A stretch of DNA of 64,000 nucleotides, taken from assembly GCA_004356985.1 (NCBI GenBank), contig SMXQ01000107.1:13501-77500 (forward strand), in the 5' to 3' direction. Numbering within the stretch: position 1 is the first letter of the stretch; the number at the start of each line of letters is the position of its first letter. The position numbers and the translations under genes are program-made. This document shows, piece after piece, positions 1 to 64,000 of the stretch. Origin of the DNA: Alphaproteobacteria bacterium. GTDB taxonomy: Bacteria; Pseudomonadota; Alphaproteobacteria; SMXQ01. The notes under the pieces are model-generated. The model saw only the letters and a program-made list of their open reading frames with translations. It had not been told where the DNA came from and did no database searches.

Positions 1-272
1 CGGGGCCGGGTCAGGGGGCGGTCGATTCCCGGCGAACTGACCTCCAGGGTGTAGGCCTCGATGATCGGGTCCTCGGCATCGAGCAGCACCGAAACGCTGT
101 GGCTGATCTCGGCGCAATCGTCCACCGTCATGGCGGCGCCGTCGGCCCTCTCGGCCATCACCTGAAGCACCGGACGGCCGCCGTGGGAAAGCCGCACCCG
201 CACCAACTCATAGCCCATGCCCTCCAGGGGATTGGTAATCAGCGCCGTCACCCTCTCGTTAATCTGGTTCAT
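1..272 (-). CDS. rimP: ribosome maturation factor RimP, N-terminal part (gene continues past the window start)
   Basis: Manual translation of the minus strand from ATG at 270-272 gives [90 protein letters not shown], typical of the RimP N-domain including the EVSSPG motif. This ORF is not in the supplied ORF track because it runs off the edge. Confidence 0.7.
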
Positions 273-345
273 CACCGTTGGCAAAATCCCGGCTATTGGG
301 CGGGCTAGGCGTCACCCGCCGCCCCGCCCGGTTCCTGGAACTGGT

Positions 346-370
346 AATAAAAAAGCGGGCCGGTGGCCCA
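346..370 (-). terminator. putative rho-independent terminator downstream of trmB
   Basis: On the minus strand a GGGCC-acc-GGCCC stem is followed by GCTTTTTTATT. It lies 70 bp downstream of the trmB stop and upstream of the rimP start. Confidence 0.5.
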
Positions 371-441
371 CCCCGCAAAGTCACCCGATTACTCGGACCC
401 TATAGAGAATATTGGGGAATATAGTCATTTCCGCCGCGCCT

Positions 442-1269
442 TCAAGTGTTTTGGGGCTTTTGCCGGAGGCCGGGCGCGGCCCGCGGATGGCGCTCGAAAA
501 CCAGGAAGACCGGCGTGACGCCCTTGGCCCGCGCCTTTTCTTCGTACCGGGTGGCCGGCTGATCGGCGGGCCGGACGCGCCAATCCGCCGCCTTTTCCGC
601 CACCCAGCGAAACCCCTCATGGGCCGTCAGCGCGGCCAGCGCCCAGCGCAGATAGACCGGGTCGTCGGTGGCGAAGCGCAGTTCCGCGCCATCGGCCATC
701 ACCCGGGCCAGGTCGTCCAGGGTATCGGCGGCGATGAACCGGCGGCGCGCATGGCGCGCCTTGGGCCAAGGGTCCGGGAACAGGACGAAGACACGGGCGA
801 GGGTGCCCGGCGCCAGGCGTTCGATCAGGAAGCGCGCGTCATCCCCGTAGATGCGGATATTGGACAGCCGCCGCGCATCGACCCGGGCCAGCAGCGCGGC
901 CACGCCATTGAGGAAAGGTTCGCAGCCGATGAAGGCGATATCGGCGTGGGCTTCGGCCTGGGCGGCGAGATGCTCGCCGGCGCCGAACCCTACTTCCAGC
1001 CAGACCTCGCGCCACGGCGGCGCGGCGGCGGCGTGGGAGAATGGCACCCCACCGGCGGCGAAGACCGGCGAACCGTCGAAAAACCGCGCCGGATCGAGCA
1101 GCGGAGCGCCGGGCCCGGCATCGAGGGTCAAACCGATCCGCGGCAACAATTCCCGGACCAAGCGCCTGCGGGCGGGCCGCAGAGACCGGCCCTTGCGGCG
1201 GCCATAGAGGATGCGTCGCGGGGCATGCGGCGGGGCGGATGGGCTGGGTGGTCTGGGTGGTCTGGTCAT
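442..1269 (-). CDS. trmB: tRNA (guanine-N7)-methyltransferase
   Basis: The 275-aa ORF has a SAM methyltransferase core with the FPDPWPK motif and the alphaproteobacterial N-terminal LYGRRKGR motif. It sits immediately downstream of metK, as is typical. Confidence 0.85.
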   Translation of the reverse strand: MTRPPRPPSPSAPPHAPRRILYGRRKGRSLRPARRRLVRELLPRIGLTLDAGPGAPLLDPARFFDGSPVFAAGGVPFSHAAAAPPWREVWLEVGFGAGEHLAAQAEAHADIAFIGCEPFLNGVAALLARVDARRLSNIRIYGDDARFLIERLAPGTLARVFVLFPDPWPKARHARRRFIAADTLDDLARVMADGAELRFATDDPVYLRWALAALTAHEGFRWVAEKAADWRVRPADQPATRYEEKARAKGVTPVFLVFERHPRAAPGLRQKPQNT

Positions 1270-1301
1270 GGGCTTTTTTAGCCCCGGTCGGCTTAGGCGC
1301 C

Positions 1302-2483
1302 TCAGGTGAGGGCGGATACGAGTTCCTCCACCAGGTCATCGCGCTCCCAGGAGAACCCGCCGTCGGTGTCGGGCGCCCGTCCGAAATGGCCATAGGCCGC
1401 GGTGCGTGCATAGATCGGCTTGTCCAACCCCAAATGATCGCGAATGCCCCGCGGCGTGAGGTCCATGACCGCGCACAATGCGCCCGCCAATTTCTGTTCA
1501 TCGCAAGTAGCGGTGTCATAGGTATGGACGTAGACCGAAAGCGGCTTGGCCACGCCGATGGCATAGGAAATCTGAATCACGCAGCGCTCGGCAAGGCCCG
1601 CGGCAACCACGTTGCGGGCCAAATATCGCGCCGCGTAGGCCGCCGACCGGTCGACCTTGGAAGGGTCCTTTCCGGAAAACGCGCCGCCGCCATGGGGCGC
1701 CGAACCGCCATAGGTGTCGACGATGATCTTGCGCCCGGTCAGGCCGCAATCGCTGTCGGGACCGCCGCGCACGAAACGGCCGGTGGGATTGACGTAGAAT
1801 TCCTCCTCGGGGCACATCCAGCCGTCGGGCAGCACGTTTTCCACATGGGGCCGCACGATCTCGCGGACCTGCGCCTGGTCGAGACCTTCTTCGTGCTGGG
1901 TGGACACCACCACGGAAGCGGCCCGCACCGGCTTGCCATGGGAATAGAGAAGGGTGACTTGGCTCTTGGCATCGGGATAGAGGCCGGGCTCGGCGCCGGA
2001 ATGGCGGGCCTCGGCCAGGGAGCGCAGGATGGCGTGGGAGTAATGGATGGGCGCGGGCATCAACACATCGGTTTCACGACAGGCATAGCCGAACATGATG
2101 CCCTGATCGCCGGCGCCCTCGGACTTGTTGCCCGCCGCGTCGACCCCCATGGCGATGTCCTCGGATTGGTTATGGATCAGAACCTCCACCCGCGCAGTTT
2201 TCCAGTGGAACCCTTCTTGTTCGTAACCAATATCGCGCACGCATTGGCGGGCGATCCTTTCGAGCTCCTCGGCGTCCAGGATTTTAGGCCCGCGAACCTC
2301 TCCGGCCATGACCACGCGATTGGTTGTCACCAGGGTTTCCGCACCCACGCGGGACTGCGGGTCCAGGGTCATATAGGCATCGACGATGGCATCGGAGATA
2401 CGGTCGGCGACCTTATCGGGATGGCCTTCAGAAACCGATTCGCTGGTGAACAGGTAATCGCCTTGGGACACGGGCTCCTCCAT
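1302..2483 (-). CDS. metK: S-adenosylmethionine synthetase
   Basis: The 393-aa ORF begins ...[27 protein letters not shown] and carries [23 protein letters not shown], classic MetK motifs along the full length. Confidence 0.95.
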
Positions 2484-2624
2484 GGTGACTCAGAAAACCC
2501 GCGCGCCGAGCCGCGCTGCTGCCCGTGGAGCATTGGCCCCACCGACGCGCATCACTTCTTCTGGGCGGCTCTTGTTGCAACCTTTGGCGGTGCCGTCAAG
2601 GGGTTTCCCGCCGAGTTGATTGCC

Positions 2625-3077
2625 TCAGGCCCCGTCGGCCATGGAGCGTAACAATTCAAGCACCCGGCGGCGCTGCTTGGGATCGTTGATGCGATAATAA
2701 GCGCGGATCATCTCCGCGGTTTCGCGGCTGGCCATGGGGTCCGCTTCGAACTTCACCGAGGCATCGGCGAAGCCCCGCGCCTTGGCGCCGGCCGTGGCCA
2801 GCGCCCTTGGCATTTCCTCGAAAAAAAAGGCGATGGGCACGCTCAGAACCTTGCTCAACGTGAACAGCCGGCTGGCGCCGATGCGGTTGATCCCGCGTTC
2901 GTATTTCTGGATCTGTTGAAAGGTAAGCCCCACCGCCTTGCCCAGCTTCTCCTGGCTCATGCCCAGCAACATGCGTCTTTGCCGAACGCGGCTACCGACA
3001 TGGGCATCGATGGCGTTGGATCTTCCCTTGGTGGCGCGAGGGGGTCTGCGGGTCGATTTCGTTACGGCCTTCGCCAT
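2625..3077 (-). CDS. XRE-family helix-turn-helix transcriptional regulator
   Basis: The 150-aa ORF contains the segment [42 protein letters not shown], a Cro/C1-type HTH. An AT-rich promoter region lies upstream at 3078-3200. Confidence 0.7.
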
Positions 3078-3200
3078 GGCTATTCCTTTTTATTATGTGG
3101 CCGAATCGTCGGTTTACGGCTGCAATAATGGTAACTACGCTAATAAACTAATTATATGGGAATATGTCCCAAGACACAACAATGAGATGTACTACCGGCA

Positions 3201-4763
3201 TCATTTACCGTCCGCAGCGGTACGGCGGCGACCCAACCATAGGGCAAATAGTAATATAACACACGCCACGAGGGCGAAAATCCCATTGCCGAATCGGGCG
3301 AACGGCGTCGCTCGGCCGAGAGCCGCCGGAAGACGCCGCTGGATCACCCCGCGCCGGCCCAGGGGAAGCGCCTCGAGCACCCGGCCCCATGGATCGATCA
3401 CCGCCGAGATCCCGGTATTTGCCGCCCGCACCAGCGGCAAACCCTCTTCCACGGCGCGGAACCGCGCCGCCGCCAGGTGCTGATAAGGCCCGGCGGACCG
3501 CCCGAACCAGGCATCGTTGGTGAGATTCAGGAGCCACCGCGGGCGGGGGCCCGGCGCCACCACGGCGCCCGGGAAGATGGCCTCGTAACAGACCAGGGGC
3601 GAGAACCGCGGCAAGCCGGGAATATCCAGGCTGCGCGCGCCGGGGCCGGGGGTGAAGTCGATTCGCCCGGCGGTGATCTTGGTGACGGGAAGGAATCTGC
3701 GGGCAGGAACGTATTCACCGAAGGGTACCAGGTGATGCTTGTCATAGGTCGCAACGATGCCCTTGCGGGTCACGGCGACGACCGCGTTCCACAGCCGGCG
3801 CGGCCGCGTTCCGGGCGCCGTGGCCCGCACCGCGCCGGTGATCAACACGCCATCGGCGGGGACCGCCCGCTTGAGCGCCCGGACCAACGCCGGATTGCCG
3901 TCGAGGGTGAAGGGAACCGCGGTCTCCGGCCAAATCACCACGTCGGGCGCGGCGCCCCGGGGGCCCCGCGAAAGCCGCAGGTAGGTGGCGTAATGGCTTG
4001 GCGCCAGATCGCGGCGCCATTTCAAGCGCTGGTCGATATTGCCCTGGATGATTCTCAGCGTCACCTCGGTGACCGCCGCGTCCGGCGCCGAGCCCACCCG
4101 GACCAGGCCCGCCCCGCCGATCGCCGCGGCCAGCACCATGGCGACCCCCAAGGGCCGGGCGCGGGCCAGGCCCGTGGTGGCCGCCCCCAGGGTCGCCGGT
4201 GCCGCGGCGATGGCCACCACCACCAGGGAGAGACCATAGGCGCCGAACAATGCCGCGCCCTGGATGGCGGCGGCATCGAAGGCCAGCGAAGTCGCTATCA
4301 GGTTCCAGGGAAATCCGGTCAGAACCACGCCGCGCAACCATTCGGTGGCGGCCCAGGCGGTCGCCAGGACCAGCACCCGCGGCACGCCGGGCCGGGCCCG
4401 GCAAGCCGCCCAGCAGGCGAGGGCGGGATAGGCCGCGAAATAGAGCGACAAGCCCAATACGGCGAAGGGCGCCAGCCAACCGTAGGTGGCGGCATCGACC
4501 AACAGCGCATTGGCGACCCAATAGAGCCCGCCGACGAAATGCGCGAAGCCGAACCACCATCCCAGAACCAACGCCTTGCGCCCGGCGCGCGGCCCCCCGT
4601 CGCGCCCGTCGATCAGCCAGACCAGGCCGGTGAAGGACACGAACAACACCGGCACGGCATGGATGGGGGGGAGTGCCGCCACCGCCACCGCGCCAAGCCC
4701 GGCGGCGGCGGCCGACCGGCGCCAGCCGGATAGCGCGCCAAGGCGCCGGGCCAGTTCCCTCAT
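3201..4763 (-). CDS. lnt: apolipoprotein N-acyltransferase
   Basis: The 520-aa ORF has multi-pass TM N-terminus and a nitrilase-like C-terminus with the CYEAIFP motif. It is the last gene of a ybeZ-ybeY-ybeX-lnt type operon. Confidence 0.9.
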   Translation of the reverse strand: MRELARRLGALSGWRRSAAAAGLGAVAVAALPPIHAVPVLFVSFTGLVWLIDGRDGGPRAGRKALVLGWWFGFAHFVGGLYWVANALLVDAATYGWLAPFAVLGLSLYFAAYPALACWAACRARPGVPRVLVLATAWAATEWLRGVVLTGFPWNLIATSLAFDAAAIQGAALFGAYGLSLVVVAIAAAPATLGAATTGLARARPLGVAMVLAAAIGGAGLVRVGSAPDAAVTEVTLRIIQGNIDQRLKWRRDLAPSHYATYLRLSRGPRGAAPDVVIWPETAVPFTLDGNPALVRALKRAVPADGVLITGAVRATAPGTRPRRLWNAVVAVTRKGIVATYDKHHLVPFGEYVPARRFLPVTKITAGRIDFTPGPGARSLDIPGLPRFSPLVCYEAIFPGAVVAPGPRPRWLLNLTNDAWFGRSAGPYQHLAAARFRAVEEGLPLVRAANTGISAVIDPWGRVLEALPLGRRGVIQRRLPAALGRATPFARFGNGIFALVACVILLFALWLGRRRTAADGK

Positions 4764-5686
4764 GACCCGTCCGCGTCTTGGTCCGGCCTCGGGGTGGGTA
4801 GGTTGCGAAGGCGGACGCGCTTGATCCGCCTGGGGTCCGCATCGATGATTTCGAACTCGATGCCGGAAGCGTGCTTGATGATCTCACCCCGGCCCGGGAC
4901 CCGGTCCAACATGGTGATGATCAGGCCGCCCAGGGTTTCGACGTCCTCGGCGCGCTGGTCGTCGGTCAAGACCGGGCCGACGCGCGACTCGAATTCCCCG
5001 AGCTCGGTGCGGGCATCGGCGATGATGGTGCCGTCGGGCTGGGTGATCATGGCAACTTCGTCGGCGTCGTGTTCGTCCTGGATGTCGCCGACGATTTCCT
5101 CGACCAAATCCTCGATGGTGACAAGGCCGTCGACGCCGCCGAATTCGTCGACCACCAGGGCCATGTGCATCCTCGTCAGGCGCATCTGCAACAGCAGATC
5201 CAACACCCGGATGGTGGGCGACACGAACAACACCTTGCGCACGATATCGGCAAGCATCAGCGTTTCAGCGGTGTCCACCCGCGCCAGCACGTCCTTGATG
5301 TGAACCATGCCCAACACGTTATCCAGGGTCTCGTGGTAGACCGGCACCCGGGAATGGGCCTCCCGGGTCATCAACGCGATCAGCTCTTTGAGGGGGGCGT
5401 CCACTTCGATGGCGACGATCTCCGCCCGCGGCACCATCACATCGGCGGCATTGACATCGCGCAGATTGAGAACATTGCCGATCAGCAGCCGTTCGTCGTC
5501 ATCGATGGTTTCCTCGCCGTCGGGCCGTTCCTCGATCAGCTCTTCCAGGGTTTCGCGGATCGAACCGTCGCCGTTGCGCCGCCGGCCGCGCCATCCCAGC
5601 CAAGCCAGGAAATTCTGGAATTTGGATTGATGTTGGTATTCGGCCCCGGTCCCGCGAGGCCGGCTAGATTGAGCTTTTTCGGTCAT
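4760..5686 (-). CDS. corC: CBS-domain CorC/TlyC-family magnesium/cobalt efflux protein (YbeX-like)
   Basis: The 308-aa ORF has tandem CBS domains and a CorC-HlyC C-terminal domain. It overlaps lnt by 4 bp (ATGA). Confidence 0.85.
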   Translation of the reverse strand: MTEKAQSSRPRGTGAEYQHQSKFQNFLAWLGWRGRRRNGDGSIRETLEELIEERPDGEETIDDDERLLIGNVLNLRDVNAADVMVPRAEIVAIEVDAPLKELIALMTREAHSRVPVYHETLDNVLGMVHIKDVLARVDTAETLMLADIVRKVLFVSPTIRVLDLLLQMRLTRMHMALVVDEFGGVDGLVTIEDLVEEIVGDIQDEHDADEVAMITQPDGTIIADARTELGEFESRVGPVLTDDQRAEDVETLGGLIITMLDRVPGRGEIIKHASGIEFEIIDADPRRIKRVRLRNLPTPRPDQDADGS

Positions 5687-5709
5687 CTCTCTCGCTGTGG
5701 GCGCTTGCC

Positions 5710-6207
5710 CTAGCTCTCATGGTCGGCATAGGGATCGGCGATCCTCAGCCCCGCCAGAATATGCGCTTCGGCCCGCTCCATGGCTTCGGCGTCCGACACG
5801 GCTTGATGATCATACCCCAAAAGGTGCAACACGCCATGAACCACGAGATGGGCCAGATGATCGGCCATCTCCAGGCCGCGTTCATGGGCTTCCCGGCGCA
5901 CGGTGCCGAAGGCCAGCACCACGTCCCCCAGCAGTCGCGCCGCCTGGGGGGCCGGCGGCTCGGACCCGCTGGCGAAGGCCAGCACGTTGGTGGTCGCGTC
6001 GATCTTGCGATAGTCCCGGTTGAGCCCGCGCACCTCTTCGTCGCCGGCCAGCAGGATGCTGATTTCCAGCGGCCCCGGACCGGCGCGCGGCCGGGCGGCG
6101 GCCAAGGCGGCGCGCTTGGCGATGTCCCGGCACTGGGGCAGGGCCGCCGCCCAGGCGCCATCGCTCACCGCGACCGGGACCGCGATCTCGGCGTTTTCGG
6201 GAACCAT
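5710..6207 (-). CDS. ybeY: endoribonuclease YbeY (rRNA maturation factor)
   Basis: The HGVLHLLGYDH zinc-binding motif is present. The start is placed at internal MVPENAEIAV (ATG at 6205-6207), because the longer ORF would overlap the phoH stop at 6215-6217. Confidence 0.85.
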   Translation of the reverse strand: MVPENAEIAVPVAVSDGAWAAALPQCRDIAKRAALAAARPRAGPGPLEISILLAGDEEVRGLNRDYRKIDATTNVLAFASGSEPPAPQAARLLGDVVLAFGTVRREAHERGLEMADHLAHLVVHGVLHLLGYDHQAVSDAEAMERAEAHILAGLRIADPYADHES

Positions 6208-6214
6208 GGCGGGT

Positions 6215-7375
6215 TCACTTTTTTGCGTCACCTTGGCCTTCTCCGTCGGCCGGATTGGCCGCGCGCGGCGTGGCGCGCCCCCGCTTCCCGGACGCCGCGG
6301 CCTTGGCGTTGTCCTTGGCGGGGCCGCGCCGCCCTTCGGCCTGCTCATAGGCGCGCACCACCCGCGTCACCAGGGGATGGCGGACCATATCCTGGTCGGT
6401 GAAGCGGACCATGGAAACGCCGTCGATGCCATCGAGCAACTGAACCGCGTCGGTCAGACCCGAGCGGGTCCCCAGGGGCAGGTCGACCTGGCTCAGGTCC
6501 CCGGTCACCACCATGCGGGATCCTTCCCCGAGCCGTGTCAGGCACATCTTCATCTGCACGCTGGTGGTGTTTTGCGCCTCATCGAGGATGATGAATGAAT
6601 GGGCCAGCGTACGCCCCCGCATGAAGGCCAGCGGGGCCACCTCGATGTCGCCGCTGGCCAGCCGCTTGACCACTTGGTCGCCCGGCAACATGTCGTAAAG
6701 CGCGTCGTAGAGAGGGCGCAGGTAGGGATCCACTTTTTCGCGGATGTCGCCGGGCAGGAATCCGAGCCGTTCCCCGGCCTCCACGGCGGGACGCGAAAGA
6801 ATGATGCGGTCGACCACGCCGGCCTGAAGAAAGGCGACGGCGGTCGCCACCGCGAGATAGGTCTTGCCGGTCCCGGCCGGGCCGAGGCCGAACACCAGTT
6901 CATAGGTGTTCATGGCTTCGATATAGGCGGCCTGGGTGGGGGTCCTGGGCGTTACCTGCCGCCGCCGGGTCTGAATAACGGCCCCGCCCGCGCCGATGGC
7001 GCTGCCCTGGCCGCCGGGCGCCAACTGGCCCGCCGCCGCCAGGCGGACGATGGCGTCGACCTCGCCTTGATCGGGAGGCACGCCCTCCTTGACGCGTTCA
7101 TAGAGGGTCATCAACGCATCCCGGGCGGCGGCGGCGGCGGACCTGGGGCCGGTGATGGTCACCTGGTTTCCCCGTGCATGGACGGTGACGCCGAGATCGT
7201 TTTCGACGCGCACCAGATTGCGGTCGTGCTCGCCGAAGAGAAGCGTCAGAACCGAATTGTCGTCGAATTGCAGGACCAACGGCTTGGCGCCGGCGCCGGC
7301 GCCGGCGCCCTGGCGGCCGGAGCCGGCGGGCCGGGTCCGTTTTCCCGAGCCCGACCGCGCCGGGCCGCGGGTCAT
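6215..7375 (-). CDS. phoH: PhoH-family ATPase (YbeZ)
   Basis: The 386-aa ORF has a Walker [14 protein letters not shown] and is PhoH-like along its whole length, with a basic C-terminal tail. Confidence 0.9.
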
Positions 7376-8772
7376 GGCCCGGCCCCCAAGGGCGCGCGCT
7401 CGGCGAGCGTTCCCGCCAGGCTGTTGGCGTGGCCTTCGGTGATCCGCACCGGAAGAATTCGCCCCCGCAGCGCCTGGGCTTCGCCGTCGCCGGGTGTCAC
7501 GTGGACCGCCTGAAGATAGGGGCTTCGGCCCGCCATCTGGCCCCGATAGCGGCCGGGACGGTCAAACAGCACGTCCATGACACGCCCGACGCAGGCCTCG
7601 TTGAAGGTCCGCGCCTGGGATTTCAGTTCCGTTTGCAACCGGGTGAGGCGTGCCGATTTGACGTCCTCGGGCACTTGGTCGGGCCTCTCGGCGGCCGGCG
7701 TCCCAGGCCGGGCGCTGTACTTAAAGGAGTAGGCCTGGGCATAACCCAGGCGGCGCGCCAGGTCGAGTGTAGCCTCGAAATCGCTGTCGCTTTCCCCGGG
7801 GAATCCGACGATGAAATCCGACGACAGGGCGATGTCGGGCCGCGCCGCGCGCAGGCGCTCGGCAACCGAGGTGTATTGATCCACCGTGTACCGCCGGTTC
7901 ATCGCCGCCAGCACCCGGTCGGACCCCGACTGCACCGGCAAGTGGAGGTGGGGCATCAGGGCCTCAACCTCGCCATGGGCGGCGATCAGGTCGTCATCCA
8001 TGTCCGAGGGATGGGATGTGGTGTAGCGGATCCTGGCCAGGCCATCGATCCCGGCAAGGTCGCGGATCAACCGGCCGAGCCCCCATTCCCGTTGGCCCAA
8101 AGCCGATCCTGGCGCGGTGCGGCTGGGCGCCGCGCCGTGATAGGCGTTGACGTTCTGGCCCAACAGGGTGATTTCCGAAACCCCGCCCGCCACCACGGCG
8201 CGGGCCTCGGCGATAATGTCCGCCGCGGGGCGCGAATACTCCGCCCCCCGGGTGTAGGGAACGACGCAAAAGGTGCAGAATTTATCGCACCCCTCCTGAA
8301 CCGAGATAAACGCCGCGGTTTGCCCCTGGCGGCGCCGCTCGGGCAGGGAATCGAACTTGGGCCGGGCCGGAAATTCGGTCTTGAGGACGGCGGTGCCCCG
8401 CGCTGCGTCCTCCACCATCTGCGCCAGGTCCTGGTAATTCTGCGGGCCGAAGACGATATCGACGAACGGCGCACGGTGTTGCATTTCCTCGCCTTCGGCC
8501 TGTGCGACGCAGCCGCCGACGCCGATCAGCATGGTCCGGCCACGGCCGGCCGCGGCGGCCTTTATGGCGCGCAGGCGTCCGAGTTCCGAGTAGACCTTCT
8601 CCGCGGCTTTTTCGCGGATATGACAGGTGTTGAGGATGACCAAGTCGGCCGCTTCGGGCGCCGCCGTCATCTCAAAGCCCGCCGGCGCGAGAACATCCGC
8701 CATCCGCGCGGAATCGTAGACGTTCATCTGGCAGCCGTAGGTTTTAATGAAAAGCTTCTTCACCGAATCCAC
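7372..8772 (-). CDS. miaB: tRNA-2-methylthio-N6-dimethylallyladenosine synthase
   Basis: The 466-aa ORF begins [21 protein letters not shown], then has a radical-SAM core and a TRAM domain. It overlaps phoH by 4 bp. Confidence 0.95.
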
Positions 8773-8903
8773 GTTTCAACGTGCATCACGCCGACCCCTG
8801 GGACGGAACGCCATAAATACGCCCGCGCGCCGTCTTCAGGTGGTGGGAACCAGTGTTTAAGTAACATCACACCTCAAATAGTCAAGATCGGCGCCCATCG
8901 GCT

Positions 8904-9647
8904 TCAGGCCGGCACCGATGGGCCCCGACGCCCGGAATTGGCCGCGGCGACGCCATCGCGGACGACCTCGAAGCAATGCTCGGCCAGCGCCTTGCGGGAC
9001 CCATATTGGCCGATGGTGACCGGTTCGTGAAACCACACCTCGGCGCGCACCGTGCTGAAGGTTAAAATACGCCACAGGTGGGGCAGCATCTCCATGTCGC
9101 CGTACCAGGCGAACAGGGGGCGCCATTCCCGGCCCACCGGAAGGCCGGCCAGCGCCGTATAGGCGACGGAGAACGGCTGCACCAGGAGCGGTGCGCCGTC
9201 CACCTGCAACTCGGCAACGGCGAACAACGCGCTTTTGAACGGCAGCACCCTAACGCCATCGTCGGAGGTCCCTTCCGGGAACAGGATCAAACGATCACCG
9301 GCCGCCAATCGGGCGCCGATTTGATCGCGCTGTTGGGCCGCGCGCGACCGACGCCGCTCGACGAACACCGTGCGCTGCAATTTCGCCAACCAGCCGAACA
9401 ACGGCCAATCGGCGATTTCCGCCTTGGCGATGAAGCTGCCATCGATGATCGTCCCCAAGACCATGGTATCGAGGTAAGAGGTGTGGTTGCCCACGAACAG
9501 CGCCGGCGTGTCCGTCGCCATCTTGCCCCGCACGACGATGTCGAACCCCAGCAGGTGGGCGCAGATTCGGTGATAGGTGCCCGGCAGGCGTTCCGCCAAC
9601 CGGGCGCCCCGGGCCAGGGCGACCGCCTGCACGGGCATCAAGGCCAT
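8904..9647 (-). CDS. olsA: lysophospholipid acyltransferase (PlsC family), probable ornithine-lipid O-acyltransferase
   Basis: Only the C-terminal 247 aa of the supplied 476-aa ORF look real (from MALMPVQ...). They carry the acyltransferase motifs NHTSYLD and FPEGT. The gene lies directly downstream of an olsB-like gene. Confidence 0.65.
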   Translation of the reverse strand: MALMPVQAVALARGARLAERLPGTYHRICAHLLGFDIVVRGKMATDTPALFVGNHTSYLDTMVLGTIIDGSFIAKAEIADWPLFGWLAKLQRTVFVERRRSRAAQQRDQIGARLAAGDRLILFPEGTSDDGVRVLPFKSALFAVAELQVDGAPLLVQPFSVAYTALAGLPVGREWRPLFAWYGDMEMLPHLWRILTFSTVRAEVWFHEPVTIGQYGSRKALAEHCFEVVRDGVAAANSGRRGPSVPA

Positions 9648-9706
9648 GGTAACCAGCAAATAAGCGATGAGGCGTGCGGCGCCCCTCAGGATCGATCCTT
9701 TGGGAA

Positions 9707-10537
9707 TCAGTTGGCCCCCGTGTGGTGGTTGGTGCGCTCGAAATGGCGGAGATATTTTTCGGTCACCAGATCGGTCTTGACCAGCACGCAGACATCGGTG
9801 GTGTTGAACTGTTCGTCGATGACGGCCCCATCGCCGATGAAGCCGCCGAGACGGAGATAGCCTTTGATCAGCGGCGGCAGGCTGGACAGGGTCGCGCGCT
9901 TGTCGATGGCATCGGCGGGCATCAGGTCCATGGATACGTAGCGCGAGGACAGCGCCCGGGGCCGGTACATTTCCGGCGCCAAGTGAAAATGATGCAGGTA
10001 GGACAGCGGTTCGGCGAGGGTGTCGATATCGGTTCCGGGCAGGCTGGCGCAGCCGAACATCATCTGAATGTCGTAGTGGTAGACATAGGCGGAAATGCCA
10101 CGCCACATGATCTGCATGGTCGGACGGGTGCGGTGATCGCGTCCCACGCAGGAGCGCCCGAGCTCTAGGATCTCCCCATCCAGGGCCGCGATCTTGTCGA
10201 TATCGTACTCGTCGGCGGTATAGAACCCCCCGTGACGGGCGACGGCGACGCGGCGGATCAGCCGATAGGTGCCCACCACCGAGTCCCGGGGATCGTCGCC
10301 CCGGGAATGGTCGAACACCAGAAGATGGTCGCAAAGGGGATCGAAGCCATCGAAATCCCTTTTCTCGCGCGCCATCTGGGCGGTTGGATGGGCCGCCATT
10401 TCCTCATAGAACACCCGGTAACGTAATTTCTGGGAAGCGACAATTTCGCCCTTGGACTGCGCCAGTCGCACCTCCAGGTCCCCCGCCCGGAGCCCGTCCA
10501 TCAACGCCTGAGGTCGACCGATCGTTTCCGTTGCCAA
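9707..10537 (-). CDS. olsB: GNAT-family N-acyltransferase, ornithine N-acyltransferase-like
   Basis: The 276-aa ORF has an OlsB-type acyl-ACP-dependent N-acyltransferase fold (LRYRVFYEEM...GTYRL). Pairing with the PlsC-like gene is characteristic of olsBA. Confidence 0.7.
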   Translation of the reverse strand: MATETIGRPQALMDGLRAGDLEVRLAQSKGEIVASQKLRYRVFYEEMAAHPTAQMAREKRDFDGFDPLCDHLLVFDHSRGDDPRDSVVGTYRLIRRVAVARHGGFYTADEYDIDKIAALDGEILELGRSCVGRDHRTRPTMQIMWRGISAYVYHYDIQMMFGCASLPGTDIDTLAEPLSYLHHFHLAPEMYRPRALSSRYVSMDLMPADAIDKRATLSSLPPLIKGYLRLGGFIGDGAVIDEQFNTTDVCVLVKTDLVTEKYLRHFERTNHHTGAN

Positions 10538-10582
10538 GGTTCACCTATCCCTGCTGCCGCGCCCTGGCACAGTCGGACGCGA

Positions 10583-10993
10583 CTATTCGCTTTTCTTTGG
10601 AACACAGAACAATTCCATTCTATGTCCCACTAGGTCGAGCCCCAACTCATCGGCCAGCGCGCACTGTAACGCCTCTATTTCCTTGTTGTAAAATTCCAGG
10701 ACCTCTCCCGTCCGGATATTGATGATGTGATCGTGGTGTTCTTCCGAGCGTTGTTCGTAGCGGGACCTTCCGTCACCGAAATCGTGGCGGGTGATGATGT
10801 CGGCCTCTTCGAACAGGCGGACCGTCCGGTACACCGTGGCGATGGATATCCGGGAATCGATCACCGAGGCACGGCGATGGACCGCCTCCACGTCGGGGTG
10901 ATCGAGCGCATCGGACAGCACCTGGGCGATGACCCGGCGCTGCTCGGTCATCTTCATGCCTTTATCGATGCAAGCCTGCTCTAGGGGTGACAT
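10583..10993 (-). CDS. Fur-family transcriptional regulator (Fur/Irr-like, lacking CxxC pairs)
   Basis: The sequence contains IATVYRTVRLFEEADIITRHDFGDGRSRYE and HHDHIINIRTGEVLEF. The start is taken at the internal MSPLEQ. Confidence 0.75.
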   Translation of the reverse strand: MSPLEQACIDKGMKMTEQRRVIAQVLSDALDHPDVEAVHRRASVIDSRISIATVYRTVRLFEEADIITRHDFGDGRSRYEQRSEEHHDHIINIRTGEVLEFYNKEIEALQCALADELGLDLVGHRMELFCVPKKSE

Positions 10994-11220
10994 GGCGTTT
11001 TCGCTTATCCAGCGATCTGGCAAGCGTCCTTATCAAGGTTGCTCCGCGCATTCCGGGCAATCATACTGAACAGTCCTGCCAACGGGAATAGCCGATGGCC
11101 ATCCCCGGTCAGAAAGATTGAACGCCTTCCAACGGCGCCGGTACCGCCTTTGAACCTTTCAACCGGGCCGGCGGCGCCTGTACGCTTGAGAAAATTCGGG
11201 TGGTCTTCCGCCTCTAGAGT

Positions 11221-11257
11221 ACTTCCGGGTTAAATTGAATCATTTGACCGGAAAGTG
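11221..11257. repeat. palindromic repeat unit (copy A): ACTTCCGGG-ttaaattgaatcatttga-CCGGAAAGT
   Basis: Hairpin-forming unit with 8-9-bp arms and a conserved loop. It abuts the mucR stop codon (11260-11262) and lies about 200 bp upstream of the fur-like gene. It is related to the copies at 29714, 29760, 29987, 44648 and 57807. Confidence 0.6.
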
Positions 11258-11259
11258 CT

Positions 11260-11673
11260 CTAACCCCTGCGCCTGGGCTTCCTGCCGAGGCCGATCTTTT
11301 TCGCCAGGTTGGAACGCTGGCGCGCGTAATTGGGTGCGACCATGGGATAGTTCGCCGGCAGGCCCCAGCGCTCGCGATATTCTCCGGGGGTCATGTTGTA
11401 GGAGGTTTTCAAGTGCCGCTTCAGCATCTTAAGTTTTCTACCATCCTCCAGACAGATGATATGATCGGGCGTTACCGACCGCTTGATGGGAACCGCCGGC
11501 TGGGGCCGGTCGGCCTGTCCCGAGGGGCCTTGGTCGATGGTCGTGAGCGTGCCGTACACTTGGCGGATCAGATCAGGAATATCTTGAATTGCCACCGGAT
11601 TATTGGCCAGGTGAGACGACACGATTTCGGTTGTCAGTTCGAGAAGGTCGTTTGTTTCTCTTGGATCCGCCAT
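11260..11673 (-). CDS. mucR: MucR/Ros-family zinc-finger transcriptional regulator
   Basis: The 137-aa ORF has the Ros/MucR C2H2-like region HIICLEDGRKLKMLKRHLKTSYNMTPGEYRERWGLPANYPMVAPNYA. Confidence 0.85.
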   Translation of the reverse strand: MADPRETNDLLELTTEIVSSHLANNPVAIQDIPDLIRQVYGTLTTIDQGPSGQADRPQPAVPIKRSVTPDHIICLEDGRKLKMLKRHLKTSYNMTPGEYRERWGLPANYPMVAPNYARQRSNLAKKIGLGRKPRRRG

Positions 11674-11755
11674 TTACTTTACTCTCCGTTAGAAAATAGT
11701 GACGCTAATATAGTTGTAATGTAAAAATACTTCAACTTTTTAATTGCTGAGGAAT

Positions 11756-12028
11756 ATGGCTAAGCACTACCTCGATATAACTAGCGATACGTGTCCACTT
11801 ACCTTCGTCAAAACCAAAATTTTGATCGAAAGTATGGCGCCGGGCGATATCGCCGTCGTCCGCCTCAAGGGCGCCGAGCCGCTTGGCAACGTGCCGCGGT
11901 CGGTGCGCGAGCACGGGCACCAGGTGATCAGGCTGGAACCCGCGGAATCCAGGGCTTCCGGCGAAGACGACGTGTATGTCCTCACCTTGCGGAAATCCGC
12001 CGGTCAGTCTTCCAACGACAACGAATAG
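11756..12028 (+). CDS. TusA-like (SirA/YedF/YeeD family) small sulfur-carrier-like protein
   Basis: The LDITSDTCPLTFVKTKILIE segment gives a CPxT variant of the TusA CPxP motif, followed by GDIAVVRLKG. A GAGGAA RBS precedes ATG 11756. The 5' half of the gene is AT-rich. The 3' end overlaps the convergent rimI by 25 bp. Confidence 0.5.
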   Translation: MAKHYLDITSDTCPLTFVKTKILIESMAPGDIAVVRLKGAEPLGNVPRSVREHGHQVIRLEPAESRASGEDDVYVLTLRKSAGQSSNDNE

Positions 12029-12510
12029 GTGAGCGCCGCCAAGGCCACCCCCTGGGGGCGCCGGTAATATCGCGGCCGCCGTCCCACCGGCCGGAAACTG
12101 AAATTACGGTAGAGTCGCAGGGCGACGGCATTGTCTTCGGCCACTTCGAGGAACAGGCGCGACACCTGGTCCCGCCGGGCGCGGTCTATGGCCGCCGCCA
12201 ACAGGGCGCCGCCGATGCCCCGGCCCCTTTCGCCGGTGGTGACGGCAAGGGACAGGAGCTCGCATTCCCCGGCCGCGCTGCGGCCCAGCGCGAAACCCAG
12301 CAAATCGCCGCCGCCGAGCCCACCGGTGCCCACCACCCCTTCTTCCACCGCCAGCAATCCGAAGGCGCCGGGCATGGCGAGCACCTGGCGCACGGTGAAG
12401 ATGCTCCAGGCTTCATCGAAACAGAGCTTGTGCAACGCGGCGATGGCCGGGCCATGGACACCATGGGCGGCGATCACCGCGATGCCGTCGGGAAGGGAAA
12501 GGGCCTTCAT
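12004..12510 (-). CDS. rimI: ribosomal-protein-alanine N-acetyltransferase (GNAT)
   Basis: The 168-aa GNAT ORF lies immediately downstream of tsaB with a 4-bp overlap, as in the conserved tsaB-rimI pair. Confidence 0.8.
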   Translation of the reverse strand: MKALSLPDGIAVIAAHGVHGPAIAALHKLCFDEAWSIFTVRQVLAMPGAFGLLAVEEGVVGTGGLGGGDLLGFALGRSAAGECELLSLAVTTGERGRGIGGALLAAAIDRARRDQVSRLFLEVAEDNAVALRLYRNFSFRPVGRRPRYYRRPQGVALAALTYSLSLED

Positions 12511-13217
12511 GGCCTTGCCCCCGCAGCGGGCAGAAGGGCATCGGGCGGCCGGATGTAAAGCGGCCTGGGCGGCAGGTCCGCCGACAGCGGCCGCCCGGTG
12601 AGGGATTCCGCTCCCGACGCCGCCACCTGGGCGGCGTCGGGAGGCCCCATGGCGGAAGAAAACCGGATCCGCGCCCCGGCCCCGTCACCGGCTTCCGCGC
12701 AGTCCGCCAACGCCACCCTCAGCGCCGGGCCGCCGTCCCCGGCGATCAGCAAGGGCCCCGCCGGCAGCGCACCCGGCACCATGCCCGGATCAAGCGTGCC
12801 CGGCGCGCCCACGGGCCGCCGTTGGGCATCGAAAATCTGGCTGAATACATCCCTGCGCTTGCCGTTGACCGCCACCAGGAGCGTCCGCCCCGCCGCCTCG
12901 CCTTCGGGAACCGCACGGGCCAAGGCGGCAAAAGTGCTGATGCCGACCACCGCCGCCGGCGCCGCCAAGCCGATCGCACGGGCCGCGGCCAGGCCGATGC
13001 GCAGGCCCGTGAAAGCGCCCGGGCCGACCGTTACGGCGATGGTCTCGAGGTCGCCAAAGGCCAGCCCGGACTCCGCCATGACCTCGCCGATCATGGGATT
13101 GAGCCTTTCCGCCTGACCCCTTTCCATCTCCTCGAACCTGTGCGCGACGATGCCGCCCGCCGACCAAACGGCTACCGAGCACCCGGTGGTGGCGGTATCG
13201 AGCCCGAGAACATTCAC
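12507..13217 (-). CDS. tsaB: tRNA threonylcarbamoyladenosine biosynthesis protein TsaB (YeaZ)
   Basis: MNVLGLDTATTGCSVAV...VTVGPGAFTGLRIGL matches the TsaB/YeaZ N-terminal fold. Confidence 0.85.
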   Translation of the reverse strand: MNVLGLDTATTGCSVAVWSAGGIVAHRFEEMERGQAERLNPMIGEVMAESGLAFGDLETIAVTVGPGAFTGLRIGLAAARAIGLAAPAAVVGISTFAALARAVPEGEAAGRTLLVAVNGKRRDVFSQIFDAQRRPVGAPGTLDPGMVPGALPAGPLLIAGDGGPALRVALADCAEAGDGAGARIRFSSAMGPPDAAQVAASGAESLTGRPLSADLPPRPLYIRPPDALLPAAGARP

Positions 13218-13276
13218 CGCCTATCCCCTCCCAAACGTCGAATGGCCAAAGCCGCCATGTTATACTGAAGCCTGTC

Positions 13277-13891
13277 ATGGCCCAACCGACATCCGAGACC
13301 GGCACCCCCTTGGCCGAAATTACGGCGCCCCGCTTCGACATTGATTTCGAAATCGCCTATGCCGGAGACGATAATTTCACCGGTGCGCCGGTCTATGGCC
13401 GGCCGGCGTGTTATCTGCATCACGACGCGGCGGCGGCGCTGCTGCGGGCCATCGAATTGGCCGGCGAGATCGGCTTGCGTTTGCTGATCTTCGACGGCTT
13501 TCGCCCGACGGAAGCGCAATGGGTGTTGTGGAACCATACTCCGGACCCCGATTTCCTTGCCGACCCGCGGCGCGGTTCGCCCCATTCCCGCGGCGTCGCG
13601 GTGGACCTCACCCTGGTCGACGAGAAGGGCGCGCGGCTCGAGATGGGCACCGGCTTCGACGACTTCACGCCGCGCGCGCACCACGGCAACCGGGATATCC
13701 CCAGCCGCGCCCAGGTCAACCGCCACATCTTGCTCGGCCTAATGACCACCGCCGGCTGGGATTTTTACCGTAATGAGTGGTGGCATTACCAGATGTTCGA
13801 TTCGCGCCGCTACCCGCTGATCAGCGATCGCCAGCTGGAACGGCCCATGATGCCGCCCGGCGGAAAGAATCGCCAGCCGCCAAACCCATGA
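13277..13891 (+). CDS. ddpX: D-alanyl-D-alanine dipeptidase (VanX/DdpX, M15 family)
   Basis: The 204-aa ORF has VanX-like motifs SPHSRGVAVDLTLVD and EWWHY. Confidence 0.8.
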   Translation: MAQPTSETGTPLAEITAPRFDIDFEIAYAGDDNFTGAPVYGRPACYLHHDAAAALLRAIELAGEIGLRLLIFDGFRPTEAQWVLWNHTPDPDFLADPRRGSPHSRGVAVDLTLVDEKGARLEMGTGFDDFTPRAHHGNRDIPSRAQVNRHILLGLMTTAGWDFYRNEWWHYQMFDSRRYPLISDRQLERPMMPPGGKNRQPPNP

Positions 13892-13921
13892 GTTCTTGCC
13901 TGGTTCCCTCAACCGGCCATA

Positions 13922-15037
13922 ATGGACGCGCCCGTGGTGTCTAGAAGGTTCCCCATGTCCAGTACCGGCCCCGGATTGAAAGCCCACCCGGTGGCGCATG
14001 CTTCGATCATCGCCGCCCTTGGGCTTGCCCTGGTGACGGCGCCGGGCCCCGGCGCCGCGCAACAAACGGCGCAGGAGAGGCCGCCTGAAGCGCCGTCCGC
14101 GGTGGTGATGATGTATCACCGTTTCGGGGAAAGCGCCTGGCCCTCCACCAATATCCGGATCGACCAGTTCGAAGCCCATCTGGAGGAACTCGCCACCGGA
14201 AAATACGCGGTGCGCCCGGTGGCCGACATCGTCGACGCTCTCAAGGCGGGCCGGCCCTTGCCCGACAGGACTATTGGACTGAGCATCGACGATGCCTTCC
14301 TATCGGTGTACCGCCAAGCTTGGCCACGGCTGCGCAAGGCGGGGCTCCCCTTCACGCTGTTCGTCGCCACCGGGGCGGTCGACCGGCGCGGCAAGGATTA
14401 CATGAACTGGGACCAGATCCGGGAAATGGCGCGCGCCGGGGTCACCATCGGCACCCACAGTGTAAGCCATGCCCATCTGCCGATGCTGAGCGCCGCGGCG
14501 ATCGAGGAAGAGCTCGCCAAATCCAACAAGCGTTTCGAAAAAGAGCTGGGCTTTAAACCCCGGCTTTTCGCCTACCCTTACGGGGAAGCCAGCCGCGCGG
14601 TCATGGCGGCGGCGCGGGCGGCGGGTTACCTGGCGGCCTTCAGCCAGTATTCGGGGGTCGCGCACGGTAAGTCCAACTTCTTCTACCTGCCCCGCTTCGC
14701 CTTGAACGAACGCTATGGGGCGCTTGCCCGCTTCCGGTTGGCCGCCAACGCGCTTCCCCTTCATGCCACCGACATCACCCCCCGGGACCCGGCCATTAGC
14801 GCCAATCCACCGGCCTTCGGTTTTACCATCGGCAAGGGAATTCGCGGGCTCCGGTCGCTTGCCTGTTATTCCTCGGCGCACGGAAAACTGGCGATCCAAC
14901 GCCTCGGCCAACGGCGGATCGAGGTCCGCCCGCCGAGCGCCTTGAAGCCGGGCCGGTCACGCATCAACTGCACCCTGCCGGCCGGCGCCGCGCGTTGGCG
15001 CTGGCTCGGTTACCAATTCTTCGTGATAAAAAAATGA
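13922..15037 (+). CDS. secreted polysaccharide deacetylase-family protein (NodB domain)
   Basis: A signal-peptide-like N-terminus is present (possible true start at M12, position 13955). NodB motifs LSIDDAF and TIGTHSVSHAHL follow. Confidence 0.75.
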   Translation: MDAPVVSRRFPMSSTGPGLKAHPVAHASIIAALGLALVTAPGPGAAQQTAQERPPEAPSAVVMMYHRFGESAWPSTNIRIDQFEAHLEELATGKYAVRPVADIVDALKAGRPLPDRTIGLSIDDAFLSVYRQAWPRLRKAGLPFTLFVATGAVDRRGKDYMNWDQIREMARAGVTIGTHSVSHAHLPMLSAAAIEEELAKSNKRFEKELGFKPRLFAYPYGEASRAVMAAARAAGYLAAFSQYSGVAHGKSNFFYLPRFALNERYGALARFRLAANALPLHATDITPRDPAISANPPAFGFTIGKGIRGLRSLACYSSAHGKLAIQRLGQRRIEVRPPSALKPGRSRINCTLPAGAARWRWLGYQFFVIKK

Positions 15038-15091
15038 ACCCCCACTGGGGGGCTCTTTGTATCAAGAGTAGCCGGCGCGATACTTTTACAG

Positions 15092-16198
15092 TTACGCCGG
15101 GTCTGGCTTCTCCACGCCCCCAAGCACGCGGCTGAGCCGCGCCCCGTCGAGCGCCCGGAGATCGTTCACGCGGATGATCGACTTGATGGTTTCCACGTAA
15201 TCGGCGCCACGCGCCGAATAGCTTTTCAGGGCATCGACCAACCTGTAGGCATCGAGCCCGTGGGGGCCCCCGGCTTCGGCGCGCATTCGGGCACGAAGCG
15301 CCCGAAAGCGGGCATAGGCGGCATGGGTGTTCAGGTTCTGCGCGTAAGACCGCACGCCCTCCAGCAGATGGCCGAAAACCTTGATCTTGAAACTCGAGCC
15401 GGCGGCTCGGTTTATGGGAATGATCCCCGGCGCCTCGGCGTAGGTCCGCTGCCCGAACAGCGCCCGGCCCTCGAGGGCGAAACGCGACGAGCCCCAGCCG
15501 CTTTCCTCAGCGCCCTGGGCAAGGGCCAGCGACGGCGGGATCACGTCGACGCGCAGCAGTAAGCCCGCGCGGTCGTTTTGGGAAACGCCGAAACGGCCGT
15601 ACTGGGCGGCCAGCCAAGAGCGTTCCGCGGGCGCCAACGCCTGACCTTTCGCCTCGCGCGCGGTCAACCCCAGCACTTTCGCCCGGATGGCGCCAATCTC
15701 CTCATTGGTACGCAACACCAGAGGCAACATGGTCTTGATGAAAACCGCCTTGCGCGTGGCGATCGATGAAACCTTGCCGATATCCTTGGGCATCGCCTTG
15801 ACGAACACCCGCGGCACCGCACCGGCGCCCCTGCGCACGTCTTCGAGGCGGTAGCCGATCCTGCGAAAATCGTCGTACAGCTCACGGGCGCTGGCGGAAA
15901 CGACGATCACCCCCCGGGGCTTGATCCCCAGCCCGGCCCTGGACTTGACCGCGGCCACGACGGCGGCGCCTTGCACCTCGGCCAAGAGAGGCGATCGTCC
16001 ATCGCCGCCAAGATGCGCGAGCACGGGCGCGGGCGCGGGCGCGGTCGAGATCAACACGGCAACCAGGCCGGTCCCGACCGCGAAGAAGGCGATCACCGCC
16101 GTTCGCGCCACCACTGCCCTTCGCGCCACCACCGCCGTGGCCCAGGCGCGCCTAAGGCCGGCGGCCGAACGGACCAAGCGCCACCATGCCCACGGCAT
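15092..16198 (-). CDS. glucosaminidase-domain protein (Bax/FlgJ-like, peptidoglycan hydrolase)
   Basis: The C-terminal domain has LALAQGAEESGWGSSRF, a FlgJ/Bax-type glucosaminidase motif. An N-terminal TM segment is present. The start is uncertain, since the ORF could extend to 16303. Confidence 0.6.
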   Translation of the reverse strand: MPWAWWRLVRSAAGLRRAWATAVVARRAVVARTAVIAFFAVGTGLVAVLISTAPAPAPVLAHLGGDGRSPLLAEVQGAAVVAAVKSRAGLGIKPRGVIVVSASARELYDDFRRIGYRLEDVRRGAGAVPRVFVKAMPKDIGKVSSIATRKAVFIKTMLPLVLRTNEEIGAIRAKVLGLTAREAKGQALAPAERSWLAAQYGRFGVSQNDRAGLLLRVDVIPPSLALAQGAEESGWGSSRFALEGRALFGQRTYAEAPGIIPINRAAGSSFKIKVFGHLLEGVRSYAQNLNTHAAYARFRALRARMRAEAGGPHGLDAYRLVDALKSYSARGADYVETIKSIIRVNDLRALDGARLSRVLGGVEKPDPA

Positions 16199-16330
16199 CA
16201 AGGCCCTTGCCCGGGCGATGTAAAAATAGATGTTGTTGTCGAATTTCGCCACTTCCACAAATCCTTTCAGACTGCGAAAGACGGCCGCCCCCAATCGGTC
16301 CATCTCATTATCGAGTCGGCGCAGCCTCGC

Positions 16331-16891
16331 CTACTCGATCGGTCGCACTTCCCTGACCTCGGGGATGAAATGCTTGAGCAAATTTTCGATGCCCATCTTC
16401 AGGGTCGCCGTGGAACTGGGACAACCGGAACACGCGCCCTGCATGTGCAAATAAACGACCCCGTCCTCGAACCGCCGAAACACGATATCGCCGCCATCCT
16501 GAGCCACGGCGGGACGAACCCTGGTGTCCAGAAGCTCCTTGATCCGGACCACGGTTTCATCGTCGTCCTCGTCCGTGGATGCCTCTTCCGCCGCTTCGGC
16601 CGCGCCCTCCTCCACCACCGGCGCGCCCGACGTGTAATGCTCCATGATGGCGCCAAGAACCATCGGCTTCATGGTCGCCCAATCCCGTTCGTCGGTCTTG
16701 GTGACGGCGATGAAATCGGCGCCCAGGAAAACCCCGGCCACGCCATCGACGCCGAACAGGCTTTTGGCCAGGGGCGAGCGCTTGGCGCCGTCAGGGTCGG
16801 TAATGTCCAGGGTGCCGCGTTCCATCACGGCGAGACCCGGAAGAAACTTCAGGGTCGCCGGGTTGGGCGTGGATTCGGTCTGGATAAACAT
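16331..16891 (-). CDS. NfuA/NifU-like Fe-S cluster biogenesis protein (Nfu-N plus NifU C-terminal domain)
   Basis: From internal MFIQTESTPNPATLKF the sequence runs through ...HMQGACSGCPSS, a CxxC NifU-like C-terminus. Confidence 0.8.
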   Translation of the reverse strand: MFIQTESTPNPATLKFLPGLAVMERGTLDITDPDGAKRSPLAKSLFGVDGVAGVFLGADFIAVTKTDERDWATMKPMVLGAIMEHYTSGAPVVEEGAAEAAEEASTDEDDDETVVRIKELLDTRVRPAVAQDGGDIVFRRFEDGVVYLHMQGACSGCPSSTATLKMGIENLLKHFIPEVREVRPIE

Positions 16892-17162
16892 CTGCGCGTT
16901 CCCTGACAATTTTTGCGGAAGGGTGGGTATTTCCCTTTTCCATCCGCCGGTGGCCATGTGCGCCGCGTGCCGGCCTCATTTCTTTCTGCCAACAAGACAT
17001 AAAGTGGATAAAGAACCGGACAAAATCAAGCCAAATTTTATCCTTAATTTCAGTAAGTTATTAACAGTCAGGGTTAACGCGGCGCAAATCGGGAGGACTC
17101 GAAATAATCGGTCCCCGACCGACTTTTGAACGCAACAAAGCGCGCCGGCCGGTGCGGGAAAT

Positions 17163-17687
17163 TTAGGTGAGGGCGTCGATTTCCGCGTCGGTCAGGTCAC
17201 CGGGGACCACGGTCAGGGGCACCCGGAGACTGCCCGACGCCTTCCCCGCCAGGGCCGACACCAGGGGACCGGGGCCCTTCTTGCCCGCCGCCGCCGCCAA
17301 CACCAGGATGGAAATGCCCTTTTCTTCGCTGATCAGGTCCAAGAGTTCGTCGGCAAGGTTGCCCTCGCGCAGGAAATAGACCGGCGTCTTGCCGGACAAT
17401 TCCTGGACATCTGCGGAGACCTCGTGGAGCAGCGCTTCGGCCTCTTCCCGGCGTTCCTGGCGCATGATGTCCTCCACCGCCATCCAGTGCTTGAACTCCG
17501 CCGATTCGATAACGTAGAGCAGGGCCACGCGGCCGCCGGTGCGCTTGGCCCGGAGGCTGGCGAACCTGAGCGCCTTGTGATGCTCTTCGGTGGCGTCGAT
17601 GACCACCAGGAAGATGCGTTCGGCCACGCCGCCGTCGGACGGTGCCGCGTTGGAATTCCCAAAGCTGTCATTGCCGAGAGACATGGT
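17163..17687 (-). CDS. universal stress protein (UspA family)
   Basis: A Usp fold is indicated by RIFLVVIDATEEHHKALRFA...GISILVLAAA. The start is taken at MSLGNDSF. Confidence 0.7.
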   Translation of the reverse strand, partial: TMSLGNDSFGNSNAAPSDGGVAERIFLVVIDATEEHHKALRFASLRAKRTGGRVALLYVIESAEFKHWMAVEDIMRQERREEAEALLHEVSADVQELSGKTPVYFLREGNLADELLDLISEEKGISILVLAAAAGKKGPGPLVSALAGKASGSLRVPLTVVPGDLTDAEIDALT

Positions 17688-17688
17688 C

Positions 17689-18444
17689 TTAGGCCTTTCT
17701 GAAGACGACGCCCGCGAACAGTCCCGCGAGCAGGGCGATAGCGATGGCGAAGAAGCCGTAAAGGGCCGACGAGGCATGGGCAAATCGGTAGACATCGGCG
17801 CCGATGCCGACCTTGGCGATGGTCAGCGGCACGGTCTGGGCACTGGCGACGCTGCCGTTGCGGACGAAAAACACATGGACCGTGTAGGATCCGGTGGGCA
17901 CGTTGGCGGGGAATTCAATGGTCGATCGGAACAAGCGCTGGCCGAGAAAATCGACATCCTTGGGCCGCACCGTGAACAGCCCATTGAGGACCTTGTTGCG
18001 GATCAGGCCGGCGCGGAACCCGGCGAGGTCTTTGGCGGCGGCCTTGCCCGTGGCGACCAGCCGCAGGTGCTGGACGCCGATCTCGTGGCGTTGGACGGCC
18101 GGCGGCGGAAGAAGCTCCTCGATGGGCTTCGAAGAGGCCAACCAGTAGTAGGACGGCACGTCGCGGAAGGTCACTTCGGTGTCGTTGACCCAGATGCCCG
18201 CGAGACGCTCCTTGCGGCGCACCACCTCCCGCCGCGCCGGACCGCGCACGACGATAATGACGTCGCCTTCCCCTTCGGTAGCCCCGAACAGCAGCACCTT
18301 GGTGCCGACGAATCCGGTGGTGATGGCGACCAGGTGGCGCGACGCGTCGGCCACCAGGCCCTGGGCATGGAGGCCGCCGGGGACCGGCCCCAGGGCCAAG
18401 GCAGCCGCCAGCACCAGGACTTTGGGGCCGCGCCCGGCCATCAC
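17689..18444 (-). CDS. conserved alphaproteobacterial membrane protein (Alph_Pro_TM/TIGR02186-like, recalled from memory)
   Basis: Signal peptide plus a C-terminal TM segment. It is co-located with the TauE gene and overlaps it by 4 bp. Confidence 0.5.
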   Translation of the reverse strand: MMAGRGPKVLVLAAALALGPVPGGLHAQGLVADASRHLVAITTGFVGTKVLLFGATEGEGDVIIVVRGPARREVVRRKERLAGIWVNDTEVTFRDVPSYYWLASSKPIEELLPPPAVQRHEIGVQHLRLVATGKAAAKDLAGFRAGLIRNKVLNGLFTVRPKDVDFLGQRLFRSTIEFPANVPTGSYTVHVFFVRNGSVASAQTVPLTIAKVGIGADVYRFAHASSALYGFFAIAIALLAGLFAGVVFRKA

Positions 18445-19358
18445 CCGAGCCCTGCGCCGAGGGAATAGATATCTTCGGGCGTCACCACCAAGCCGAACAT
18501 GATCGCGGCGCCGACGAAAAGCACGAACGCACCGAGCAGAAGGCGCAGGTACTCACCGGGGAGCCGACCCGCGAAACGGCCGCCGAACTGGGCGCCGATG
18601 ACGCCGCCGGTAAGCAGGATCAGGGCCAGAACCACGTCCACGGTCTGGTTGCTGACCGCCTGCAGGAAGGTGACGTTGGCGGTCACGAAAATGATCTGGA
18701 ACAGCGACGTCCCCACCACCGTAATGGTCGGCATGCCCAGCACGTAGATCATCGCCGGCACGATGATGAAGCCGCCGCCGACCCCCATGATGGCCGAAAG
18801 GATGCCGACGAAGAAGCCGATGGCGAGCGGTAAAAGCGCGCTGATATAGAGTTTGGACTTGCGGAACCTGATCTTGAAAGGAAGCCCGTGCAGCCAGGTG
18901 TGCTGGTGCAGCTTGCGCCGGGCGCCGCCGGGCCGGCGGCGGCGCAGGACGGCGCGCACCGATTCACCTAACATCAAACTGCCGATGACGCCGAGGAACG
19001 CCACATAGGAGAGCGAGATCACCAAATCCAACTGGCCCATGGCGCGCAGCAGCGAATAGAGCCACACGCCGAAGCTCGACCCGGCGATGCCGCCGGCCAA
19101 CAGCATCGCACCCATCTTGAAATCGACATTGCCCCGGCGCATATGGACGAGCACGCCGGAGACGGACGCCGCCACCACCTGATTGGCTTCCGTGGCCACC
19201 GCGACCGCCGGAGAGACGCCGATGAAGATCAACAGCGGCGTCATCAGAAAACCGCCGCCGACCCCGAACAGGCCGGAGAGGAACCCCACCCCGCCGCCCA
19301 TGGCCAATAGCAGGAACACATCGAGGGAGATTTCGGCAATCGGCAGATAAATCTGCAT
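18441..19358 (-). CDS. TauE/SafE-family sulfite exporter-like membrane protein (DUF81)
   Basis: The 305-aa multi-pass membrane protein has two DUF81 repeats with GxGGG motifs (GVGGGFLMTPLL, GVGGGFIIVPAM). Confidence 0.8.
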   Translation of the reverse strand: MQIYLPIAEISLDVFLLLAMGGGVGFLSGLFGVGGGFLMTPLLIFIGVSPAVAVATEANQVVAASVSGVLVHMRRGNVDFKMGAMLLAGGIAGSSFGVWLYSLLRAMGQLDLVISLSYVAFLGVIGSLMLGESVRAVLRRRRPGGARRKLHQHTWLHGLPFKIRFRKSKLYISALLPLAIGFFVGILSAIMGVGGGFIIVPAMIYVLGMPTITVVGTSLFQIIFVTANVTFLQAVSNQTVDVVLALILLTGGVIGAQFGGRFAGRLPGEYLRLLLGAFVLFVGAAIMFGLVVTPEDIYSLGAGLG

Positions 19359-19467
19359 GAGGGATGGTGACGCCCTTGGCGGCGCTGGATCGGGCTAAGT
19401 GGTGGTCCGTCCACCGTTTGTGCGCCGTGCCCGGCAAAAGCGCAAGAAAAATCAAGCCCCCGGGGGA

Positions 19468-20466
19468 TCAGGGGCGCAACAGGCCGACGATGCGGTGAAT
19501 TTCCGAAAGGTGGCTATGGGCGATCTCGCCGGCGCGTTCGGCGCCGCGGCGCAACACCCCATCGACATAGCCGGGCTCGGCCACCAGGCGCTGCATTTCC
19601 GAAGCGATGGGGCCGAGCGCATCGACCGCCACGGCGGCCAGCGCGTCCTTGAATTCCGAGAACATGGCGCCGCCGAACCGGCCGAGCACGTCGGCCCGGC
19701 TGGTCCGCGTGAGCGCCGCAAAGATGCCCACCAGGTTGTCGGCCTCGGCGCGGCCTTGGAGCCCCTCGACGGTCTCCGGCAGGGGTTCGGGATCGGTCCG
19801 CGCCTTGCGGATCTTGAGGGCGATGGTGTCGGCGTCGTCGGTCATGTTGATGCGCGAATAATCCGACGCGTCGGACTTGCTCATCTTCGCGGTGCCGTCG
19901 CGCAGGCTCATCACCCGGGCCGCCTGGCCCAGGATCTGGGGTTCGGGCAAGGGGAAATAGTCGGTCCCGAACTGCCGGTTGAAGGCACCGGCGATGTCGC
20001 GGGCGAGCTCCAGGTGCTGTTTCTGGTCCTCGCCCACGGGCACGTGGGTGGCCTTGTAAAGGAGGATATCGGCGGCCATGAGGACGGGATAGGCGTACAG
20101 GCCCAGGCCGGCGTTGTCCCGCCGCTTGCCCGCCTTTTCCTTGAACTGGGTCATGCGGTTGAGCCAGCCCAGCGGGGTAATGCAGGCGAACAGCCAAGCC
20201 AGCTCCGAATGCCCCGGCACCGCGGACTGGTTGAAGATGATGCATTTCTCGGGATCGATTCCGGCGGCGAGATAGGCGGCGGTCACTTCGCGGGTGTGGG
20301 CGCGCAAGAGTTCTCGGTCCTGGGGCAGGGTCAGGGCGTGCAGATCGACGATGCAAAAGATGCAGTCGTAGTCGCCCTGGAGATCCACCCAATTGCGGAT
20401 CGCCCCCAGGTAATTGCCGAGGTGCAGATTGCCGGTGGGCTGAACGCCCGAGAAAATGCGGTTCAT
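19468..20466 (-). CDS. trpS: tryptophan--tRNA ligase
   Basis: [18 protein letters not shown] (HIGH region) and a KMSKS motif are present. Confidence 0.95.
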
Positions 20467-20530
20467 AGTCCCACCTGCCATGGCTTGCCCGGTTACGGGC
20501 GGTGTTTATGGCCTCAAAGGGCGGTCCCGG

Positions 20531-22123
20531 TCAAGGGACCGGCGCATCGCCGCCGGCCGACGCCGCGCCTTGGTCCGCCGCGCCCGGCGCCAGCGACCGC
20601 TTGAGTTCGGCCAGGGAAACGGCACCGGATAACTGCGCCAGGGCCGCGTAAAGGACCACCCCGCCGATCACCAGCGCCGCCACGGCGGCGATGCGCACCG
20701 GCTCGGACCCCGCCAGCAAGGTTTCACCGGCCGCCGCCACGGCGCCCACCGCGCCGGCCATGACGGCGGAGGCGATGACGATGCGGGGCAATTTGCGCCG
20801 CACGCCGCTATCCGGCCTCAACCGCCCGCTCCGGTAAAGGCCGAGCGCCAACAGCGCGGCATTGACCCAGGCGGAAATGGATGTGGCCAGGGCGATTCCC
20901 ACATGGGCCAACGGCCCCATGAGGATGAGGTTCAAAACGACGTTCACCACCAAAGCCAGGACCCCGATCTTGACCGGGGTCTTGGTGTCCTCGCGGGCGA
21001 AATAGCCCGTCGCCAGCACCTTGACCACCACGTGGGCGGGCAGGCCTAGGGCATAGGCGGCCAGCACCCAAGCCGTGGCCTCCTGGGCGTCGGCACCGAA
21101 GGCGCCCCGGCCGAACAGCACGGCGATCACCGGACCGGCGGCGGCGATCAGCGCAAAGGCGGCGGGCACCGTCAACAGCAGGGCGAATTCCAGCGCCCGG
21201 TTTTGGCTTTCCATGGCGCCCGCCCCGTCTCCGGCGCGAATCTGGCGCGACAGCAACGGCAACAGCGCCGTGGCCACGGCGATGCCGATCACCCCCAAGG
21301 GCAGCTGGGCGACCCGGTCGGCGTAATACAGGTACGAGATGGTGCCCGACGGCAGCAGCGAGCCGATGACCAGGTCCACCACCACGTTGATCTGATAGAC
21401 CCCGGCGCCCAGGGCGATGGGCAGCATCAGGCGCAGCAGTTTTTTCACCTGCGGCGTGAGCCGGGGGAGACGCAAGCGCAGGCCATGGCCGTCGCGGGCG
21501 AGCATGAGACCGAGCCAGACGAACTGCGCGATGCCCGCCACCGCCACCCCCCAGGCCAGGCCCACGGCGGGCGAACGCGCGAATTGGCTCCAGCTGAGGA
21601 CCGCCGCGATCATCACCATATTGAGGATCACCGGGGTGGCGGCGGGCGCGGCAAACCGGCCATGGGCGTTCAACACCGCCCCCATCAGGGCGACCAAGGA
21701 GATGAACAGGATATAGGGAAAGGTGATGCGGGTCAGTTCGACGGCAAAAGCGAACTTCTCGGGATCCGATAGGAAGCCCGGCGCCAGGCCCATCATCGCG
21801 TACGGCATCAGCATCTCGATGAGGGCCACGAATACAAATAATACCACCAGTAACACCGCCAGCGCGTCTTCGGCGAAGCGGCGCGCCGCTTCGCGCCCGG
21901 AGGAAATCAACAGCCCCGAATAGGTCGGCACGAAGGCCGCCGCCAAGGCGCCTTCGGCGAACAGGCGCCGGAACAGATTGGGGAACTTGAAGGCGACGAA
22001 AAAGGCGTCCGCGGCGGGCCCGGCGCCGAGCACCGCCGCGAACAAGACGTCGCGCGCGAAACCGGCGAGACGGCTTACCAGGGTGAAGCCGCCGACGGTG
22101 GTGATGGAGCGAATCAGCGCCAT
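20531..22123 (-). CDS. murJ: lipid II flippase MurJ (MviN)
   Basis: The 530-aa ORF has the conserved MurJ N-terminus ...SRLAGFARDVLFAAVLGAGPAADAFFVAFKFPNLFRRLFAEGA. It sits in the glnD-murJ-trpS arrangement. Confidence 0.9.
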   Translation of the reverse strand: MALIRSITTVGGFTLVSRLAGFARDVLFAAVLGAGPAADAFFVAFKFPNLFRRLFAEGALAAAFVPTYSGLLISSGREAARRFAEDALAVLLVVLFVFVALIEMLMPYAMMGLAPGFLSDPEKFAFAVELTRITFPYILFISLVALMGAVLNAHGRFAAPAATPVILNMVMIAAVLSWSQFARSPAVGLAWGVAVAGIAQFVWLGLMLARDGHGLRLRLPRLTPQVKKLLRLMLPIALGAGVYQINVVVDLVIGSLLPSGTISYLYYADRVAQLPLGVIGIAVATALLPLLSRQIRAGDGAGAMESQNRALEFALLLTVPAAFALIAAAGPVIAVLFGRGAFGADAQEATAWVLAAYALGLPAHVVVKVLATGYFAREDTKTPVKIGVLALVVNVVLNLILMGPLAHVGIALATSISAWVNAALLALGLYRSGRLRPDSGVRRKLPRIVIASAVMAGAVGAVAAAGETLLAGSEPVRIAAVAALVIGGVVLYAALAQLSGAVSLAELKRSLAPGAADQGAASAGGDAPVP

Positions 22124-22149
22124 GAGCCGAGAAAACGCCTCGCGGCCAC

Positions 22150-25053
22150 CTAGTGCGCCTTGGCCTTGGCCTTGGCGGGTTTCTTGGCCGCGGCCTTGCC
22201 TGCCGGTTGCGACGCGGCCTTGCCCTTGGCCGCCGCCTTGGCGGGTTTCTTGGCCGGCGCCTTAGCCTTGTGGGCCGTCTCCGGGGCGTCGGAATCCGGT
22301 TCGCGGATGGCTTCCAACAAGCGCTCGCGGATGGTCTCTATGCGCCCTTCATGGGTGACCTTGAGGCCAAACAGGTCCTTGACGTAAAAGACGTCGACGG
22401 CGCTGGTGCCGAAGGTGGCGATCTTGGCCGAGGAGATCTGCAGGTTCAGTTCGGTGACGGCGGTGGTGATGTCGTAAAGGAAGCCGGGCCGGTCGCGGCC
22501 GTTGACCTCGATCAGGGTATTGGTGGCCGATGCCGAGTTGTCGATCATCACCCGGGGCTGATCGCGGAACACGCGGGTGCGGGCGGGCAGGTTGGTCTTT
22601 ATGGAGAGCCGCTTGGGCAGACGGCGCTGTGTGGAAATCACCCGTTCCAGGGTGTCCTCGAGCCTGCGCAGCGCCCGCGGTTCGCCGTAAGCCTCGCCGT
22701 TGATGTCCTGGATCCAGAACGAATCCAGCGCCATGCCGTCGCTCATGGTGAAGATCTTGGCATCGACGATATTGGCGCCCGACAGGGCCATGGCGCCAGC
22801 GATCCGCGAGAACAGGCCCCAATCGTCGATGGTGTAGATGGTCACCTCGGTGATGGCGCGGAACCGGTCGACACTGAGGTCGATGACAAGCAGCGCGCCG
22901 TCGTCCCTGGCGGCGGCGATCAGCTTGGCGTGGCGGTGCAAGGTGTCGCCATCGAAGGCGAGCCAATAAGGGGCCGGGGGCCGCGACGCGAATTGATCGA
23001 ATTCCTCGTCGCTCCAATCCGCCAGGCGGGCACGGAGATGTTCCTTGGCGGCTTCCGCCCGCTCGGTGCGGCCGCGCGCCGTCAACTGGCCCGACATCAC
23101 GTCTTCGGCGGCGAAATAAAGTTCCCGCAACAGCGCCGCTTTCCAGCCGTTCCAGACATTGGGGCCGACCGCGCGGATATCGGCCACGGTCAGGCACAGG
23201 AGAAGGCGCAGGCGTTCCGGCGACTGCACCACCTCGACAAAATCGGTCATGGTCTTGGGATCGTCGATATCGCGGCGGAAGGCGGTGTTGCTCATCAAGA
23301 GATGGTGGCGCACCAGCCAGGCGACGGTCTCGGTCTCTTCGCCGCTTAAACCCAGCCGCGGCCCCAGCCGCAGCGCGATTTCGGCGCCGGTCACCGAATG
23401 ATCGCCGCCCCGGCCCTTGGCGACGTCGTGAATCAGCAGCGCCACGTACAGCGCCCGGCGCGAATCCAGCTTTTTGATGACCTCGCTGGCCACCGGCATG
23501 ACCTCGGCGAGCTCTCCCTCCTCGATTCGATGGAGGATGCCCAAGGCGCGAATGGTGTGCTCGTCGACGGTGTAGACGTGATACATGTCGTGCTGCATCT
23601 GCGCGACGACGCGGCCGAAATCGGGCACGAACCGGCCGAACACCCCGGCCTCGTTCATGTGCCGCAGCATGGTTTCCGAGTTTCGCTCCGCGGTCAGGAG
23701 ATCCAGGAACAATTTATTGGCATCGGCGTCACGGCGCAATCCATCATCGATCAGGGGCAGGGACCGGGTGATGAGCCGGAACGTCTCGGGGTGGATATCC
23801 ACCTGTTGCCCATGGGCGACGGTAAAAAGCCGCAGCAACGCCACCGGATCCTTGCGGAAAAGATCCTCGTGTTCGACCCGGACGCGGCCTTTCTCGATGA
23901 CGAATCCGTCGACCACCCGGCGCCCCAGGCCGAAGGTGGGGAACCGCAAGCGCGGGCGGCGCTTGTGCTGATCTTCCAGCGCGGCGCAGAAGATGCGGGT
24001 AAGGTCGCCCACTTCCTTGGCATAGAGGAAGTAGTGCTTCATGAACCGTTCGACCGCGCGGGCGCCGGCATGATCGGTATAGCCCATCAGTCCCGCCACC
24101 CGTTCCTGCAGGTCGAAGGTCAGGCGGTCTTCCTCCCGGTCGGTCAGGTAATGAAGATAGGCGCGCACCGTGGTCAGGTAATTCTGGGCCTTGGCAAAGC
24201 GCCTGGCCTCGCGCTCGGAAATCACGCCGAGTTCCACCATGGCGGGGATCTCCTCCACCCCGTAGATGTATTTGGCGATCCAGAACAGCGTATGAAGGTC
24301 GCGAAGGCCGCCCTTGCCTTCCTTGACGTTGGGTTCAAGCACGTAACGTGAATCGCCGGTCCGCTTATGCCGTTGGTCGCGCTCGGCGAGCTTGGCTTCG
24401 ACGAATGCCGGCCCGGTCCCCTCGGCGATTTCCGCCCGGAAGCGGGTGCGCAGGGTCTCGAACAGCTCCGCCTCGCCGGCCACCAGCCGGGTCTCCAGCA
24501 TGGCGGTGCGGATGGTGAGGTCGCTCTTGCCGCGCCGCATGCACTCGTTCACCGAGCGGATCGCCTGGCCCACCTTGAAGCCGAGATCCCACAGCAGATA
24601 AAGGATGTATTCGATGACCTGTTCGGTATAGGCGTTCTGCTTGTAAGGCAGCAGGAACAGCAGGTCGATGTCGGAATGGGGCGCCAGTTCGGCCCGGCCG
24701 TAGCCGCCCACGGCCACCAGCGCCATGCGCTCTCCGGAGGTGGGATTGGCGCGGGGATAGACGGTCCCGGTGGTGAATTCGAACAGCGCCGAGATCAGCC
24801 CGTCGGTCATGGCGGCGTTGGCGGCGACCAGTTGGGTGCCGTTCAGCGAACCCGCGAAAAACCGCGCCCGCGTTTCCGCCCGGCTTAGGGCAAGCGCCTC
24901 GGCCGCGGCATCAAGCACCGCCGGGCGCAGATCGGCGACCGGCCGGTCGCTTGCCGCCAGGGTCTCCAAACGCACCGCTAATTCCGCCATCCCCGCCGCG
25001 CCGGCGCGGGGATCGGCTTCTGTGTCGTTGGGTTTGGCGGCGGTTTCGAGCAT
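22150..25053 (-). CDS. glnD: [protein-PII] uridylyltransferase/uridylyl-removing enzyme GlnD with an unusual KA-rich C-terminal tail
   Basis: The 967-aa ORF has nucleotidyltransferase, HD and two ACT domains along its length. The last ~45 aa (HKAKAPAKKPAKAAAKGKAASQPAGKAAAKKPAKAKAKAH) are not typical of GlnD. Confidence 0.9.
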   Translation of the reverse strand: MLETAAKPNDTEADPRAGAAGMAELAVRLETLAASDRPVADLRPAVLDAAAEALALSRAETRARFFAGSLNGTQLVAANAAMTDGLISALFEFTTGTVYPRANPTSGERMALVAVGGYGRAELAPHSDIDLLFLLPYKQNAYTEQVIEYILYLLWDLGFKVGQAIRSVNECMRRGKSDLTIRTAMLETRLVAGEAELFETLRTRFRAEIAEGTGPAFVEAKLAERDQRHKRTGDSRYVLEPNVKEGKGGLRDLHTLFWIAKYIYGVEEIPAMVELGVISEREARRFAKAQNYLTTVRAYLHYLTDREEDRLTFDLQERVAGLMGYTDHAGARAVERFMKHYFLYAKEVGDLTRIFCAALEDQHKRRPRLRFPTFGLGRRVVDGFVIEKGRVRVEHEDLFRKDPVALLRLFTVAHGQQVDIHPETFRLITRSLPLIDDGLRRDADANKLFLDLLTAERNSETMLRHMNEAGVFGRFVPDFGRVVAQMQHDMYHVYTVDEHTIRALGILHRIEEGELAEVMPVASEVIKKLDSRRALYVALLIHDVAKGRGGDHSVTGAEIALRLGPRLGLSGEETETVAWLVRHHLLMSNTAFRRDIDDPKTMTDFVEVVQSPERLRLLLCLTVADIRAVGPNVWNGWKAALLRELYFAAEDVMSGQLTARGRTERAEAAKEHLRARLADWSDEEFDQFASRPPAPYWLAFDGDTLHRHAKLIAAARDDGALLVIDLSVDRFRAITEVTIYTIDDWGLFSRIAGAMALSGANIVDAKIFTMSDGMALDSFWIQDINGEAYGEPRALRRLEDTLERVISTQRRLPKRLSIKTNLPARTRVFRDQPRVMIDNSASATNTLIEVNGRDRPGFLYDITTAVTELNLQISSAKIATFGTSAVDVFYVKDLFGLKVTHEGRIETIRERLLEAIREPDSDAPETAHKAKAPAKKPAKAAAKGKAASQPAGKAAAKKPAKAKAKAH

Positions 25054-25197
25054 CGGTACTGTCCGGCGGCGCGGGCTGGGCGCCGGTCATAGGCCTTATA
25101 CAGGGGGCCGAAGTATGACACAAATGGCGCGGCGGCGTCCGGCGCCCGATCGATGCCGGGCGCCAACGCCGAAGCATCCATCTAATCCAGGGTTGCC

Positions 25198-25710
25198 ATG
25201 ACCACACCGCTGCTTATCGTCGACGTTCAAAAGGGCTTCATCAACGATGCCACCCGGCACATCCCGGCACGGGTGGCGGACTTGGCGCGGCGCTACGACC
25301 AGGTCTTGGTAACCCGGTTCATCAACCTCGAAGGCTCGGCCCATCGCCGTTTGATCCATTGGCACCGGTTCGCGCCGGGCAGCGACGACACGCCGCTCGC
25401 CTTCGAACCGCCAGCGGGCGCGGCGATGATCGAGAAATCCACCTATTCCTGCGTCGATGCGGCGTTTCGCGCCCGCCTCGAGTTGATCGGCGCCCAAGAG
25501 GTGCACATCTGCGGCATCGCCACCGACAACTGTGTCCTGAAATGCGCCCTCGACCTGTTCGAATCGGGTTTTCGGCCGGTGGTCCTGGCCGATGCCTGCG
25601 CGTCGCACGCCGGCATCGATTATCACCGCTGGGCGCTCAAGATCCTGAGGCGCCTGATCGGCGATGAACAGGTCATCGACACCCCCGGCGGGGCGGCGCC
25701 CGCGGCCTAG
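25198..25710 (+). CDS. isochorismatase-family cysteine hydrolase (amidase-type)
   Basis: LLIVDVQKGFIND and HICGIATDNCVLKCALD give the catalytic D, K and C of the isochorismatase fold. Confidence 0.75.
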   Translation: MTTPLLIVDVQKGFINDATRHIPARVADLARRYDQVLVTRFINLEGSAHRRLIHWHRFAPGSDDTPLAFEPPAGAAMIEKSTYSCVDAAFRARLELIGAQEVHICGIATDNCVLKCALDLFESGFRPVVLADACASHAGIDYHRWALKILRRLIGDEQVIDTPGGAAPAA

Positions 25711-25724
25711 CCCGCGCCCGCGCC

Positions 25725-26855
25725 CTAGTAGGTCCCGCGGTCCCAGCGTTCGAAGGCTTCGGTGACCACCGGGAAGGGGCTCCACGGGCTTGGCGGGTTC
25801 ATGGGCATGGCGCCGTGGTGGAGGTGGGCGGGCTTGAGATCGGCCAACGAATTGGCGCCCAGCAACCCCATGGTGATCTTGATCTCCGATTCGAGGATTT
25901 CGAAGGCGCGGGTGAGGCCTTGCTCGCCGCCGGCGGCGAGCGCCCAACCCTGAAGCTTGCCGATGGCGACGACGTCGGCGCCGACGATGATGGCCTTGAC
26001 CATGTCCGAGCCGCGCACGAAAGCGCCGTCGACGACGATCGGCACCTTGCCCTTGGCCACCGCCGCCACTTCGGCCAGCGCCTCGATGGAACCGCGCCCG
26101 TGATCGAGCTGGCGGCCGCCATGATTGGAGACCCAAATCACGTCGATGCCGCGGTCCACGGCGATCTGGGCGTCTTCGGCGGTGGCGATCCCCTTGACCA
26201 GGACGGGCAGGCCGCAATGGGACTTGCAATGGTCGATGAAATCCCAGGTCAGCGCCCCGCGCCAGCGCCATTCCTCGGTCAGGTCGATGCCTTCCAGGTT
26301 GGACCGCTGGGCGAAGGCGCGGCGGTTGAAGCGGTTGTACATGTCGCGCTCGCGCCGGCCGTAATGGGCGACGTCGACGGTGATGGTCAGGGCGCCGAAG
26401 CCGGCGGCGACCACCCGGTCCAGGGTCTTATCGACCCAATCCATGTCGCCGCGCACGTAAAGCTGGAAGATCTTGTAGCCGTCGGTCTCCGCCGCGCAAT
26501 CCTCGAGCCTGGGGTTGGTCATGATGGAAATGACGGGGATCGAGCCGAACTTGTCCATGGCCCGGACGACCGGGATATTGCCCCCGGGGTCCATCAGGTG
26601 AAGCGATCCGATGGGCGCGCAGATCACCGGAATCCTGAGATTCTGCCCCATGAAGACGGTGGCCGGATCGGGATCGGTGACGTCGATCAGAACCCGCGGC
26701 CTGAAGGCGATGGAATCGATGGCGTAGCGGTTGCGCTTGAGCGTGGTTTCCGATTCGCCGCCGCCGCAAAGGTAATCCCAGGCCGCCGGCGAGAGGCGTT
26801 TCTTGGCCTCGATGATGAGTTCCTGCTGGGTCCTCGCTTGGGCGATGTCGTCCAT
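25725..26855 (-). CDS. FMN-dependent alpha-hydroxy acid dehydrogenase (L-lactate/glycolate oxidase family)
   Basis: The family signature SNHGGRQLD is present, within a TIM-barrel FMN-dependent dehydrogenase sequence. The start is taken at MDDIAQARTQQE. Confidence 0.8.
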   Translation of the reverse strand: MDDIAQARTQQELIIEAKKRLSPAAWDYLCGGGESETTLKRNRYAIDSIAFRPRVLIDVTDPDPATVFMGQNLRIPVICAPIGSLHLMDPGGNIPVVRAMDKFGSIPVISIMTNPRLEDCAAETDGYKIFQLYVRGDMDWVDKTLDRVVAAGFGALTITVDVAHYGRRERDMYNRFNRRAFAQRSNLEGIDLTEEWRWRGALTWDFIDHCKSHCGLPVLVKGIATAEDAQIAVDRGIDVIWVSNHGGRQLDHGRGSIEALAEVAAVAKGKVPIVVDGAFVRGSDMVKAIIVGADVVAIGKLQGWALAAGGEQGLTRAFEILESEIKITMGLLGANSLADLKPAHLHHGAMPMNPPSPWSPFPVVTEAFERWDRGTY

Positions 26856-26987
26856 GATGCTCTCACATGGCGCGGTCCCGGCCCGGGGGCGCGCCGATTC
26901 GATGATCAAAAGGCACGAAGCTTGTAGCCGCGCACCCGGCCCCCTGTAAAGCGCCATTGCCGCCCATGGGGCCGCCGCCGGTCCTCG

Positions 26988-27035
26988 CTTGAAATCATGC
27001 CCCGGGACAGTGGTTGAAATCATGCCCGGGGACAG
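26988..27035. promoter_or_regulatory. tandem 23-bp direct repeats (cTTGAAATCATGCCCCGGGACAG x2) in a divergent promoter region
   Basis: Two near-identical copies 25 bp apart (26988-27010 and 27013-27035), each with a CCCGGG core. They lie between the divergently transcribed hydroxy-acid dehydrogenase and maleate-isomerase-like genes. Confidence 0.45.
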
Positions 27036-27147
27036 CGCTCGGCGAAAATCCTCTGAGTTGACTGGAATTGCAACAAATTAGCCGTCCTGTTAGGATGGAC
27101 TCGCAGGTGGACCCGCTCATAGTGAGCCACCCAGACGCGAAAATGGG

Positions 27148-27957
27148 ATGGGAATCAAGCCATCCCGAGGGGGGAAACAGGTGGCCAAGATACTCCATGC
27201 GGCCGATGCTGCGGCGCGGCCGGCCCTGCTGGCGACGCCCAAGGCGCGGATCGGCTTGATCATCCCGTCGTCGAACCGGTTGGCCGAACCGCAGTTCCGC
27301 CATTACCTGCCCGACGATATCGGTGTTCACGTCACCCGGTTGCGTATCACCGGTCCCTGGCACCGGCCGCTGGACGAGATCGGCGACGCGGTGCGCGAGG
27401 CCGCCGGGTGCCTGGCCGATTCCCAATGCGACGTGATCGTCTTCAACTGCACCGGCGGGGCCATGGCCGGCGGCGCCGCGGCCGAGGCCCGCTTGCTGGA
27501 GTTGATCGCCGAGGAATCCGGCGCCATCGCGCTTTCGACGGGCCAAGCCGTGGTGGACGCGCTCAAGGCTCTCGGCATCACTTCCATGGTGCTGATCAGC
27601 CCTTACGTGCAGGCCACCAACGATGCCGAAAAAATCTACCTCGAGGGTCTCGGATTCCGGGTCGTGAACGACGTCGCCCTGGGACTCCCGGGGGGCACCA
27701 GCTATATCGAGGTTTCGCCCGGGCGCTGGTTGGACGAAGCGCGGGCCGCGGTGAGCGCGGAAGCCGACGGCCTGTTTTTGTCTTGCACCAACACCACCCA
27801 GATCGAAATAATCGAACAGGCCGAAGAGATCACCGGCCTCCCCATCGTCAATTCCAACCAGGCGGTGATGTGGCGGGCGCTGCGCGAACTGGCGGCCAAG
27901 CTGGGCGGGAGCATTGCCATCCGCGGCCCGGGACGGTTGTTTCAAACGGCGTCCTGA
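27148..27957 (+). CDS. Asp/Glu/hydantoin racemase-superfamily protein, maleate cis-trans isomerase/arylmalonate decarboxylase-like
   Basis: RIGLIIPSSNRLAEPQ, two candidate catalytic Cys (VIVFNCTGG, LFLSCTNTT) and ITPYVQATN line up with the two-Cys maleate isomerase subfamily as recalled from memory. Confidence 0.65.
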   Translation: MGIKPSRGGKQVAKILHAADAAARPALLATPKARIGLIIPSSNRLAEPQFRHYLPDDIGVHVTRLRITGPWHRPLDEIGDAVREAAGCLADSQCDVIVFNCTGGAMAGGAAAEARLLELIAEESGAIALSTGQAVVDALKALGITSMVLISPYVQATNDAEKIYLEGLGFRVVNDVALGLPGGTSYIEVSPGRWLDEARAAVSAEADGLFLSCTNTTQIEIIEQAEEITGLPIVNSNQAVMWRALRELAAKLGGSIAIRGPGRLFQTAS

Positions 27958-28004
27958 GCGGCGGCGGCGCCGATAAGCGGCCGAGAAGAAAGGGACCAAC
28001 GAAG

Positions 28005-28859
28005 ATGCCCGATATCAATCTTTCCGGCCGCGCCATCATCGTCACCGGCGCAAGCCGCGGCATGGGCCGGGAAATGGCCGATGCGCTGCTGGCGGCGGGG
28101 GCCTCCGTCGCCGTGCTCAGCCCCGAGGCCGACGAGCTCGAAGCCACGGCGGCGGAGTTGGGCGCGGCCCATGGCCGTCATCGGGTCATCGCGCTGGTTT
28201 CCGACATTACCGACTACCACGGCTGCGCGCGCGGCGTCGCCGAGACCGTCGCCGCCTTCGGCGGCCTCGACGGCCTGGTCAACCATGCCGGCATCGGCCC
28301 TCTCCAGGTCGCGCCCACGGTTTCCGAAAGCGAGCACGTGCCTTTCTGGATCGCCGATCCGGCCCGTTGGGCGCGGTTGATCGAGGTCAACATGATCGGC
28401 ACCTATTTCATGGCCCGGGCGGCGGCCCCGGTGATGATCCAACGCGGCTGGGGGCGGATCGTCAACGTCACCACCTCGCTGCCCAATTACGGCCGGGGCC
28501 ACTGGAGCCCCTATGGCTGTTCCAAGGCGGGGGTCGAATCCGAGACCCTGATCTTCGCCCAGGACCTCGAGGGCACGGGCGTGACCTGCAACGCGTTTTT
28601 CCCGGGCGGCGCGGTGCGGACCAAATTCGTGCCGCAAAATATGCATTCCAGCCCACGGCTGCTGGATGCCGACATCATGCGCAAGCCCATCGTCTGGCTG
28701 ATGTCGGATCACTCCGGCAAGCATAACGGCGAACGGTTCAACGCGCGCTATTGGGACGCCGCCGCCGACGCGGGCGAGGCCGCGGCCCAGGCCGTGACCG
28801 TCCCCGCCTACCGGGCGCCGCCGCCCCGGGCCAACCTCGGCAAGGAAGAGGGCGCATGA
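28005..28859 (+). CDS. SDR-family oxidoreductase (paralog 1)
   Basis: IVTGASRGMGREMA gives the Rossmann motif. The N-terminal part of the supplied 483-aa ORF is out of frame, and the real start is ATG 28005. Confidence 0.8.
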   Translation: MPDINLSGRAIIVTGASRGMGREMADALLAAGASVAVLSPEADELEATAAELGAAHGRHRVIALVSDITDYHGCARGVAETVAAFGGLDGLVNHAGIGPLQVAPTVSESEHVPFWIADPARWARLIEVNMIGTYFMARAAAPVMIQRGWGRIVNVTTSLPNYGRGHWSPYGCSKAGVESETLIFAQDLEGTGVTCNAFFPGGAVRTKFVPQNMHSSPRLLDADIMRKPIVWLMSDHSGKHNGERFNARYWDAAADAGEAAAQAVTVPAYRAPPPRANLGKEEGA

Positions 28860-29695
28860 GCGATATCCATCTCGATGACCGGGTCGCCATCGTCACCGGG
28901 GGCAGCCGGGGCATGGGCCGCGAGATGGGCGAAGCCATCATCGAGGCCGGCGGCCGGGCGGCGCTGCTGACGCCCGAAGCCGAAGAGCTCAAGGAAACCG
29001 TCGACGAGATCGCGTCAAACCACGGCGCCGACAAGGTGATGGCGCTGCCTTACGACATCCTTGATTACGGCCAATGCGAACGCGCCGTCGCTGAGACCCT
29101 GGAGTACTTCGGAGCCCTGCACGGGGTCGTCAACAACGCGGCGCTGGGCCAGCTCAACGTCATCGCGCCGGGCGCCGACGACACCAACTGCAAGTTCTTC
29201 GAGGCCGACCCCGAACGTTGGGCCCAGGTGATCCGCGTCAACGTGGTCGGCACCTACCACATGTGCCGCGCCGCGGTGGGTCACCTGAAGGACCAGGGCT
29301 GGGGCCGGCTGGTCAATGTCACCACCTCCATCGGCACCATGCAGCGCAGCGGCAACAGCCCCTATGGTCCGTCCAAGGGCGCCATCGAATCCGAAACCCT
29401 GGTGTTCGCCGCCGACCTGGTGGGCTACGGCGTGACCTGCAATTCCCTGATCCCGGGCGGCGCGGCGCGGACCAAGTTCGTGCCCGAGGCCTATTACAAG
29501 ACCCGCGATCTGGTGGAACCTTCGATCATGCGCGTGCCCATCGTCTGGCTGTTATCCGATCTCTCCGACGAGCACACCGGCGGGCGCTACGTGGCCAACC
29601 GATGGGATCACGGCGCTAACGACCCCAGTCTGGCGGCCGAGGCGGCGAAGGAACCGCCGGTGTTCAACCCGCCGCCGGAAGGGCGGCTCGACTGA
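28856..29695 (+). CDS. SDR-family oxidoreductase (paralog 2)
   Basis: IVTGGSRGMGREMG is clearly paralogous to the upstream SDR, and the sequence is collinear throughout. The start overlaps the upstream stop in an ATGA arrangement. Confidence 0.8.
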   Translation: MSDIHLDDRVAIVTGGSRGMGREMGEAIIEAGGRAALLTPEAEELKETVDEIASNHGADKVMALPYDILDYGQCERAVAETLEYFGALHGVVNNAALGQLNVIAPGADDTNCKFFEADPERWAQVIRVNVVGTYHMCRAAVGHLKDQGWGRLVNVTTSIGTMQRSGNSPYGPSKGAIESETLVFAADLVGYGVTCNSLIPGGAARTKFVPEAYYKTRDLVEPSIMRVPIVWLLSDLSDEHTGGRYVANRWDHGANDPSLAAEAAKEPPVFNPPPEGRLD

Positions 29696-29713
29696 CCCGC
29701 CGCATGGCCGGGG

Positions 29714-29754
29714 CACCTTCCGGCCAAGTGGTTCAAATGGGCCGGAAGGTGACC
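29714..29754. repeat. palindromic repeat unit (copy B1): ACCTTCCGGCC-aagtggttcaaatg-GGCCGGAAGGT
   Basis: Perfect 11-bp inverted arms, 19 bp after the SDR stop. The loop is the reverse orientation of the family core. Confidence 0.6.
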
Positions 29755-29759
29755 TAGGG

Positions 29760-30017
29760 CACTTCCGGGCCAAATTGAACCATTTGACCGGGATGATTTT
29801 GCCCCAAGGTTAGACGCGTGTCGCATGGCGATGCGGGGCATCGGCAAAGATACGCAACGACGCCTTGGGGGAAAAGCACCCGACCTACGGTGGGGCTCAT
29901 GGGCTTCCAGGGTGCGTTGCGGCTCTTGCCCGATGCACCGCATCGCGCTTCGAACCGCGCCTACCCTGGAAGCCCATGAGCCCCATCAAATTGATTCAAT
30001 TTGGCCCGGAAGTGACC
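29760..30017. mobile_element. MITE-like composite element (~258 bp) with terminal inverted repeats of the palindromic repeat family and nested internal inverted repeats
   Basis: Left end CACTTCCGGGCCAAATTGAACCATTTGACCGGG (29760-29793) and right end CAAATTGATTCAATTTGGCCCGGAAGTGACC (29987-30017) are inverted copies. Inside is a perfect 22-bp inverted repeat, TGGGGCTCATGGGCTTCCAGGG at 29891-29912 and CCCTGGAAGCCCATGAGCCCCA at 29965-29986, plus a further imperfect inverted pair (29828-29847 and 29925-29945). There is no ORF. The right end abuts the mutS stop codon. Confidence 0.45.
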
Positions 30018-32743
30018 TAGTCCCCGGCCGAGACGATGCCCTTGAGCCGGTAGAGGAGTTCCAAGGCCTGGCGCGGGGTAAGCTCGTCGGGATTGACCTC
30101 ATCAAAGGCCTGTTCCAGTGCGCTCGGCCCCCGCCGCGTCATCGCCGCCGCGAACAGCGGCAGGTCGTCGGCCAGGCGGGAGACCGCGTCGGCCTTTTCG
30201 CCCTGTTCGATGGCGCAGAGCACCTCTTCCGCCCGGTCGAGCGCCGCCTTGGGGAGACCCGCTAGGCGGGCCACGTGAATGCCGTAAGAGCGATCCGCCG
30301 TGCCCGGGCCCACGGTATGGAGGAACACCACCTCTCCCTTCCATTCCTTGACCCCCATGGCGTGATTGGACAGCTCGTGAAGGCGTGCGGAAAGCTGGGT
30401 CAATTCGTGGTAATGGGTGGCAAATAGGCCGCGGCAGGCGTTGACCTCGTGCAGGTGTTCGATGATCGCCCAGGCGAGCGACAGCCCGTCGAAGGTAGCG
30501 GTGCCGCGGCCGATTTCGTCGAGGATCACCAGCGCGCGCGGCCCCGCCTGATGGAGGATGGTGGCGGTTTCCACCATTTCCACCATGAAGGTGGAGCGGC
30601 CCCGGGCGAGGTCGTCGGCGGCACCGACGCGGCTGAAGAGACGGTCGACCACGCCGATATGGGCGGCCGCGGCGGGCACGAAGCAGCCGACCTGGGCGAG
30701 GATGGCGATCAGGGCGTTCTGGCGCAGGAAGGTGGACTTGCCGGCCATGTTGGGCCCGGTCACCAGCCACAACCGGCTGGCTTGGCGGCCGGCCTCGGTT
30801 TCCTCTTGGTCATGGGCCGCGCCGGGTTCGGCCGCACCAAGGCCTTGGTCGGTGAGGTCGCAATCGTTGGCCATGAAAGGGGCCGCGCCGGCCCGGCGCA
30901 GGACCTGTTCCACCACCGGGTGCCGGCCGCCCTTGACGCGAAAGGCGAGGCTGGCGTCGACCTGCGGCCGGCAATAGGCGCCTTGGCGCGCCAGCGCGGC
31001 AAAACCCGCCGCCACGTCGAGCCAGGCCAGGGCGCGGGCGGTCCTGGCGATGGGCTCGGCATTGTCCTTCACCGCGCCCGCCAACCGCTCGAATATTTCC
31101 AGCTCGAGGGCCAGCGCCCGGTCCGACGAGCGGGCGATGGCGGTTTCCAGGTCCACCAGTTCCTCGGTGTTGAAACGGACCACGGAAGCCAGGGTTTGGC
31201 GGTGGTGGAAGAAATGCTCCTCGCCGTCGGGACCTTTCGCGCCGGTCATGCCGTCGGCCTGGCTGGCGCGCGTTTCGATGAAATAGCCGAGCACGTTGTT
31301 ATGGCGGATGCGCAGGTTTTTGATCCCCGAACACGACCGGTAGCGGCTTTCCAGATTGGCGATCAGCCGCCGGCTTTCATCGCGAAGCGCGCGGGTTTCA
31401 TCGAGCGCGGCATCGAACCCGGGCGCGACCAACCCGCCGTCCCGGGTGAGCAGCGGTAAATCCGCCGCCAGTGCCTTGTCCAAGAGGCCGATGAGCGCGC
31501 CATGATCACCGAGGTCTGCGATCCATTGGGCGACCAGCGGCGGCGGCGGCGCGAGCGGGCGCGCGCCATCCTTGGCGAGGGCCGCTTTGAGGTCCTGGGC
31601 GCCGCGCAAGCCATCGCCGACAGCGGCGAGGTCGCGGGGACCGCCGCGGCCCAGGCTGACCCGTGCGAGGGCGCGTTCCACGTCGGGTAGCCCGTCCAGC
31701 GCCTTGGCGACGGCGCCGCGCGGACCGGGTGTGCCGTCTTCGTCGCCGACGAACCAGGCCACGGCGTCGAGCCGGCGGTTGATGAGCTCCGCGTCGGTCA
31801 AGGGGGCGGCCAGCAGCGCCGTCACCAGGCGCCCGCCGGCGCCGGTCAAGGTGCGGTCGATGACCTCGAGCAGGCTGCCGCCGCGGCCGCCGCCGATGGC
31901 TTGTGTCAGTTCCAGGTTGCGCCGCGTCTGGGGGTCGATTTCCATGGCCTCGCCTTGGTCGATGCGCCGGGGCGGGTCGATGCGCGGCAGGCTCCCTTTC
32001 TGGGTCAATTCGACATAGTTCACCAGGGCCCCGGCGGCGGCCAGCTCGGGGCGGGTGAAGCGGCCAAAGCCGTCCAGCGACGCCACCGCGAACAGCTTTT
32101 CCAGGCGGCGCGCGCCATTGCCGGAATCGAACAGGCTTGCGGGCTGGGCGGTGACGGTGGTGCCGGCCTCCTCGCCAAGCTGTTCGAGGATGGCCGCCAG
32201 TTCGGGCTTGGCATTGAGGCGATCGGACAGCAGCAGTTCACCCGGCTCCACCCGGGCGAGGACCGATGGAAGCCGCGCCAGCGTCACCGGCTGGGCGAAA
32301 AATTCGCCCGTGGAAATGTCGAGCCAGGCGAGCCCCAGCGCGCCTTGGGCTTCGGCCAGGGCGGCGAGAAAATTATTGCGCTTGGCGTCAAGCAGCGCTT
32401 CCTCGGTCAACGTGCCGGGGGTGATCAGCCGCACCACCTCCCGGGCGACCACCGCCTTGGCGCCCCGCTTCTTGGCCTCCGCCGGGTCCTCGATCTGGTC
32501 GCAGACGGCGACCTTGAAACCTTTTCTGATGAGGCGCGCGAGATAGCTATCGGCGGAATGGACCGGCACCCCGCACATGGGGATGTCCTCGCCCAGGTGC
32601 TTTCCGCGATGGGTCAGGGCGATGTCCAGCGCCCGCGCGGCGGCGAAGGCGTCATCGAAGAAGAGCTCGTAAAAATCGCCCATGCGGTAGAACAGGAGGC
32701 CGTCGGGATGCGCCGCCTTGATGCGCAGGTACTGGGCCATCAT
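30017..32743 (-). CDS. mutS: DNA mismatch repair protein MutS
   Basis: [32 protein letters not shown] matches the MutS N-terminus, and a Walker [10 protein letters not shown] follows. The start is uncertain, since the ORF extends to 32905. Confidence 0.9.
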
Positions 32744-33176
32744 CGGCGTCGCGCCGGCCGTAGGGCCGCCCGCCGGGGGTTTTTTCGCGTCTTTCACGTC
32801 CGCGGTCGCGTGCTGGGACAAGGATCGATGCCTCCCGCCGGTGGATCGACGCGCCCAGGGCCCGGGCCGCCGGCGCCGGCAATCACCGTCGGGATAGCTT
32901 ATCACAGCAACCGGCCGGGACTGAAGGGGCGGTCCGGAAAGACCGGGCGGCCGGTCCCCCTGGCGGAAAATTTCGCACCTCCCGCCACGTTCACCATCCG
33001 GTGGAAATAAGGCCGGTGGCGACTATGGGCTTGGCAAGCGGCGAAAACCGGGTAAGTCTCCACAGTTTGAGCCGCCGCCGACGTTCCGGTCATCGGCACC
33101 GGAGCGCCCTGCGGCGGCCCCAAGACCGCCCGGCACCACCGCCGAGCCCAAAACAACCGCATCAGGGAAATCCGTC

Positions 33177-35450
33177 ATGGCGAACAATTCCGACCGGGAA
33201 CTGGACCAAGAGGCCCTGGCCTTCCATGCGAGGGGCCGCCCCGGGAAGATCGAAATCGTGCCCACCAAGCCGCTGGTCACGCAACACGACTTGGCCCTCG
33301 CCTATTCCCCCGGCGTCGCCGCGCCCTGTCTGGCCATCGCCGACGATCCGGCCAAGGCCTACGACTACACCGTGCGGGGCAATTTGGTGGCGGTGATAAC
33401 CAACGGGACGGCGGTTCTCGGGCTCGGTAACCTGGGCGCGCTGGCCTCCAAGCCGGTGATGGAGGGCAAGTCGGTCCTGTTCAAGCGTTTCGCCGATATC
33501 GACGCCATCGACCTCGAGGTGGGGACCGAGGACGTCGACGAATTCGTCGACTGCGTCCGTCATCTCGGCCCCAGTTTCGCCGGCATCAACTTGGAAGACA
33601 TCAAGGCGCCGGAATGCTTCATCATCGAGCAGCGCCTCAGGGAATTGATGGATATCCCGATCTTCCATGACGATCAGCACGGCACCGCCATCATCGCCGC
33701 CGCCGCGCTGATCAACGCGTTGGACATTACCGGGCGCAACATCAAGGACATCAAGATGGTGGTCAACGGCGCCGGGGCCGGCGCCATCGCCTGCGTCGAA
33801 CTCGCCAAGCGGATGGGCGTGGGCCATGACAACGTCATCATGTGCGACACCGCGGGGGTCATCTATCAAGGCCGCGAAGAGCGCATGAACCAGTGGAAAT
33901 CGGCCCACGCGGCCGACACCAAGGCGCGCACCCTGGCCGATGCCATGAAGGGGGCCGACGTCTTCTTCGGCCTTTCCGTGAAAGGCGCGGTGAACCAATC
34001 CATGATCAAATCCATGGCCAAAAAACCCATCGTCTTCGCCATGGCCAATCCCGCCCCCGAAATCACCCCCGAGGATGTCGCCGAAGCCCGCACCGACGCC
34101 ATCGTCGCCACCGGCCGGTCCGATTATCCCAATCAGGTCAACAACGTGTTGGGTTTCCCCTATATCTTCAGGGGCGCGCTGGATGTCCGGGCCCGGGCCA
34201 TCAACGACGAGATGAAGGTGGCGGCGGCGGAAGCGCTCGCCCTGTTGGCCCGCGAGGACGTCCCCGACGAAGTTTCCACCGCCTATCGGGGGGCGCGGAT
34301 GCGCTATGGGCCCGAATACATCATTCCGGTCCCCTTCGATCCCCGGCTGATCTCGGCGGTGCCGCCGGCAGTCGCCAAGGCGGCCATGGAAACCGGTGTC
34401 GCCGCCCTGAAAATCGAGGACATCGAAGAATACAAGGCCCAACTGTCGGGCCGGCTCGACCCCACCGCCGACGCCCTTCATCACATTTCCCGGGAAGTGC
34501 GCGCCAACCCGCGCCGCGTGGTTTTCGCCGAAGGCGAGGAGGAAAAAGCCGTTCGCGCGGCGGCGGCCTTCAAGAACGCGGGCTACGGGACGCCGGTTCT
34601 GGTCGGCGTCAAGGACCGCATCATCGAAACAATGGAACGGGTCGGCATCGCCAATCCCGACGAATTCGAAATCACCAATGCCGGCCTGTCATCGCGCAAT
34701 GCCGAATACATGGACTACCTGTACACGCGCATGCAGCGGCGCGGCGCGCTTAAGCGCGATTGCCAGCGCCTGGTGAACCAGGACCGCAACACCTTCGCCG
34801 CCTGCATGGTCATCCATGGCGACGCCGACGCCATGGTGACCGGGCTGACGCGGTCGTCTTTCGTCTGTCTCAACGATATCCGCCGGGTGATCGATACCCG
34901 CCAGGGCGAGATCCCGTTCGGCCTGACTATGCTGGTGGCCCGCGGCCGCACGGTGTTTATCGCCGATACCATGGTCCACGAGGTTCCGGCTCCCGAGGAA
35001 CTCGCCGATATCGCCATCCAGGCCGCGGCCAAGGCGCGCCAGATGGGGCACACGCCCCGGGTCGCCCTTTTGTCGTTTTCGACCTTCGGCGAACCGCTGC
35101 GCGACAAAGGAAAACGCATCCGCGAGGCGGTGGACATCCTCGACAGCCGCAAGGTGGATTTCGAATACGATGGCGAGATGGCGGCCGACGTGGCGCTGAA
35201 CACCGAGCTGCGGGGCGAGCATTATCCGTTCTGCCGCCTGTCGGGGCCGGCCAACGTACTGATCATGCCGGCCTTGGACCCGGCCAACATATCGTCCAAA
35301 CTGATGCAGGAACTGGGCGGCGGCACGGTGATCGGACCGTTGCTGCTGGGCCTGGAGAAGCCGGCCCAGATCGTGCCCATGGGGGCGACGGTATCGGAGA
35401 TCGTCACCATGGCGGCGCTGGCCGCCCACGAGACCCTGCACCAGCACTGA
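33177..35450 (+). CDS. maeB: NADP-dependent malic enzyme (malic enzyme plus phosphotransacetylase-like domain)
   Basis: The 757-aa ORF has a malic enzyme N-terminal half ([22 protein letters not shown]) and a PTA-like C-terminal half. Confidence 0.95.
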
Positions 35451-35815
35451 GCCCGCCCCTGGGCGCCGGCGGTCGACGCACCGCATTCCGGCGATCGGGT
35501 TCGCGGCTCTCCCCGGCCCAATCGCCGGCGCCGGAAACCGGTGATTCCAGAGCATTTTTCCGTGGAAAATTGGTTCTACAAAGCGCCGGCCAGGACCGCC
35601 CGCGATGCTTGTCGCGGAAATATTTGTGTTGGGCTTTACGCTGTGTTACCAGAAACCCATCCTGCGAAAAATAAGGTCTGCCGTCGCCACCTAAAACCTG
35701 TGTTTCCAGTATCTAGGGCACTATTCGGAATGTGGTGTTAAGGTTTTGCTTATAGACAGTCCCCGCGGTTCACATCAAAAAGCACCTGCCGGGGATGCAG
35801 CCAGGGAGTCGTCGG

Positions 35816-36496
35816 ATGCCAATATCCAATACCTTGATGAATCTGTTTGGACCATCGCCCTTCAAACCGTTGCAAGCGCACATGCGCGTGGTGGTGCAGT
35901 GCGCCGGCAACGTGCCTCGGTTGTTCGACGCCCTGTGCGACGACGACAGGAAGGAAATGAAAAAGATCCGGGACGAGATATTCACCCTCGAAAACAAGGC
36001 GGACGAGATCAAGAACGAGCTTCGCTCGCATCTCCCCAAGAGCATTTTCATGCCGGTGGATCGACGCGACCTGCTGGAGATCCTCGACCTGCAGGATTCG
36101 ATCGCCGACACCGCCCAGGACATCGCCGGCATGCTCATGGTGCGCCGCCCCAAGGTCCTGGATTCGATTCGCGAGCCCCTGACCGACCTGACCCAACGCT
36201 GCGTGGACGCGTGCAATCAGATGGCGGCAATCATGGAGCATCTCGACGAGCTGGTGGAAACCGGCTTCCGCGGCCCCGAGTCCGATGTGGTGGTGGTGAT
36301 GATCGACGAACTCAACCGCATCGAGACCGATACCGACCAGAAGGGCATAGCCGTCCTGCGCGAACTCTTCGCCCACGAGAGCGAAATCGACCCGGTGTCC
36401 CTGATGGTTTGGCACCGGTTGATTCATTGGGTGGGCGATCTCGCCAACTATTCGGAAAAGGTCGGAAACCGGCTGCGTCTGCTCGTGGCGCATTAG
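35816..36496 (+). CDS. DUF47/TIGR00153-family protein (PhoU-like, pit-accessory)
   Basis: A DUF47-like helical protein lies immediately upstream of a PiT transporter gene, the conserved pair. The start is uncertain (ATG at 35795, 35816 or 35837). Confidence 0.7.
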   Translation: MPISNTLMNLFGPSPFKPLQAHMRVVVQCAGNVPRLFDALCDDDRKEMKKIRDEIFTLENKADEIKNELRSHLPKSIFMPVDRRDLLEILDLQDSIADTAQDIAGMLMVRRPKVLDSIREPLTDLTQRCVDACNQMAAIMEHLDELVETGFRGPESDVVVVMIDELNRIETDTDQKGIAVLRELFAHESEIDPVSLMVWHRLIHWVGDLANYSEKVGNRLRLLVAH

Positions 36497-36530
36497 CGTT
36501 ATTCCGGTCCGGCCAAGGTGACCGGATGCC

Positions 36531-37796
36531 ATGACCGTCATCGCCGAGCACGGCACCGCCCTGATCGCCTTGGCGGTGATCTTCGGCCTGTTCATGACCT
36601 GGGGGATCGGCGCCAACGACGTCGCCAACGCGCTGGGCACCTCGGTCGGTTCCGGCGCCATCACGGTGCGCACGGCGATCATCATCGCGGCGATTTTCGA
36701 ATTCCTGGGCGCGGTCCTCGCCGGTGGCTACGTCACCAAGACGATCCGCAAGGACATCATCGATCCCAGCTCCATCGCCGACAATCCGGAAATCCTCGTT
36801 TTCGGAATGTTGGCGGCGTTGCTGGCGGCGGGCACCTGGTTGACCATTGCGTCGATCAAGGGATGGCCGGTATCGACCACCCATTCCATCGTCGGCGCCC
36901 TAGTCGGCTTCGCCGTCGCCGGGATCGGCTTCGACGCCGTCAACTGGGGCAAGATCGGCCAGATCGTCACCAGTTGGGTGATTTCCCCGGTTCTTGGCGG
37001 CCTTGTCGCCTTTGCCTTGATGATAAGCATTCGCCGGTTGATTCTGAACACCGAGAAGCCCTTCGAAAGCGCCGTGCGATGGGCCCCGGTCTACGCCTTC
37101 ATGGTCGGCTTCATCATGGCCCTGGTGACCCTGTTCAAGGGGCTGAAGCACCTCAATTTCAACCTGAGCATCCCCATGAGTTTGGCTCTGGCGGCGGCGA
37201 TCGGCTTGGCCGTCGCCCTGGTCGCGCGCATTTTCATAAAACGGGTCCGCATCGACGAGTCGGCGGACCGGCACTTCCAATTCGCCAGTGTCGAAAAGGT
37301 CTTCGTGCCGTTGATGGTCCTGACCGCCTGCGCCATGGCCTTCGCCCATGGTTCCAACGATGTCGCCAACGGCATCGGGCCGCTGGCGGCGGTTCTCGCG
37401 CTGGTCCGATCGGGCGGCGATATGGCACAGACCTCGCCGGTGCCCCTATGGGTGTTGCTGCTGGGCGGCGCCGGGATCCTGGTCGGGTTAGCGACCTACG
37501 GCTACCGGGTGATGCAAACCATCGGCACCAAGATCACCCAACTCACGCCCACCAGCGGATTCTGCGCCACCATGGCGGCGGCGGCGACGGTGGTTTTGGC
37601 ATCGCGGATCGCCATCCCGGTCTCGACCACCCACATCGCCGTCGGCGCGGTCATGGGGGTCGGTTTGGCGCATGGTTTCGCGGCGCTCGATCTCCGGGTG
37701 GTGGGAAAAATCTTCGTCTCCTGGGTGGTGACCCTCCCCGTGGGAGGCGCCCTGTCGGCGTTCTTCTTCTTCTTCTTGAAGGGCGTGTTCGCCTGA
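36531..37796 (+). CDS. pitA: inorganic phosphate transporter (PiT family)
   Basis: The 421-aa ORF has duplicated PiT signature regions GANDVANA and SNDVANGIGP. Confidence 0.9.
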   Translation: MTVIAEHGTALIALAVIFGLFMTWGIGANDVANALGTSVGSGAITVRTAIIIAAIFEFLGAVLAGGYVTKTIRKDIIDPSSIADNPEILVFGMLAALLAAGTWLTIASIKGWPVSTTHSIVGALVGFAVAGIGFDAVNWGKIGQIVTSWVISPVLGGLVAFALMISIRRLILNTEKPFESAVRWAPVYAFMVGFIMALVTLFKGLKHLNFNLSIPMSLALAAAIGLAVALVARIFIKRVRIDESADRHFQFASVEKVFVPLMVLTACAMAFAHGSNDVANGIGPLAAVLALVRSGGDMAQTSPVPLWVLLLGGAGILVGLATYGYRVMQTIGTKITQLTPTSGFCATMAAAATVVLASRIAIPVSTTHIAVGAVMGVGLAHGFAALDLRVVGKIFVSWVVTLPVGGALSAFFFFFLKGVFA

Positions 37797-37929
37797 GCAG
37801 GGAGAGGCCGGCCCGCGCCTCGATAGCCGTGGATTAATCGGGTCCGGGCCCAACTCCCCATGCCGTCATTGGGCCCCACGGGGGCTCCTCAAAGGCGGTG
37901 GCGGCGCCCTCACGGACCCCGGCGGGTGG

Positions 37930-39051
37930 TCAGCCGATCGCCTCCCGGGCGGGCTTGAGCGGAAGGCCGAGGCTCTCGGCCACCGCGGCATGGGTGATTT
38001 CGCCGCCATGCACGTTGAGTCCGGCCAAAAGGTGGGGATCGTCGGCCAACGCCGCCATCACCCCGTTATCGGCCATGGCCCTGACGAAGGGCAGCGTGGC
38101 GTTGTTGAGGGCGAAGGCCGATGTGCGCGGCACCGCGCCCGGCATGTTGGTGACGCAATAATGGATCACGCCGTGTTCCAGGTAGACCGGATCCCCATGG
38201 CTGGTCGGGCGCGAGGTCTCGAAACACCCGCCCTGGTCGATGGCGACATCGACGATAACCGAACCCGGCCGCATGCGGGCCACCAGGTCCTTGGACACCA
38301 GTTTCGGGGCAACCCCGCCGGGCACCAGCACCGCGCCGATCACCAGGTCGGCCGCCGCCACGGTTTGCTCGATGACCGTGGCGTTGCTCTGCAGGGTCTT
38401 GAGTTGGGCGCCGAACACCAGGTTCAGGGCGGCCAGCTTGTCAACCCCCCGGTTGAGCACGGTGACGTCGGCGCCGAGGCCCATGGCCATGCGCGCCGCC
38501 TCCCGGCCGACCGCGCCGGCCCCCAACACGGCGACCCGCCCGGGCGCCACCCCCGGCACCCCGCCGAGCAGGATTCCGGCGCCCCCTTGGGCCTTTTCCA
38601 GGTAATGCGCCCCCACCTGGACCGCCATGCGCCCGGCCACCTCGCTCATGGGGGCGAGAAGGGGAAGCCCGCCCGAGGAATCGGTCACCGTCTCATAGGC
38701 GATGGCCGTGGCGCCGCTCTCCATGAGCCCCCGCGCCTGATCGGCATCGGGCGCGAGATGGAGATAGGTGAACAGGGTCTGGCCATGGCGCAGCAGGGCG
38801 ATCTCTTGGGCCTGTGGTTCCTTGACCTTGATCACCAATTCGGCGTCTTCGAACACTTCGCCCGCGTCGGTGGCGATGGCGGCGCCGGCCCTCTCGAAGT
38901 CTTGGTCGCCGATGCCGATGCCCACGCCGGCGCCGGTTTCGATCACGACATGGTGTCCGCCACGGACCAGTTCCGCCACGCTGGCCGGCACCAGGCCGAC
39001 CCGGTATTCATGGGTCTTGATCTCCTTGGGAACGCCCACCCGCATGGTCAC
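37930..39051 (-). CDS. ald: alanine dehydrogenase
   Basis: [20 protein letters not shown] followed by the NAD-binding region VLGAGAVG is classic Ald. Confidence 0.9.
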
Positions 39052-39125
39052 TTCCGCCTATGGATTCCCCGTGAAATCCGCCCGATAGGGAACGGCCGCC
39101 ACTCTGTCGCGGACACCCCGCGCCG

Positions 39126-40520
39126 TCAACGGGGTTCTGCCCCCGCCGCCACCGATGCGGTATCCGCGGCCACGGCGACGCGCAAAAGATAGAACGAGAG
39201 CAGGATCGCGGGGATGCCTGCCGCGGCCGCATACAGGAAGAAGTCGGTGTATCCCGCCCGTTCGACGACGATTCCCGTGAACCCGCCAAGCAGTTTTCCC
39301 GGCAACGTCATCAGCGAGGAAAAGAGCGCGTATTGCGTCGCCGTGTAGGAGACGCTGGTGAGGCTCGAGAGATAGGCGATGAAGACAGAGCCCGCGAGGC
39401 CGCCGGTCAGATTGTCGGCGCTGATGGTGAAGATCAGGAGGCCGACGTCCGGCCGCCCCACCGCGGCCATGACGGCGAAGGGAAGGTTGGTCGCCGCGAC
39501 CAGCACGGCCGCCAGCAACAACGGCCGCATGATGCCGTAGCGGACAACCAGGATGCCGCCCATGAACGCGCCCCCGATGGTCATGAAAAAGCCGAAGAAC
39601 TTGATGATGAGCCCGATCTGCTCCTCGCTGAAACCGATATCGATATAGAAGGGGTAGGCCATCACGCCCATGAGGATATCGCTGATGCGGAACAAACCGA
39701 TGAACACCAGTATGACGGCGGCGATCCAGCCCATGCGGGCGATGAAGTCCACGAAAGGACAGACCATGGCGCCGATGAGCCAGGCCGTGGCCGCGCGCAA
39801 CCGCGGATTCATATGGTCGCTGCGGGCCAGGAAGGCCACCACCCTCTCCTCGCGCCGATGCGCGTCCACGTCGGCCGTCATCGCCGGTTCGCGGATGACG
39901 AATACGGTAACGATACCGACCAGGGTCAAACCGGCAATGCCCTGATAAGCGGCCGGCCAAGACATTCTTCCGGCCATGATGAAGGCGCCGCCGCCGGCGG
40001 CGAGCAGCGCTATGCGATAGCCGAGCTGATAGGCGGCCGCCATGGCGCCTTGGACTTCGCGCGCGGCGATCTCGATGCGGTAGGCGTCGATGGCGATGTC
40101 CTGGGTCGCCGACGAGAAGGCGACGACCAGCGCGAACAGGGCCATTTGGGTCAGGTTCTGCGTCGGATCGGTCGCCGACATGCCGAGGATGCCCAGGCCG
40201 ATGCCGATCATGGCCACGAGCATCCAGCTCCGCCGCTTGCCCATGGCGCGGGTCAAAAACGGCAGCGCCAGGCGGTCCACTACCGGGGCCCAGAAGAACT
40301 TGATCGAATAGGTGATGCCGACCCAACTGAAGAAACCAATGGTGCCGCGGCTGATGTCCTCGCGCGCCAGCCAGCCGGAAAGAGTGGAGAACACCATGAG
40401 AAACGGCAGTCCGGCGGAAAAGCCCAGGAAGAGCATCCCGGCCACCTTGGTGTTTTTGTAAACGAGGAACGATTCGCGCCAGCTTTTCCGTGCCGCGCGG
40501 GCGCCAGGGGCTGCCCTCAT
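39126..40520 (-). CDS. ampG: AmpG-family muropeptide permease (MFS)
   Basis: LFLGFSAGLPFLMVFSTLSGWL is the AmpG signature. The protein is a 12-14 TM MFS transporter. Confidence 0.85.
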   Translation of the reverse strand: MRAAPGARAARKSWRESFLVYKNTKVAGMLFLGFSAGLPFLMVFSTLSGWLAREDISRGTIGFFSWVGITYSIKFFWAPVVDRLALPFLTRAMGKRRSWMLVAMIGIGLGILGMSATDPTQNLTQMALFALVVAFSSATQDIAIDAYRIEIAAREVQGAMAAAYQLGYRIALLAAGGGAFIMAGRMSWPAAYQGIAGLTLVGIVTVFVIREPAMTADVDAHRREERVVAFLARSDHMNPRLRAATAWLIGAMVCPFVDFIARMGWIAAVILVFIGLFRISDILMGVMAYPFYIDIGFSEEQIGLIIKFFGFFMTIGGAFMGGILVVRYGIMRPLLLAAVLVAATNLPFAVMAAVGRPDVGLLIFTISADNLTGGLAGSVFIAYLSSLTSVSYTATQYALFSSLMTLPGKLLGGFTGIVVERAGYTDFFLYAAAAGIPAILLSFYLLRVAVAADTASVAAGAEPR

Positions 40521-41548
40521 GCCAGGCCCAGTTTTTCACCGACCAGGGCCGCCAACGGCACCTCGGGACGGGCACCGTAATGGCCGATCACCTCGGCGGC
40601 GCAGATCGCGCCGAGCCGGCCGCTGTCGTGGAGGTCGCGCCCCTGGGTCAAGCCATGGAGAAACCCGGCGGCGAAGAGATCGCCGGCGCCGGTGGTGTCG
40701 ACGATTTTTGCCACGGGCACGGCGTCGATGACATGGACCTCGTCGCCGGAAATGATGACCGCGCCCTTTTCCGAGCGGGTCAGGGCCGCCACCTGGCAAT
40801 GGCCGCGGACATGCTGCAGGGCTTGGTCGAAGTCGTCCACTTGGTAGAGCGAGATGATCTCGGCCTCGTTGGCGAGCAGGATATCCACATGGCCTTCCAC
40901 CAGTTCCAGGAAATCCAACCGGTGGCGGTCGACGCAGAACGGATCCGAAAGGCTGAGCGCCACCATGTTGCCGGCATCATGGGCGATCCGCGCCGCCTTC
41001 TGGAAGGCCGCCTTGGCCGCCGGCGGGTCCCAAAGGTAGCCCTCGAGATAGGTCACCGAGGCGTCGGCGATGATCGAAGCGTCGATGTCGCCGGGGCCGA
41101 GCTCCGCCGAGACGCCGAGAAAGGTCTGCATGGTGCGCTGGGCGTCGGGGGTGACGAAGATCAGGCAGCGCGCTGTGGGGGGGCCCTCGGACGCGGCCGG
41201 GGTTTGGAAGGCCACGCCCATGGCGGCGATATCGTGGCGGAAAATACCGCCCAGTTGATCGTTGCGCACTTTGCCGACGAAGGCGCCGCGCCCGCCGAGG
41301 GCGGCGAGGCCGACGACGGTATTGGCGGCGGACCCGCCCGAGGATTCGATGCCCGCCCCCATCAGGCCGTACAGCGCCTCGGCCTGGGCCGCGTCGATCA
41401 GGGTCATGGTCCCCTTGTTGAGGCCGTTTTCCCTGAGAAAGGCGTCGTCGGAATGGGCGATCACATCGACGATGGCGTTGCCGATACCGATCACCTCGAA
41501 CCGCCGGCCTTGGATCAAGGCCGGCTCGAATTTCTCGGCCATCGCCAT
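40517..41548 (-). CDS. PfkB-family carbohydrate/nucleoside kinase (adenosine kinase-like)
   Basis: FEVIGIGNAIVDV and TTGAGDLFAAGFL are the PfkB motifs. The start is taken at MAEKFEP. The gene overlaps ampG by 4 bp. Confidence 0.7.
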   Translation of the reverse strand: MAMAEKFEPALIQGRRFEVIGIGNAIVDVIAHSDDAFLRENGLNKGTMTLIDAAQAEALYGLMGAGIESSGGSAANTVVGLAALGGRGAFVGKVRNDQLGGIFRHDIAAMGVAFQTPAASEGPPTARCLIFVTPDAQRTMQTFLGVSAELGPGDIDASIIADASVTYLEGYLWDPPAAKAAFQKAARIAHDAGNMVALSLSDPFCVDRHRLDFLELVEGHVDILLANEAEIISLYQVDDFDQALQHVRGHCQVAALTRSEKGAVIISGDEVHVIDAVPVAKIVDTTGAGDLFAAGFLHGLTQGRDLHDSGRLGAICAAEVIGHYGARPEVPLAALVGEKLGLA

Positions 41549-41689
41549 CCTTCCTTGGTGGTTCGCCCGGAACATCGCCGAGTATACATGGCCCCCATGG
41601 CGGAACAAACCGGACCCGCTTTTGTTGTTTCCGGGCACCGCAAAGAGTATCCTCGGAAAAATTTCGTCATCCCATGGAGGGCCATCGCC

Positions 41690-42295
41690 ATGTTCGGCCG
41701 CGACAAAAGTGATGCTGCCAAAGGTCGGGCTGACGCCGCCGCGGCCGACAAGTCAAAGACCAAGCTGCTGCCCCAACGGGACGCCATGCGGCCGCTAAAC
41801 TTGCACAAGCCCTTGCCGGCCATGCCCCGCATGCCGTCGAACAGCCGCATCGGCGACATCCCTGGCATGACCCCGCCGCGGTCCGAGGGGCGGCCCTACG
41901 GCGTCGAGGGCAAGACCCTGGTGGTGGGCCGCGAAATATCCCTGAACGGTCAAATCGCCGCCTGCGACAAGCTTGTCGTCGAGGGTTCGGTGGAAGCCGA
42001 TTTGGAATGTTGCCGACAGTTGGATATCTCGGCCACGGGCTTTTTCAAGGGTTCCGCGGAGATCGAGGAGGCCGATATATCGGGCCGTTTCGAGGGCCGA
42101 TTGGTGGCCTCCAGACGCCTCAAGGTGCGGGCGACGGCAAATATCGTCGGCTCCATCGAATACGGTCAGATCGAAATCGAGGCCGGCGGAAAAATCTCCG
42201 GCGATGTCCAAGCCCGGCCCCAGGATTCCCAGGAAGGTCCCGAAGCGCCCGAGGCCCCCAAGGTCGAAGACCCGGCCGGCGGCGGCGATTGCTGA
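41690..42295 (+). CDS. bactofilin-family cytoskeletal protein
   Basis: The real gene is the C-terminal 202 aa of the supplied 601-aa ORF, from MFGRDKSD. It has a beta-helical DUF583 core (KTLVVGREISLNGQIAACDKLVVEGSVEADL...) and a disordered acidic C-terminus. Confidence 0.8.
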   Translation: MFGRDKSDAAKGRADAAAADKSKTKLLPQRDAMRPLNLHKPLPAMPRMPSNSRIGDIPGMTPPRSEGRPYGVEGKTLVVGREISLNGQIAACDKLVVEGSVEADLECCRQLDISATGFFKGSAEIEEADISGRFEGRLVASRRLKVRATANIVGSIEYGQIEIEAGGKISGDVQARPQDSQEGPEAPEAPKVEDPAGGGDC

Positions 42296-42311
42296 CCGGC
42301 ACCCCTCCTTG

Positions 42312-42848
42312 ATGAAACCGGTCCATTGGGCGGCCCTCACGGCGGCGCTTCTCGGCGCCTCTTGCGCGGGGCCGGCGGCGGAAACGGGGTCCGGGGCACC
42401 GATGGCGTCCGCCGCCAGCCACCAGGAGACCCCGGCCCAGGCAACCGCCATCGCCAAGACCACCGAACCACGGAACCTGCCGGGGGCCCGGGCGGCGGCG
42501 CCGTCCCCTCCCCGGATCACATCGGCGGCCCTCATGGGCCTCGCCGACAACGCCTTGGCGCGGCTTTTGGGCGCGCCGGGGTTCAAGCGCATCGACGATC
42601 CCGCGGCGCTCTGGCAGTACCGGGGGGCAGGCTGTATTCTCGACGTCTTCCTGTACGCCGACGGGCCGGTTTATCGGGTGGCCCATATAGAATTTCGGCG
42701 GGCCGGGGCCGGCGCGGTGCCCATGGAAGGCAGGGATGGCGAGAAATGCTTTTCCGGCCTCTTTCCCGGGGTCGAGGGGCCCGGGGTCGAGGGGCCCGGG
42801 GTCGAGGGGTCCGGGGTCAAGGGGCCCGGGGCCAAGGGGAAGGGATGA
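42312..42848 (+). CDS. hypothetical lipoprotein with C-terminal GVEGP pentapeptide tandem repeats
   Basis: From ATG 42312 the protein begins MKPVHWAALTAALLGASCAG (lipobox LGASC) and ends GVEGPGVEGPGVEGSGVKGPGAKGKG. I could not recognise any other domain. Confidence 0.5.
   Translation: MKPVHWAALTAALLGASCAGPAAETGSGAPMASAASHQETPAQATAIAKTTEPRNLPGARAAAPSPPRITSAALMGLADNALARLLGAPGFKRIDDPAALWQYRGAGCILDVFLYADGPVYRVAHIEFRRAGAGAVPMEGRDGEKCFSGLFPGVEGPGVEGPGVEGSGVKGPGAKGKG
42766..42840. repeat. five tandem 15-bp repeats (CCGGGGTCGAGGGGC) encoding GVEGP units
   Basis: The units are 42766-42780, 42781-42795, 42796-42810, 42811-42825 and 42826-42840, with progressive degeneration toward the 3' end. Confidence 0.8.
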
Positions 42849-42863
42849 AGGATCGCGGCTGAT

Positions 42864-43961
42864 ATGGCGGACATCGGCCTACAAGACGCCCAGGGGACCA
42901 CGCGCCGCGCCGAGGCGGCGGGCCCTGGCGATTACGCGCTGACCGATCTTTGGTATTACGCCTTGCCGTCCCGCGATCTGGGTCCGGGGGCGCTGGTGCC
43001 CAAAACCATCCTCGGCCGCGACCTGGTTTTCGCCCGGGACAAGGAGGGCACGCCCTTCTGCCTGGCCGATATCTGCCCCCATCGCGGCATGCCGCTCCGT
43101 TTCGGGCGGCTCGAGGGATCGGAACTGGAATGCTGCTATCACGGCTGGCGTTTCACCCCCGACGGCCGTTTGACGGCGATCCCGTCGCTGGCCGAAGGCC
43201 AGGAATTCGACCTTTCGCGCATCAACGTCACCGCCTATCCGTGCCGCGAGGCCCAGGGCAATGTCTGGGTCTGGATCGGCGCGGGAAAGGGTCCCTTCAC
43301 CCCCGACATGGATATCCCGCCCTTGCCCCATGGCGATCTCGGGCCGATCCGCATCTTCGATCGCCAAATCTTTCCCTGCCCGCTGGACCACGCGGTGATG
43401 GGTCTGATGGATCCCGCCCACGGCCCCTACGTCCATGCCTCGTGGTGGTGGCGGCCCAGCAAATCGGCCTATGAAAAAACCAAGGCCTTCGCGCCGTCGG
43501 AGCTCGGCTTCACCATGTGCCGGCATCGGCCGTCGACCAATTCCCGGGGCTACCGGATCCTCGGCGGCGCGCCGGAAACGGAAATATCCTTCCGGCTGCC
43601 CGGGGTGCGGGTGGAGGAGGTCACCGCCGGGCGTCACCGCTTGGTGGCCTTGACCGCGGTCACCCCGATCGGCCCCAACGCCACCGAGGTCAACCAGATC
43701 GTCTATTGGAACATCCCCTGGCTGACCCCGTTTACGCCGCTCCTCAAGCGTTACGCGCAACGCTTCTTGGGCCAGGACCGGGAGATCGTCGCCAAGCAGC
43801 AGATCGGCCTGGCCCATAACCCGCCCATGCGCCTGATCGACGATGCCGACACCCCGGCGAAATGGTATCTGCGCCTCAAATCGGAATTCGCCCGGTCGCG
43901 CGCCGAAGGGCGGCCCTTCGAAAACCCGGTGCCCGAGACCACCCTGCGCTGGCGGAGTTGA
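42864..43961 (+). CDS. Rieske [2Fe-2S] non-heme iron oxygenase, alpha-subunit-only type (VanA/PaO-like)
   Basis: The Rieske motif CPHRG...CCYHGW is followed by a catalytic domain. No reductase or beta subunit gene is adjacent. Confidence 0.75.
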   Translation: MADIGLQDAQGTTRRAEAAGPGDYALTDLWYYALPSRDLGPGALVPKTILGRDLVFARDKEGTPFCLADICPHRGMPLRFGRLEGSELECCYHGWRFTPDGRLTAIPSLAEGQEFDLSRINVTAYPCREAQGNVWVWIGAGKGPFTPDMDIPPLPHGDLGPIRIFDRQIFPCPLDHAVMGLMDPAHGPYVHASWWWRPSKSAYEKTKAFAPSELGFTMCRHRPSTNSRGYRILGGAPETEISFRLPGVRVEEVTAGRHRLVALTAVTPIGPNATEVNQIVYWNIPWLTPFTPLLKRYAQRFLGQDREIVAKQQIGLAHNPPMRLIDDADTPAKWYLRLKSEFARSRAEGRPFENPVPETTLRWRS

Positions 43962-43986
43962 GGCATCCCCCCATAGCGGGGTGCTT

Positions 43987-44633
43987 TTAGACGGTGGTCT
44001 TGCCCTTGAAGGCGCAAAGGTCATTGACCGCGCATTCGGTGCATTTGGGATTGCGCGCGACGCAGGTGTAGCGGCCGTGGAGGATGAGCCAGTGATGGGC
44101 ATGGTCCATCCATTTGGCGGCGATCACCTTCAGCAGCTTCTGCTCCACCGCCAAGGGCGTCTTTCCGGGGGCCAGCCCGGTGCGGTTGGAGACCCTGAAG
44201 ACATGGGTATCGACGGCCATGGTGGGCTCGCCGAAGGCGACGTTGAGCACCACATTGGCGGTCTTGCGCCCAACCCCGGGCAGGGCCTCGAGCGCCGCCC
44301 GGTCCCGGGGCACCTTGCCGCCATGGTCGTGGATCAATTGCCGCGAAAGGGCGATGATGTTCTTACCCTTGGTGTTGTAAAGGCCGATCGACTTGATATG
44401 GCCCTTGAGCCCGTCCAGCCCGAGGGCCACCATGGCTTTAGGCGTGCGCACCTTGGCGAACAGCGCCTTGGTCGCCTTGTTGACGCCGACATCGGTGGCC
44501 TGGGCGGACAGCACCACCGCCACCACCAAGGTATAGGGGTTGTGATAGGCGAGCTCGCTCTCGGGGGCGGGCGCCCGCGCTTTGAGGCGGCGGAAGAATT
44601 CGTCGACATCGGCTTTTTTCATGGCGCCGAACA
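43987..44633 (-). CDS. nth: endonuclease III
   Basis: The HhH-GPD fold is indicated by LVVAVVLSAQATD and LPGVGRKTANVVL, with a C-terminal 4Fe-4S Cys cluster C-x6-C-x2-C-x5-C. The start is taken at MFGAMKK. The longer ORF reads through an upstream repeat element. Confidence 0.9.
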
Positions 44634-44647
44634 TTAGAGCACAATGG

Positions 44648-44670
44648 GACCGATTTGAACCATTTGACGG
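44648..44670. repeat. repeat family copy D (loop-only): GACCGATTTGAACCATTTGACGG
   Basis: It lies 15-35 bp upstream of the nth start codon, in the nth-DMT divergent intergenic region. Confidence 0.5.
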
Positions 44671-44876
44671 CAAGCCGCCGCCGCCGCCGGGGGGCGCGGT
44701 CAAGGGTGCAATGCTTTGACAGGCGCCGAACCGCGCCCTATCAAGAACCATGATCGATGACCGGGAAAAGCCCGCGGCCCAAGCGTCCCTGGGCGGCGGC
44801 GCCAAAGCTTGGGACGGGAACGCCGGGCCCAGCAGCGCCGCGCGGCTGACCCGCGCCGCACGGGAAAACTGAGCCC

Positions 44877-45776
44877 GTGAGCTCCCGCGCGCTTCGCGAT
44901 TACGGGCTGGTGGTCACCCTGTCGCTGATCTGGGGCTCTTCGTTCCTGCTCATCAAGGTCGCCATCGACGAGGTCCCTCCGGTGACCATGGCGGCGGTCC
45001 GCGTGGTGATCGCCTTCGCCGTCCTTTATCTTCTGGTGCGCCTCGGCGGCCAATCCCTGGCGCCGCCCTGGGGGGCCGGCGGCCGGGTCCGATGGGGGCA
45101 TTACCTGGTGATCGGCATGCTCGGCAACGGCATCCCGTTCTCCCTGGTCTCTTGGGGCGAGATCGAGATCACGGCGGCGCTCGCCGCCATCCTGATCGGC
45201 GTGATGCCGGTTTTCACCGTGATTTTCGCCCATGGCTTCGGGGTGGAGCGGGTCACCGGGCCCGGGCGCCTGGCCGGCATCGCCGCCGGCTTGGCCGGCC
45301 TGGTGGTGCTGATGGGACCGGCGGCGTTGACCGAAATGGGCGGCGCCGCGCTCCATGAGCTGGCGCTTATCGGCGCCGCCGCCTGCTACGCCGCCACCGC
45401 CGTCTATGCACGCCGCCTGACCCTGCGCCTGGCCCTGGTGCCGCTGGCCGCCGGCTCCATGGCGGCCAGCGCCATGGTGATGGTGCCCGCCGCCCTGATC
45501 CTGGAAACGCCCTGGCGGCTTTCCCCCGGCCTTGGTGCCGGGAGCGCCGTCGCCGCCCTTGGCGTCATCGCCACCGGCTTCGCCTCGATCATCTATTTCC
45601 GGCTTCTGGCTTCCACCGGGCCGACCTTCGCCGCCACCATCAATTATCTGATCCCGGTGTTTGGCGCGGGGCTTTCCGTGGTGCTGTTAGGCGAGCAGGT
45701 GGGGCCGCGGGAAGTGCTGGCGCTGGTCCTTATCCTGAGCGGCATCGCCCTGGTCAGGAGCCCGCTCAGCCGTTGA
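44877..45776 (+). CDS. DMT-superfamily (EamA-like) transporter
   Basis: 10-TM EamA architecture with two duplicated halves. Confidence 0.75.
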   Translation: MSSRALRDYGLVVTLSLIWGSSFLLIKVAIDEVPPVTMAAVRVVIAFAVLYLLVRLGGQSLAPPWGAGGRVRWGHYLVIGMLGNGIPFSLVSWGEIEITAALAAILIGVMPVFTVIFAHGFGVERVTGPGRLAGIAAGLAGLVVLMGPAALTEMGGAALHELALIGAAACYAATAVYARRLTLRLALVPLAAGSMAASAMVMVPAALILETPWRLSPGLGAGSAVAALGVIATGFASIIYFRLLASTGPTFAATINYLIPVFGAGLSVVLLGEQVGPREVLALVLILSGIALVRSPLSR

Positions 45777-46578
45777 AGCCGAGCACGTCGGCCATGGAAT
45801 AGAGCCCGGCGGGCTTGTCCGCCGCCCACCGGGCGGCGCGCACCGCGCCGCGGGCGAAGATCTCCCGGCCGCCGGCCTTATGGGTGATCTCCAGGCGTTC
45901 GCCGGGGCCCGCGAACACCACGGAGTGTTCGCCCACCACGTCGCCGCCGCGCAAGGACGCGAAGCCGATGGCGCCGCGTTCCCGCGCCCCGGTGATGCCG
46001 TCGCGCCCGCGCTGGGCAACCGCGTCAAGCTCCACCCCGCGCCCCTTGGCCGCGGCCCGCCCCAGGGCCAGCGCCGTGCCCGACGGCGCGTCCACCTTGT
46101 GGCGGTGGTGCATTTCCACCACCTCGATATCGAAATCCGCGTCCAGCAGCCGGGCGGTCTGTTCGACCAGCGCCATGGCCAGGTTGATGCCGACCGAAAA
46201 ATTGGCCGCCTGGACCACGGCGACCGACCGGGCCGCCGCCTCGATCATCGCCTGCTGGTCCGCGTCCAACCCGGTGGTGCCGGTCACCAGAACGGTGACG
46301 TTGTCGGCCGCCAGCGCCCCGTGGGCGGCGGTCGCTTGGGGCGCGGTGAAGTCGAGCACGGCATCGGCGGCGGCGAACAGGGCGCCAGCATCCTCGGTGA
46401 CGGCGACGCCCAGGGCCGCGCCCCCGGCCAGGGTGCCGATATCGGCGCCGAGCGCCCCGTGGCCCGGCATTTCCGTCGCCCCCACCAGGTGGCAGCCCGC
46501 GGCCTCGCCCACCGCGCGGGTGAGCGCCAAGCCCATGCGGCCCGCCGCGCCGACGATTCCTATGGCGAGATCAGCCAT
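45766..46578 (-). CDS. dapB: 4-hydroxy-tetrahydrodipicolinate reductase
   Basis: IGIVGAAGRMG (NAD binding) and EVVEMHHRHKVDAPSGTA (DapB signature) are present. Confidence 0.9.
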   Translation of the reverse strand: MADLAIGIVGAAGRMGLALTRAVGEAAGCHLVGATEMPGHGALGADIGTLAGGAALGVAVTEDAGALFAAADAVLDFTAPQATAAHGALAADNVTVLVTGTTGLDADQQAMIEAAARSVAVVQAANFSVGINLAMALVEQTARLLDADFDIEVVEMHHRHKVDAPSGTALALGRAAAKGRGVELDAVAQRGRDGITGARERGAIGFASLRGGDVVGEHSVVFAGPGERLEITHKAGGREIFARGAVRAARWAADKPAGLYSMADVLGFNG

Positions 46579-46714
46579 GTCTTTCCCTGCCCCGTTGCCC
46601 CCGGTACCGTTCCGGGCGGGGATTTAACCACAGGGGGCCGAATTGGGGGAGAAATTTCCGTGCGCCCGGGTGGCGCCACGGGCGGCGATGAATTGGCGCC
46701 GCGCTCAGGGCGGG

Positions 46715-47875
46715 TCAGTCGCGGTCGGTTTCCGTCAGATCTTCCCAGGCTTCCTTGACCTGGGAAAACAGGCCTTCGGATTCGGGGTTGGTCTTGGCGG
46801 GTTTGGCCGCGCTCTCGAACTCTCTCAACAGCTCTTTCTGGCGCTTGGAGAGCTTCACCGGGGTTTCCACAATGGCGCGGATATACATATCGCCCCGCGC
46901 CGCCGAACGCATCACCGACATGCCCTTGCCCCGGAGCCGGAACTGGTGGCCCGACTGGGTCCCGTCGGGGATCGTCACCCGGGCCCGCCCGCCGTCGACC
47001 GTGGGCACTTCTATGGTGCCGCCCAGCGCCGCCTTGGTCATGGGGATCGGCACCCGCATGTAGATATTGGCGCCGTCACGCTGGAAATGGCGGTGGGACG
47101 CGATGGTGAGGAAGATGTAGAGATCCCCCGCCGGCGCGCCGCGCAGGCCGGCCTCGCCCTCGCCCGTAAGGCGGATGCGGGTGCCGTCCTCGACCCCGGC
47201 CGGAATGGTGACCGAGAGCGTCTTCTCCTTCTGCACCCGGCCGCTGCCGTGACAGTTGGTGCAGGGCTTGTCGATCACCTGGCCCTGGCCGTGGCAATTG
47301 GCGCAGGTTCTCTCGATGGTGAAGAAACCCTGCTGGGCGCGGACCCGGCCGCGGCCCTGGCAGGTGGGACAGGTGACCGGGTGCGAGCCCTTGGCGGCGC
47401 CGCTGCCGCCGCACCGGCCACACGCCGCGGCCGAGGGCACGCGGATGGTCGCCTGCTTGCCGGCGAAGGCCTCCTCCAAGCTGACTTCCATGTTGTAGCG
47501 GAGGTCGGAACCGCGGGTGTTCTGCCGCGCCGCGCCGCGGTTGCGCGCGCCGGTGAAATCGCCGAACATCTCGTCGAAGATATCGGCGAACCCGCCGCCG
47601 AAATTGAAACCGGAATCGCCCGGCCCGGCGCCCGGCCCGGCGCCGCTGCCGTCGAAGGCGGCATGGCCGAAGCGGTCATAGGCGGCGCGTTTTTCCTCGT
47701 CGCTGAGGACGTCGTAGGCTTCGCTGAGTTCCTTGAACTTCTGCTCCGCCGCCTTGTCGCCGGCGTTGCGGTCGGGATGGTACTTCATGGCAAGCTTACG
47801 GTAAGCCGACTTGATGTCGCCGGCCTTGGCGGACCGGTTCACATCAAGGGTTTCGTAAAAATCTTGCTTATCCAT
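46715..47875 (-). CDS. dnaJ: molecular chaperone DnaJ
   Basis: A J-domain with HPDRN, a G/F region, four CxxCxGxG zinc-finger repeats and a C-terminal domain. Confidence 0.95.
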
Positions 47876-47963
47876 GGGCTTCCCCGGCCGGCGGTGTCCC
47901 GAAGCTACCCCACCCGGGCCAGGCCAGGGCGGTGGCGGAACGGGGTTTCACGTCCAACCACCG

Positions 47964-49937
<1,974 letters not shown>

Positions 49938-50053
49938 GGTTCTTCACTATCCTTTCTCGAGCGGATGCCCCGGGCCCTGAACGGCGCCTCATGAGACCCT
50001 CGATGTCCTTGACCCCGGCCTTGACCAAGGCCCTGGGCGGAAAATCTCAAAGC

Positions 50054-50061
50054 TATATGGG
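50054..50061 (-). promoter_or_regulatory. putative sigma-32-type -10 element (CCCCATAT) upstream of dnaK
   Basis: The minus strand reads ...GGTTGTAGggccccgcccgcctCCCCATATA about 115 bp upstream of the dnaK ATG. The -10 matches the RpoH consensus CCCCATNT, but the -35 is weak. Confidence 0.3.
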
Positions 50062-50186
50062 GAGGCGGGCGGGGCCCTACAACCGTCCAACGGCCAAGTA
50101 TCGCCAAAAAAATTGGGGCGATTAAATTCCCGCGCCGGGCCCGGGGGGCCGTGAGCCGGGGCCGGGAATGGCGCCGCGCCCGGATT

Positions 50187-50960
50187 TCATGCCTTGGTAT
50201 CGACGTGCCCGTCGGCTTCGCCCGGGCCGTTATCGCCCCCGGCACCGTCTCCGGCCCGCGGCGCCGGTTTCACATCGGCCGCTTGATCGGGCATGGCGGC
50301 AAGGTCTTGGTTGGCGATGGGGGCCTGGATGGTCTCCGCTTTAGCCCCGCCCTTGGCGACCCCCACCATGGCCGGACGCAACAGCCGCCCGTTCAGCAGG
50401 TAGCCCGGCTGCACCACTTCGACCACGGTCCCCGGCGGCCGGGTCGGGTCGTCGATCTCGAACATGGCCTGGTGGCGGTCGTAATCGAAGGGCGCGCCCA
50501 AGGCATCCACCTTTTCGATGCCGTGGCGCTCCAGGGCGGCGATCAGTTCGCGCTCGGTCAGCTCCATCCCCGCCGCCAGGGCGGCCAGGGCCGGATTGCC
50601 GTCCCGGTCCTCGGCCGAGACGCTGTCGAGCCCGCGGCGCAGGTTGTCGAGCACCGTCAGGCAATCCCGGGCGAAGCCGGCGATGGCGAATTTGGCGGTG
50701 TCCTGGCGTTCCTTCTCGGCCCGGCGCCGGTAGTTTTGGAGCTCCGCCACGGCGCGCAGCAGTTGGTCGTTGAGCTCCGCGGCGCGCGCCTGGTGATCGG
50801 GCGGCGCGTCTTCAACCGCCGGGGCGGGCACATCCCCCGAACCGTCGCCCGAACCGTCGCCCGAACCGCCGGTGGCTGCGTCATCGGGCGATCCGGCCTC
50901 CTCTTCCGGGGCGTTCTTCGGTTCGCCGGCGGCGGGAACCTGGTCTTTTTCTTCGGTCAT
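50187..50960 (-). CDS. grpE: nucleotide exchange factor GrpE
   Basis: From MTEEKD the N-terminus is acidic with (GSGD)3 repeats, followed by a GrpE coiled-coil and beta domain (LLRAVAELQNYRRR, VGVAKGG). Confidence 0.85.
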   Translation of the reverse strand: MTEEKDQVPAAGEPKNAPEEEAGSPDDAATGGSGDGSGDGSGDVPAPAVEDAPPDHQARAAELNDQLLRAVAELQNYRRRAEKERQDTAKFAIAGFARDCLTVLDNLRRGLDSVSAEDRDGNPALAALAAGMELTERELIAALERHGIEKVDALGAPFDYDRHQAMFEIDDPTRPPGTVVEVVQPGYLLNGRLLRPAMVGVAKGGAKAETIQAPIANQDLAAMPDQAADVKPAPRAGDGAGGDNGPGEADGHVDTKA

Positions 50961-50970
50961 GGATGCTCCA

Positions 50971-52053
50971 TCAACGCAGGGATAAAGAGGCCCCCTCACC
51001 CCATAGGCGGCGCAACACCTTGGAGGTGTAATCCACCATGGGGACGATGCGGGCATAATTCATCCGGGTGGGACCGATGACGCCGATGGCGCCGACGATG
51101 TGTTCCGACGAATCGGCGAAGGGCGCCACCACCATGGAACACCCGGCATGGCTGAACAGCGCGTTGTCGGAGCCGATAAAAACCTGCATGCCGTCGGCCT
51201 TGAGGGTGAGTTCCAAAAGCTTGGCCAGGGTTTCCTTGGCCTCCAGGGCCTGGAACAACTCCCGCACCCGTTCCAGGTCTTCCAGCGCCGTGATGCTGCC
51301 CAGAAGATTGGCCTGGCCGCGGACGATCAGGTAGCCCTGCTGGAGATTGCCGCCCGACCAATGGGCCAGGCCGCGCTCCACCAATTGGCTGGCCAGGGTA
51401 TCCAATTGCGCGCGGTGGCTCTCGATTTCGGCCAGGATCTCGGACCTGGCCTCGGCGATGGTCCGCCCGGTCAGCCGCCGGGTCAGGTAATTGCCGGCCT
51501 CCACCAGGGCCGAGGCGAGAATGCCCAGCGGCATTTCGATGACCCGGTTTTCCACCACCCCGGTTTCCGACACCATCACCACCAGGGCCCGGCCGTCGCA
51601 GAGATTGACGAATTCGATATGCTTGAGCGGCGCTTCGTTCTTCGGCGCCAGCACGATGGAGGCGCAGTTGGACAGCCCCGATAGCGCCGCGGTGGCTTCG
51701 GCCAGCGCTTCTTCGACGCTCAGTCCGGTGCCCGCGCACATGGCTTCGATGTCCTCGCGGTCCTCGGTGCTGAGCCCGCCGAGCTCGAGGATGCCGTTGA
51801 CGAACAGCTTGAGCCCGGCCTCGGTGGGAAGACGCCCGGCCGAGGTGTGGGGCGCGAACAGCAATCCCGCCTCCTGCAGGTCGGCCATGACGTTGCGGAT
51901 GGTCGCCGGCGACAGGCCAAGGCCGGAGCTGCGCGCGAGCGTGCGCGAGCCGACCGCTTCGCCGGTCTCCACATAGCTCTCGACGATCAAGCGGAAGACC
52001 TCCCGCGAGCGGTCGTTGAGCTCGGTTACGGTGCCGAACTTGTCGTTGATCAT
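50971..52053 (-). CDS. hrcA: heat-inducible transcription repressor HrcA
   Basis: LNDRSREVFRLIVESYVETGEAVGSRTLA matches the HrcA N-terminal wHTH. The start is taken at MINDKFG, with a GGGAGAG RBS. The gene lies 10 bp upstream of grpE. Confidence 0.88.
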   Translation of the reverse strand: MINDKFGTVTELNDRSREVFRLIVESYVETGEAVGSRTLARSSGLGLSPATIRNVMADLQEAGLLFAPHTSAGRLPTEAGLKLFVNGILELGGLSTEDREDIEAMCAGTGLSVEEALAEATAALSGLSNCASIVLAPKNEAPLKHIEFVNLCDGRALVVMVSETGVVENRVIEMPLGILASALVEAGNYLTRRLTGRTIAEARSEILAEIESHRAQLDTLASQLVERGLAHWSGGNLQQGYLIVRGQANLLGSITALEDLERVRELFQALEAKETLAKLLELTLKADGMQVFIGSDNALFSHAGCSMVVAPFADSSEHIVGAIGVIGPTRMNYARIVPMVDYTSKVLRRLWGEGASLSLR

Positions 52054-52097
52054 CTCTCCCGCATGCCGGACCGGGCATGCCTCCATCTTCCGTGCAG

Positions 52098-52126
52098 AAT
52101 TTAGTCACCGGCCCCGCCAGCGTCAA
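52098..52126 (-). promoter_or_regulatory. putative sigma-70-like promoter for hrcA-grpE (TTGACG-17-TAAATT)
   Basis: On the minus strand the -35 TTGACG is at 52126-52121, a 17-nt spacer follows, and the -10 TAAATT is at 52103-52098, about 45 bp upstream of the chosen hrcA ATG. Confidence 0.35.
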
Positions 52127-52216
52127 CCACCCCTGCTTCTGGACGGGGCGGCGGGGGCACGCTAGCTTGGGCCGCCCGGCGCCGCCGCCCCGGGCCGGAA
52201 CCGGAGGAATCAATAA

Positions 52217-52953
<737 letters not shown>

Positions 52954-52957
<4 letters not shown>

Positions 52958-53571
52958 GGGCGATGGCGCGTCGGCTCACCAGCGGGGCGCTGGTCGTCGC
53001 CTCGCATAACGCGGGCAAGGTGGCCGAGATCGGCGCCCTGATCGCGCCCTTGGGTTTGGAGGTGCTGGGCGCCGCCAGCCTCGGCCTGGCCGAGCCCGAT
53101 GAGACCGGCAATGATTTCATCGCCAACGCCGAGCTCAAGGCCCGCGCCGCCGCCGGGGCCATGAGCCTGCCGGCCCTGGCCGATGATTCCGGGCTTTGCG
53201 TGGCCGCGTTGGCGGGCGCGCCGGGCATCCTCTCCGCCCGCTGGGCCGGGGAGGGGAGGGGTTTCGGCTTGGCCATGGACCGCGTGCACGATGAAATGAC
53301 GGAAACAGGCAACCCCGATACCGGCGCGCGCTTCGTCTGCGCGCTGGCGCTGTGCTGGCCCGACGGCCAGTGCCAGACCGTGCAAGGGGAAGTTCTCGGC
53401 CGCATCACCTGGCCGCCCCGGGGCGGCAACGGATTCGGCTATGACCCCATGTTCATCGCCCGGGGCGAGAGCCTGACCTTCGGCGAGATGGACGCCGCCG
53501 CCAAGCACGCCATCAGCCACCGGGCCGACGCCTTTGCCAAGCTGGTGGCGCGCTGCCTGGGGCCGGCCTGA
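52954..53571 (+). CDS. rdgB: non-canonical purine NTP pyrophosphatase (RdgB/HAM1 family)
   Basis: [14 protein letters not shown] and GFGYDPMF are the family motifs. The gene overlaps rph by 4 bp. Confidence 0.85.
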
Positions 53572-53574
53572 TCC

Positions 53575-54840
53575 ATGGCAGCGCCCGACCTGCCCACCGG
53601 CGGCCTGCCCACCGCCAGCCTGCCCACCGCCGATCCGGCCGCGCCGGGATTTGCGCCGGAGATTCGGGCCCGGCCCATGGCCCTGTACGTGCATTGGCCG
53701 TTTTGCGCCTCCAAATGCCCGTACTGCGATTTCAACTCCCACGTGGCGGACAGCATCGACCAGGATTCCTGGCGGCGAGCCTATCTCACGGAGCTCGATT
53801 CTTGGGCGCCGGCCCTGGCCGGACGCCGGTTGACATCGATCTTTTTCGGCGGCGGCACGCCGTCGCTCATGGACCCCGACACCGCCGCCGCGGTGATCGG
53901 CCGGGCGCGTGAAATCTGGCCCGACAACCCCGGCGCGGACCTGGAGATCACCCTTGAAGCCAATCCCAATTCGGCCGAGGCGGCGCGCTTCGAGGCCTTA
54001 CGCGCGGCCGGAATCAACCGGCTGTCTCTCGGCGTCCAGGCGCTCGACGATAGCGCCCTCGCCTTCCTCGGGCGCACCCACTCGGCGGCCGAGGCCCAGG
54101 CGGCGGTCACCCGCGCCAAGGCGCATTTCCCGCGCGTCAACGCCGACATGATCTATGCCCGGCCCGGCCAGACCATCACCGCCTGGCAAGAGGAACTGGC
54201 GCGCCTGATGGGCGAGGGCCTCGGCCACCTGTCGCTTTATCAGCTCACCATCGAACGCGGCACGCCGTTCTTCTCGGCCCATCGCCGCGGCGACTTCACC
54301 CTGCCCAGCGACGACGACCAGGCCGGGCTCTACCTTGCGACCGGGGAGGTCCTGGCCCGGGCCGGGCTCGCCGCCTACGAGGTGTCCAACTACGCGCGGG
54401 CGGACGAGCAATGCCGTCACAACCTCACCTATTGGCGCTATGGCGACTTCCTGGGAATCGGCCCCGGCGCCCACGGACGCCTTCTTCTTGCGGGCACCGC
54501 CCTGGCCACGGAAAACTACCGCGCGCCCGCCGACTGGCTGGCGGCGGTCGGCCGGTGCGGCCGCGGCATCAAGGAGGAAACACCGCTCACGGCGATGGTG
54601 CGCGCCCAAGAGATGGTGATCATGGGGCTGCGCCTGGAGGTTGGCATCACCGCCGCCGATTTCCGGGCCGTGACCGGCGGCGATTTCACCGATTACCTGG
54701 ACCGGGCGGCCATGGCGCGCCTCACCCAAGGGGGATACTTAAGCCGCCAGCGCGGGCGGCTCAAGGCCACCCCTGAGGGCCGCCTGCGGCTCGACTCTGT
54801 GATCGCGTCTTTGCTGGGGACGGCGCGCCGCGGATCGTGA
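53575..54840 (+). CDS. hemW: radical SAM heme chaperone HemW (HemN-like)
   Basis: LYVHWPFCASKCPYCDFNS gives the CxxxCxxC motif. It is the third gene of the rph-rdgB-hemW cluster. A possible true start is MALYVHW at 53677. Confidence 0.85.
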   Translation: MAAPDLPTGGLPTASLPTADPAAPGFAPEIRARPMALYVHWPFCASKCPYCDFNSHVADSIDQDSWRRAYLTELDSWAPALAGRRLTSIFFGGGTPSLMDPDTAAAVIGRAREIWPDNPGADLEITLEANPNSAEAARFEALRAAGINRLSLGVQALDDSALAFLGRTHSAAEAQAAVTRAKAHFPRVNADMIYARPGQTITAWQEELARLMGEGLGHLSLYQLTIERGTPFFSAHRRGDFTLPSDDDQAGLYLATGEVLARAGLAAYEVSNYARADEQCRHNLTYWRYGDFLGIGPGAHGRLLLAGTALATENYRAPADWLAAVGRCGRGIKEETPLTAMVRAQEMVIMGLRLEVGITAADFRAVTGGDFTDYLDRAAMARLTQGGYLSRQRGRLKATPEGRLRLDSVIASLLGTARRGS

Positions 54841-54857
54841 CCGCGTGCCCTAGAGCC

Positions 54858-56537
54858 CTAGTTACCGATCTTTTGGAAGGTCAGGGGCGCCGGCGAAACC
54901 ACCACGAAGCGCCGCGCGCGCACCTCCATCACCGCGAAACCGCGCTCCACCAATCCCGAGCGCAACAACCGGAAGATGCCGTCGGCCCCGGCGAACCCGT
55001 TGGCCGCGGTCAGCGCCTGCCTGGTAAAGACTTGGCCCGGCGCGCGGCGCGGCGGCGGCACCGACCCGGCGGCGGTGCCCGCCAGCTTGGCCAGCTTGGC
55101 GGGGACCGGGTCCGGCGGCCGGGCGATGACCGCGGCAAGCGCGGTGGCGTCATAGGCCAGCGCGGCGACCGGCGGCGCCGGGCTGCCGAAGGCTTTTCTA
55201 TAAGCCGTCTCGAAAGCCTGGCGGGCGGCCGGCGGCGGCGCCGTGAACCAACCGCCGTAGAGCGCCGGTTCGGTGGCGAGGACCGGATCGTTCCAATCGA
55301 CGGTTCCCAGCACCCGCACCTGGCGCGGGTCGATGTCGTAGAACCGCAGCAACGGCGCCAGTGCCCGCAGGCTGGCCCCGCCCTGGGGCAGGAACACGCC
55401 GTCGAAATCCACCCCGCCCAGGGTGTCGCGTTTGGCCAGGCGCCGCAGCGCACGCGCCGACGCTTCATCGCTTTCGGCCCTGAGCTCCTTGCGCCGGGCA
55501 AGGAGAGCCCAGCGCCGCGCGTCGTAATTGGCGAGAGCCTTGACGACCGGAGCAAGGGCTTCGGTCGATTGCCCCCGGTAATGGGCCACGGTCTTCAGGT
55601 CCAGGCCGAGAACCGGGATCAGGCGGCGCAGAATCTGCGCCACCCTGTCGCCATAGGGGCCTTCGGGGACCAGCCCGACGATACGCTTCAACCCGCGGTC
55701 CCTGGCATAGGTCATGACCCGCCTGATCTGCGATTCCGGCGTAAAGCCCATGACATAGACGCCGTTGCCGGCGACCGCCAGATCATTGGAAAACGACACC
55801 ACCTGGACACCGCCGGCCTGGGCGATGGGCGCGACGGCGGCCACCGATGGGGCGAAGACCGGGCCCAGGATCAGCCGCGCCCCATCATCGAGCGCCCGGC
55901 GGGCGGCGGCGGCGGCGCCCTCGGGGGTGCCTTGGGTGTCCACCGGCACTAATGCCAGCTCTTCGCCGGCGATGTCGAACAAGGCTAATTGGGCGGCGTT
56001 CAGCAGGCTTTGTCCGAGCTCGGCATGGGGTCCCGACAGGGGCACGAGCAGGCCCACCCGGATCACCGGGGCGACCCCGGGCGGCGGGATCAGGACGATG
56101 CGCCCCGGCTCCTGCCCTGGTTCCTGCCCCGGCCCCGGCCCCGGCGGTGGCGCCTTGGGCGGTAGCGCCGCGAGATCCGGCGACGGCGGCGAAACCCTGG
56201 CGGCGGGGGCCGGGGGCACCGCCGGGGCAGGCGGCTTGGCCGGGCTCATGGGTGGCCCCGCCCGCGCGCCGCCGATCTTTTTAGGCGGCGCCGTCACCGG
56301 TTCCATGGCGACCCGTTCGTCGTCGGCGACGATGGCGCGGCGCACCTGTTCCAGGGTCTCGCAGCCGCCAAGCGCCGCCGCCATCGCCAGCGCCGCAAAG
56401 GCGGCAGGGATTCGGCGGCGTCTCTGTCCTTCAGAACTGGGGCGCAAGGGGCTATCCTCGAAGCGTGCGGGTGGCGGAGCCGGCGCCCGGAGCGTAACCA
56501 GCGCGGCAACCCAAGTAAACTCCCGGGGGGCGGACAT
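54858..56537 (-). CDS. lpoA: LpoA-like penicillin-binding-protein activator lipoprotein (YraM family)
   Basis: Lipobox ...AALGGC, then a proline-rich linker (PPAPAVPPAPA...PGQEPGQEPG), then a periplasmic-binding-protein-like C-terminal domain. It is divergent from rsmI as in yraL/yraM. The start is uncertain. Confidence 0.65.
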   Translation of the reverse strand: MSAPREFTWVAALVTLRAPAPPPARFEDSPLRPSSEGQRRRRIPAAFAALAMAAALGGCETLEQVRRAIVADDERVAMEPVTAPPKKIGGARAGPPMSPAKPPAPAVPPAPAARVSPPSPDLAALPPKAPPPGPGPGQEPGQEPGRIVLIPPPGVAPVIRVGLLVPLSGPHAELGQSLLNAAQLALFDIAGEELALVPVDTQGTPEGAAAAARRALDDGARLILGPVFAPSVAAVAPIAQAGGVQVVSFSNDLAVAGNGVYVMGFTPESQIRRVMTYARDRGLKRIVGLVPEGPYGDRVAQILRRLIPVLGLDLKTVAHYRGQSTEALAPVVKALANYDARRWALLARRKELRAESDEASARALRRLAKRDTLGGVDFDGVFLPQGGASLRALAPLLRFYDIDPRQVRVLGTVDWNDPVLATEPALYGGWFTAPPPAARQAFETAYRKAFGSPAPPVAALAYDATALAAVIARPPDPVPAKLAKLAGTAAGSVPPPRRAPGQVFTRQALTAANGFAGADGIFRLLRSGLVERGFAVMEVRARRFVVVSPAPLTFQKIGN

Positions 56538-57406
56538 TGGACGGCAATGATGGCGAAAACCGGGCGCTTGAGCCTGGGCTATACTTGGTGGCGACGCCCA
56601 TCGGCAATCTGCGCGACATCACCTTACGCGCCCTGGACGCGCTCGCCGCGGCCGATGTGATCGCCTGCGAGGACACCCGGGTGACGGCCAAGCTGCTGGC
56701 CGCCCACGCCATCGACACGCCCATGACCCTTTATCACGAGCATAACGCGGCCCGCGCCCGGCCCAGGCTGATCCGCCGCCTCAAGGAGGGCGGCCGGGTG
56801 GCCCTGGTGTCCGACGCCGGCACGCCTCTGATATCGGATCCCGGCTTCAAGCTGGTCGCCGCCTGCCGCGAGGAGGGCATTGCCGTCACGTTCCTCCCCG
56901 GCGCCTCGGCCCCGCTTGCCGCCTTGGTGCTATCAGGCCTGCCCAGCGACCGCTTCCTGTTCGCCGGCTTCCTGCCGCCGCGGCCCAAGGCCCGGCGCGA
57001 CCGGTTGGCGGCGCTGGCCGGCGTGGACGCGACATTGGTGCTGTTCGAATCCGGCCGCCGTTTGGCCGCCATGCTGGCCGACGCGGCGGACCTGTTGGGG
57101 TCCAGGCCGGCGGTGGTGTGCCGCGAACTCACCAAGCTTTTTGAGGAGGTGGTGCCCGGCGATCTCGCCGCCCTGGCCGCGCGCTATGGCACCGAAGGCC
57201 CGCCCAAGGGAGAGATCGTCATCGTCATCGGGCCGCCGCCGGGCGGGCGGGAGGAACTCAGCGACGCCGCCCTCGATGGCCAATTGCGGGCGGCCCTGGC
57301 CGGGGACAGCCTGCGCGACGCGGTGGCCGCCGTCGCCCAAGCCACCGGCTTGCCCCGGCGCCGGGTCTATGCGCGGGCGCTCCGGCTTTGCGCCGAGGCC
57401 CGATGA
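56537..57406 (+). CDS. rsmI: 16S rRNA (cytidine1402-2'-O)-methyltransferase
   Basis: LYLVATPIGNLRDITLRALDAL...IACEDTR is the RsmI/YraL N-terminus. Confidence 0.9.
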   Translation: MDGNDGENRALEPGLYLVATPIGNLRDITLRALDALAAADVIACEDTRVTAKLLAAHAIDTPMTLYHEHNAARARPRLIRRLKEGGRVALVSDAGTPLISDPGFKLVAACREEGIAVTFLPGASAPLAALVLSGLPSDRFLFAGFLPPRPKARRDRLAALAGVDATLVLFESGRRLAAMLADAADLLGSRPAVVCRELTKLFEEVVPGDLAALAARYGTEGPPKGEIVIVIGPPPGGREELSDAALDGQLRAALAGDSLRDAVAAVAQATGLPRRRVYARALRLCAEAR

Positions 57407-57780
57407 CCGGCCGGGGCACCCATGGCGACCGGCGCAGGCAGGCGCGCGGGCGCGGCCGGCGGGCCGAGGCGCTGGCCGCCTTGTTCCTGGTCTGCAAGGG
57501 GTACAGGATCGTCGAGCGGTCCTTCCGCACCCGGGGGGGCGAGATCGACATCGTCGCCCTACGGGGCAAGACCCTGGCCATGGTCGAGGTCAAATACCGC
57601 GCCCGCAAGGCCGATGCCGCCTGGTCCATCACCCCCGCCCAACGCCGGCGGATCGCGCTTTGCGCGCGTGGCTTCATCGCCGCACATCCGCGCTTCGCCG
57701 GTCATTACATCCGTTTCGACGCGGTGCTGATGGCGCCCTGGCGCCCGCCCACCCACCTGAGGGATGCCTGGCGCTGTTGA
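57388..57780 (+). CDS. yraN: YraN-family (UPF0102) endonuclease-like protein
   Basis: GEIDIVAL...VEVKYR is the YraN core. The gene overlaps the rsmI 3' end. Confidence 0.8.
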   Translation: MRRGPMTGRGTHGDRRRQARGRGRRAEALAALFLVCKGYRIVERSFRTRGGEIDIVALRGKTLAMVEVKYRARKADAAWSITPAQRRRIALCARGFIAAHPRFAGHYIRFDAVLMAPWRPPTHLRDAWRC

Positions 57781-57806
57781 CGGCGCCGCGCTGGGCGCAA
57801 ATTCCC

Positions 57807-57828
57807 GCCAATTTGAACCATTTCACCG
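57807..57828. repeat. repeat family copy E (loop-only): GCCAATTTGAACCATTTCACCG
   Basis: It lies 27 bp after the yraN stop and about 55 bp upstream of the BON-domain gene start. Confidence 0.5.
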
Positions 57829-57882
57829 TGCAGCGCCCTGGACAAGGGCCGAGAGTTGTGAATCAATGGGCCGGGGCCGACC

Positions 57883-58641
57883 GTGCCGTGTCGAACATTC
57901 AACGGGGCTGCATCCATGACGACGAATTTCCCGAAACCCTCTGCCGACCACGGGATGAACGGCGGGATGAACGGCGGGATGACCGGGCGGGGCCCTTGCG
58001 CGCGCGCTGATTTCCGCGTGTTTCGCCGCCTCCGCCGTGCCGCCTGCCTGGCCCTCATACTTGGCGTGGGCGGCCTCACCGGGGGGTGCGCCACCTCCGC
58101 GGTGGTGGGGATTGGCGCGTCGGGCGCCGTGGCGGCATCGGAAGAGCGTGGGCTCGGCGGCGCGCTGCGTGATAAGCGCATCAAGGCGGTGATCAACTAT
58201 CACCTGCTCGACGTCGATCCTCAACTGCTCAGGGGGTTGTCCACCGCCGTCTATGAAGGCCGCGTGCTGCTCACCGGCATCGCCGCCACCACCGCCAAGC
58301 GTGACGCCGCGGTGCGCATCGCCTGGCAGGCCGAGGGCGTCAAGGAGGTGATCAACGAGATCATCGTCGATGCCAAGGGGGTAAGCGGCAGCTTCGCCCG
58401 GGACACCTGGATCTCCGCCAAGCTGCGGGCCAAGCTGTTGTTCGAAACGGATATCGTCGGCATCAACTATTCCATCGATACCGTCCGCGGCACGGTGCAC
58501 CTGTTGGGCGTCGCCCAGGACCGCGCCGAGCTCGACCTGGTGCTCATTTACGCGCGGAATCTCAGCCATGTCCGCAACGTGGTGAACCACGTCATCCTCA
58601 AGACCGACCCCAGGCGCCAGGCCAACCAAGCCAAGAAGTGA
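57883..58641 (+). CDS. BON-domain (OsmY/DolP/YraP-like) periplasmic lipoprotein
   Basis: A lipobox LTGGC is followed by two BON-like repeats (RIKAVINYHL...EGRVLLTG, ISAKLRAKLLF...VRGTVHLLG). Its position after yraN matches E. coli yraP. Confidence 0.7.
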   Translation: MPCRTFNGAASMTTNFPKPSADHGMNGGMNGGMTGRGPCARADFRVFRRLRRAACLALILGVGGLTGGCATSAVVGIGASGAVAASEERGLGGALRDKRIKAVINYHLLDVDPQLLRGLSTAVYEGRVLLTGIAATTAKRDAAVRIAWQAEGVKEVINEIIVDAKGVSGSFARDTWISAKLRAKLLFETDIVGINYSIDTVRGTVHLLGVAQDRAELDLVLIYARNLSHVRNVVNHVILKTDPRRQANQAKK

Positions 58642-58760
58642 CCCCCGCCGGGGCCAGGGCATATTCCGGGCAAAAGGTTTAATTCGGCCCCATAGTGCAC
58701 TAGGCTGGGCGGTCGAGACCGGTCAAACCGCACCGGTGAACCCACCGGGTACCCCTGCCC

Positions 58761-59726
58761 ATGAGCCTTGCCGTCGCCTTCCAGATGGACCCCCTCGAGG
58801 GCATCGACGTTAACGCCGATTCCACTTATCTGCTGGCCGTCGAGGCAACCGCCCGCGGCCACGCGCTCTATCACTACCTGCCCCAGGACATGACCCTGGC
58901 CAGCGGCCGGGTGGTGGCCCGGGCGCGGCGCTTCGAGGCCCGGGCCGATGACGGCCAGCCGTTCACCATGGGCGCCGAGGAACGCATCGACCTGGCCACC
59001 CTCGACGTGGTGATGATGCGCCAGGATCCGCCCTTCGACATGGCCTATATCACCGCCACCCACCTGTTGGAGCACGTCCACCCCGACACCCTGGTGGTCA
59101 ACGATCCGGTCCAGGTGCGCAATGCGCCGGAGAAGCTCTTCGTCACCCATTTCGCCGAGCTGATGCCGCCGACCCTGATCACCACCGACCGGGCCCAGGT
59201 GGTCGCCTTCCGCGCCGAGCACGGCGACATCATCATCAAGCCCTTGTTCGGCAACGGCGGCGCCGGGGTGTTTCACCTTGGCGCCGGGGACGAGAATTTA
59301 GCCGCGCTGCTGGAACTCTTTGCCGTGCTCTACCGCGAGCCCATGGTGGTCCAGCGCTATCTTCCGGAAGTGCGCGCCGGCGACAAGCGCATCATCCTCA
59401 TCGACGGCCAGGCGGCGGGCGCCGTCAACCGGGTGCCGGCGCCGGGCGAGGCCCGGGCCAACCTCCATGTCGGCGCCCGGGCGGAGCCGGCCAAGCTCAC
59501 GGCGCGGGACCTCGAGATCTGCGAGGCCATCGGCCCGACCCTCAGCGAACGCGGGCTGGTCTTCGTCGGCATCGACGTGATCGGCGATTTTCTCACCGAG
59601 ATCAACGTCACCTCGCCCACCGGCATCCAGGAAATCAACCGCTTCGACGACGTGCGGTTGGAACGCCGAATCTGGGACGCCGTCGAGGCCCGGGTGCACG
59701 CGCGGCACCGCGAACCGCCGGCGTGA
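58761..59726 (+). CDS. gshB: glutathione synthase
   Basis: A 321-aa ATP-grasp sequence begins MSLAVAFQMDPLEGIDVNADSTYLLAVEA. It is full-length GshB. Confidence 0.9.
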   Translation: MSLAVAFQMDPLEGIDVNADSTYLLAVEATARGHALYHYLPQDMTLASGRVVARARRFEARADDGQPFTMGAEERIDLATLDVVMMRQDPPFDMAYITATHLLEHVHPDTLVVNDPVQVRNAPEKLFVTHFAELMPPTLITTDRAQVVAFRAEHGDIIIKPLFGNGGAGVFHLGAGDENLAALLELFAVLYREPMVVQRYLPEVRAGDKRIILIDGQAAGAVNRVPAPGEARANLHVGARAEPAKLTARDLEICEAIGPTLSERGLVFVGIDVIGDFLTEINVTSPTGIQEINRFDDVRLERRIWDAVEARVHARHREPPA

Positions 59727-59762
59727 GGGCGCCGGAGTACGGGTTCCGCCATAATTTTTTAG

Positions 59763-59784
59763 CAATTTGGATTATTTGGATTGG
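59763..59784. repeat. degenerate copy F of the repeat family (CAATTTGGATTATTTGGATTGG)
   Basis: 14 of 20 positions match the core AATTTGAACCATTTGACCGG. It overlaps the MAPEG gene start region. Confidence 0.3.
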
Positions 59785-59795
59785 GGAGAACGCCC

Positions 59796-60191
59796 GTGCC
59801 GATTCTGACCGCCGCCTACACCGCGATCCTCGCCCTGTTGCTGGTCGCCCTGAGCGCCCGCGTCATTCAACTGCGCTACATTTTCGCGGTGCCCCTGGGA
59901 GACGGCGGCGAGCAACGGCTGGCGCGCGCCGTGCGGGGCCAGGGCAATTTCGCCGAATATGTTCCCCTGGCGCTGATCGCCATCCTTTGTCTGGAGCTTC
60001 TCGGCCAACCCCCCTGGCTGATCCACGCCACGGGCGTGGCGTTGGTCCTGGGCCGCGTCGCCCACGGCATCTGCTTCGCCTGGTGCGAGAGCGCCCCGGG
60101 CCTGCGCCGGGCCGGCATGATTCTGACCTTCGCGGCGCTCATCATCGGCGCGCTGGGAAACCTCGCGGCGGTAATTTCGCGGGCCTTTTAG
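59796..60191 (+). CDS. MAPEG-family membrane protein (microsomal glutathione S-transferase-like)
   Basis: A small protein of about 131 aa with 4 TM segments and MAPEG-like features (RVIQLRY...NFAEYVPLAL). The GTG start at 59796 is preferred over TTG at 59781. Confidence 0.55.
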   Translation: MPILTAAYTAILALLLVALSARVIQLRYIFAVPLGDGGEQRLARAVRGQGNFAEYVPLALIAILCLELLGQPPWLIHATGVALVLGRVAHGICFAWCESAPGLRRAGMILTFAALIIGALGNLAAVISRAF

Positions 60192-60356
60192 GACCAAGGC
60201 CCCACGGGGGACCGCGGCGCCGGTCGCCAGGGACCCCTTGGCGGGTTCTTGCTCTCCACGCATAAATCAAGACACGCGCAAGCGCCCCTCGACTCCCGCG
60301 CCCAAAGCGGCTAGACTGAATAGAACAAAACACAAACATCTAGCGGCGGGGGGCGC

Positions 60357-61877
60357 ATGGTCGCGCGGGTCAACACGGTTGCCTTCCAGGGGGTCGACGT
60401 CATCGATATCGACGTCCAGGTGCAGATCAGCGCCGGCCTGCCGGCCTTTTCCGTGGTCGGCCTGGCTGACAAGGCGGTGGCCGAATCCCGCGAACGGGTG
60501 CGCGGCGCGCTGAATGCGCTGGGCCTGGCCCTGCCGCCCAAGCGCATCACCGTCAACCTGGCGCCCGCCGACCTGGCCAAGGAGGGCAGCCATTTCGACC
60601 TGCCCATCGCCCTCGGCCTGCTCACCGCCATGGAGGTGCTGCCCGCCGAGGAGATCATGAACTTCATCGCCATGGGCGAGTTGGCCCTGGACGGCCGCAT
60701 CACCGCCGTCGCCGGCGCCCTGCCCTCGGCGATCCATGCCGAGTCCCGCCAGATGGGCCTGATCTGCCCCGAGGCCGGAGGCGGCGAGGCGGCCTGGGTC
60801 AAGGGGCTGGAGGTGCTGGCCCCGGGCGCGCTTCTCAGCCTGATCAACCATTTCAAGGGCAGTCAGATGCTGGCCATCCCCAAGCCGTTGATCGAGGCGG
60901 AGCGGCCGCAGCCGCCCGACCTGGCCGACATCAAGGGCCAGGAAAGCGCCAAGCGGGCCCTGGAGGTGGCGGCGGCGGGCGGCCACAATTTGTTGATGAC
61001 GGGGCCGCCGGGGGCCGGAAAGTCGATGCTGGCCGCCCGCCTGCCGGGCATCCTGCCGCCGCTCTCCCCGGCCGAGGCGCTGGAGGTCTCGATGATCCAC
61101 TCCCTCGCCGGCACCCTGGCCGAGGGCCGCATCCTGCGCCACCGCCCGTTCCGCGACCCCCACCATTCGGCGTCGCTTCCCGCGCTCATCGGCGGCGGCG
61201 CGCGGGCTAAGCCGGGCGAGGTGTCGCTCGCCCATCTCGGAATCCTGTTCCTCGACGAATTACCGGAATTCTCCCGCCCCGCCTTGGAAGCCCTGCGCCA
61301 GCCCATGGAGACCGGGCGCGCGGTGGTGGCCCGGGCCGCGGCCCACGTCACCTGGCCGGCGCGTTTCCAGATGGTCGCCGCCATGAATCCCTGCCGCTGC
61401 GGCTATCTCGGGGACCCGGGCCTGGCCTGCAGCCGGGCGCCGCGCTGCGGCGCCGATTACCAGGGCAAGATCTCGGGCCCGCTCTATGACCGCATCGACC
61501 TTCACGTGGAGGTGCCCGCGGTGGAGATCGCCGATCTCGGCCTGCCGCCGGCGGCCGAGCGCTCGACCGAGGTGGCGGCGCGGGTCGCGGCGGCGCGCGA
61601 AATCCAGGCCGGCCGCCTGGAGGCGGAGGCCCCCGGCCAGGGCCTGCGCACCAACGCCGAGGCCGACGGCGAGCTGCTCGAGCGCATCGCCGCGCCCGAT
61701 TCCGCCGGCCGGGCGCTGCTGATGGAGGCGGCGGAGAAGATGCGCATGACCGCGCGCGGCTATCACCGCGTGCTCCGGGTGGCGCGCACCCTGGCCGACC
61801 TGGAGGGGGTCGACGGCGTCAAGCGCATCCACATCGCCGAGGCCGTCGCCACCCGCCGCCCGGCCCTGGCGCGGTGA
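60357..61877 (+). CDS. comM: YifB/ComM-family Mg-chelatase-like AAA+ ATPase
   Basis: An N-terminal Lon-protease-like domain is followed by an AAA+ module with Walker A GPPGAGKSM and a C-terminal ChlI-like domain. Confidence 0.9.
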   Translation: MVARVNTVAFQGVDVIDIDVQVQISAGLPAFSVVGLADKAVAESRERVRGALNALGLALPPKRITVNLAPADLAKEGSHFDLPIALGLLTAMEVLPAEEIMNFIAMGELALDGRITAVAGALPSAIHAESRQMGLICPEAGGGEAAWVKGLEVLAPGALLSLINHFKGSQMLAIPKPLIEAERPQPPDLADIKGQESAKRALEVAAAGGHNLLMTGPPGAGKSMLAARLPGILPPLSPAEALEVSMIHSLAGTLAEGRILRHRPFRDPHHSASLPALIGGGARAKPGEVSLAHLGILFLDELPEFSRPALEALRQPMETGRAVVARAAAHVTWPARFQMVAAMNPCRCGYLGDPGLACSRAPRCGADYQGKISGPLYDRIDLHVEVPAVEIADLGLPPAAERSTEVAARVAAAREIQAGRLEAEAPGQGLRTNAEADGELLERIAAPDSAGRALLMEAAEKMRMTARGYHRVLRVARTLADLEGVDGVKRIHIAEAVATRRPALAR

Positions 61878-61967
61878 GGGCGCGGCGGTCGCAAAATCCG
61901 CGCCCATGGGCTATGGTCGGACCAAAGCCGCGATGCCACGACCTTGCATCCGCCGAGGGAGGGGACC

Positions 61968-62774
61968 ATGTCCGTCAAGATCAACCATCTCGCCATCATC
62001 AGCGACAACTACGCGCTGGAGGGGAAATTCTACCAGTCCGTGTTCGGCGCCAAGGTGTCGGCGGATTCGCCGCCCGACGGCGCGGTGTGTTTCTCCGACG
62101 GCTATGTCGGTTTCAACGTCAACCCGCGAAAATCGGGCCGCCCCGCGGGCTTCGACCATTTCGGCTTCGACGTGGAGGATTTGGACGACACCATCGAGAA
62201 GATCGCCGCGTTCGACCCCGAACTGCTGGTGGCGAAAAGGCCGGGCAACCGGCAATTTGCCGGCTATAGCGGCCACGATCCCGACGGCAACAATTTCGAC
62301 CTGTCGCAAACCGATCTCGAGAACCGCCGCGACGTCTATGCCGAGGGCGAATGGACCCAGGACCGCGTGGTCGATCACTTCGCCCTGCGCACCCTGCATC
62401 CCCAACGGGTGGCGGCGTTCTACACCGATGTCATGGGGCTCAGCCCGTCCAACCGGCCGGCCAATGATAAGAACCACTACCTGACCGACGGGCGGATCAC
62501 CATGGTCATCATGCCGTGGGCCATCACCGATTTCGCCGGCACCGGCATCACCCGCCCGGGTCTCGACCATATCGGCTTCAGGGTCGAAAGCATCGCCGCG
62601 GTCAGGCGCGATATCGACGATATCACCGCCCGCAACCCCCATCTCGCGCCGCGCTCATTCGGCATCGGCGCGGAAAGCAAGGCGCGGCTCGAGTTGGCCA
62701 AGGCGTGCTGCCCCATGGGCGCCTATCACCTGGCCGACCCCGACGGCGTGCTGATCGACCTCTGCGAGGCCTGA
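61968..62774 (+). CDS. VOC-family (glyoxalase/bleomycin-resistance/dioxygenase) protein, two-domain
   Basis: Starting at MSVKINHLAIIS, the protein has two betaalphabetabetabeta modules (HFGFDVEDLDD and LDHIGFRVESIA). Confidence 0.65.
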   Translation: MSVKINHLAIISDNYALEGKFYQSVFGAKVSADSPPDGAVCFSDGYVGFNVNPRKSGRPAGFDHFGFDVEDLDDTIEKIAAFDPELLVAKRPGNRQFAGYSGHDPDGNNFDLSQTDLENRRDVYAEGEWTQDRVVDHFALRTLHPQRVAAFYTDVMGLSPSNRPANDKNHYLTDGRITMVIMPWAITDFAGTGITRPGLDHIGFRVESIAAVRRDIDDITARNPHLAPRSFGIGAESKARLELAKACCPMGAYHLADPDGVLIDLCEA

Positions 62775-62889
62775 GTCGGGCTTATCGCCGCCCGCCGCCC
62801 GCAATCATCCGATCCCCCGCGCCGGGGCGCCGGGCCTGGGTACGGCGCAGTTCGCCGCCATGGTTTTTAAGACAACGGCGCGGAATCCC

Positions 62890-63249
62890 CTAGTCCGATA
62901 CCATCGCCCCGACCGGGGCGCCGCCGATGATGTGGACGTGGTAGTGGGGCACTTCCTGGCCGCCATGGTCGCCGGTGTTGACGATCAGCCGGTAGCCCGA
63001 CTCATCGATGCCGCGTTGGCGGGCGATGGCGGCGACGGCGCGGGTGAAGCCGGCGATCTCGGCATCGCTGGCATGGGCCGCGAAATCGTCATGGCAGACA
63101 TAGTTCCCCTTGGGGATCACCAGCACGTGGACCGGGCGGCGCGGGTTGATGTCGTTGAAGGCCAGCACGTGTGCGTCCTCATAGACCTTGTCGCAGGGAA
63201 TTTCGCCGCGCAAAATCTTGGCAAAGATATTTTCCCGGTCGTAGCTCAT
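62890..63249 (-). CDS. HIT-family (histidine triad) nucleotide hydrolase
   Basis: Only the C-terminal 119 aa of the supplied 303-aa ORF look real. They begin [36 protein letters not shown] and carry the HIT motif HYHVHIIGG. The start overlaps the hisE stop in an ATGA arrangement. Confidence 0.8.
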   Translation of the reverse strand: MSYDRENIFAKILRGEIPCDKVYEDAHVLAFNDINPRRPVHVLVIPKGNYVCHDDFAAHASDAEIAGFTRAVAAIARQRGIDESGYRLIVNTGDHGGQEVPHYHVHIIGGAPVGAMVSD

Positions 63250-63626
63250 GGGCCCCCTCCCTCGCCGCCGGGCGCGGGCGTAGGGTCCCGCGCCGCCTTC
63301 TCGGCGTGGCCCGAGACGCCTTCGCGCCGCGCCAGCTCGGCCCAGACGTCGCCGGGCCTGACCCCGGCATCGGCCCACAGCACCATCAGGTGATAGATCA
63401 GGTCGGCGCTTTCGCGGGTGATCGCCGGCCCATCGCCCTTGAGCCCCTCCACCGTCACCTCGGCCGCCTCCTCGCCGATCTTGCGGCAGATGGTCTCGGG
63501 CCCGCCCGCCAACAGGCTCGCGGTATAGGATTTCGACCCATCGGCCCCCTGGCGCGAGAGGATGGTGGCATAAAGCCGGGCCAGCACGTCCACGGTGGCG
63601 CCGGCGGCGTCTTGTTCTTGGCTCAT
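63246..63626 (-). CDS. hisE: phosphoribosyl-ATP pyrophosphatase
   Basis: From MSQEQDAAG (ATG at 63624-63626) the sequence [13 protein letters not shown]...KIGEEAAEV...[10 protein letters not shown] is a HisE MazG-like fold. Confidence 0.85.
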
Positions 63627-64000
63627 GGGTTTGCTCCTTCCGCCGCCCGGTCCCTGGCCGGCGCGGGGGCCGATCCGCCGGCCTGGGCCGGTGCCGGTTC
63701 CTGGCGCACGGGCACGCCCGCCGCCGCCATATGGGCCTTGGCCTCGGCCACCGAATAGATGCCGAAATGAAAGATCGATGCCGCCAGGACGGCCGAGGCA
63801 TGGCCGTCTCGCACGCCCTGGACCAGGTGATCTAGGGTGCCGACGCCGCCCGAGGCGATCACCGGCACCGTCACCGCGTCGGCCACCGCGCGGGTGAGGC
63901 CGATATCGAAGCCTTGCTTGGTGCCGTCCCGGTCCATGGAGGTGAGCAAAATCTCGCCGGCGCCGAGCGCCGCCATGCGCTTGCCCCATTCCACCGCGTC
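63623..64000 (-). CDS. hisF: imidazole glycerol phosphate synthase cyclase subunit HisF, C-terminal part (gene continues past the window end)
   Basis: [42 protein letters not shown] is the HisF C-terminal half. The stop overlaps the hisE start. Confidence 0.9.

Follow-up and report, generated by a model that had tools for sequence, protein, structure and literature searches.

Palindromes dispersed in an alphaproteobacterial genome as a probable TA-inserting mobile element family with stop-codon-restoring ends

A family of palindromes recurs through the window, the 64,000-nucleotide stretch of alphaproteobacterial DNA analysed here. Very probably, they are copies of a MITE, a small mobile element without coding capacity whose insertion target is TA, and thus an ordinary selfish family. 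The elements are small, non-coding, dispersed and multi-copy, with a short form of 44 bp and a long form of 164-347 bp. The long form of the window ends in 32-nt terminal inverted repeats that are 91% complementary, and comparison of empty with occupied orthologous sites reveals a 2-bp target-site duplication. The first-pass annotation had offered a REP/MITE family as one reading. Mobility, copy number, terminal inverted repeats and the 2-bp duplication bear out the MITE half of that proposal; the REP half is disfavoured by the target duplication, the 32-nt inverted ends of the long form and the lack of a GTAG head. The family appears to be undescribed so far, yet ordinary in kind, and a literature search found its core and interior sequences in no paper.

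Evidence that the repeats are real, as first annotated, includes both counts against shuffled sequence and recovery of the sites by a covariance model. A search for the core AATTTGAAYCATTTGACCGG, with up to three mismatches allowed, finds 5 matches in the window, where 100 dinucleotide-preserving shuffles give 0, and a 16-nt core gives 5 window matches against 0.34 expected. A short-form covariance model trained on 36 family members (alignment A1) recovers copies A, B, C, H and F, together with a partial match to D and a core-only match to E, which makes 7 family sites in the window. As read at copy A, the unit is CTAGAGTACTTCCGGGTTAAATTGAATCATTTGACCGGAAAGTGCTCTAA (11214-11263), longer than the core first annotated. 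The sites are listed here with their covariance-model matches.

Copy A, 11215-11262, plus strand: short form, 44 bp at 11217-11260, with TA at 11215-16 and 11261-62; 55 bits over 11213-11264.
Copy B, 29709-29756, minus strand: short form, element 29711-29754; 57 bits over 29707-29758.
Copies C and D, 29755-30019, plus strand: one long form, 29757-30017 (261 bp), with TA at 29755-56 and 30018-19; copy C, its left end, 46 bits over 29753-29808; copy D, partial match at 29986-30004.
Copy E, 44635-44672, plus strand: decayed partial copy, TA followed by GAGCAC...ATTTGAACCATTTGAC, right arm lost; core-only match at 44650-44667.
Copy F, 57792-57840, plus strand: degenerate short form, element at about 57794-57838, TG...TG within CTGG...CTGG; 15 bits, E = 0.07, over 57791-57840.
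Copy H, 58655-58702, minus strand: decayed short form; 24 bits, E = 1e-4, over 58653-58704 in minus orientation.
Non-member, 59763-59784, no strand assigned: 9-bp tandem duplication in which ATTTGGATT occurs two times, immediately before the MAPEG start codon.

The annotation had counted six to seven copies of one family among seven listed sites. Six of the seven are members, the one at 59763-59784 is unrelated, and copy H had been missed. The site at 59763-59784, taken for a degenerate copy, was rejected because the covariance model does not match it and because it is a local tandem duplication whose extra 17 nt are absent from the sister species L115. Copies C and D, first counted separately, are the two terminal inverted repeats of a single 261-bp element (pair I13 of the repeat finder), with arms at about 29754-29791 and 29985-30020 that enclose ~200 bp and two internal hairpins at ~29797-29875 and 29890-29987. 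Copy E was also considered as a decayed long form, and this was rejected because the local alignment score of 39 is not significant against 31 +/- 6 for shuffled sequence. A search of the window with Rfam at gathering score gave no match and a tRNA search likewise nothing; relaxed Rfam thresholds applied to 29650-30080 returned only far-sub-threshold chance matches, mostly to generic hairpins (miRNA precursors, VA RNA).

The gene contexts first noted for the copies, at the mucR and mutS stops and near the starts of fur, nth and a BON-domain gene, hold. The mucR stop (minus strand, 11260-11262, TAG) is made of TA and the terminal base of copy A, with the fur start ~190-240 nt away, and the mutS stop (30017-30019, minus strand, TAG) is made in the same way of TA and the terminal base of the long form C-D. 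Copy B lies 13 nt past the stop of a short-chain dehydrogenase gene and has the TA at 29755-56 in common with the long form, its other flank having degenerated to CG. The nth gene, confirmed by Pfam, has its ATG at 44622, and copy E precedes it by 13 nt. In the spacer that separates a UPF0102 gene from the BON-domain gene, copy F is located 43-75 nt upstream of the latter (Pfam, gene calls), and copy H is situated 13 nt past the stop of the BON gene and 58 nt short of gshB.

The short form reads TA/GAGCAnnnnCCGG-C-CAAAT-TGAACC-ATTTG-A-CCGGnnnnTGCTC/TA in the 36 copies of alignment A1 (slashes mark element ends), and its 13 outer and 5 inner base pairs close a 6-nt loop. All members start TA/GAGCA and complete ones end TGCTC/TA, the terminal repeat of the family being GAGCAnnnnCCGGCCAAATTGAA. 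Some copies have a fully symmetric centre, CCAAATTGA(A/T)TCAATTTGG, which shows that the short form consists of two ~22-nt terminal repeats joined head to head and overlapping. It is because of this arrangement that the short form resembles one hairpin with a conserved ‘loop’. The loop first annotated is largely paired (CAAAT/ATTTG), so that only TGAACC is truly looped, and the direct repeat ATTTGA-N3-ATTTGA once read in it is a minority variant, the family consensus being AATTGAACCATTTGA. The sequence concerned, AAATTGAA, is the inner part of the 22-nt end. As the inner terminal inverted repeat it is an expected transposase site, which offers an ordinary explanation for the conservation from which a protein-binding site had been proposed. 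Moreover, decayed copies were found only through the core match, so the apparent conservation of the centre is partly ascertainment bias. A CcrM (GANTC) site was also considered as the cause of the conserved centre and rejected, being found in only 42 of 230 ends (18%).

Long forms have the same ends as short forms and are usually 261-290 bp in length (range 164-347), with copies of 83-93% identity at at least 8 loci of related MAGs. No ORF was found inside any element of either form. The left and right ends match in 20 of 20 aligned long forms (A6) and co-vary between lineages; for example, GAGTCCTTCCGACCCTAATTG is paired with CAATTAGGGTCGGAAAGACTC in L058. Similarly, four unconstrained positions of the short forms are Watson-Crick in 129 of 164 cells, compared with 103 +/- 4 in shuffled data. 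Co-variation of the ends would be expected where both must fit one transposase, and fold-back copying in palindromes would also yield it; alone, it is no proof of a hairpin intermediate.

The motif is not confined to the window. The wider pattern search that the first-pass annotation had suggested was made with AWTTGAAYCATTTGACCGG in a species-representative genome collection (596 Gb) and returned 95 loci. About 21 are lone matches in unrelated phyla without flanking arms, approximately the chance number for a 19-mer in 596 Gb, and about 74 have the same arms, all in uncultured Alphaproteobacteria. Another 65 loci came from metagenomes scanned with the outer end GAGCANNNNCCGGCCAAATTGAAYCA. Counted from 8-kb blocks around exact core matches, and so not as genome-wide copy numbers, family loci number ~27 in the A5-S04_155 MAG, 15 in OZ243926.1 (a complete 4.56-Mb Rhodospirillales genome), 7 and 6 in two further Rhodospirillales MAGs, 9 in MAG CBESNX01 (several at contig ends), 5 in an Afifella MAG, 2 in a Hyphomicrobiales MAG, and one each in Emcibacter, a Rhodospirillaceae MAG and another alphaproteobacterial MAG. 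Several MAG contigs break off inside the element.

Exact-protein look-ups place the window's species among those common in metagenomes and assign to it NCBI assembly GCA_022573795.1. The genome collection does not include the window itself, and the nearest relative there is A5-S04_155, at ~91.5% DNA identity over 44228-51374, and the closest named relatives of its GshB are Pelagibius/Kiloniellaceae at ~73% amino-acid identity. No insertion polymorphism was seen within the species: the window copies examined are identical in 9-10 conspecific metagenome contigs, and copy A in 10.

Evidence for mobility comes from empty and occupied versions of the same site. Three independent junction-resolved comparisons display a 2-bp target duplication, and a fourth site (B plus C-D) is a 312-nt insertion. 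At copy A, the empty loci L124 and L126 read GGGGT-TA-ACGGCGG and the window reads GGGGT-TA-(44 bp)-TA-GAGGCGG, a 46-nt gap (44 + 2) beside MucR proteins that are 93% identical; the mucR stop is TAA in L124/L126 and TAG in the window. Two related Rhodospirillales genomes, with flanks 91.5% identical over 402 nt, provide a second case, in which the empty site gatgc-TA-gcacagg (L069) corresponds to gatgc-TA-(263 bp)-TG-gcacagg (L012), the insert being GAGCAG...CTGCTC. At copy F the window has 47 nt more than L115 and L116, and CTGG in the empty site becomes CTGG-(45 bp)-CTGG in the occupied one. Here TG, not TA, is duplicated, which indicates that the flanking repeat is a copied target rather than a fixed part of the element and argues for a true DDE-type event over Y1-type insertion beside a fixed tetranucleotide. 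At the fourth site, the convergent stops of mutS and the dehydrogenase gene are 321 nt apart in the window versus 9-24 nt in L120, L121 and L123 (9, 9 and 24 nt, with MutS 89%, 85% and 75% identical), and copy B and the long form C-D account for the whole of the difference.

A check of each copy at orthologous loci had also been suggested, and it separates two groups. Close relatives lack copies A, B, C-D and F, and E and H are each common to one relative. Copy E has an orthologous copy in A5-S04_155 (L024 7546-7593), and in L115 the counterpart of H is better preserved and has an inverted centre. Both E and H are older insertions.

The target preference extends to the wider sample. TA flanks 172 of 230 distinct element ends (75%; 121 CTA, 42 TTA), and most of the remaining flanks are single-transition variants (CA, TG). 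With gene contexts drawn from a crude GC3-based gene caller, which makes the numbers approximate, 42 of the 230 ends coincide exactly with a predicted stop codon composed of TA and the first G of the element; an earlier count had placed ~27 of 85 elements, about one third, flush with a stop codon. Ends facing a gene 3' end number 82 versus 94 facing a 5' end, about equally many, without a 5' preference or a fixed distance to the start codon among these ~230 ends. The median distance is 0 nt to a gene 3' end and 65 nt to a gene start. Long forms have no orientation bias relative to neighbouring genes (12:12 upstream, 12:16 downstream). TA dinucleotides in the sampled loci are 77% coding, 2.7% in stop codons and 20% in spacers. 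Stop codons are targeted ~2-3x their share of tolerated TA sites, with approximately one third of insertions at stop codons versus 12% of tolerated sites by the same crude gene caller. In the window, which is 66.5% G+C, there are 26 CTAG sites versus 198 expected and 902 TA versus 1791 expected.

A mechanism can be proposed from these features. Insertion occurs at TA, mostly in a YTAR context, and duplicates the TA. With G as the first base of the element and C as its last, TA-element-TA reads ...TAG at one end, and at a TAA or TAG stop the rebuilt TAG leaves the protein unchanged and the insertion neutral. TA and especially CTAG, rare in a 66.5% G+C genome, would be found largely at stop codons and in spacers, and this choice of target combined with selection against disruptive insertions would leave copies flush with stops and in short spacers. 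The frequent abutment of copies on stop codons, noted from the start, is accounted for by the stop-codon TA as insertion target and the terminal G that rebuilds TAG. Each insertion would also yield two new CTAG sites, which may draw in other elements with a TA/CTAG target and build up nested clusters. The nesting of B and C-D on one common TA fits with this proposal, as do IS5-family elements (Pfam DDE_Tnp_1, DUF772, DUF4096) located precisely at the TA/CTAG flanks of short elements in OZ243926.1.

From the TA duplication and the element ends, we infer movement in trans by a TA-duplicating DDE transposase, which may belong to IS630/Tc1-mariner or to the IS427-type IS5 group. IS427-type IS5 elements also duplicate TA, and Tc1/mariner transposases bind the inner part of the terminal repeat. 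For this family, transposase binding would be expected at the inner portion of the inverted repeat, the ‘loop’ of the first reading. A partner was sought as inverted family ends 0.7-4 kb apart in the 95 + 65 loci. Neither a transposase between family ends nor an autonomous element with matching ends was found in the ~1.2 Mb of family-bearing loci, nor an IS630-family element or DDE_3 ORF with family ends in the loci searched. Three long end pairs (L145, L146, L179) were rejected as partner IS because they enclose ordinary genes and no transposase, and the contig-end copies of CBESNX01, tried as IS ends, are long-form MITEs. The IS5-family elements of OZ243926.1 have ends (GGCTGTGGTGACA..., GCAGGCTGCTGAAAAA..., GGGTCTGTACTCAATTAG...) that mismatch those of the family and are neighbours only. 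A collection of 72,556 plasmids contained no match to the 50-nt consensus, and a viral contig collection no family match.

The interior of the long form is itself conserved. Twenty long forms were aligned, including those from Emcibacter (L007), another alphaproteobacterium (L058) and a Thalassospira marina megaplasmid. The predicted fold is a three-way junction of the terminal-inverted-repeat stem and two hairpins, each tipped CGATGC-NNN-GCATCG. It is common to the window's lineage, Rhodospirillales MAGs, Emcibacter and the T. marina megaplasmid, which has a single copy with the same interior and different terminal repeats. Across 79 predicted pairs, 94.9% of cells are paired, and 47 pairs have double-sided changes versus 20.6 +/- 2.4 in shuffled alignments (0 of 500 reach the observed value) and 13-16 with slid partners. 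G-U pairs outnumber A-C mismatches by ~3:1 on the aligned strand, a ratio to which two fixed positions contribute much. As single-stranded DNA, the long form C-D folds at -103.5 kcal/mol (z -14.3), and comparison of the long form with Rfam matched no family.

The compensatory changes in the arms and the covarying long-form interior exceed the needs of a simple deletion derivative, and such covariation might reflect a role of a single-stranded hairpin DNA or RNA form. The fold may be needed for transposition, may arise simply as palindromes are maintained, or may serve a function as RNA. That the ~260-bp long form is a mobile structured nucleic acid, more than a gutted transposon, is a tentative proposal that we consider rather unlikely. 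If it were true, a specific strand would matter, either as RNA (sRNA or cis-acting) or as single-stranded DNA for transposition. The covarying interior is the only part of the family that might hide a new function.

Domestication at gene 3' ends, with the hairpin retained as a terminator or a 3' mRNA stabiliser of the upstream gene, seems improbable as the basis of the family. It would agree with the stop-codon position of about one third of the elements, with the fixation of copies within the species and with the strong hairpins of intact copies (z about -5 to -7), such as copy A (-17 to -23 kcal/mol as RNA, z -5.8 to -6.8) and copy B (z ~-5). The suggestion that the family seeds terminator-like hairpins stands insofar as strong hairpins are formed, and falls on the terminator itself, as no T/U tract lies 3' of the hairpins and a terminator scan of the copies makes no call. 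In addition, the TA target and terminal G explain the position at stop codons, about equal numbers of ends face gene starts, and the older copies E, F and H have folds no better than shuffles, a loss that argues against purifying selection on structure. Nothing suggests selection of copies as terminators; a 3'-end role is possible for some copies as a by-product and does not account for the family.

Spread of REP/REPIN-like elements by a RAYT (IS200/IS605-type Y1) acting on a single-stranded hairpin is a very unlikely origin. In its favour are short palindromes in intergenic DNA, compensatory arm changes between subfamilies and, for one strand of the long form, more G-T pairs than A-C mismatches. 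On the other hand, the target duplication is real and extends to a non-TA dinucleotide at copy F, terminal inverted repeats of 32 nt bound the long form, the ends begin GAGC... without a conserved GTAG/GTGG head, and the loci inspected have neither REP doublets nor a RAYT-like ORF beside the copies.

Least credible is the host regulatory motif first proposed, with a response regulator or nucleoid protein bound to the AT-rich centre and fur, nth, the BON gene (dolP) and the MAPEG gene co-regulated: detected copies are best conserved at the centre, which E and F retain despite decayed arms, and in two species copy E persists ahead of nth, yet the apparent conservation of the centre is partly ascertainment, copy H has lost its centre in the window, the MAPEG site is not a family member, half of the window copies are at gene 3' ends, the 230 ends have no 5' preference or fixed start-codon distance, few of them contain GANTC, and the copies near fur/mucR, mutS and BON are lineage-specific insertions between flanking proteins that are 85-93% identical in relatives.

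As a MITE family, these elements explain odd palindromes, inflated spacers (321 nt from mutS to its convergent neighbour versus 9-24 nt in relatives) and assembly breaks in widespread uncultured marine and sediment Alphaproteobacteria. They also caution against taking a shared AT-rich centre for a regulon motif. Only the stop-codon-restoring ends and the deeply conserved long-form fold go beyond routine annotation. The former would allow safe insertion at stop codons where TA is scarce, with TAA converted to TAG.

Several known systems resemble this family in part, and in its workings it is like RUP of pneumococcus and the Correia elements of Neisseria (PMC2229807). REPs have a GTAG-type head, inverted doublets and a linked RAYT gene, and do not duplicate their target. 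Like the present family, REP/REPIN elements are abundant imperfect palindromes, short and intergenic, whose arms show compensatory changes, but none of those REP traits is found at the loci inspected here. Bru-RS1 and Bru-RS2 of Brucella are palindromic intergenic repeats of ~100 bp and hot spots for IS711, an IS5-family element with a YTAR/CTAG target. The likeness lies in the alphaproteobacterial host and in the IS5-family elements at CTAG flanks in OZ243926.1, and the difference in the ~100-bp length and unrelated sequence.

Correia/NEMIS elements of Neisseria duplicate TA. They are ~100-155 bp in length, with terminal inverted repeats and transcript hairpins, and are often co-transcribed with their neighbours (PMC2229807). 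Small size and terminal inverted repeats that fold into hairpins are thus common to both families, whereas Correia/NEMIS elements are restricted to Neisseria, have an IHF site and RNase III processing sites and are unrelated in sequence. Stop-codon rebuilding is not reported for them, unlike for this family. The Caulobacter CerM/CcrM-associated intergenic repeats (CIR) are likewise alphaproteobacterial, intergenic and able to form stem-loops (PMC2229807). CIRs expose a conserved GANTC and are partly MITE-like, in contrast to GANTC in 18% of ends here, and the MITE hallmarks of the present family are complete except for the partner IS.

RUP, the repeat unit of pneumococcus, is a MITE of 107 bp with IS630-Spn1 as its presumed mobiliser (PMC2229807). 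It belongs to a Gram-positive host, is unrelated in sequence and has ends that match a known IS630 element of the same genome, whereas none was found for this family in the loci and collections searched. A 44-bp minimal form and a conserved structured interior, as described here, are not mentioned for RUP in PMC2229807. The two nevertheless share a non-coding sequence, terminal inverted repeats, insertion at TA, many intergenic copies and stop codons in all frames (PMC2229807).

The short hairpin and T-run that follow the mucR gene belong to the locus in its element-free state as well.

Window 11170-11213, minus strand: short hairpin with T-run GGCGGAAGACCACCCGAATTTTC, immediately downstream of copy A (the short-form element overlapping the mucR stop) in the direction of the mucR transcript.

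Hairpin and T-run are conserved in the relatives with an empty site (L124/L126), and a simple terminator scan made no call at them. They could be the terminator that mucR had originally, in which case copy A may have become wedged between the mucR stop codon and the native terminator.

Copy H, a decayed short form (58655-58702, minus orientation), differs from its ortholog in the sister species L115 (about 2710-2760) at the center of the hairpin. The central 14 nt read AAAAGGTTTAATTC in the window versus AAATTGAACCATTC in L115, in reversed orientation, whereas the arms are unchanged in position, a pattern suggesting that the loop of the hairpin has undergone a small inversion. Tandem repeats also lie in the window.

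Window 59759-59790: 9-bp tandem duplication (ATTTGGATT twice), just upstream of the Shine-Dalgarno sequence and GTG start of the MAPEG gene.
Window 42765-42839: 15-bp tandem repeat CCCGGGGTCGAGGGG, about five copies, from the repeat finder.

The 9-bp duplication is absent from L115. Separately, one relative (L118/L119, 4451-5098) carries a HEPN_RiboL-PSP domain gene between its MAPEG and Mg-chelatase-like genes, and this gene is missing from the corresponding synteny in the window. Two neighboring short-chain dehydrogenase genes (28353-28633 versus 29204-29484) are paralogs: stretches of 73 and 128 nt given by the repeat finder (D12, D4), offset by 851 bp, are 74-78% identical in DNA. The tandem pair is also found in relatives L120-L123.

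In the complete Rhodospirillales genome OZ243926.1, three distinct IS5-family insertion sequences have TA flanks within CTAG.

L004 974-1835 and L014 943-1803: IS5-family insertion sequence.
L069 611-1987 and L076 1114-2491: IS5-family insertion sequence.
L069 about 2200-3250: IS5-family insertion sequence.

Their Pfam domains are DDE_Tnp_1 with DUF772 or DUF4096. For several IS5-family sequences of this genome the TA flank of the short palindromic element is the exact insertion point, and at L014 and L015 a 16-nt solo end, TTTTTCAGCAGCCTGC, adjoins the element. The CTAG sites made by the MITE seem to be landing pads.

The long form interrupts short-read assemblies, as evidenced by the alphaproteobacterial MAG CBESNX01, many of whose contigs end within it (L005, L019, L047, L054, L063, L067, L071, L075, L092); it is therefore probably high-copy in that genome.

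The interior of the long form recurs on Thalassospira marina plasmid pCSC3H3.

L133 1367-1615 (NZ_CP024200.1 700043-700291): TA-flanked element, 249 bp.

It occurs once in the plasmid collection. The terminal repeats (AGCCCTTTATTCTTAATCAGG...) differ from those of the window's family, but the two-hairpin interior with CTTGCCCGATACACCGCATCGCGC is common to both; this interior is therefore a module shared among MITEs with unlike ends.

What the first reader, a model, noticed from the sequence alone, without database searches (positions are those of the whole stretch)
29714..30017. Structured ~300-bp non-coding element between the SDR pair and mutS: MITE-like composite with terminal and nested perfect inverted repeats
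The 320-bp gap between the convergent SDR gene (stop 29695) and mutS (stop 30017-30019) has no plausible ORF but is organised in three layers:
- a stand-alone palindromic unit with perfect 11-bp arms (29714-29754);
- two inverted copies of the same repeat family forming about 30-bp terminal inverted repeats (29760-29793 and 29987-30017);
- inside them, a perfect 22-bp inverted repeat (29891-29912 and 29965-29986) and another imperfect inverted pair (29828-29847 and 29925-29945).

This is the architecture of a miniature inverted-repeat transposable element, or of a highly structured small RNA or 3'-UTR element. The right end coincides exactly with the mutS stop codon, so the element would be part of the mutS 3' UTR and could act as a terminator, stabiliser or antisense module.
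Basis: seen in the sequence. Interest (0 to 1): 0.55.

Follow-up and report, generated by a model that had tools for sequence, protein, structure and literature searches.

The report
Miniature transposon inserted at mutS stop
The structured 300-bp gap after mutS is two adjacent copies (one short and decayed, one long and intact) of a previously undescribed miniature non-coding transposon that inserts at TA inside the rare CTAG motif; it is a real mobile element but an ordinary kind of one.

Summary
The 321-nt gap between the convergent SDR and mutS genes has the layered inverted repeats described and folds far better than shuffled sequence (z about -15 on both strands).

The MITE reading is supported:
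- Five related species with the same gene order have only 9-20 nt between the two stop codons, so about 310 nt was inserted.
- The 261-nt core (29757-30017) recurs at 79-92% identity at more than 10 unrelated loci in metagenome contigs.
- A 49-nt short form of the same termini occurs at four other intergenic sites in this window.
- Copies have roughly 32-nt terminal inverted repeats (GAGCACTTCCGGGCCAAATTGAA...).
- Copies are flanked by TA. The outer bases differ between the two ends (CTAG/CTAA, TTAG/CTAG), so the duplication is TA within a YTAR, mostly CTAG, target.

CTAG is about 8-fold depleted in the window and often lies at stop codons. The element's terminal base rebuilds TAG. That explains the exact coincidence with the mutS stop.

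The locus is a decayed short copy (29708-29757) plus a long copy inserted at its CTAG.

I found no partner transposase, Rfam family or terminator. RNA function is untested.

Verdict: a new member of a known kind (a bacterial MITE that duplicates TA), of modest interest.

The parts
28856..29695 (+). Flanking short-chain dehydrogenase gene (279 aa), stop TGA at 29693-29695
   Evidence: Pfam adh_short E 2.4e-39. Gene call on source contig L001:13127-13966.
29696..29707 (.). Residue of the original intergenic spacer (CCCGCCGCATGG)
   Evidence: Relatives have 9-20 nt between the two stops. This residue partly matches the L005 spacer CAGGCCGCG....
29708..29757 (-). Unit A, a decayed short-form copy of the family. 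Arms are 29711-29725 / 29740-29754. The right head CTAG (29754-29757) is intact; the left head has decayed to CCGG (29708-29711).
   Evidence: the repeat finder pair I6. nhmmer hit 29757-29711, E 2.3e-11. Compared with complete short forms.
29755..29756 (.). TA flanking the left end of the long element (one copy of the target duplication), inside CTAG 29754-29757
   Evidence: Terminus analysis.
29757..30017 (+). Long-form element (261 nt, G...C between the two TAs); the mobile unit
   Evidence: Full-length copies at 79-92% identity at unrelated loci: L077, L068, L080, L063, L067, L079, L071, L046.
29757..29788 (+). Left terminal inverted repeat (GGGCACTTCCGGGCCAAATTGAACCATTTGAC)
   Evidence: the repeat finder pair I2, 32 nt, 91%. 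Helix 1 is 95.9% paired across copies.
29791..29881 (+). Internal hairpin H1 (outer arms 29791-29809 / 29863-29881)
   Evidence: Conserved across copies with compensatory pairs, e.g. columns 66/99 CG:6 UA:3 UG:2 and 73/93 UA:6 CG:5.
29882..29890 (.). Centre of the quasi-palindrome (GACCTACGG). The two ~133-nt halves on either side of it are inverted homologues.
   Evidence: Left half against the reverse complement of the right half: 72% identity; interior score 67 against 5 +/- 7.5 for shuffles.
29891..29985 (+). Internal hairpin H2: perfect 23-nt arms 29891-29913 / 29963-29985 and a 49-nt loop 29914-29962
   Evidence: The loop is inverted (1 mismatch) in the conspecific allele L081.
29986..30017 (-). 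Right terminal inverted repeat. Its last base, C at 30017, supplies the G of the mutS TAG stop.
30018..30019 (.). TA flanking the right end (the second copy of the target duplication). It forms the T and A of the mutS stop codon on the - strand.
   Evidence: Empty sites in relatives carry a single CTA(G) here.
30017..32821 (-). Flanking mutS gene (934 aa)
   Evidence: Pfam MutS domains I-V. Protein P0001 is 100% identical.
11214..11263 (+). Complete short-form copy (CTAG AGTACTTCCGGGTTAAATTGAATCATTTGACCGGAAAGTGCT CTAA). It abuts the stop codon of a Ros/MucR gene (11260-11673, - strand).
44634..44680 (+). Degenerate family copy between the endonuclease III gene (- strand) and an EamA gene (+ strand)
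   Evidence: nhmmer E 6.7e-10.
57792..57838 (+). Degenerate family copy upstream of a BON-domain gene
   Evidence: nhmmer E 9.5e-10.
58657..58703 (-). Degenerate family copy between the BON-domain gene and gshB
   Evidence: nhmmer E 1.3e-6.

Best explanation
The gap holds two adjacent copies of one family of miniature, non-coding, cut-and-paste DNA transposons (MITEs).

The family (shown):
- It has terminal inverted repeats of roughly 32 nt with consensus GAGCACTTCCGGGCCAAATTGAA...
- It exists as a 49-nt short form, in which the two ends are fused into one hairpin.
- It also exists as a long form of about 261 nt. The long form is a quasi-palindrome of two inverted ~133-nt halves, each carrying its own hairpin.

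How it inserts (shown, except where marked):
- It inserts at a TA dinucleotide, preferentially inside CTAG, CTAA or TTAG, and duplicates the TA.
- The element starts with G and ends with C, so each insertion rebuilds CTAG at its junctions.
- This keeps a TAG stop for any gene that ends at the target.
- Inferred: the rebuilt CTAG creates a new target next to the element, which would explain tandem clusters.

History of this locus (inferred):
1. The ancestral spacer was 10-20 nt long and ended in the CTAG that contains the mutS stop.
2. A short-form copy (unit A, 29708-29757) inserted there and later decayed at its left end.
3. A long-form copy (29757-30017) then inserted into the TA of the CTAG between unit A and mutS.

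Mobilisation (inferred): a TA-duplicating DDE transposase supplied in trans moves the element. Candidates are IS630/Tc1-mariner-like or IS5-family IS427-group-like enzymes. None was found.

The perfect and co-varying stems (inferred): these are best explained by arm-to-arm templated correction and inversion within quasi-palindromes, not by selection for an RNA.

Effect on the flanking genes (inferred): probably neutral. Both convergent transcripts now read into a very stable hairpin, which could impede read-through or 3' exonucleases, but nothing shows that it does.
For: Insertion at this site:
- L002 (MutS 89% identical), L003/L004 (85%) and L007 (78%) keep the mutS and SDR-SDR gene order, with gaps of 9-10 nt. 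L005 (87%) has 20 nt. The window has 321 nt.
- All conspecific contigs (L081-L084) carry the element.

Multi-copy and dispersed:
- nhmmer finds 7 units at 5 intergenic loci in the 64-kb window, and none in about 67 kb of relatives' contigs.
- A 22-nt terminus pattern hits 37 metagenome contigs.
- More than 10 of those contigs carry the whole 29754-30020 segment at 79-92% identity, with unrelated flanks.
- Many contigs end inside a copy.

Discrete ends and TA duplication:
- Termini are CTAG-AGCAC... in 71 hits.
- In about 10 of about 24 complete copies the two ends differ only in the outermost base (CTAG...CTAA or TTAG...CTAG). The inner G and C are constant, so only TA is duplicated.
- One clean filled/empty pair: L067:5574-5864 against L066:4308-4345.

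Tandem clusters share a single CTAG: the window, L077, L044 and L065.

Target rarity: CTAG occurs 26 times in the window against 198 expected from base composition, and several occurrences lie at ends of - strand ORFs.

No conserved coding capacity: copies differ by 24-27-nt module indels and by a loop inversion.
Against: - No autonomous partner with matching terminal repeats was found. A motif search for IS630-type transposases in 420 kb gave nothing. The only transposase seen, an IS5-family element in L079, has unrelated ends.
- A 2-bp duplication is weak evidence on its own.
- Unit A and several degenerate copies have the head on one side only.
- The 49-nt palindromic short form, its abundance and its clustering resemble REP/BIME elements.
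- Covariation in the stems exceeds the controls. That would also fit selection for structure.
- The host genome is known only as contigs, so true copy number and current activity are unknown.
Confidence: 0.8

Rival explanations
1. REP/REPIN-type element. On this view the 45-49-nt palindromic units are repetitive extragenic palindromes spread by a REP-associated tyrosine (HUH) transposase through single-stranded hairpin intermediates. The long form would be a REP doublet (REPIN/BIME-like mosaic), and CTAG would play the role of the conserved head.
For: - The units are short, palindromic, abundant and strictly intergenic, and they form tandem or inverted clusters and mosaics.
- In degenerate copies a conserved tetranucleotide head remains on one side only.
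- Hairpin structure is maintained with compensatory changes.
- No DDE partner was found.
Against: - The REPs tabulated by Nunvar et al. 2010 (PMC2817692) are 21-35 nt, G+C-rich and begin with GT(A/G)G. These units begin with CTAG, are 49 nt long and have an A+T-rich centre.
- Complete copies carry symmetric terminal repeats with TA at both ends, and the outer bases vary independently. That is a target duplication, which IS200/IS605-type enzymes do not make.
- No Y1 transposase was seen. This was not searched with a profile.
Confidence: 0.08
2. A functional RNA element: a structured 3' UTR, bidirectional terminator or insulator, or an sRNA, selected at this locus to separate convergent mutS and SDR transcription.
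For: - Folding is extremely stable on both strands (z -15.3 and -14.3).
- Base pairing is conserved with 14 doubly changed pairs, against 5.4 +/- 1.6 in shuffles.
- The element lies in the 3' region of both genes.
- Reviews note that MITE transcripts can act as terminators or sRNAs (PMC10969869).
Against: - The element is absent from five related species, whose genes are only 9-20 nt apart.
- The same element sits at many unrelated loci, including upstream of genes.
- No Rfam match reaches threshold. The only hits are weak miRNA-hairpin look-alikes.
- No hairpin-plus-T-tract terminator is present.
- Covariation is also expected from templated correction in palindromes and from subfamily structure.
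Confidence: 0.05
3. A locally generated quasi-palindrome, produced by fold-back duplication during replication or repair at the convergent gene ends. On this view it is not a mobile element.
For: - The long form consists of two inverted homologous halves.
- Loop inversion and symmetric module gain between conspecific alleles show active palindrome dynamics.
Against: The same 261-nt sequence, with the same discrete ends, occurs at more than 10 loci with unrelated flanks.
Confidence: 0.02

Closest known systems
Bacterial MITEs that insert at TA: RUP of Streptococcus pneumoniae (107 bp, proposed to be mobilised by IS630-Spn1) and the Correia/NEMIS elements of Neisseria
   Same: - Non-coding, and either under 200 bp or a few hundred bp long.
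- Terminal inverted repeats with 5'-TA-3' at both ends, insertion at TA with duplication, and intergenic multi-copy distribution.
- Stable predicted hairpins.
- Clustering with, or insertion into, other repeats (Delihas 2008, PMC2229807; PMC10969869).
   Different: - No sequence similarity was established. No copy was found in GTDB representative genomes, plasmids or viral contigs.
- The host is an uncultured, 66% G+C alphaproteobacterium.
- The target is strongly biased to the rare CTAG.
- The family has a 49-nt fused-end form and a 261-nt quasi-palindromic double-hairpin form.
- The partner transposase is unknown.
REP / BIME / REPIN elements (RAYT-associated) and the rhizobial intergenic mosaic elements (RIME; the latter recalled from memory, not tested)
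   Same: Short palindromic intergenic units that combine into mosaics of alternating orientation, are abundant and are lineage-specific (PMC2817692; PMC3116915, listed).
   Different: - The head is CTAG, not GT(A/G)G.
- The units are longer and have an A+T-rich centre.
- The ends are symmetric and carry a TA duplication.
- No RAYT gene was seen.
IS630 family, and the IS5-family IS427 group, of insertion sequences (possible mobilisers)
   Same: - From my own knowledge of ISfinder and the 'Everyman's guide': IS630 duplicates TA and prefers CTAG; the IS427 group gives 2-4-bp repeats and has ends beginning Ga/g.
- An 842-bp IS427-like element in L079 (552-1393) is itself flanked by CTAG on both sides and sits at the end of a MITE copy.
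   Different: - The MITE encodes no transposase.
- The L079 element's ends (GGTCTGTGGACATT) do not match the MITE's ends.
- No IS630-type signature was found in 420 kb.

Membership tests
MITE (miniature inverted-repeat transposable element) | Terminal inverted repeats flanking a short core | tested here: met
   The ends are 32 nt and 91% complementary in the window. Helix 1 is 95.9% paired across 9 full copies.
MITE (miniature inverted-repeat transposable element) | Flanking target-site duplication | tested here: met
   TA lies at both ends. The outer bases vary independently of each other. Filled/empty pair L067 against L066. Relatives have a single CTA(G) at the mutS site. Only 2 bp are duplicated, so the evidence comes from many copies taken together.
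MITE (miniature inverted-repeat transposable element) | Small size and no transposase or other conserved ORF | tested here: met
   The forms are 49 nt and about 261 nt. Only spurious ORFs of 48-53 aa lie wholly inside the element. Copies differ by module indels and an inversion.
MITE (miniature inverted-repeat transposable element) | Multiple dispersed copies with unrelated flanks in one genome or lineage | tested here: met
   5 loci in the window and 37 metagenome loci. Nothing outside the element is homologous to the window.
MITE (miniature inverted-repeat transposable element) | Presence/absence polymorphism (empty sites) | tested here: met
   L002, L003, L004 and L007 are empty. L005 carries a 12-nt remnant. 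L066 and L067 differ at a second site.
MITE (miniature inverted-repeat transposable element) | Cognate autonomous IS with matching terminal repeats | tested here: inconclusive
   None was found in the window or the fetched loci. The rest of the host genome is not available.
IS630/Tc1-mariner-mobilised element | TA duplication with an NTAN/CTAG target | tested here: met
   This feature is also compatible with the IS5-family IS427 group.
IS630/Tc1-mariner-mobilised element | Terminal repeats similar to those of an IS630-family member | not testable with these tools
   No ISfinder library is available here. No IS630-type motif was found in 420 kb.
REP / REPIN (RAYT-associated) | GT(A/G)G head followed by a 20-35-nt G+C-rich imperfect palindrome | tested here: not met
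   The head is CTAG and the unit is 49 nt with an A+T-rich centre (AAATTGAAYCATTTGA). Compared with the REP table in PMC2817692.
REP / REPIN (RAYT-associated) | No target duplication; asymmetric, single-strand-specific ends | tested here: not met
   The ends are symmetric and TA lies on both sides.
REP / REPIN (RAYT-associated) | A RAYT (Y1 transposase) gene flanked by the repeats | not tested
   No profile search of all ORFs in the loci was done. None of the ORFs that were scanned is a Y1 transposase.
Intrinsic (Rho-independent) terminator | G+C-rich hairpin followed by a T-tract | tested here: not met
   0 sites on either strand of 29400-30300.
Any Rfam RNA family | Covariance-model score at or above the gathering threshold | tested here: not met
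   0 hits in the window at gathering thresholds. The best sub-threshold hits are miRNA hairpin models, at 27.6 bits or less against thresholds of 53-100.

The most novel reading that the evidence does not exclude
The element may be more than passive mobile DNA. Two observations leave this open.

First, the 12-nt palindrome YTAG-TGCA-CTAG appears in exactly the two places where a related genome has, or had, a copy: L005 at the mutS site, and L067:7286 where L066 carries a copy. These could be excision footprints (TA, then 3 nt from each end, then TA). That would imply ongoing mariner-like cut-and-paste with end-joining in a free-living alphaproteobacterium.

Second, the conserved double hairpin with its invertible 49-nt loop could be maintained by selection. 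It might serve as a single-stranded transposition intermediate, or as an RNA-level insulator between convergent genes.
Probability: 0.15. Interest if true: 0.5.

Novelty: new member of a known kind. Interest (0 to 1): 0.3.

Why it matters
This explains a conspicuous structured intergenic region without invoking a new RNA or regulator. It also adds a well-delimited MITE family from an uncultured alphaproteobacterial lineage.

The family has some instructive properties:
- It inserts at TA within the rare CTAG/stop-codon context, and the insertion rebuilds the stop codon.
- It has short and long forms that share the same ends.
- It forms tandem clusters that share a single CTAG, as would be expected if each insertion recreates a target next to itself.
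- Alleles within one species show loop inversion and symmetric gain of small modules in the palindrome arms.

Practical consequences: the family breaks metagenome assemblies, since several contigs end inside copies, and it could serve as a strain marker. It does not change our understanding of mutS or of any pathway.

Tried and rejected
- Rfam at gathering thresholds over the window, and permissively on 29600-30120: nothing meaningful.
- tRNA/tmRNA scan: none.
- blastn of the element against PLSDB plasmids: no match.
- Genome-contig scan with the exact terminus TTGGCCCGGAAGTGMCCTAG: 0 hits.
- Genome-contig scan with a generalised, gapped terminus pattern: 36 single hits in unrelated phyla with no extended similarity. 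These are chance matches, so the family is absent from GTDB representative genomes at this stringency.
- Viral-contig scan: 0 hits.
- Full-text search of the literature for the terminus and core strings: only unrelated primers.
- Exact-protein look-up of the SDR gene with the wrong (TTG) start, and of P0122: not on record.
- L060, with two inverted termini 1.8 kb apart, was checked as a possible autonomous element. It is two separate short copies flanking ordinary genes.
- The IS5-family element in L079 was considered as the partner and rejected, because its ends are unrelated.
- A 4-bp (CTAG) or 3-bp duplication was considered and rejected, because the two ends often differ in the outermost base.
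- Enrichment of copy ends at stop codons of long ORFs: 9 of 43 against 13.5% for control TAG triplets. This is only weak, so stop-codon targeting is a by-product of where CTAG occurs, not a specific preference.

Full report
**1. The observation**

The SDR gene ends with TGA at 29693-29695 on the + strand. mutS ends with TAG, read as CTA at 30017-30019 on the - strand. Pfam and the gene calls on the source contig confirm both genes. The gap between them is 321 nt.

- a palindromic unit with 15-nt arms, 29711-29725 / 29740-29754;
- a 32-nt, 91% terminal inverted pair, 29754-29785 / 29989-30020;
- a perfect 23-nt pair, 29891-29913 / 29963-29985;
- a 19-nt pair, 29791-29809 / 29863-29881;
- a 53-nt, 77% pair, which shows that the interiors of the two internal hairpins are inverted homologues of each other.

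The arm sequences are not expected by chance in the window. The region folds at -208.5 kcal/mol, against -127.6 +/- 5.3 for shuffles (z -15.3). The opposite strand gives z -14.3.

**2. It is an insertion**

MutS homologues led to contigs of related uncultured alphaproteobacteria. All keep the same gene order: malic enzyme, then mutS, converging on two SDR genes.

| Locus | MutS identity | Gap between stops |
|---|---|---|
| L002 | 89% | 9 nt |
| L003, L004 | 85% | 9 nt |
| L007 | 78% | 10 nt |
| L005 | 87% | 20 nt |
| window | 100% | 321 nt |

L003, L005 and L007 have a single CTAG at the mutS stop. The sequence after it in L005 (TCCCCGGTCGAGACG) continues exactly as in the window.

Conspecific contigs from other samples all carry the element. 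These are L081, L082, L083 and L084, each close to the window in nucleotide sequence (L082 and L083 over 99.8% identical). L084 is identical across the gap. The insertion is therefore fixed in this species and absent from its sister lineages.

**3. It is a dispersed repeat family**

A sensitive self-search found related units elsewhere in the window. An HMM built from six units finds seven units at five loci, all intergenic:
- 11214-11260;
- the three units in the finding;
- 44635-44679;
- 57794-57837;
- 58703-58658.

The same HMM finds none in about 67 kb from the relatives.

A 22-nt terminus pattern matched 37 metagenome contigs, from a few JGI samples and one NCBI metagenome series. One of those JGI samples also yielded the conspecific contig L081.

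blastn shows that the whole segment 29754-30020 recurs at 79-92% identity in L077, L068, L080, L063, L067, L079, L071 and L046. Truncated or expanded copies occur in L051, L052, L073, L069, L056, L062, L066 and L065. Nothing outside the element is homologous to the window. Several contigs end inside a copy, which is the usual signature of a repeat in short-read assemblies.

Complete short forms are 49 nt long. An example is L060:323-373, CTAG AGTACTTCCGGGTTAAATTGAATCAATTTGACTGGAAAGTGCT CTAG.

The family was not found in GTDB representative genomes, PLSDB plasmids or viral contigs.

**4. Ends and target**

Across 71 termini the head is CTAG followed by AGCAC, GGCAC or GTCAC. In complete copies the base just inside each end is constant: G on the left and C on the right. 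The outermost bases vary independently. Examples are CTAG...CTAA (window 11214-11263, L059, L062, L067, L071) and TTAG...CTAG (L053, L067:6355).

The simplest reading is a symmetric element, GAGCAC...GTGCTC, inserted at TA within YTAR, with only the TA duplicated.

One clean filled/empty pair supports this:
- L067: ...TTTGCC TA [291-nt element] TA ACCGCGGGG
- L066: ...AATCC TT GGCCGCGGGG

Adjacent copies share exactly one CTAG. This holds for the window (unit A plus the long form), L077, L044 and L065. It is what is expected if a second insertion lands in the TA of the CTAG rebuilt by the first.

**5. Why the right end coincides with the mutS stop**

CTAG is about 8-fold depleted in the window, with 26 occurrences against 198 expected. 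Several of the remaining sites are ends of - strand ORFs. The element's last base, C at 30017, together with the TA at 30018-30019 reads TAG on the - strand. The insertion therefore preserved the stop codon. The short copy at 11214-11263 abuts the Ros/MucR stop in the same way.

Across all copies, ends abut long ORFs only slightly more often than control TAG triplets do (9 of 43 against 13.5%). This is a consequence of where CTAG occurs, not a dedicated stop-codon preference.

**6. Anatomy of this locus**

- 29696-29707 is what remains of the original spacer.
- 29708-29757 is a decayed short-form copy. Its left head reads CCGG instead of CTAG.
- 29757-30017 is an intact long form between the TAs at 29755-29756 and 30018-30019.

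The long form is a quasi-palindrome. Its left half and the reverse complement of its right half are 72% identical. The interior is 65% identical, with an alignment score of 67 against 5 +/- 7.5 for shuffles. Each half carries its own hairpin: H1 at 29791-29881 and H2 at 29891-29985.

**7. Structure conservation and palindrome dynamics**

I projected the window's minimum-free-energy structure onto an alignment of 11 long copies:
- 92.6% of cells form a standard pair.
- 14 pairs show changes on both sides, against 5.4 +/- 1.6 in shuffles (0 of 500 shuffles reach 14).
- Controls with the 3' partner slid by 1-3 columns give 0-4 such pairs.

RNAalifold independently recovers H1 with compensatory pairs.

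This does not prove an RNA function. The conspecific allele in L081 differs from the window in two ways:
- It has three extra 24-nt modules. Two of them are reverse complements of each other, placed symmetrically in the two arms of H2.
- Its 49-nt H2 loop is exactly inverted, with 1 mismatch.

These are hallmarks of template switching or arm-to-arm correction in palindromes. That process would also produce perfect arms and apparent compensatory change. This last step is inference.

**8. What it is not**

- No Rfam family matches.
- No tRNA or tmRNA is present.
- No promoter-like or terminator-like site is present.
- It lacks the GT(A/G)G head, the size and the composition of RAYT-associated REPs (PMC2817692).

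It does fit the published description of bacterial MITE-like repeats: terminal inverted repeats, 5'-TA-3' at the ends, target duplication, no coding capacity and stable folds (PMC2229807; PMC3184786).

**9. Mobiliser**

No partner transposase was found.
- An IS630-type motif search over 420 kb was negative.
- The only transposase seen is an 842-bp IS5-family element in L079, with DUF4096 and DDE_Tnp_1 domains. It lies immediately next to a MITE copy and is itself flanked by CTAG, but its ends are unrelated to the MITE's.

From general knowledge of insertion-sequence families, both IS630 and the IS427 group of IS5 can give TA duplications. The evidence here cannot choose between them.

**10. 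A possible remnant or footprint**

The 10-mer TAGTGCACTA occurs on its own only twice in 372 kb:
- in L005, exactly at the mutS/SDR junction;
- in L067:7287, exactly where L066 carries a copy.

It equals TA, then the fused outermost bases of the two ends, then TA. It may be an excision footprint or an extreme deletion derivative. If so, L005 is a vacated site rather than a naive one.

**11. Verdict**

It is a new family of a well-known kind of element, most likely neutral at this locus. Interest is modest.

Noticed in passing
L006:5527-5725 (contig JAZHBU010802780.1; MutS 82% relative): At the same convergent mutS/SDR junction this relative has a 197-nt gap. It consists of about 8 tandem copies of a 21-22-nt unit (GAGGCCCGAAGGGCGGCTGGACT), which repeats the last codons (PEGRLD*) of the SDR gene. 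This is a different kind of expansion at the same site.
   Followed up: partly
L079:552-1393: An 842-bp IS5-family (IS427-like) insertion sequence with two ORFs (DUF4096 and DDE_Tnp_1) and ends GGTCTGTGGACATT. It is flanked by CTAG on both sides and is inserted exactly at the right end of a long MITE copy. CTAG seems to be a shared hotspot.
   Followed up: partly
L051:3440-3640; also L063, L052, L073, L067, L046, L079, L066, L056 and L081 within the long element: A second, smaller palindromic module of 24-27 nt (about GTCATGCGAAGCGTGCATCCGCACGAC) is present or absent at different positions inside copies of the long element. In L051 it forms a tandem array of about 7 units, which enlarges that copy to more than 500 nt. 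The window's copy has none.
   Followed up: partly
L005:5745-5756 and L067:7286-7297: The 12-nt palindrome YTAG-TGCA-CTAG stands alone exactly at two sites where a related genome carries a family copy. It is a possible excision footprint or minimal remnant.
   Followed up: partly
L081:12796-13214 compared with window 29680-30030: The conspecific allele of the same insertion has the 49-nt loop of hairpin H2 inverted (1 mismatch). It also has three extra 24-nt modules, two of them placed symmetrically as reverse complements in the two H2 arms.
   Followed up: yes
whole window: CTAG is strongly under-represented: 26 occurrences against 198 expected from base composition. CTAA (18), TTAG (24) and TTAA (22) are also rare. 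Several CTAG sites coincide with ends of - strand ORFs (5710, 22150, 25725, 54858, 62890).
   Followed up: partly
L082 (ends 135 nt past the mutS stop), L083, L052, L073, L071, L069, L057, L066: Many metagenome contigs terminate inside a copy of the element, so the family fragments short-read assemblies of this lineage.
   Followed up: no
window 57792-57838 and 58657-58703: Two degenerate family copies bracket a single BON-domain gene (about 57917-58641), one upstream and one downstream.
   Followed up: no
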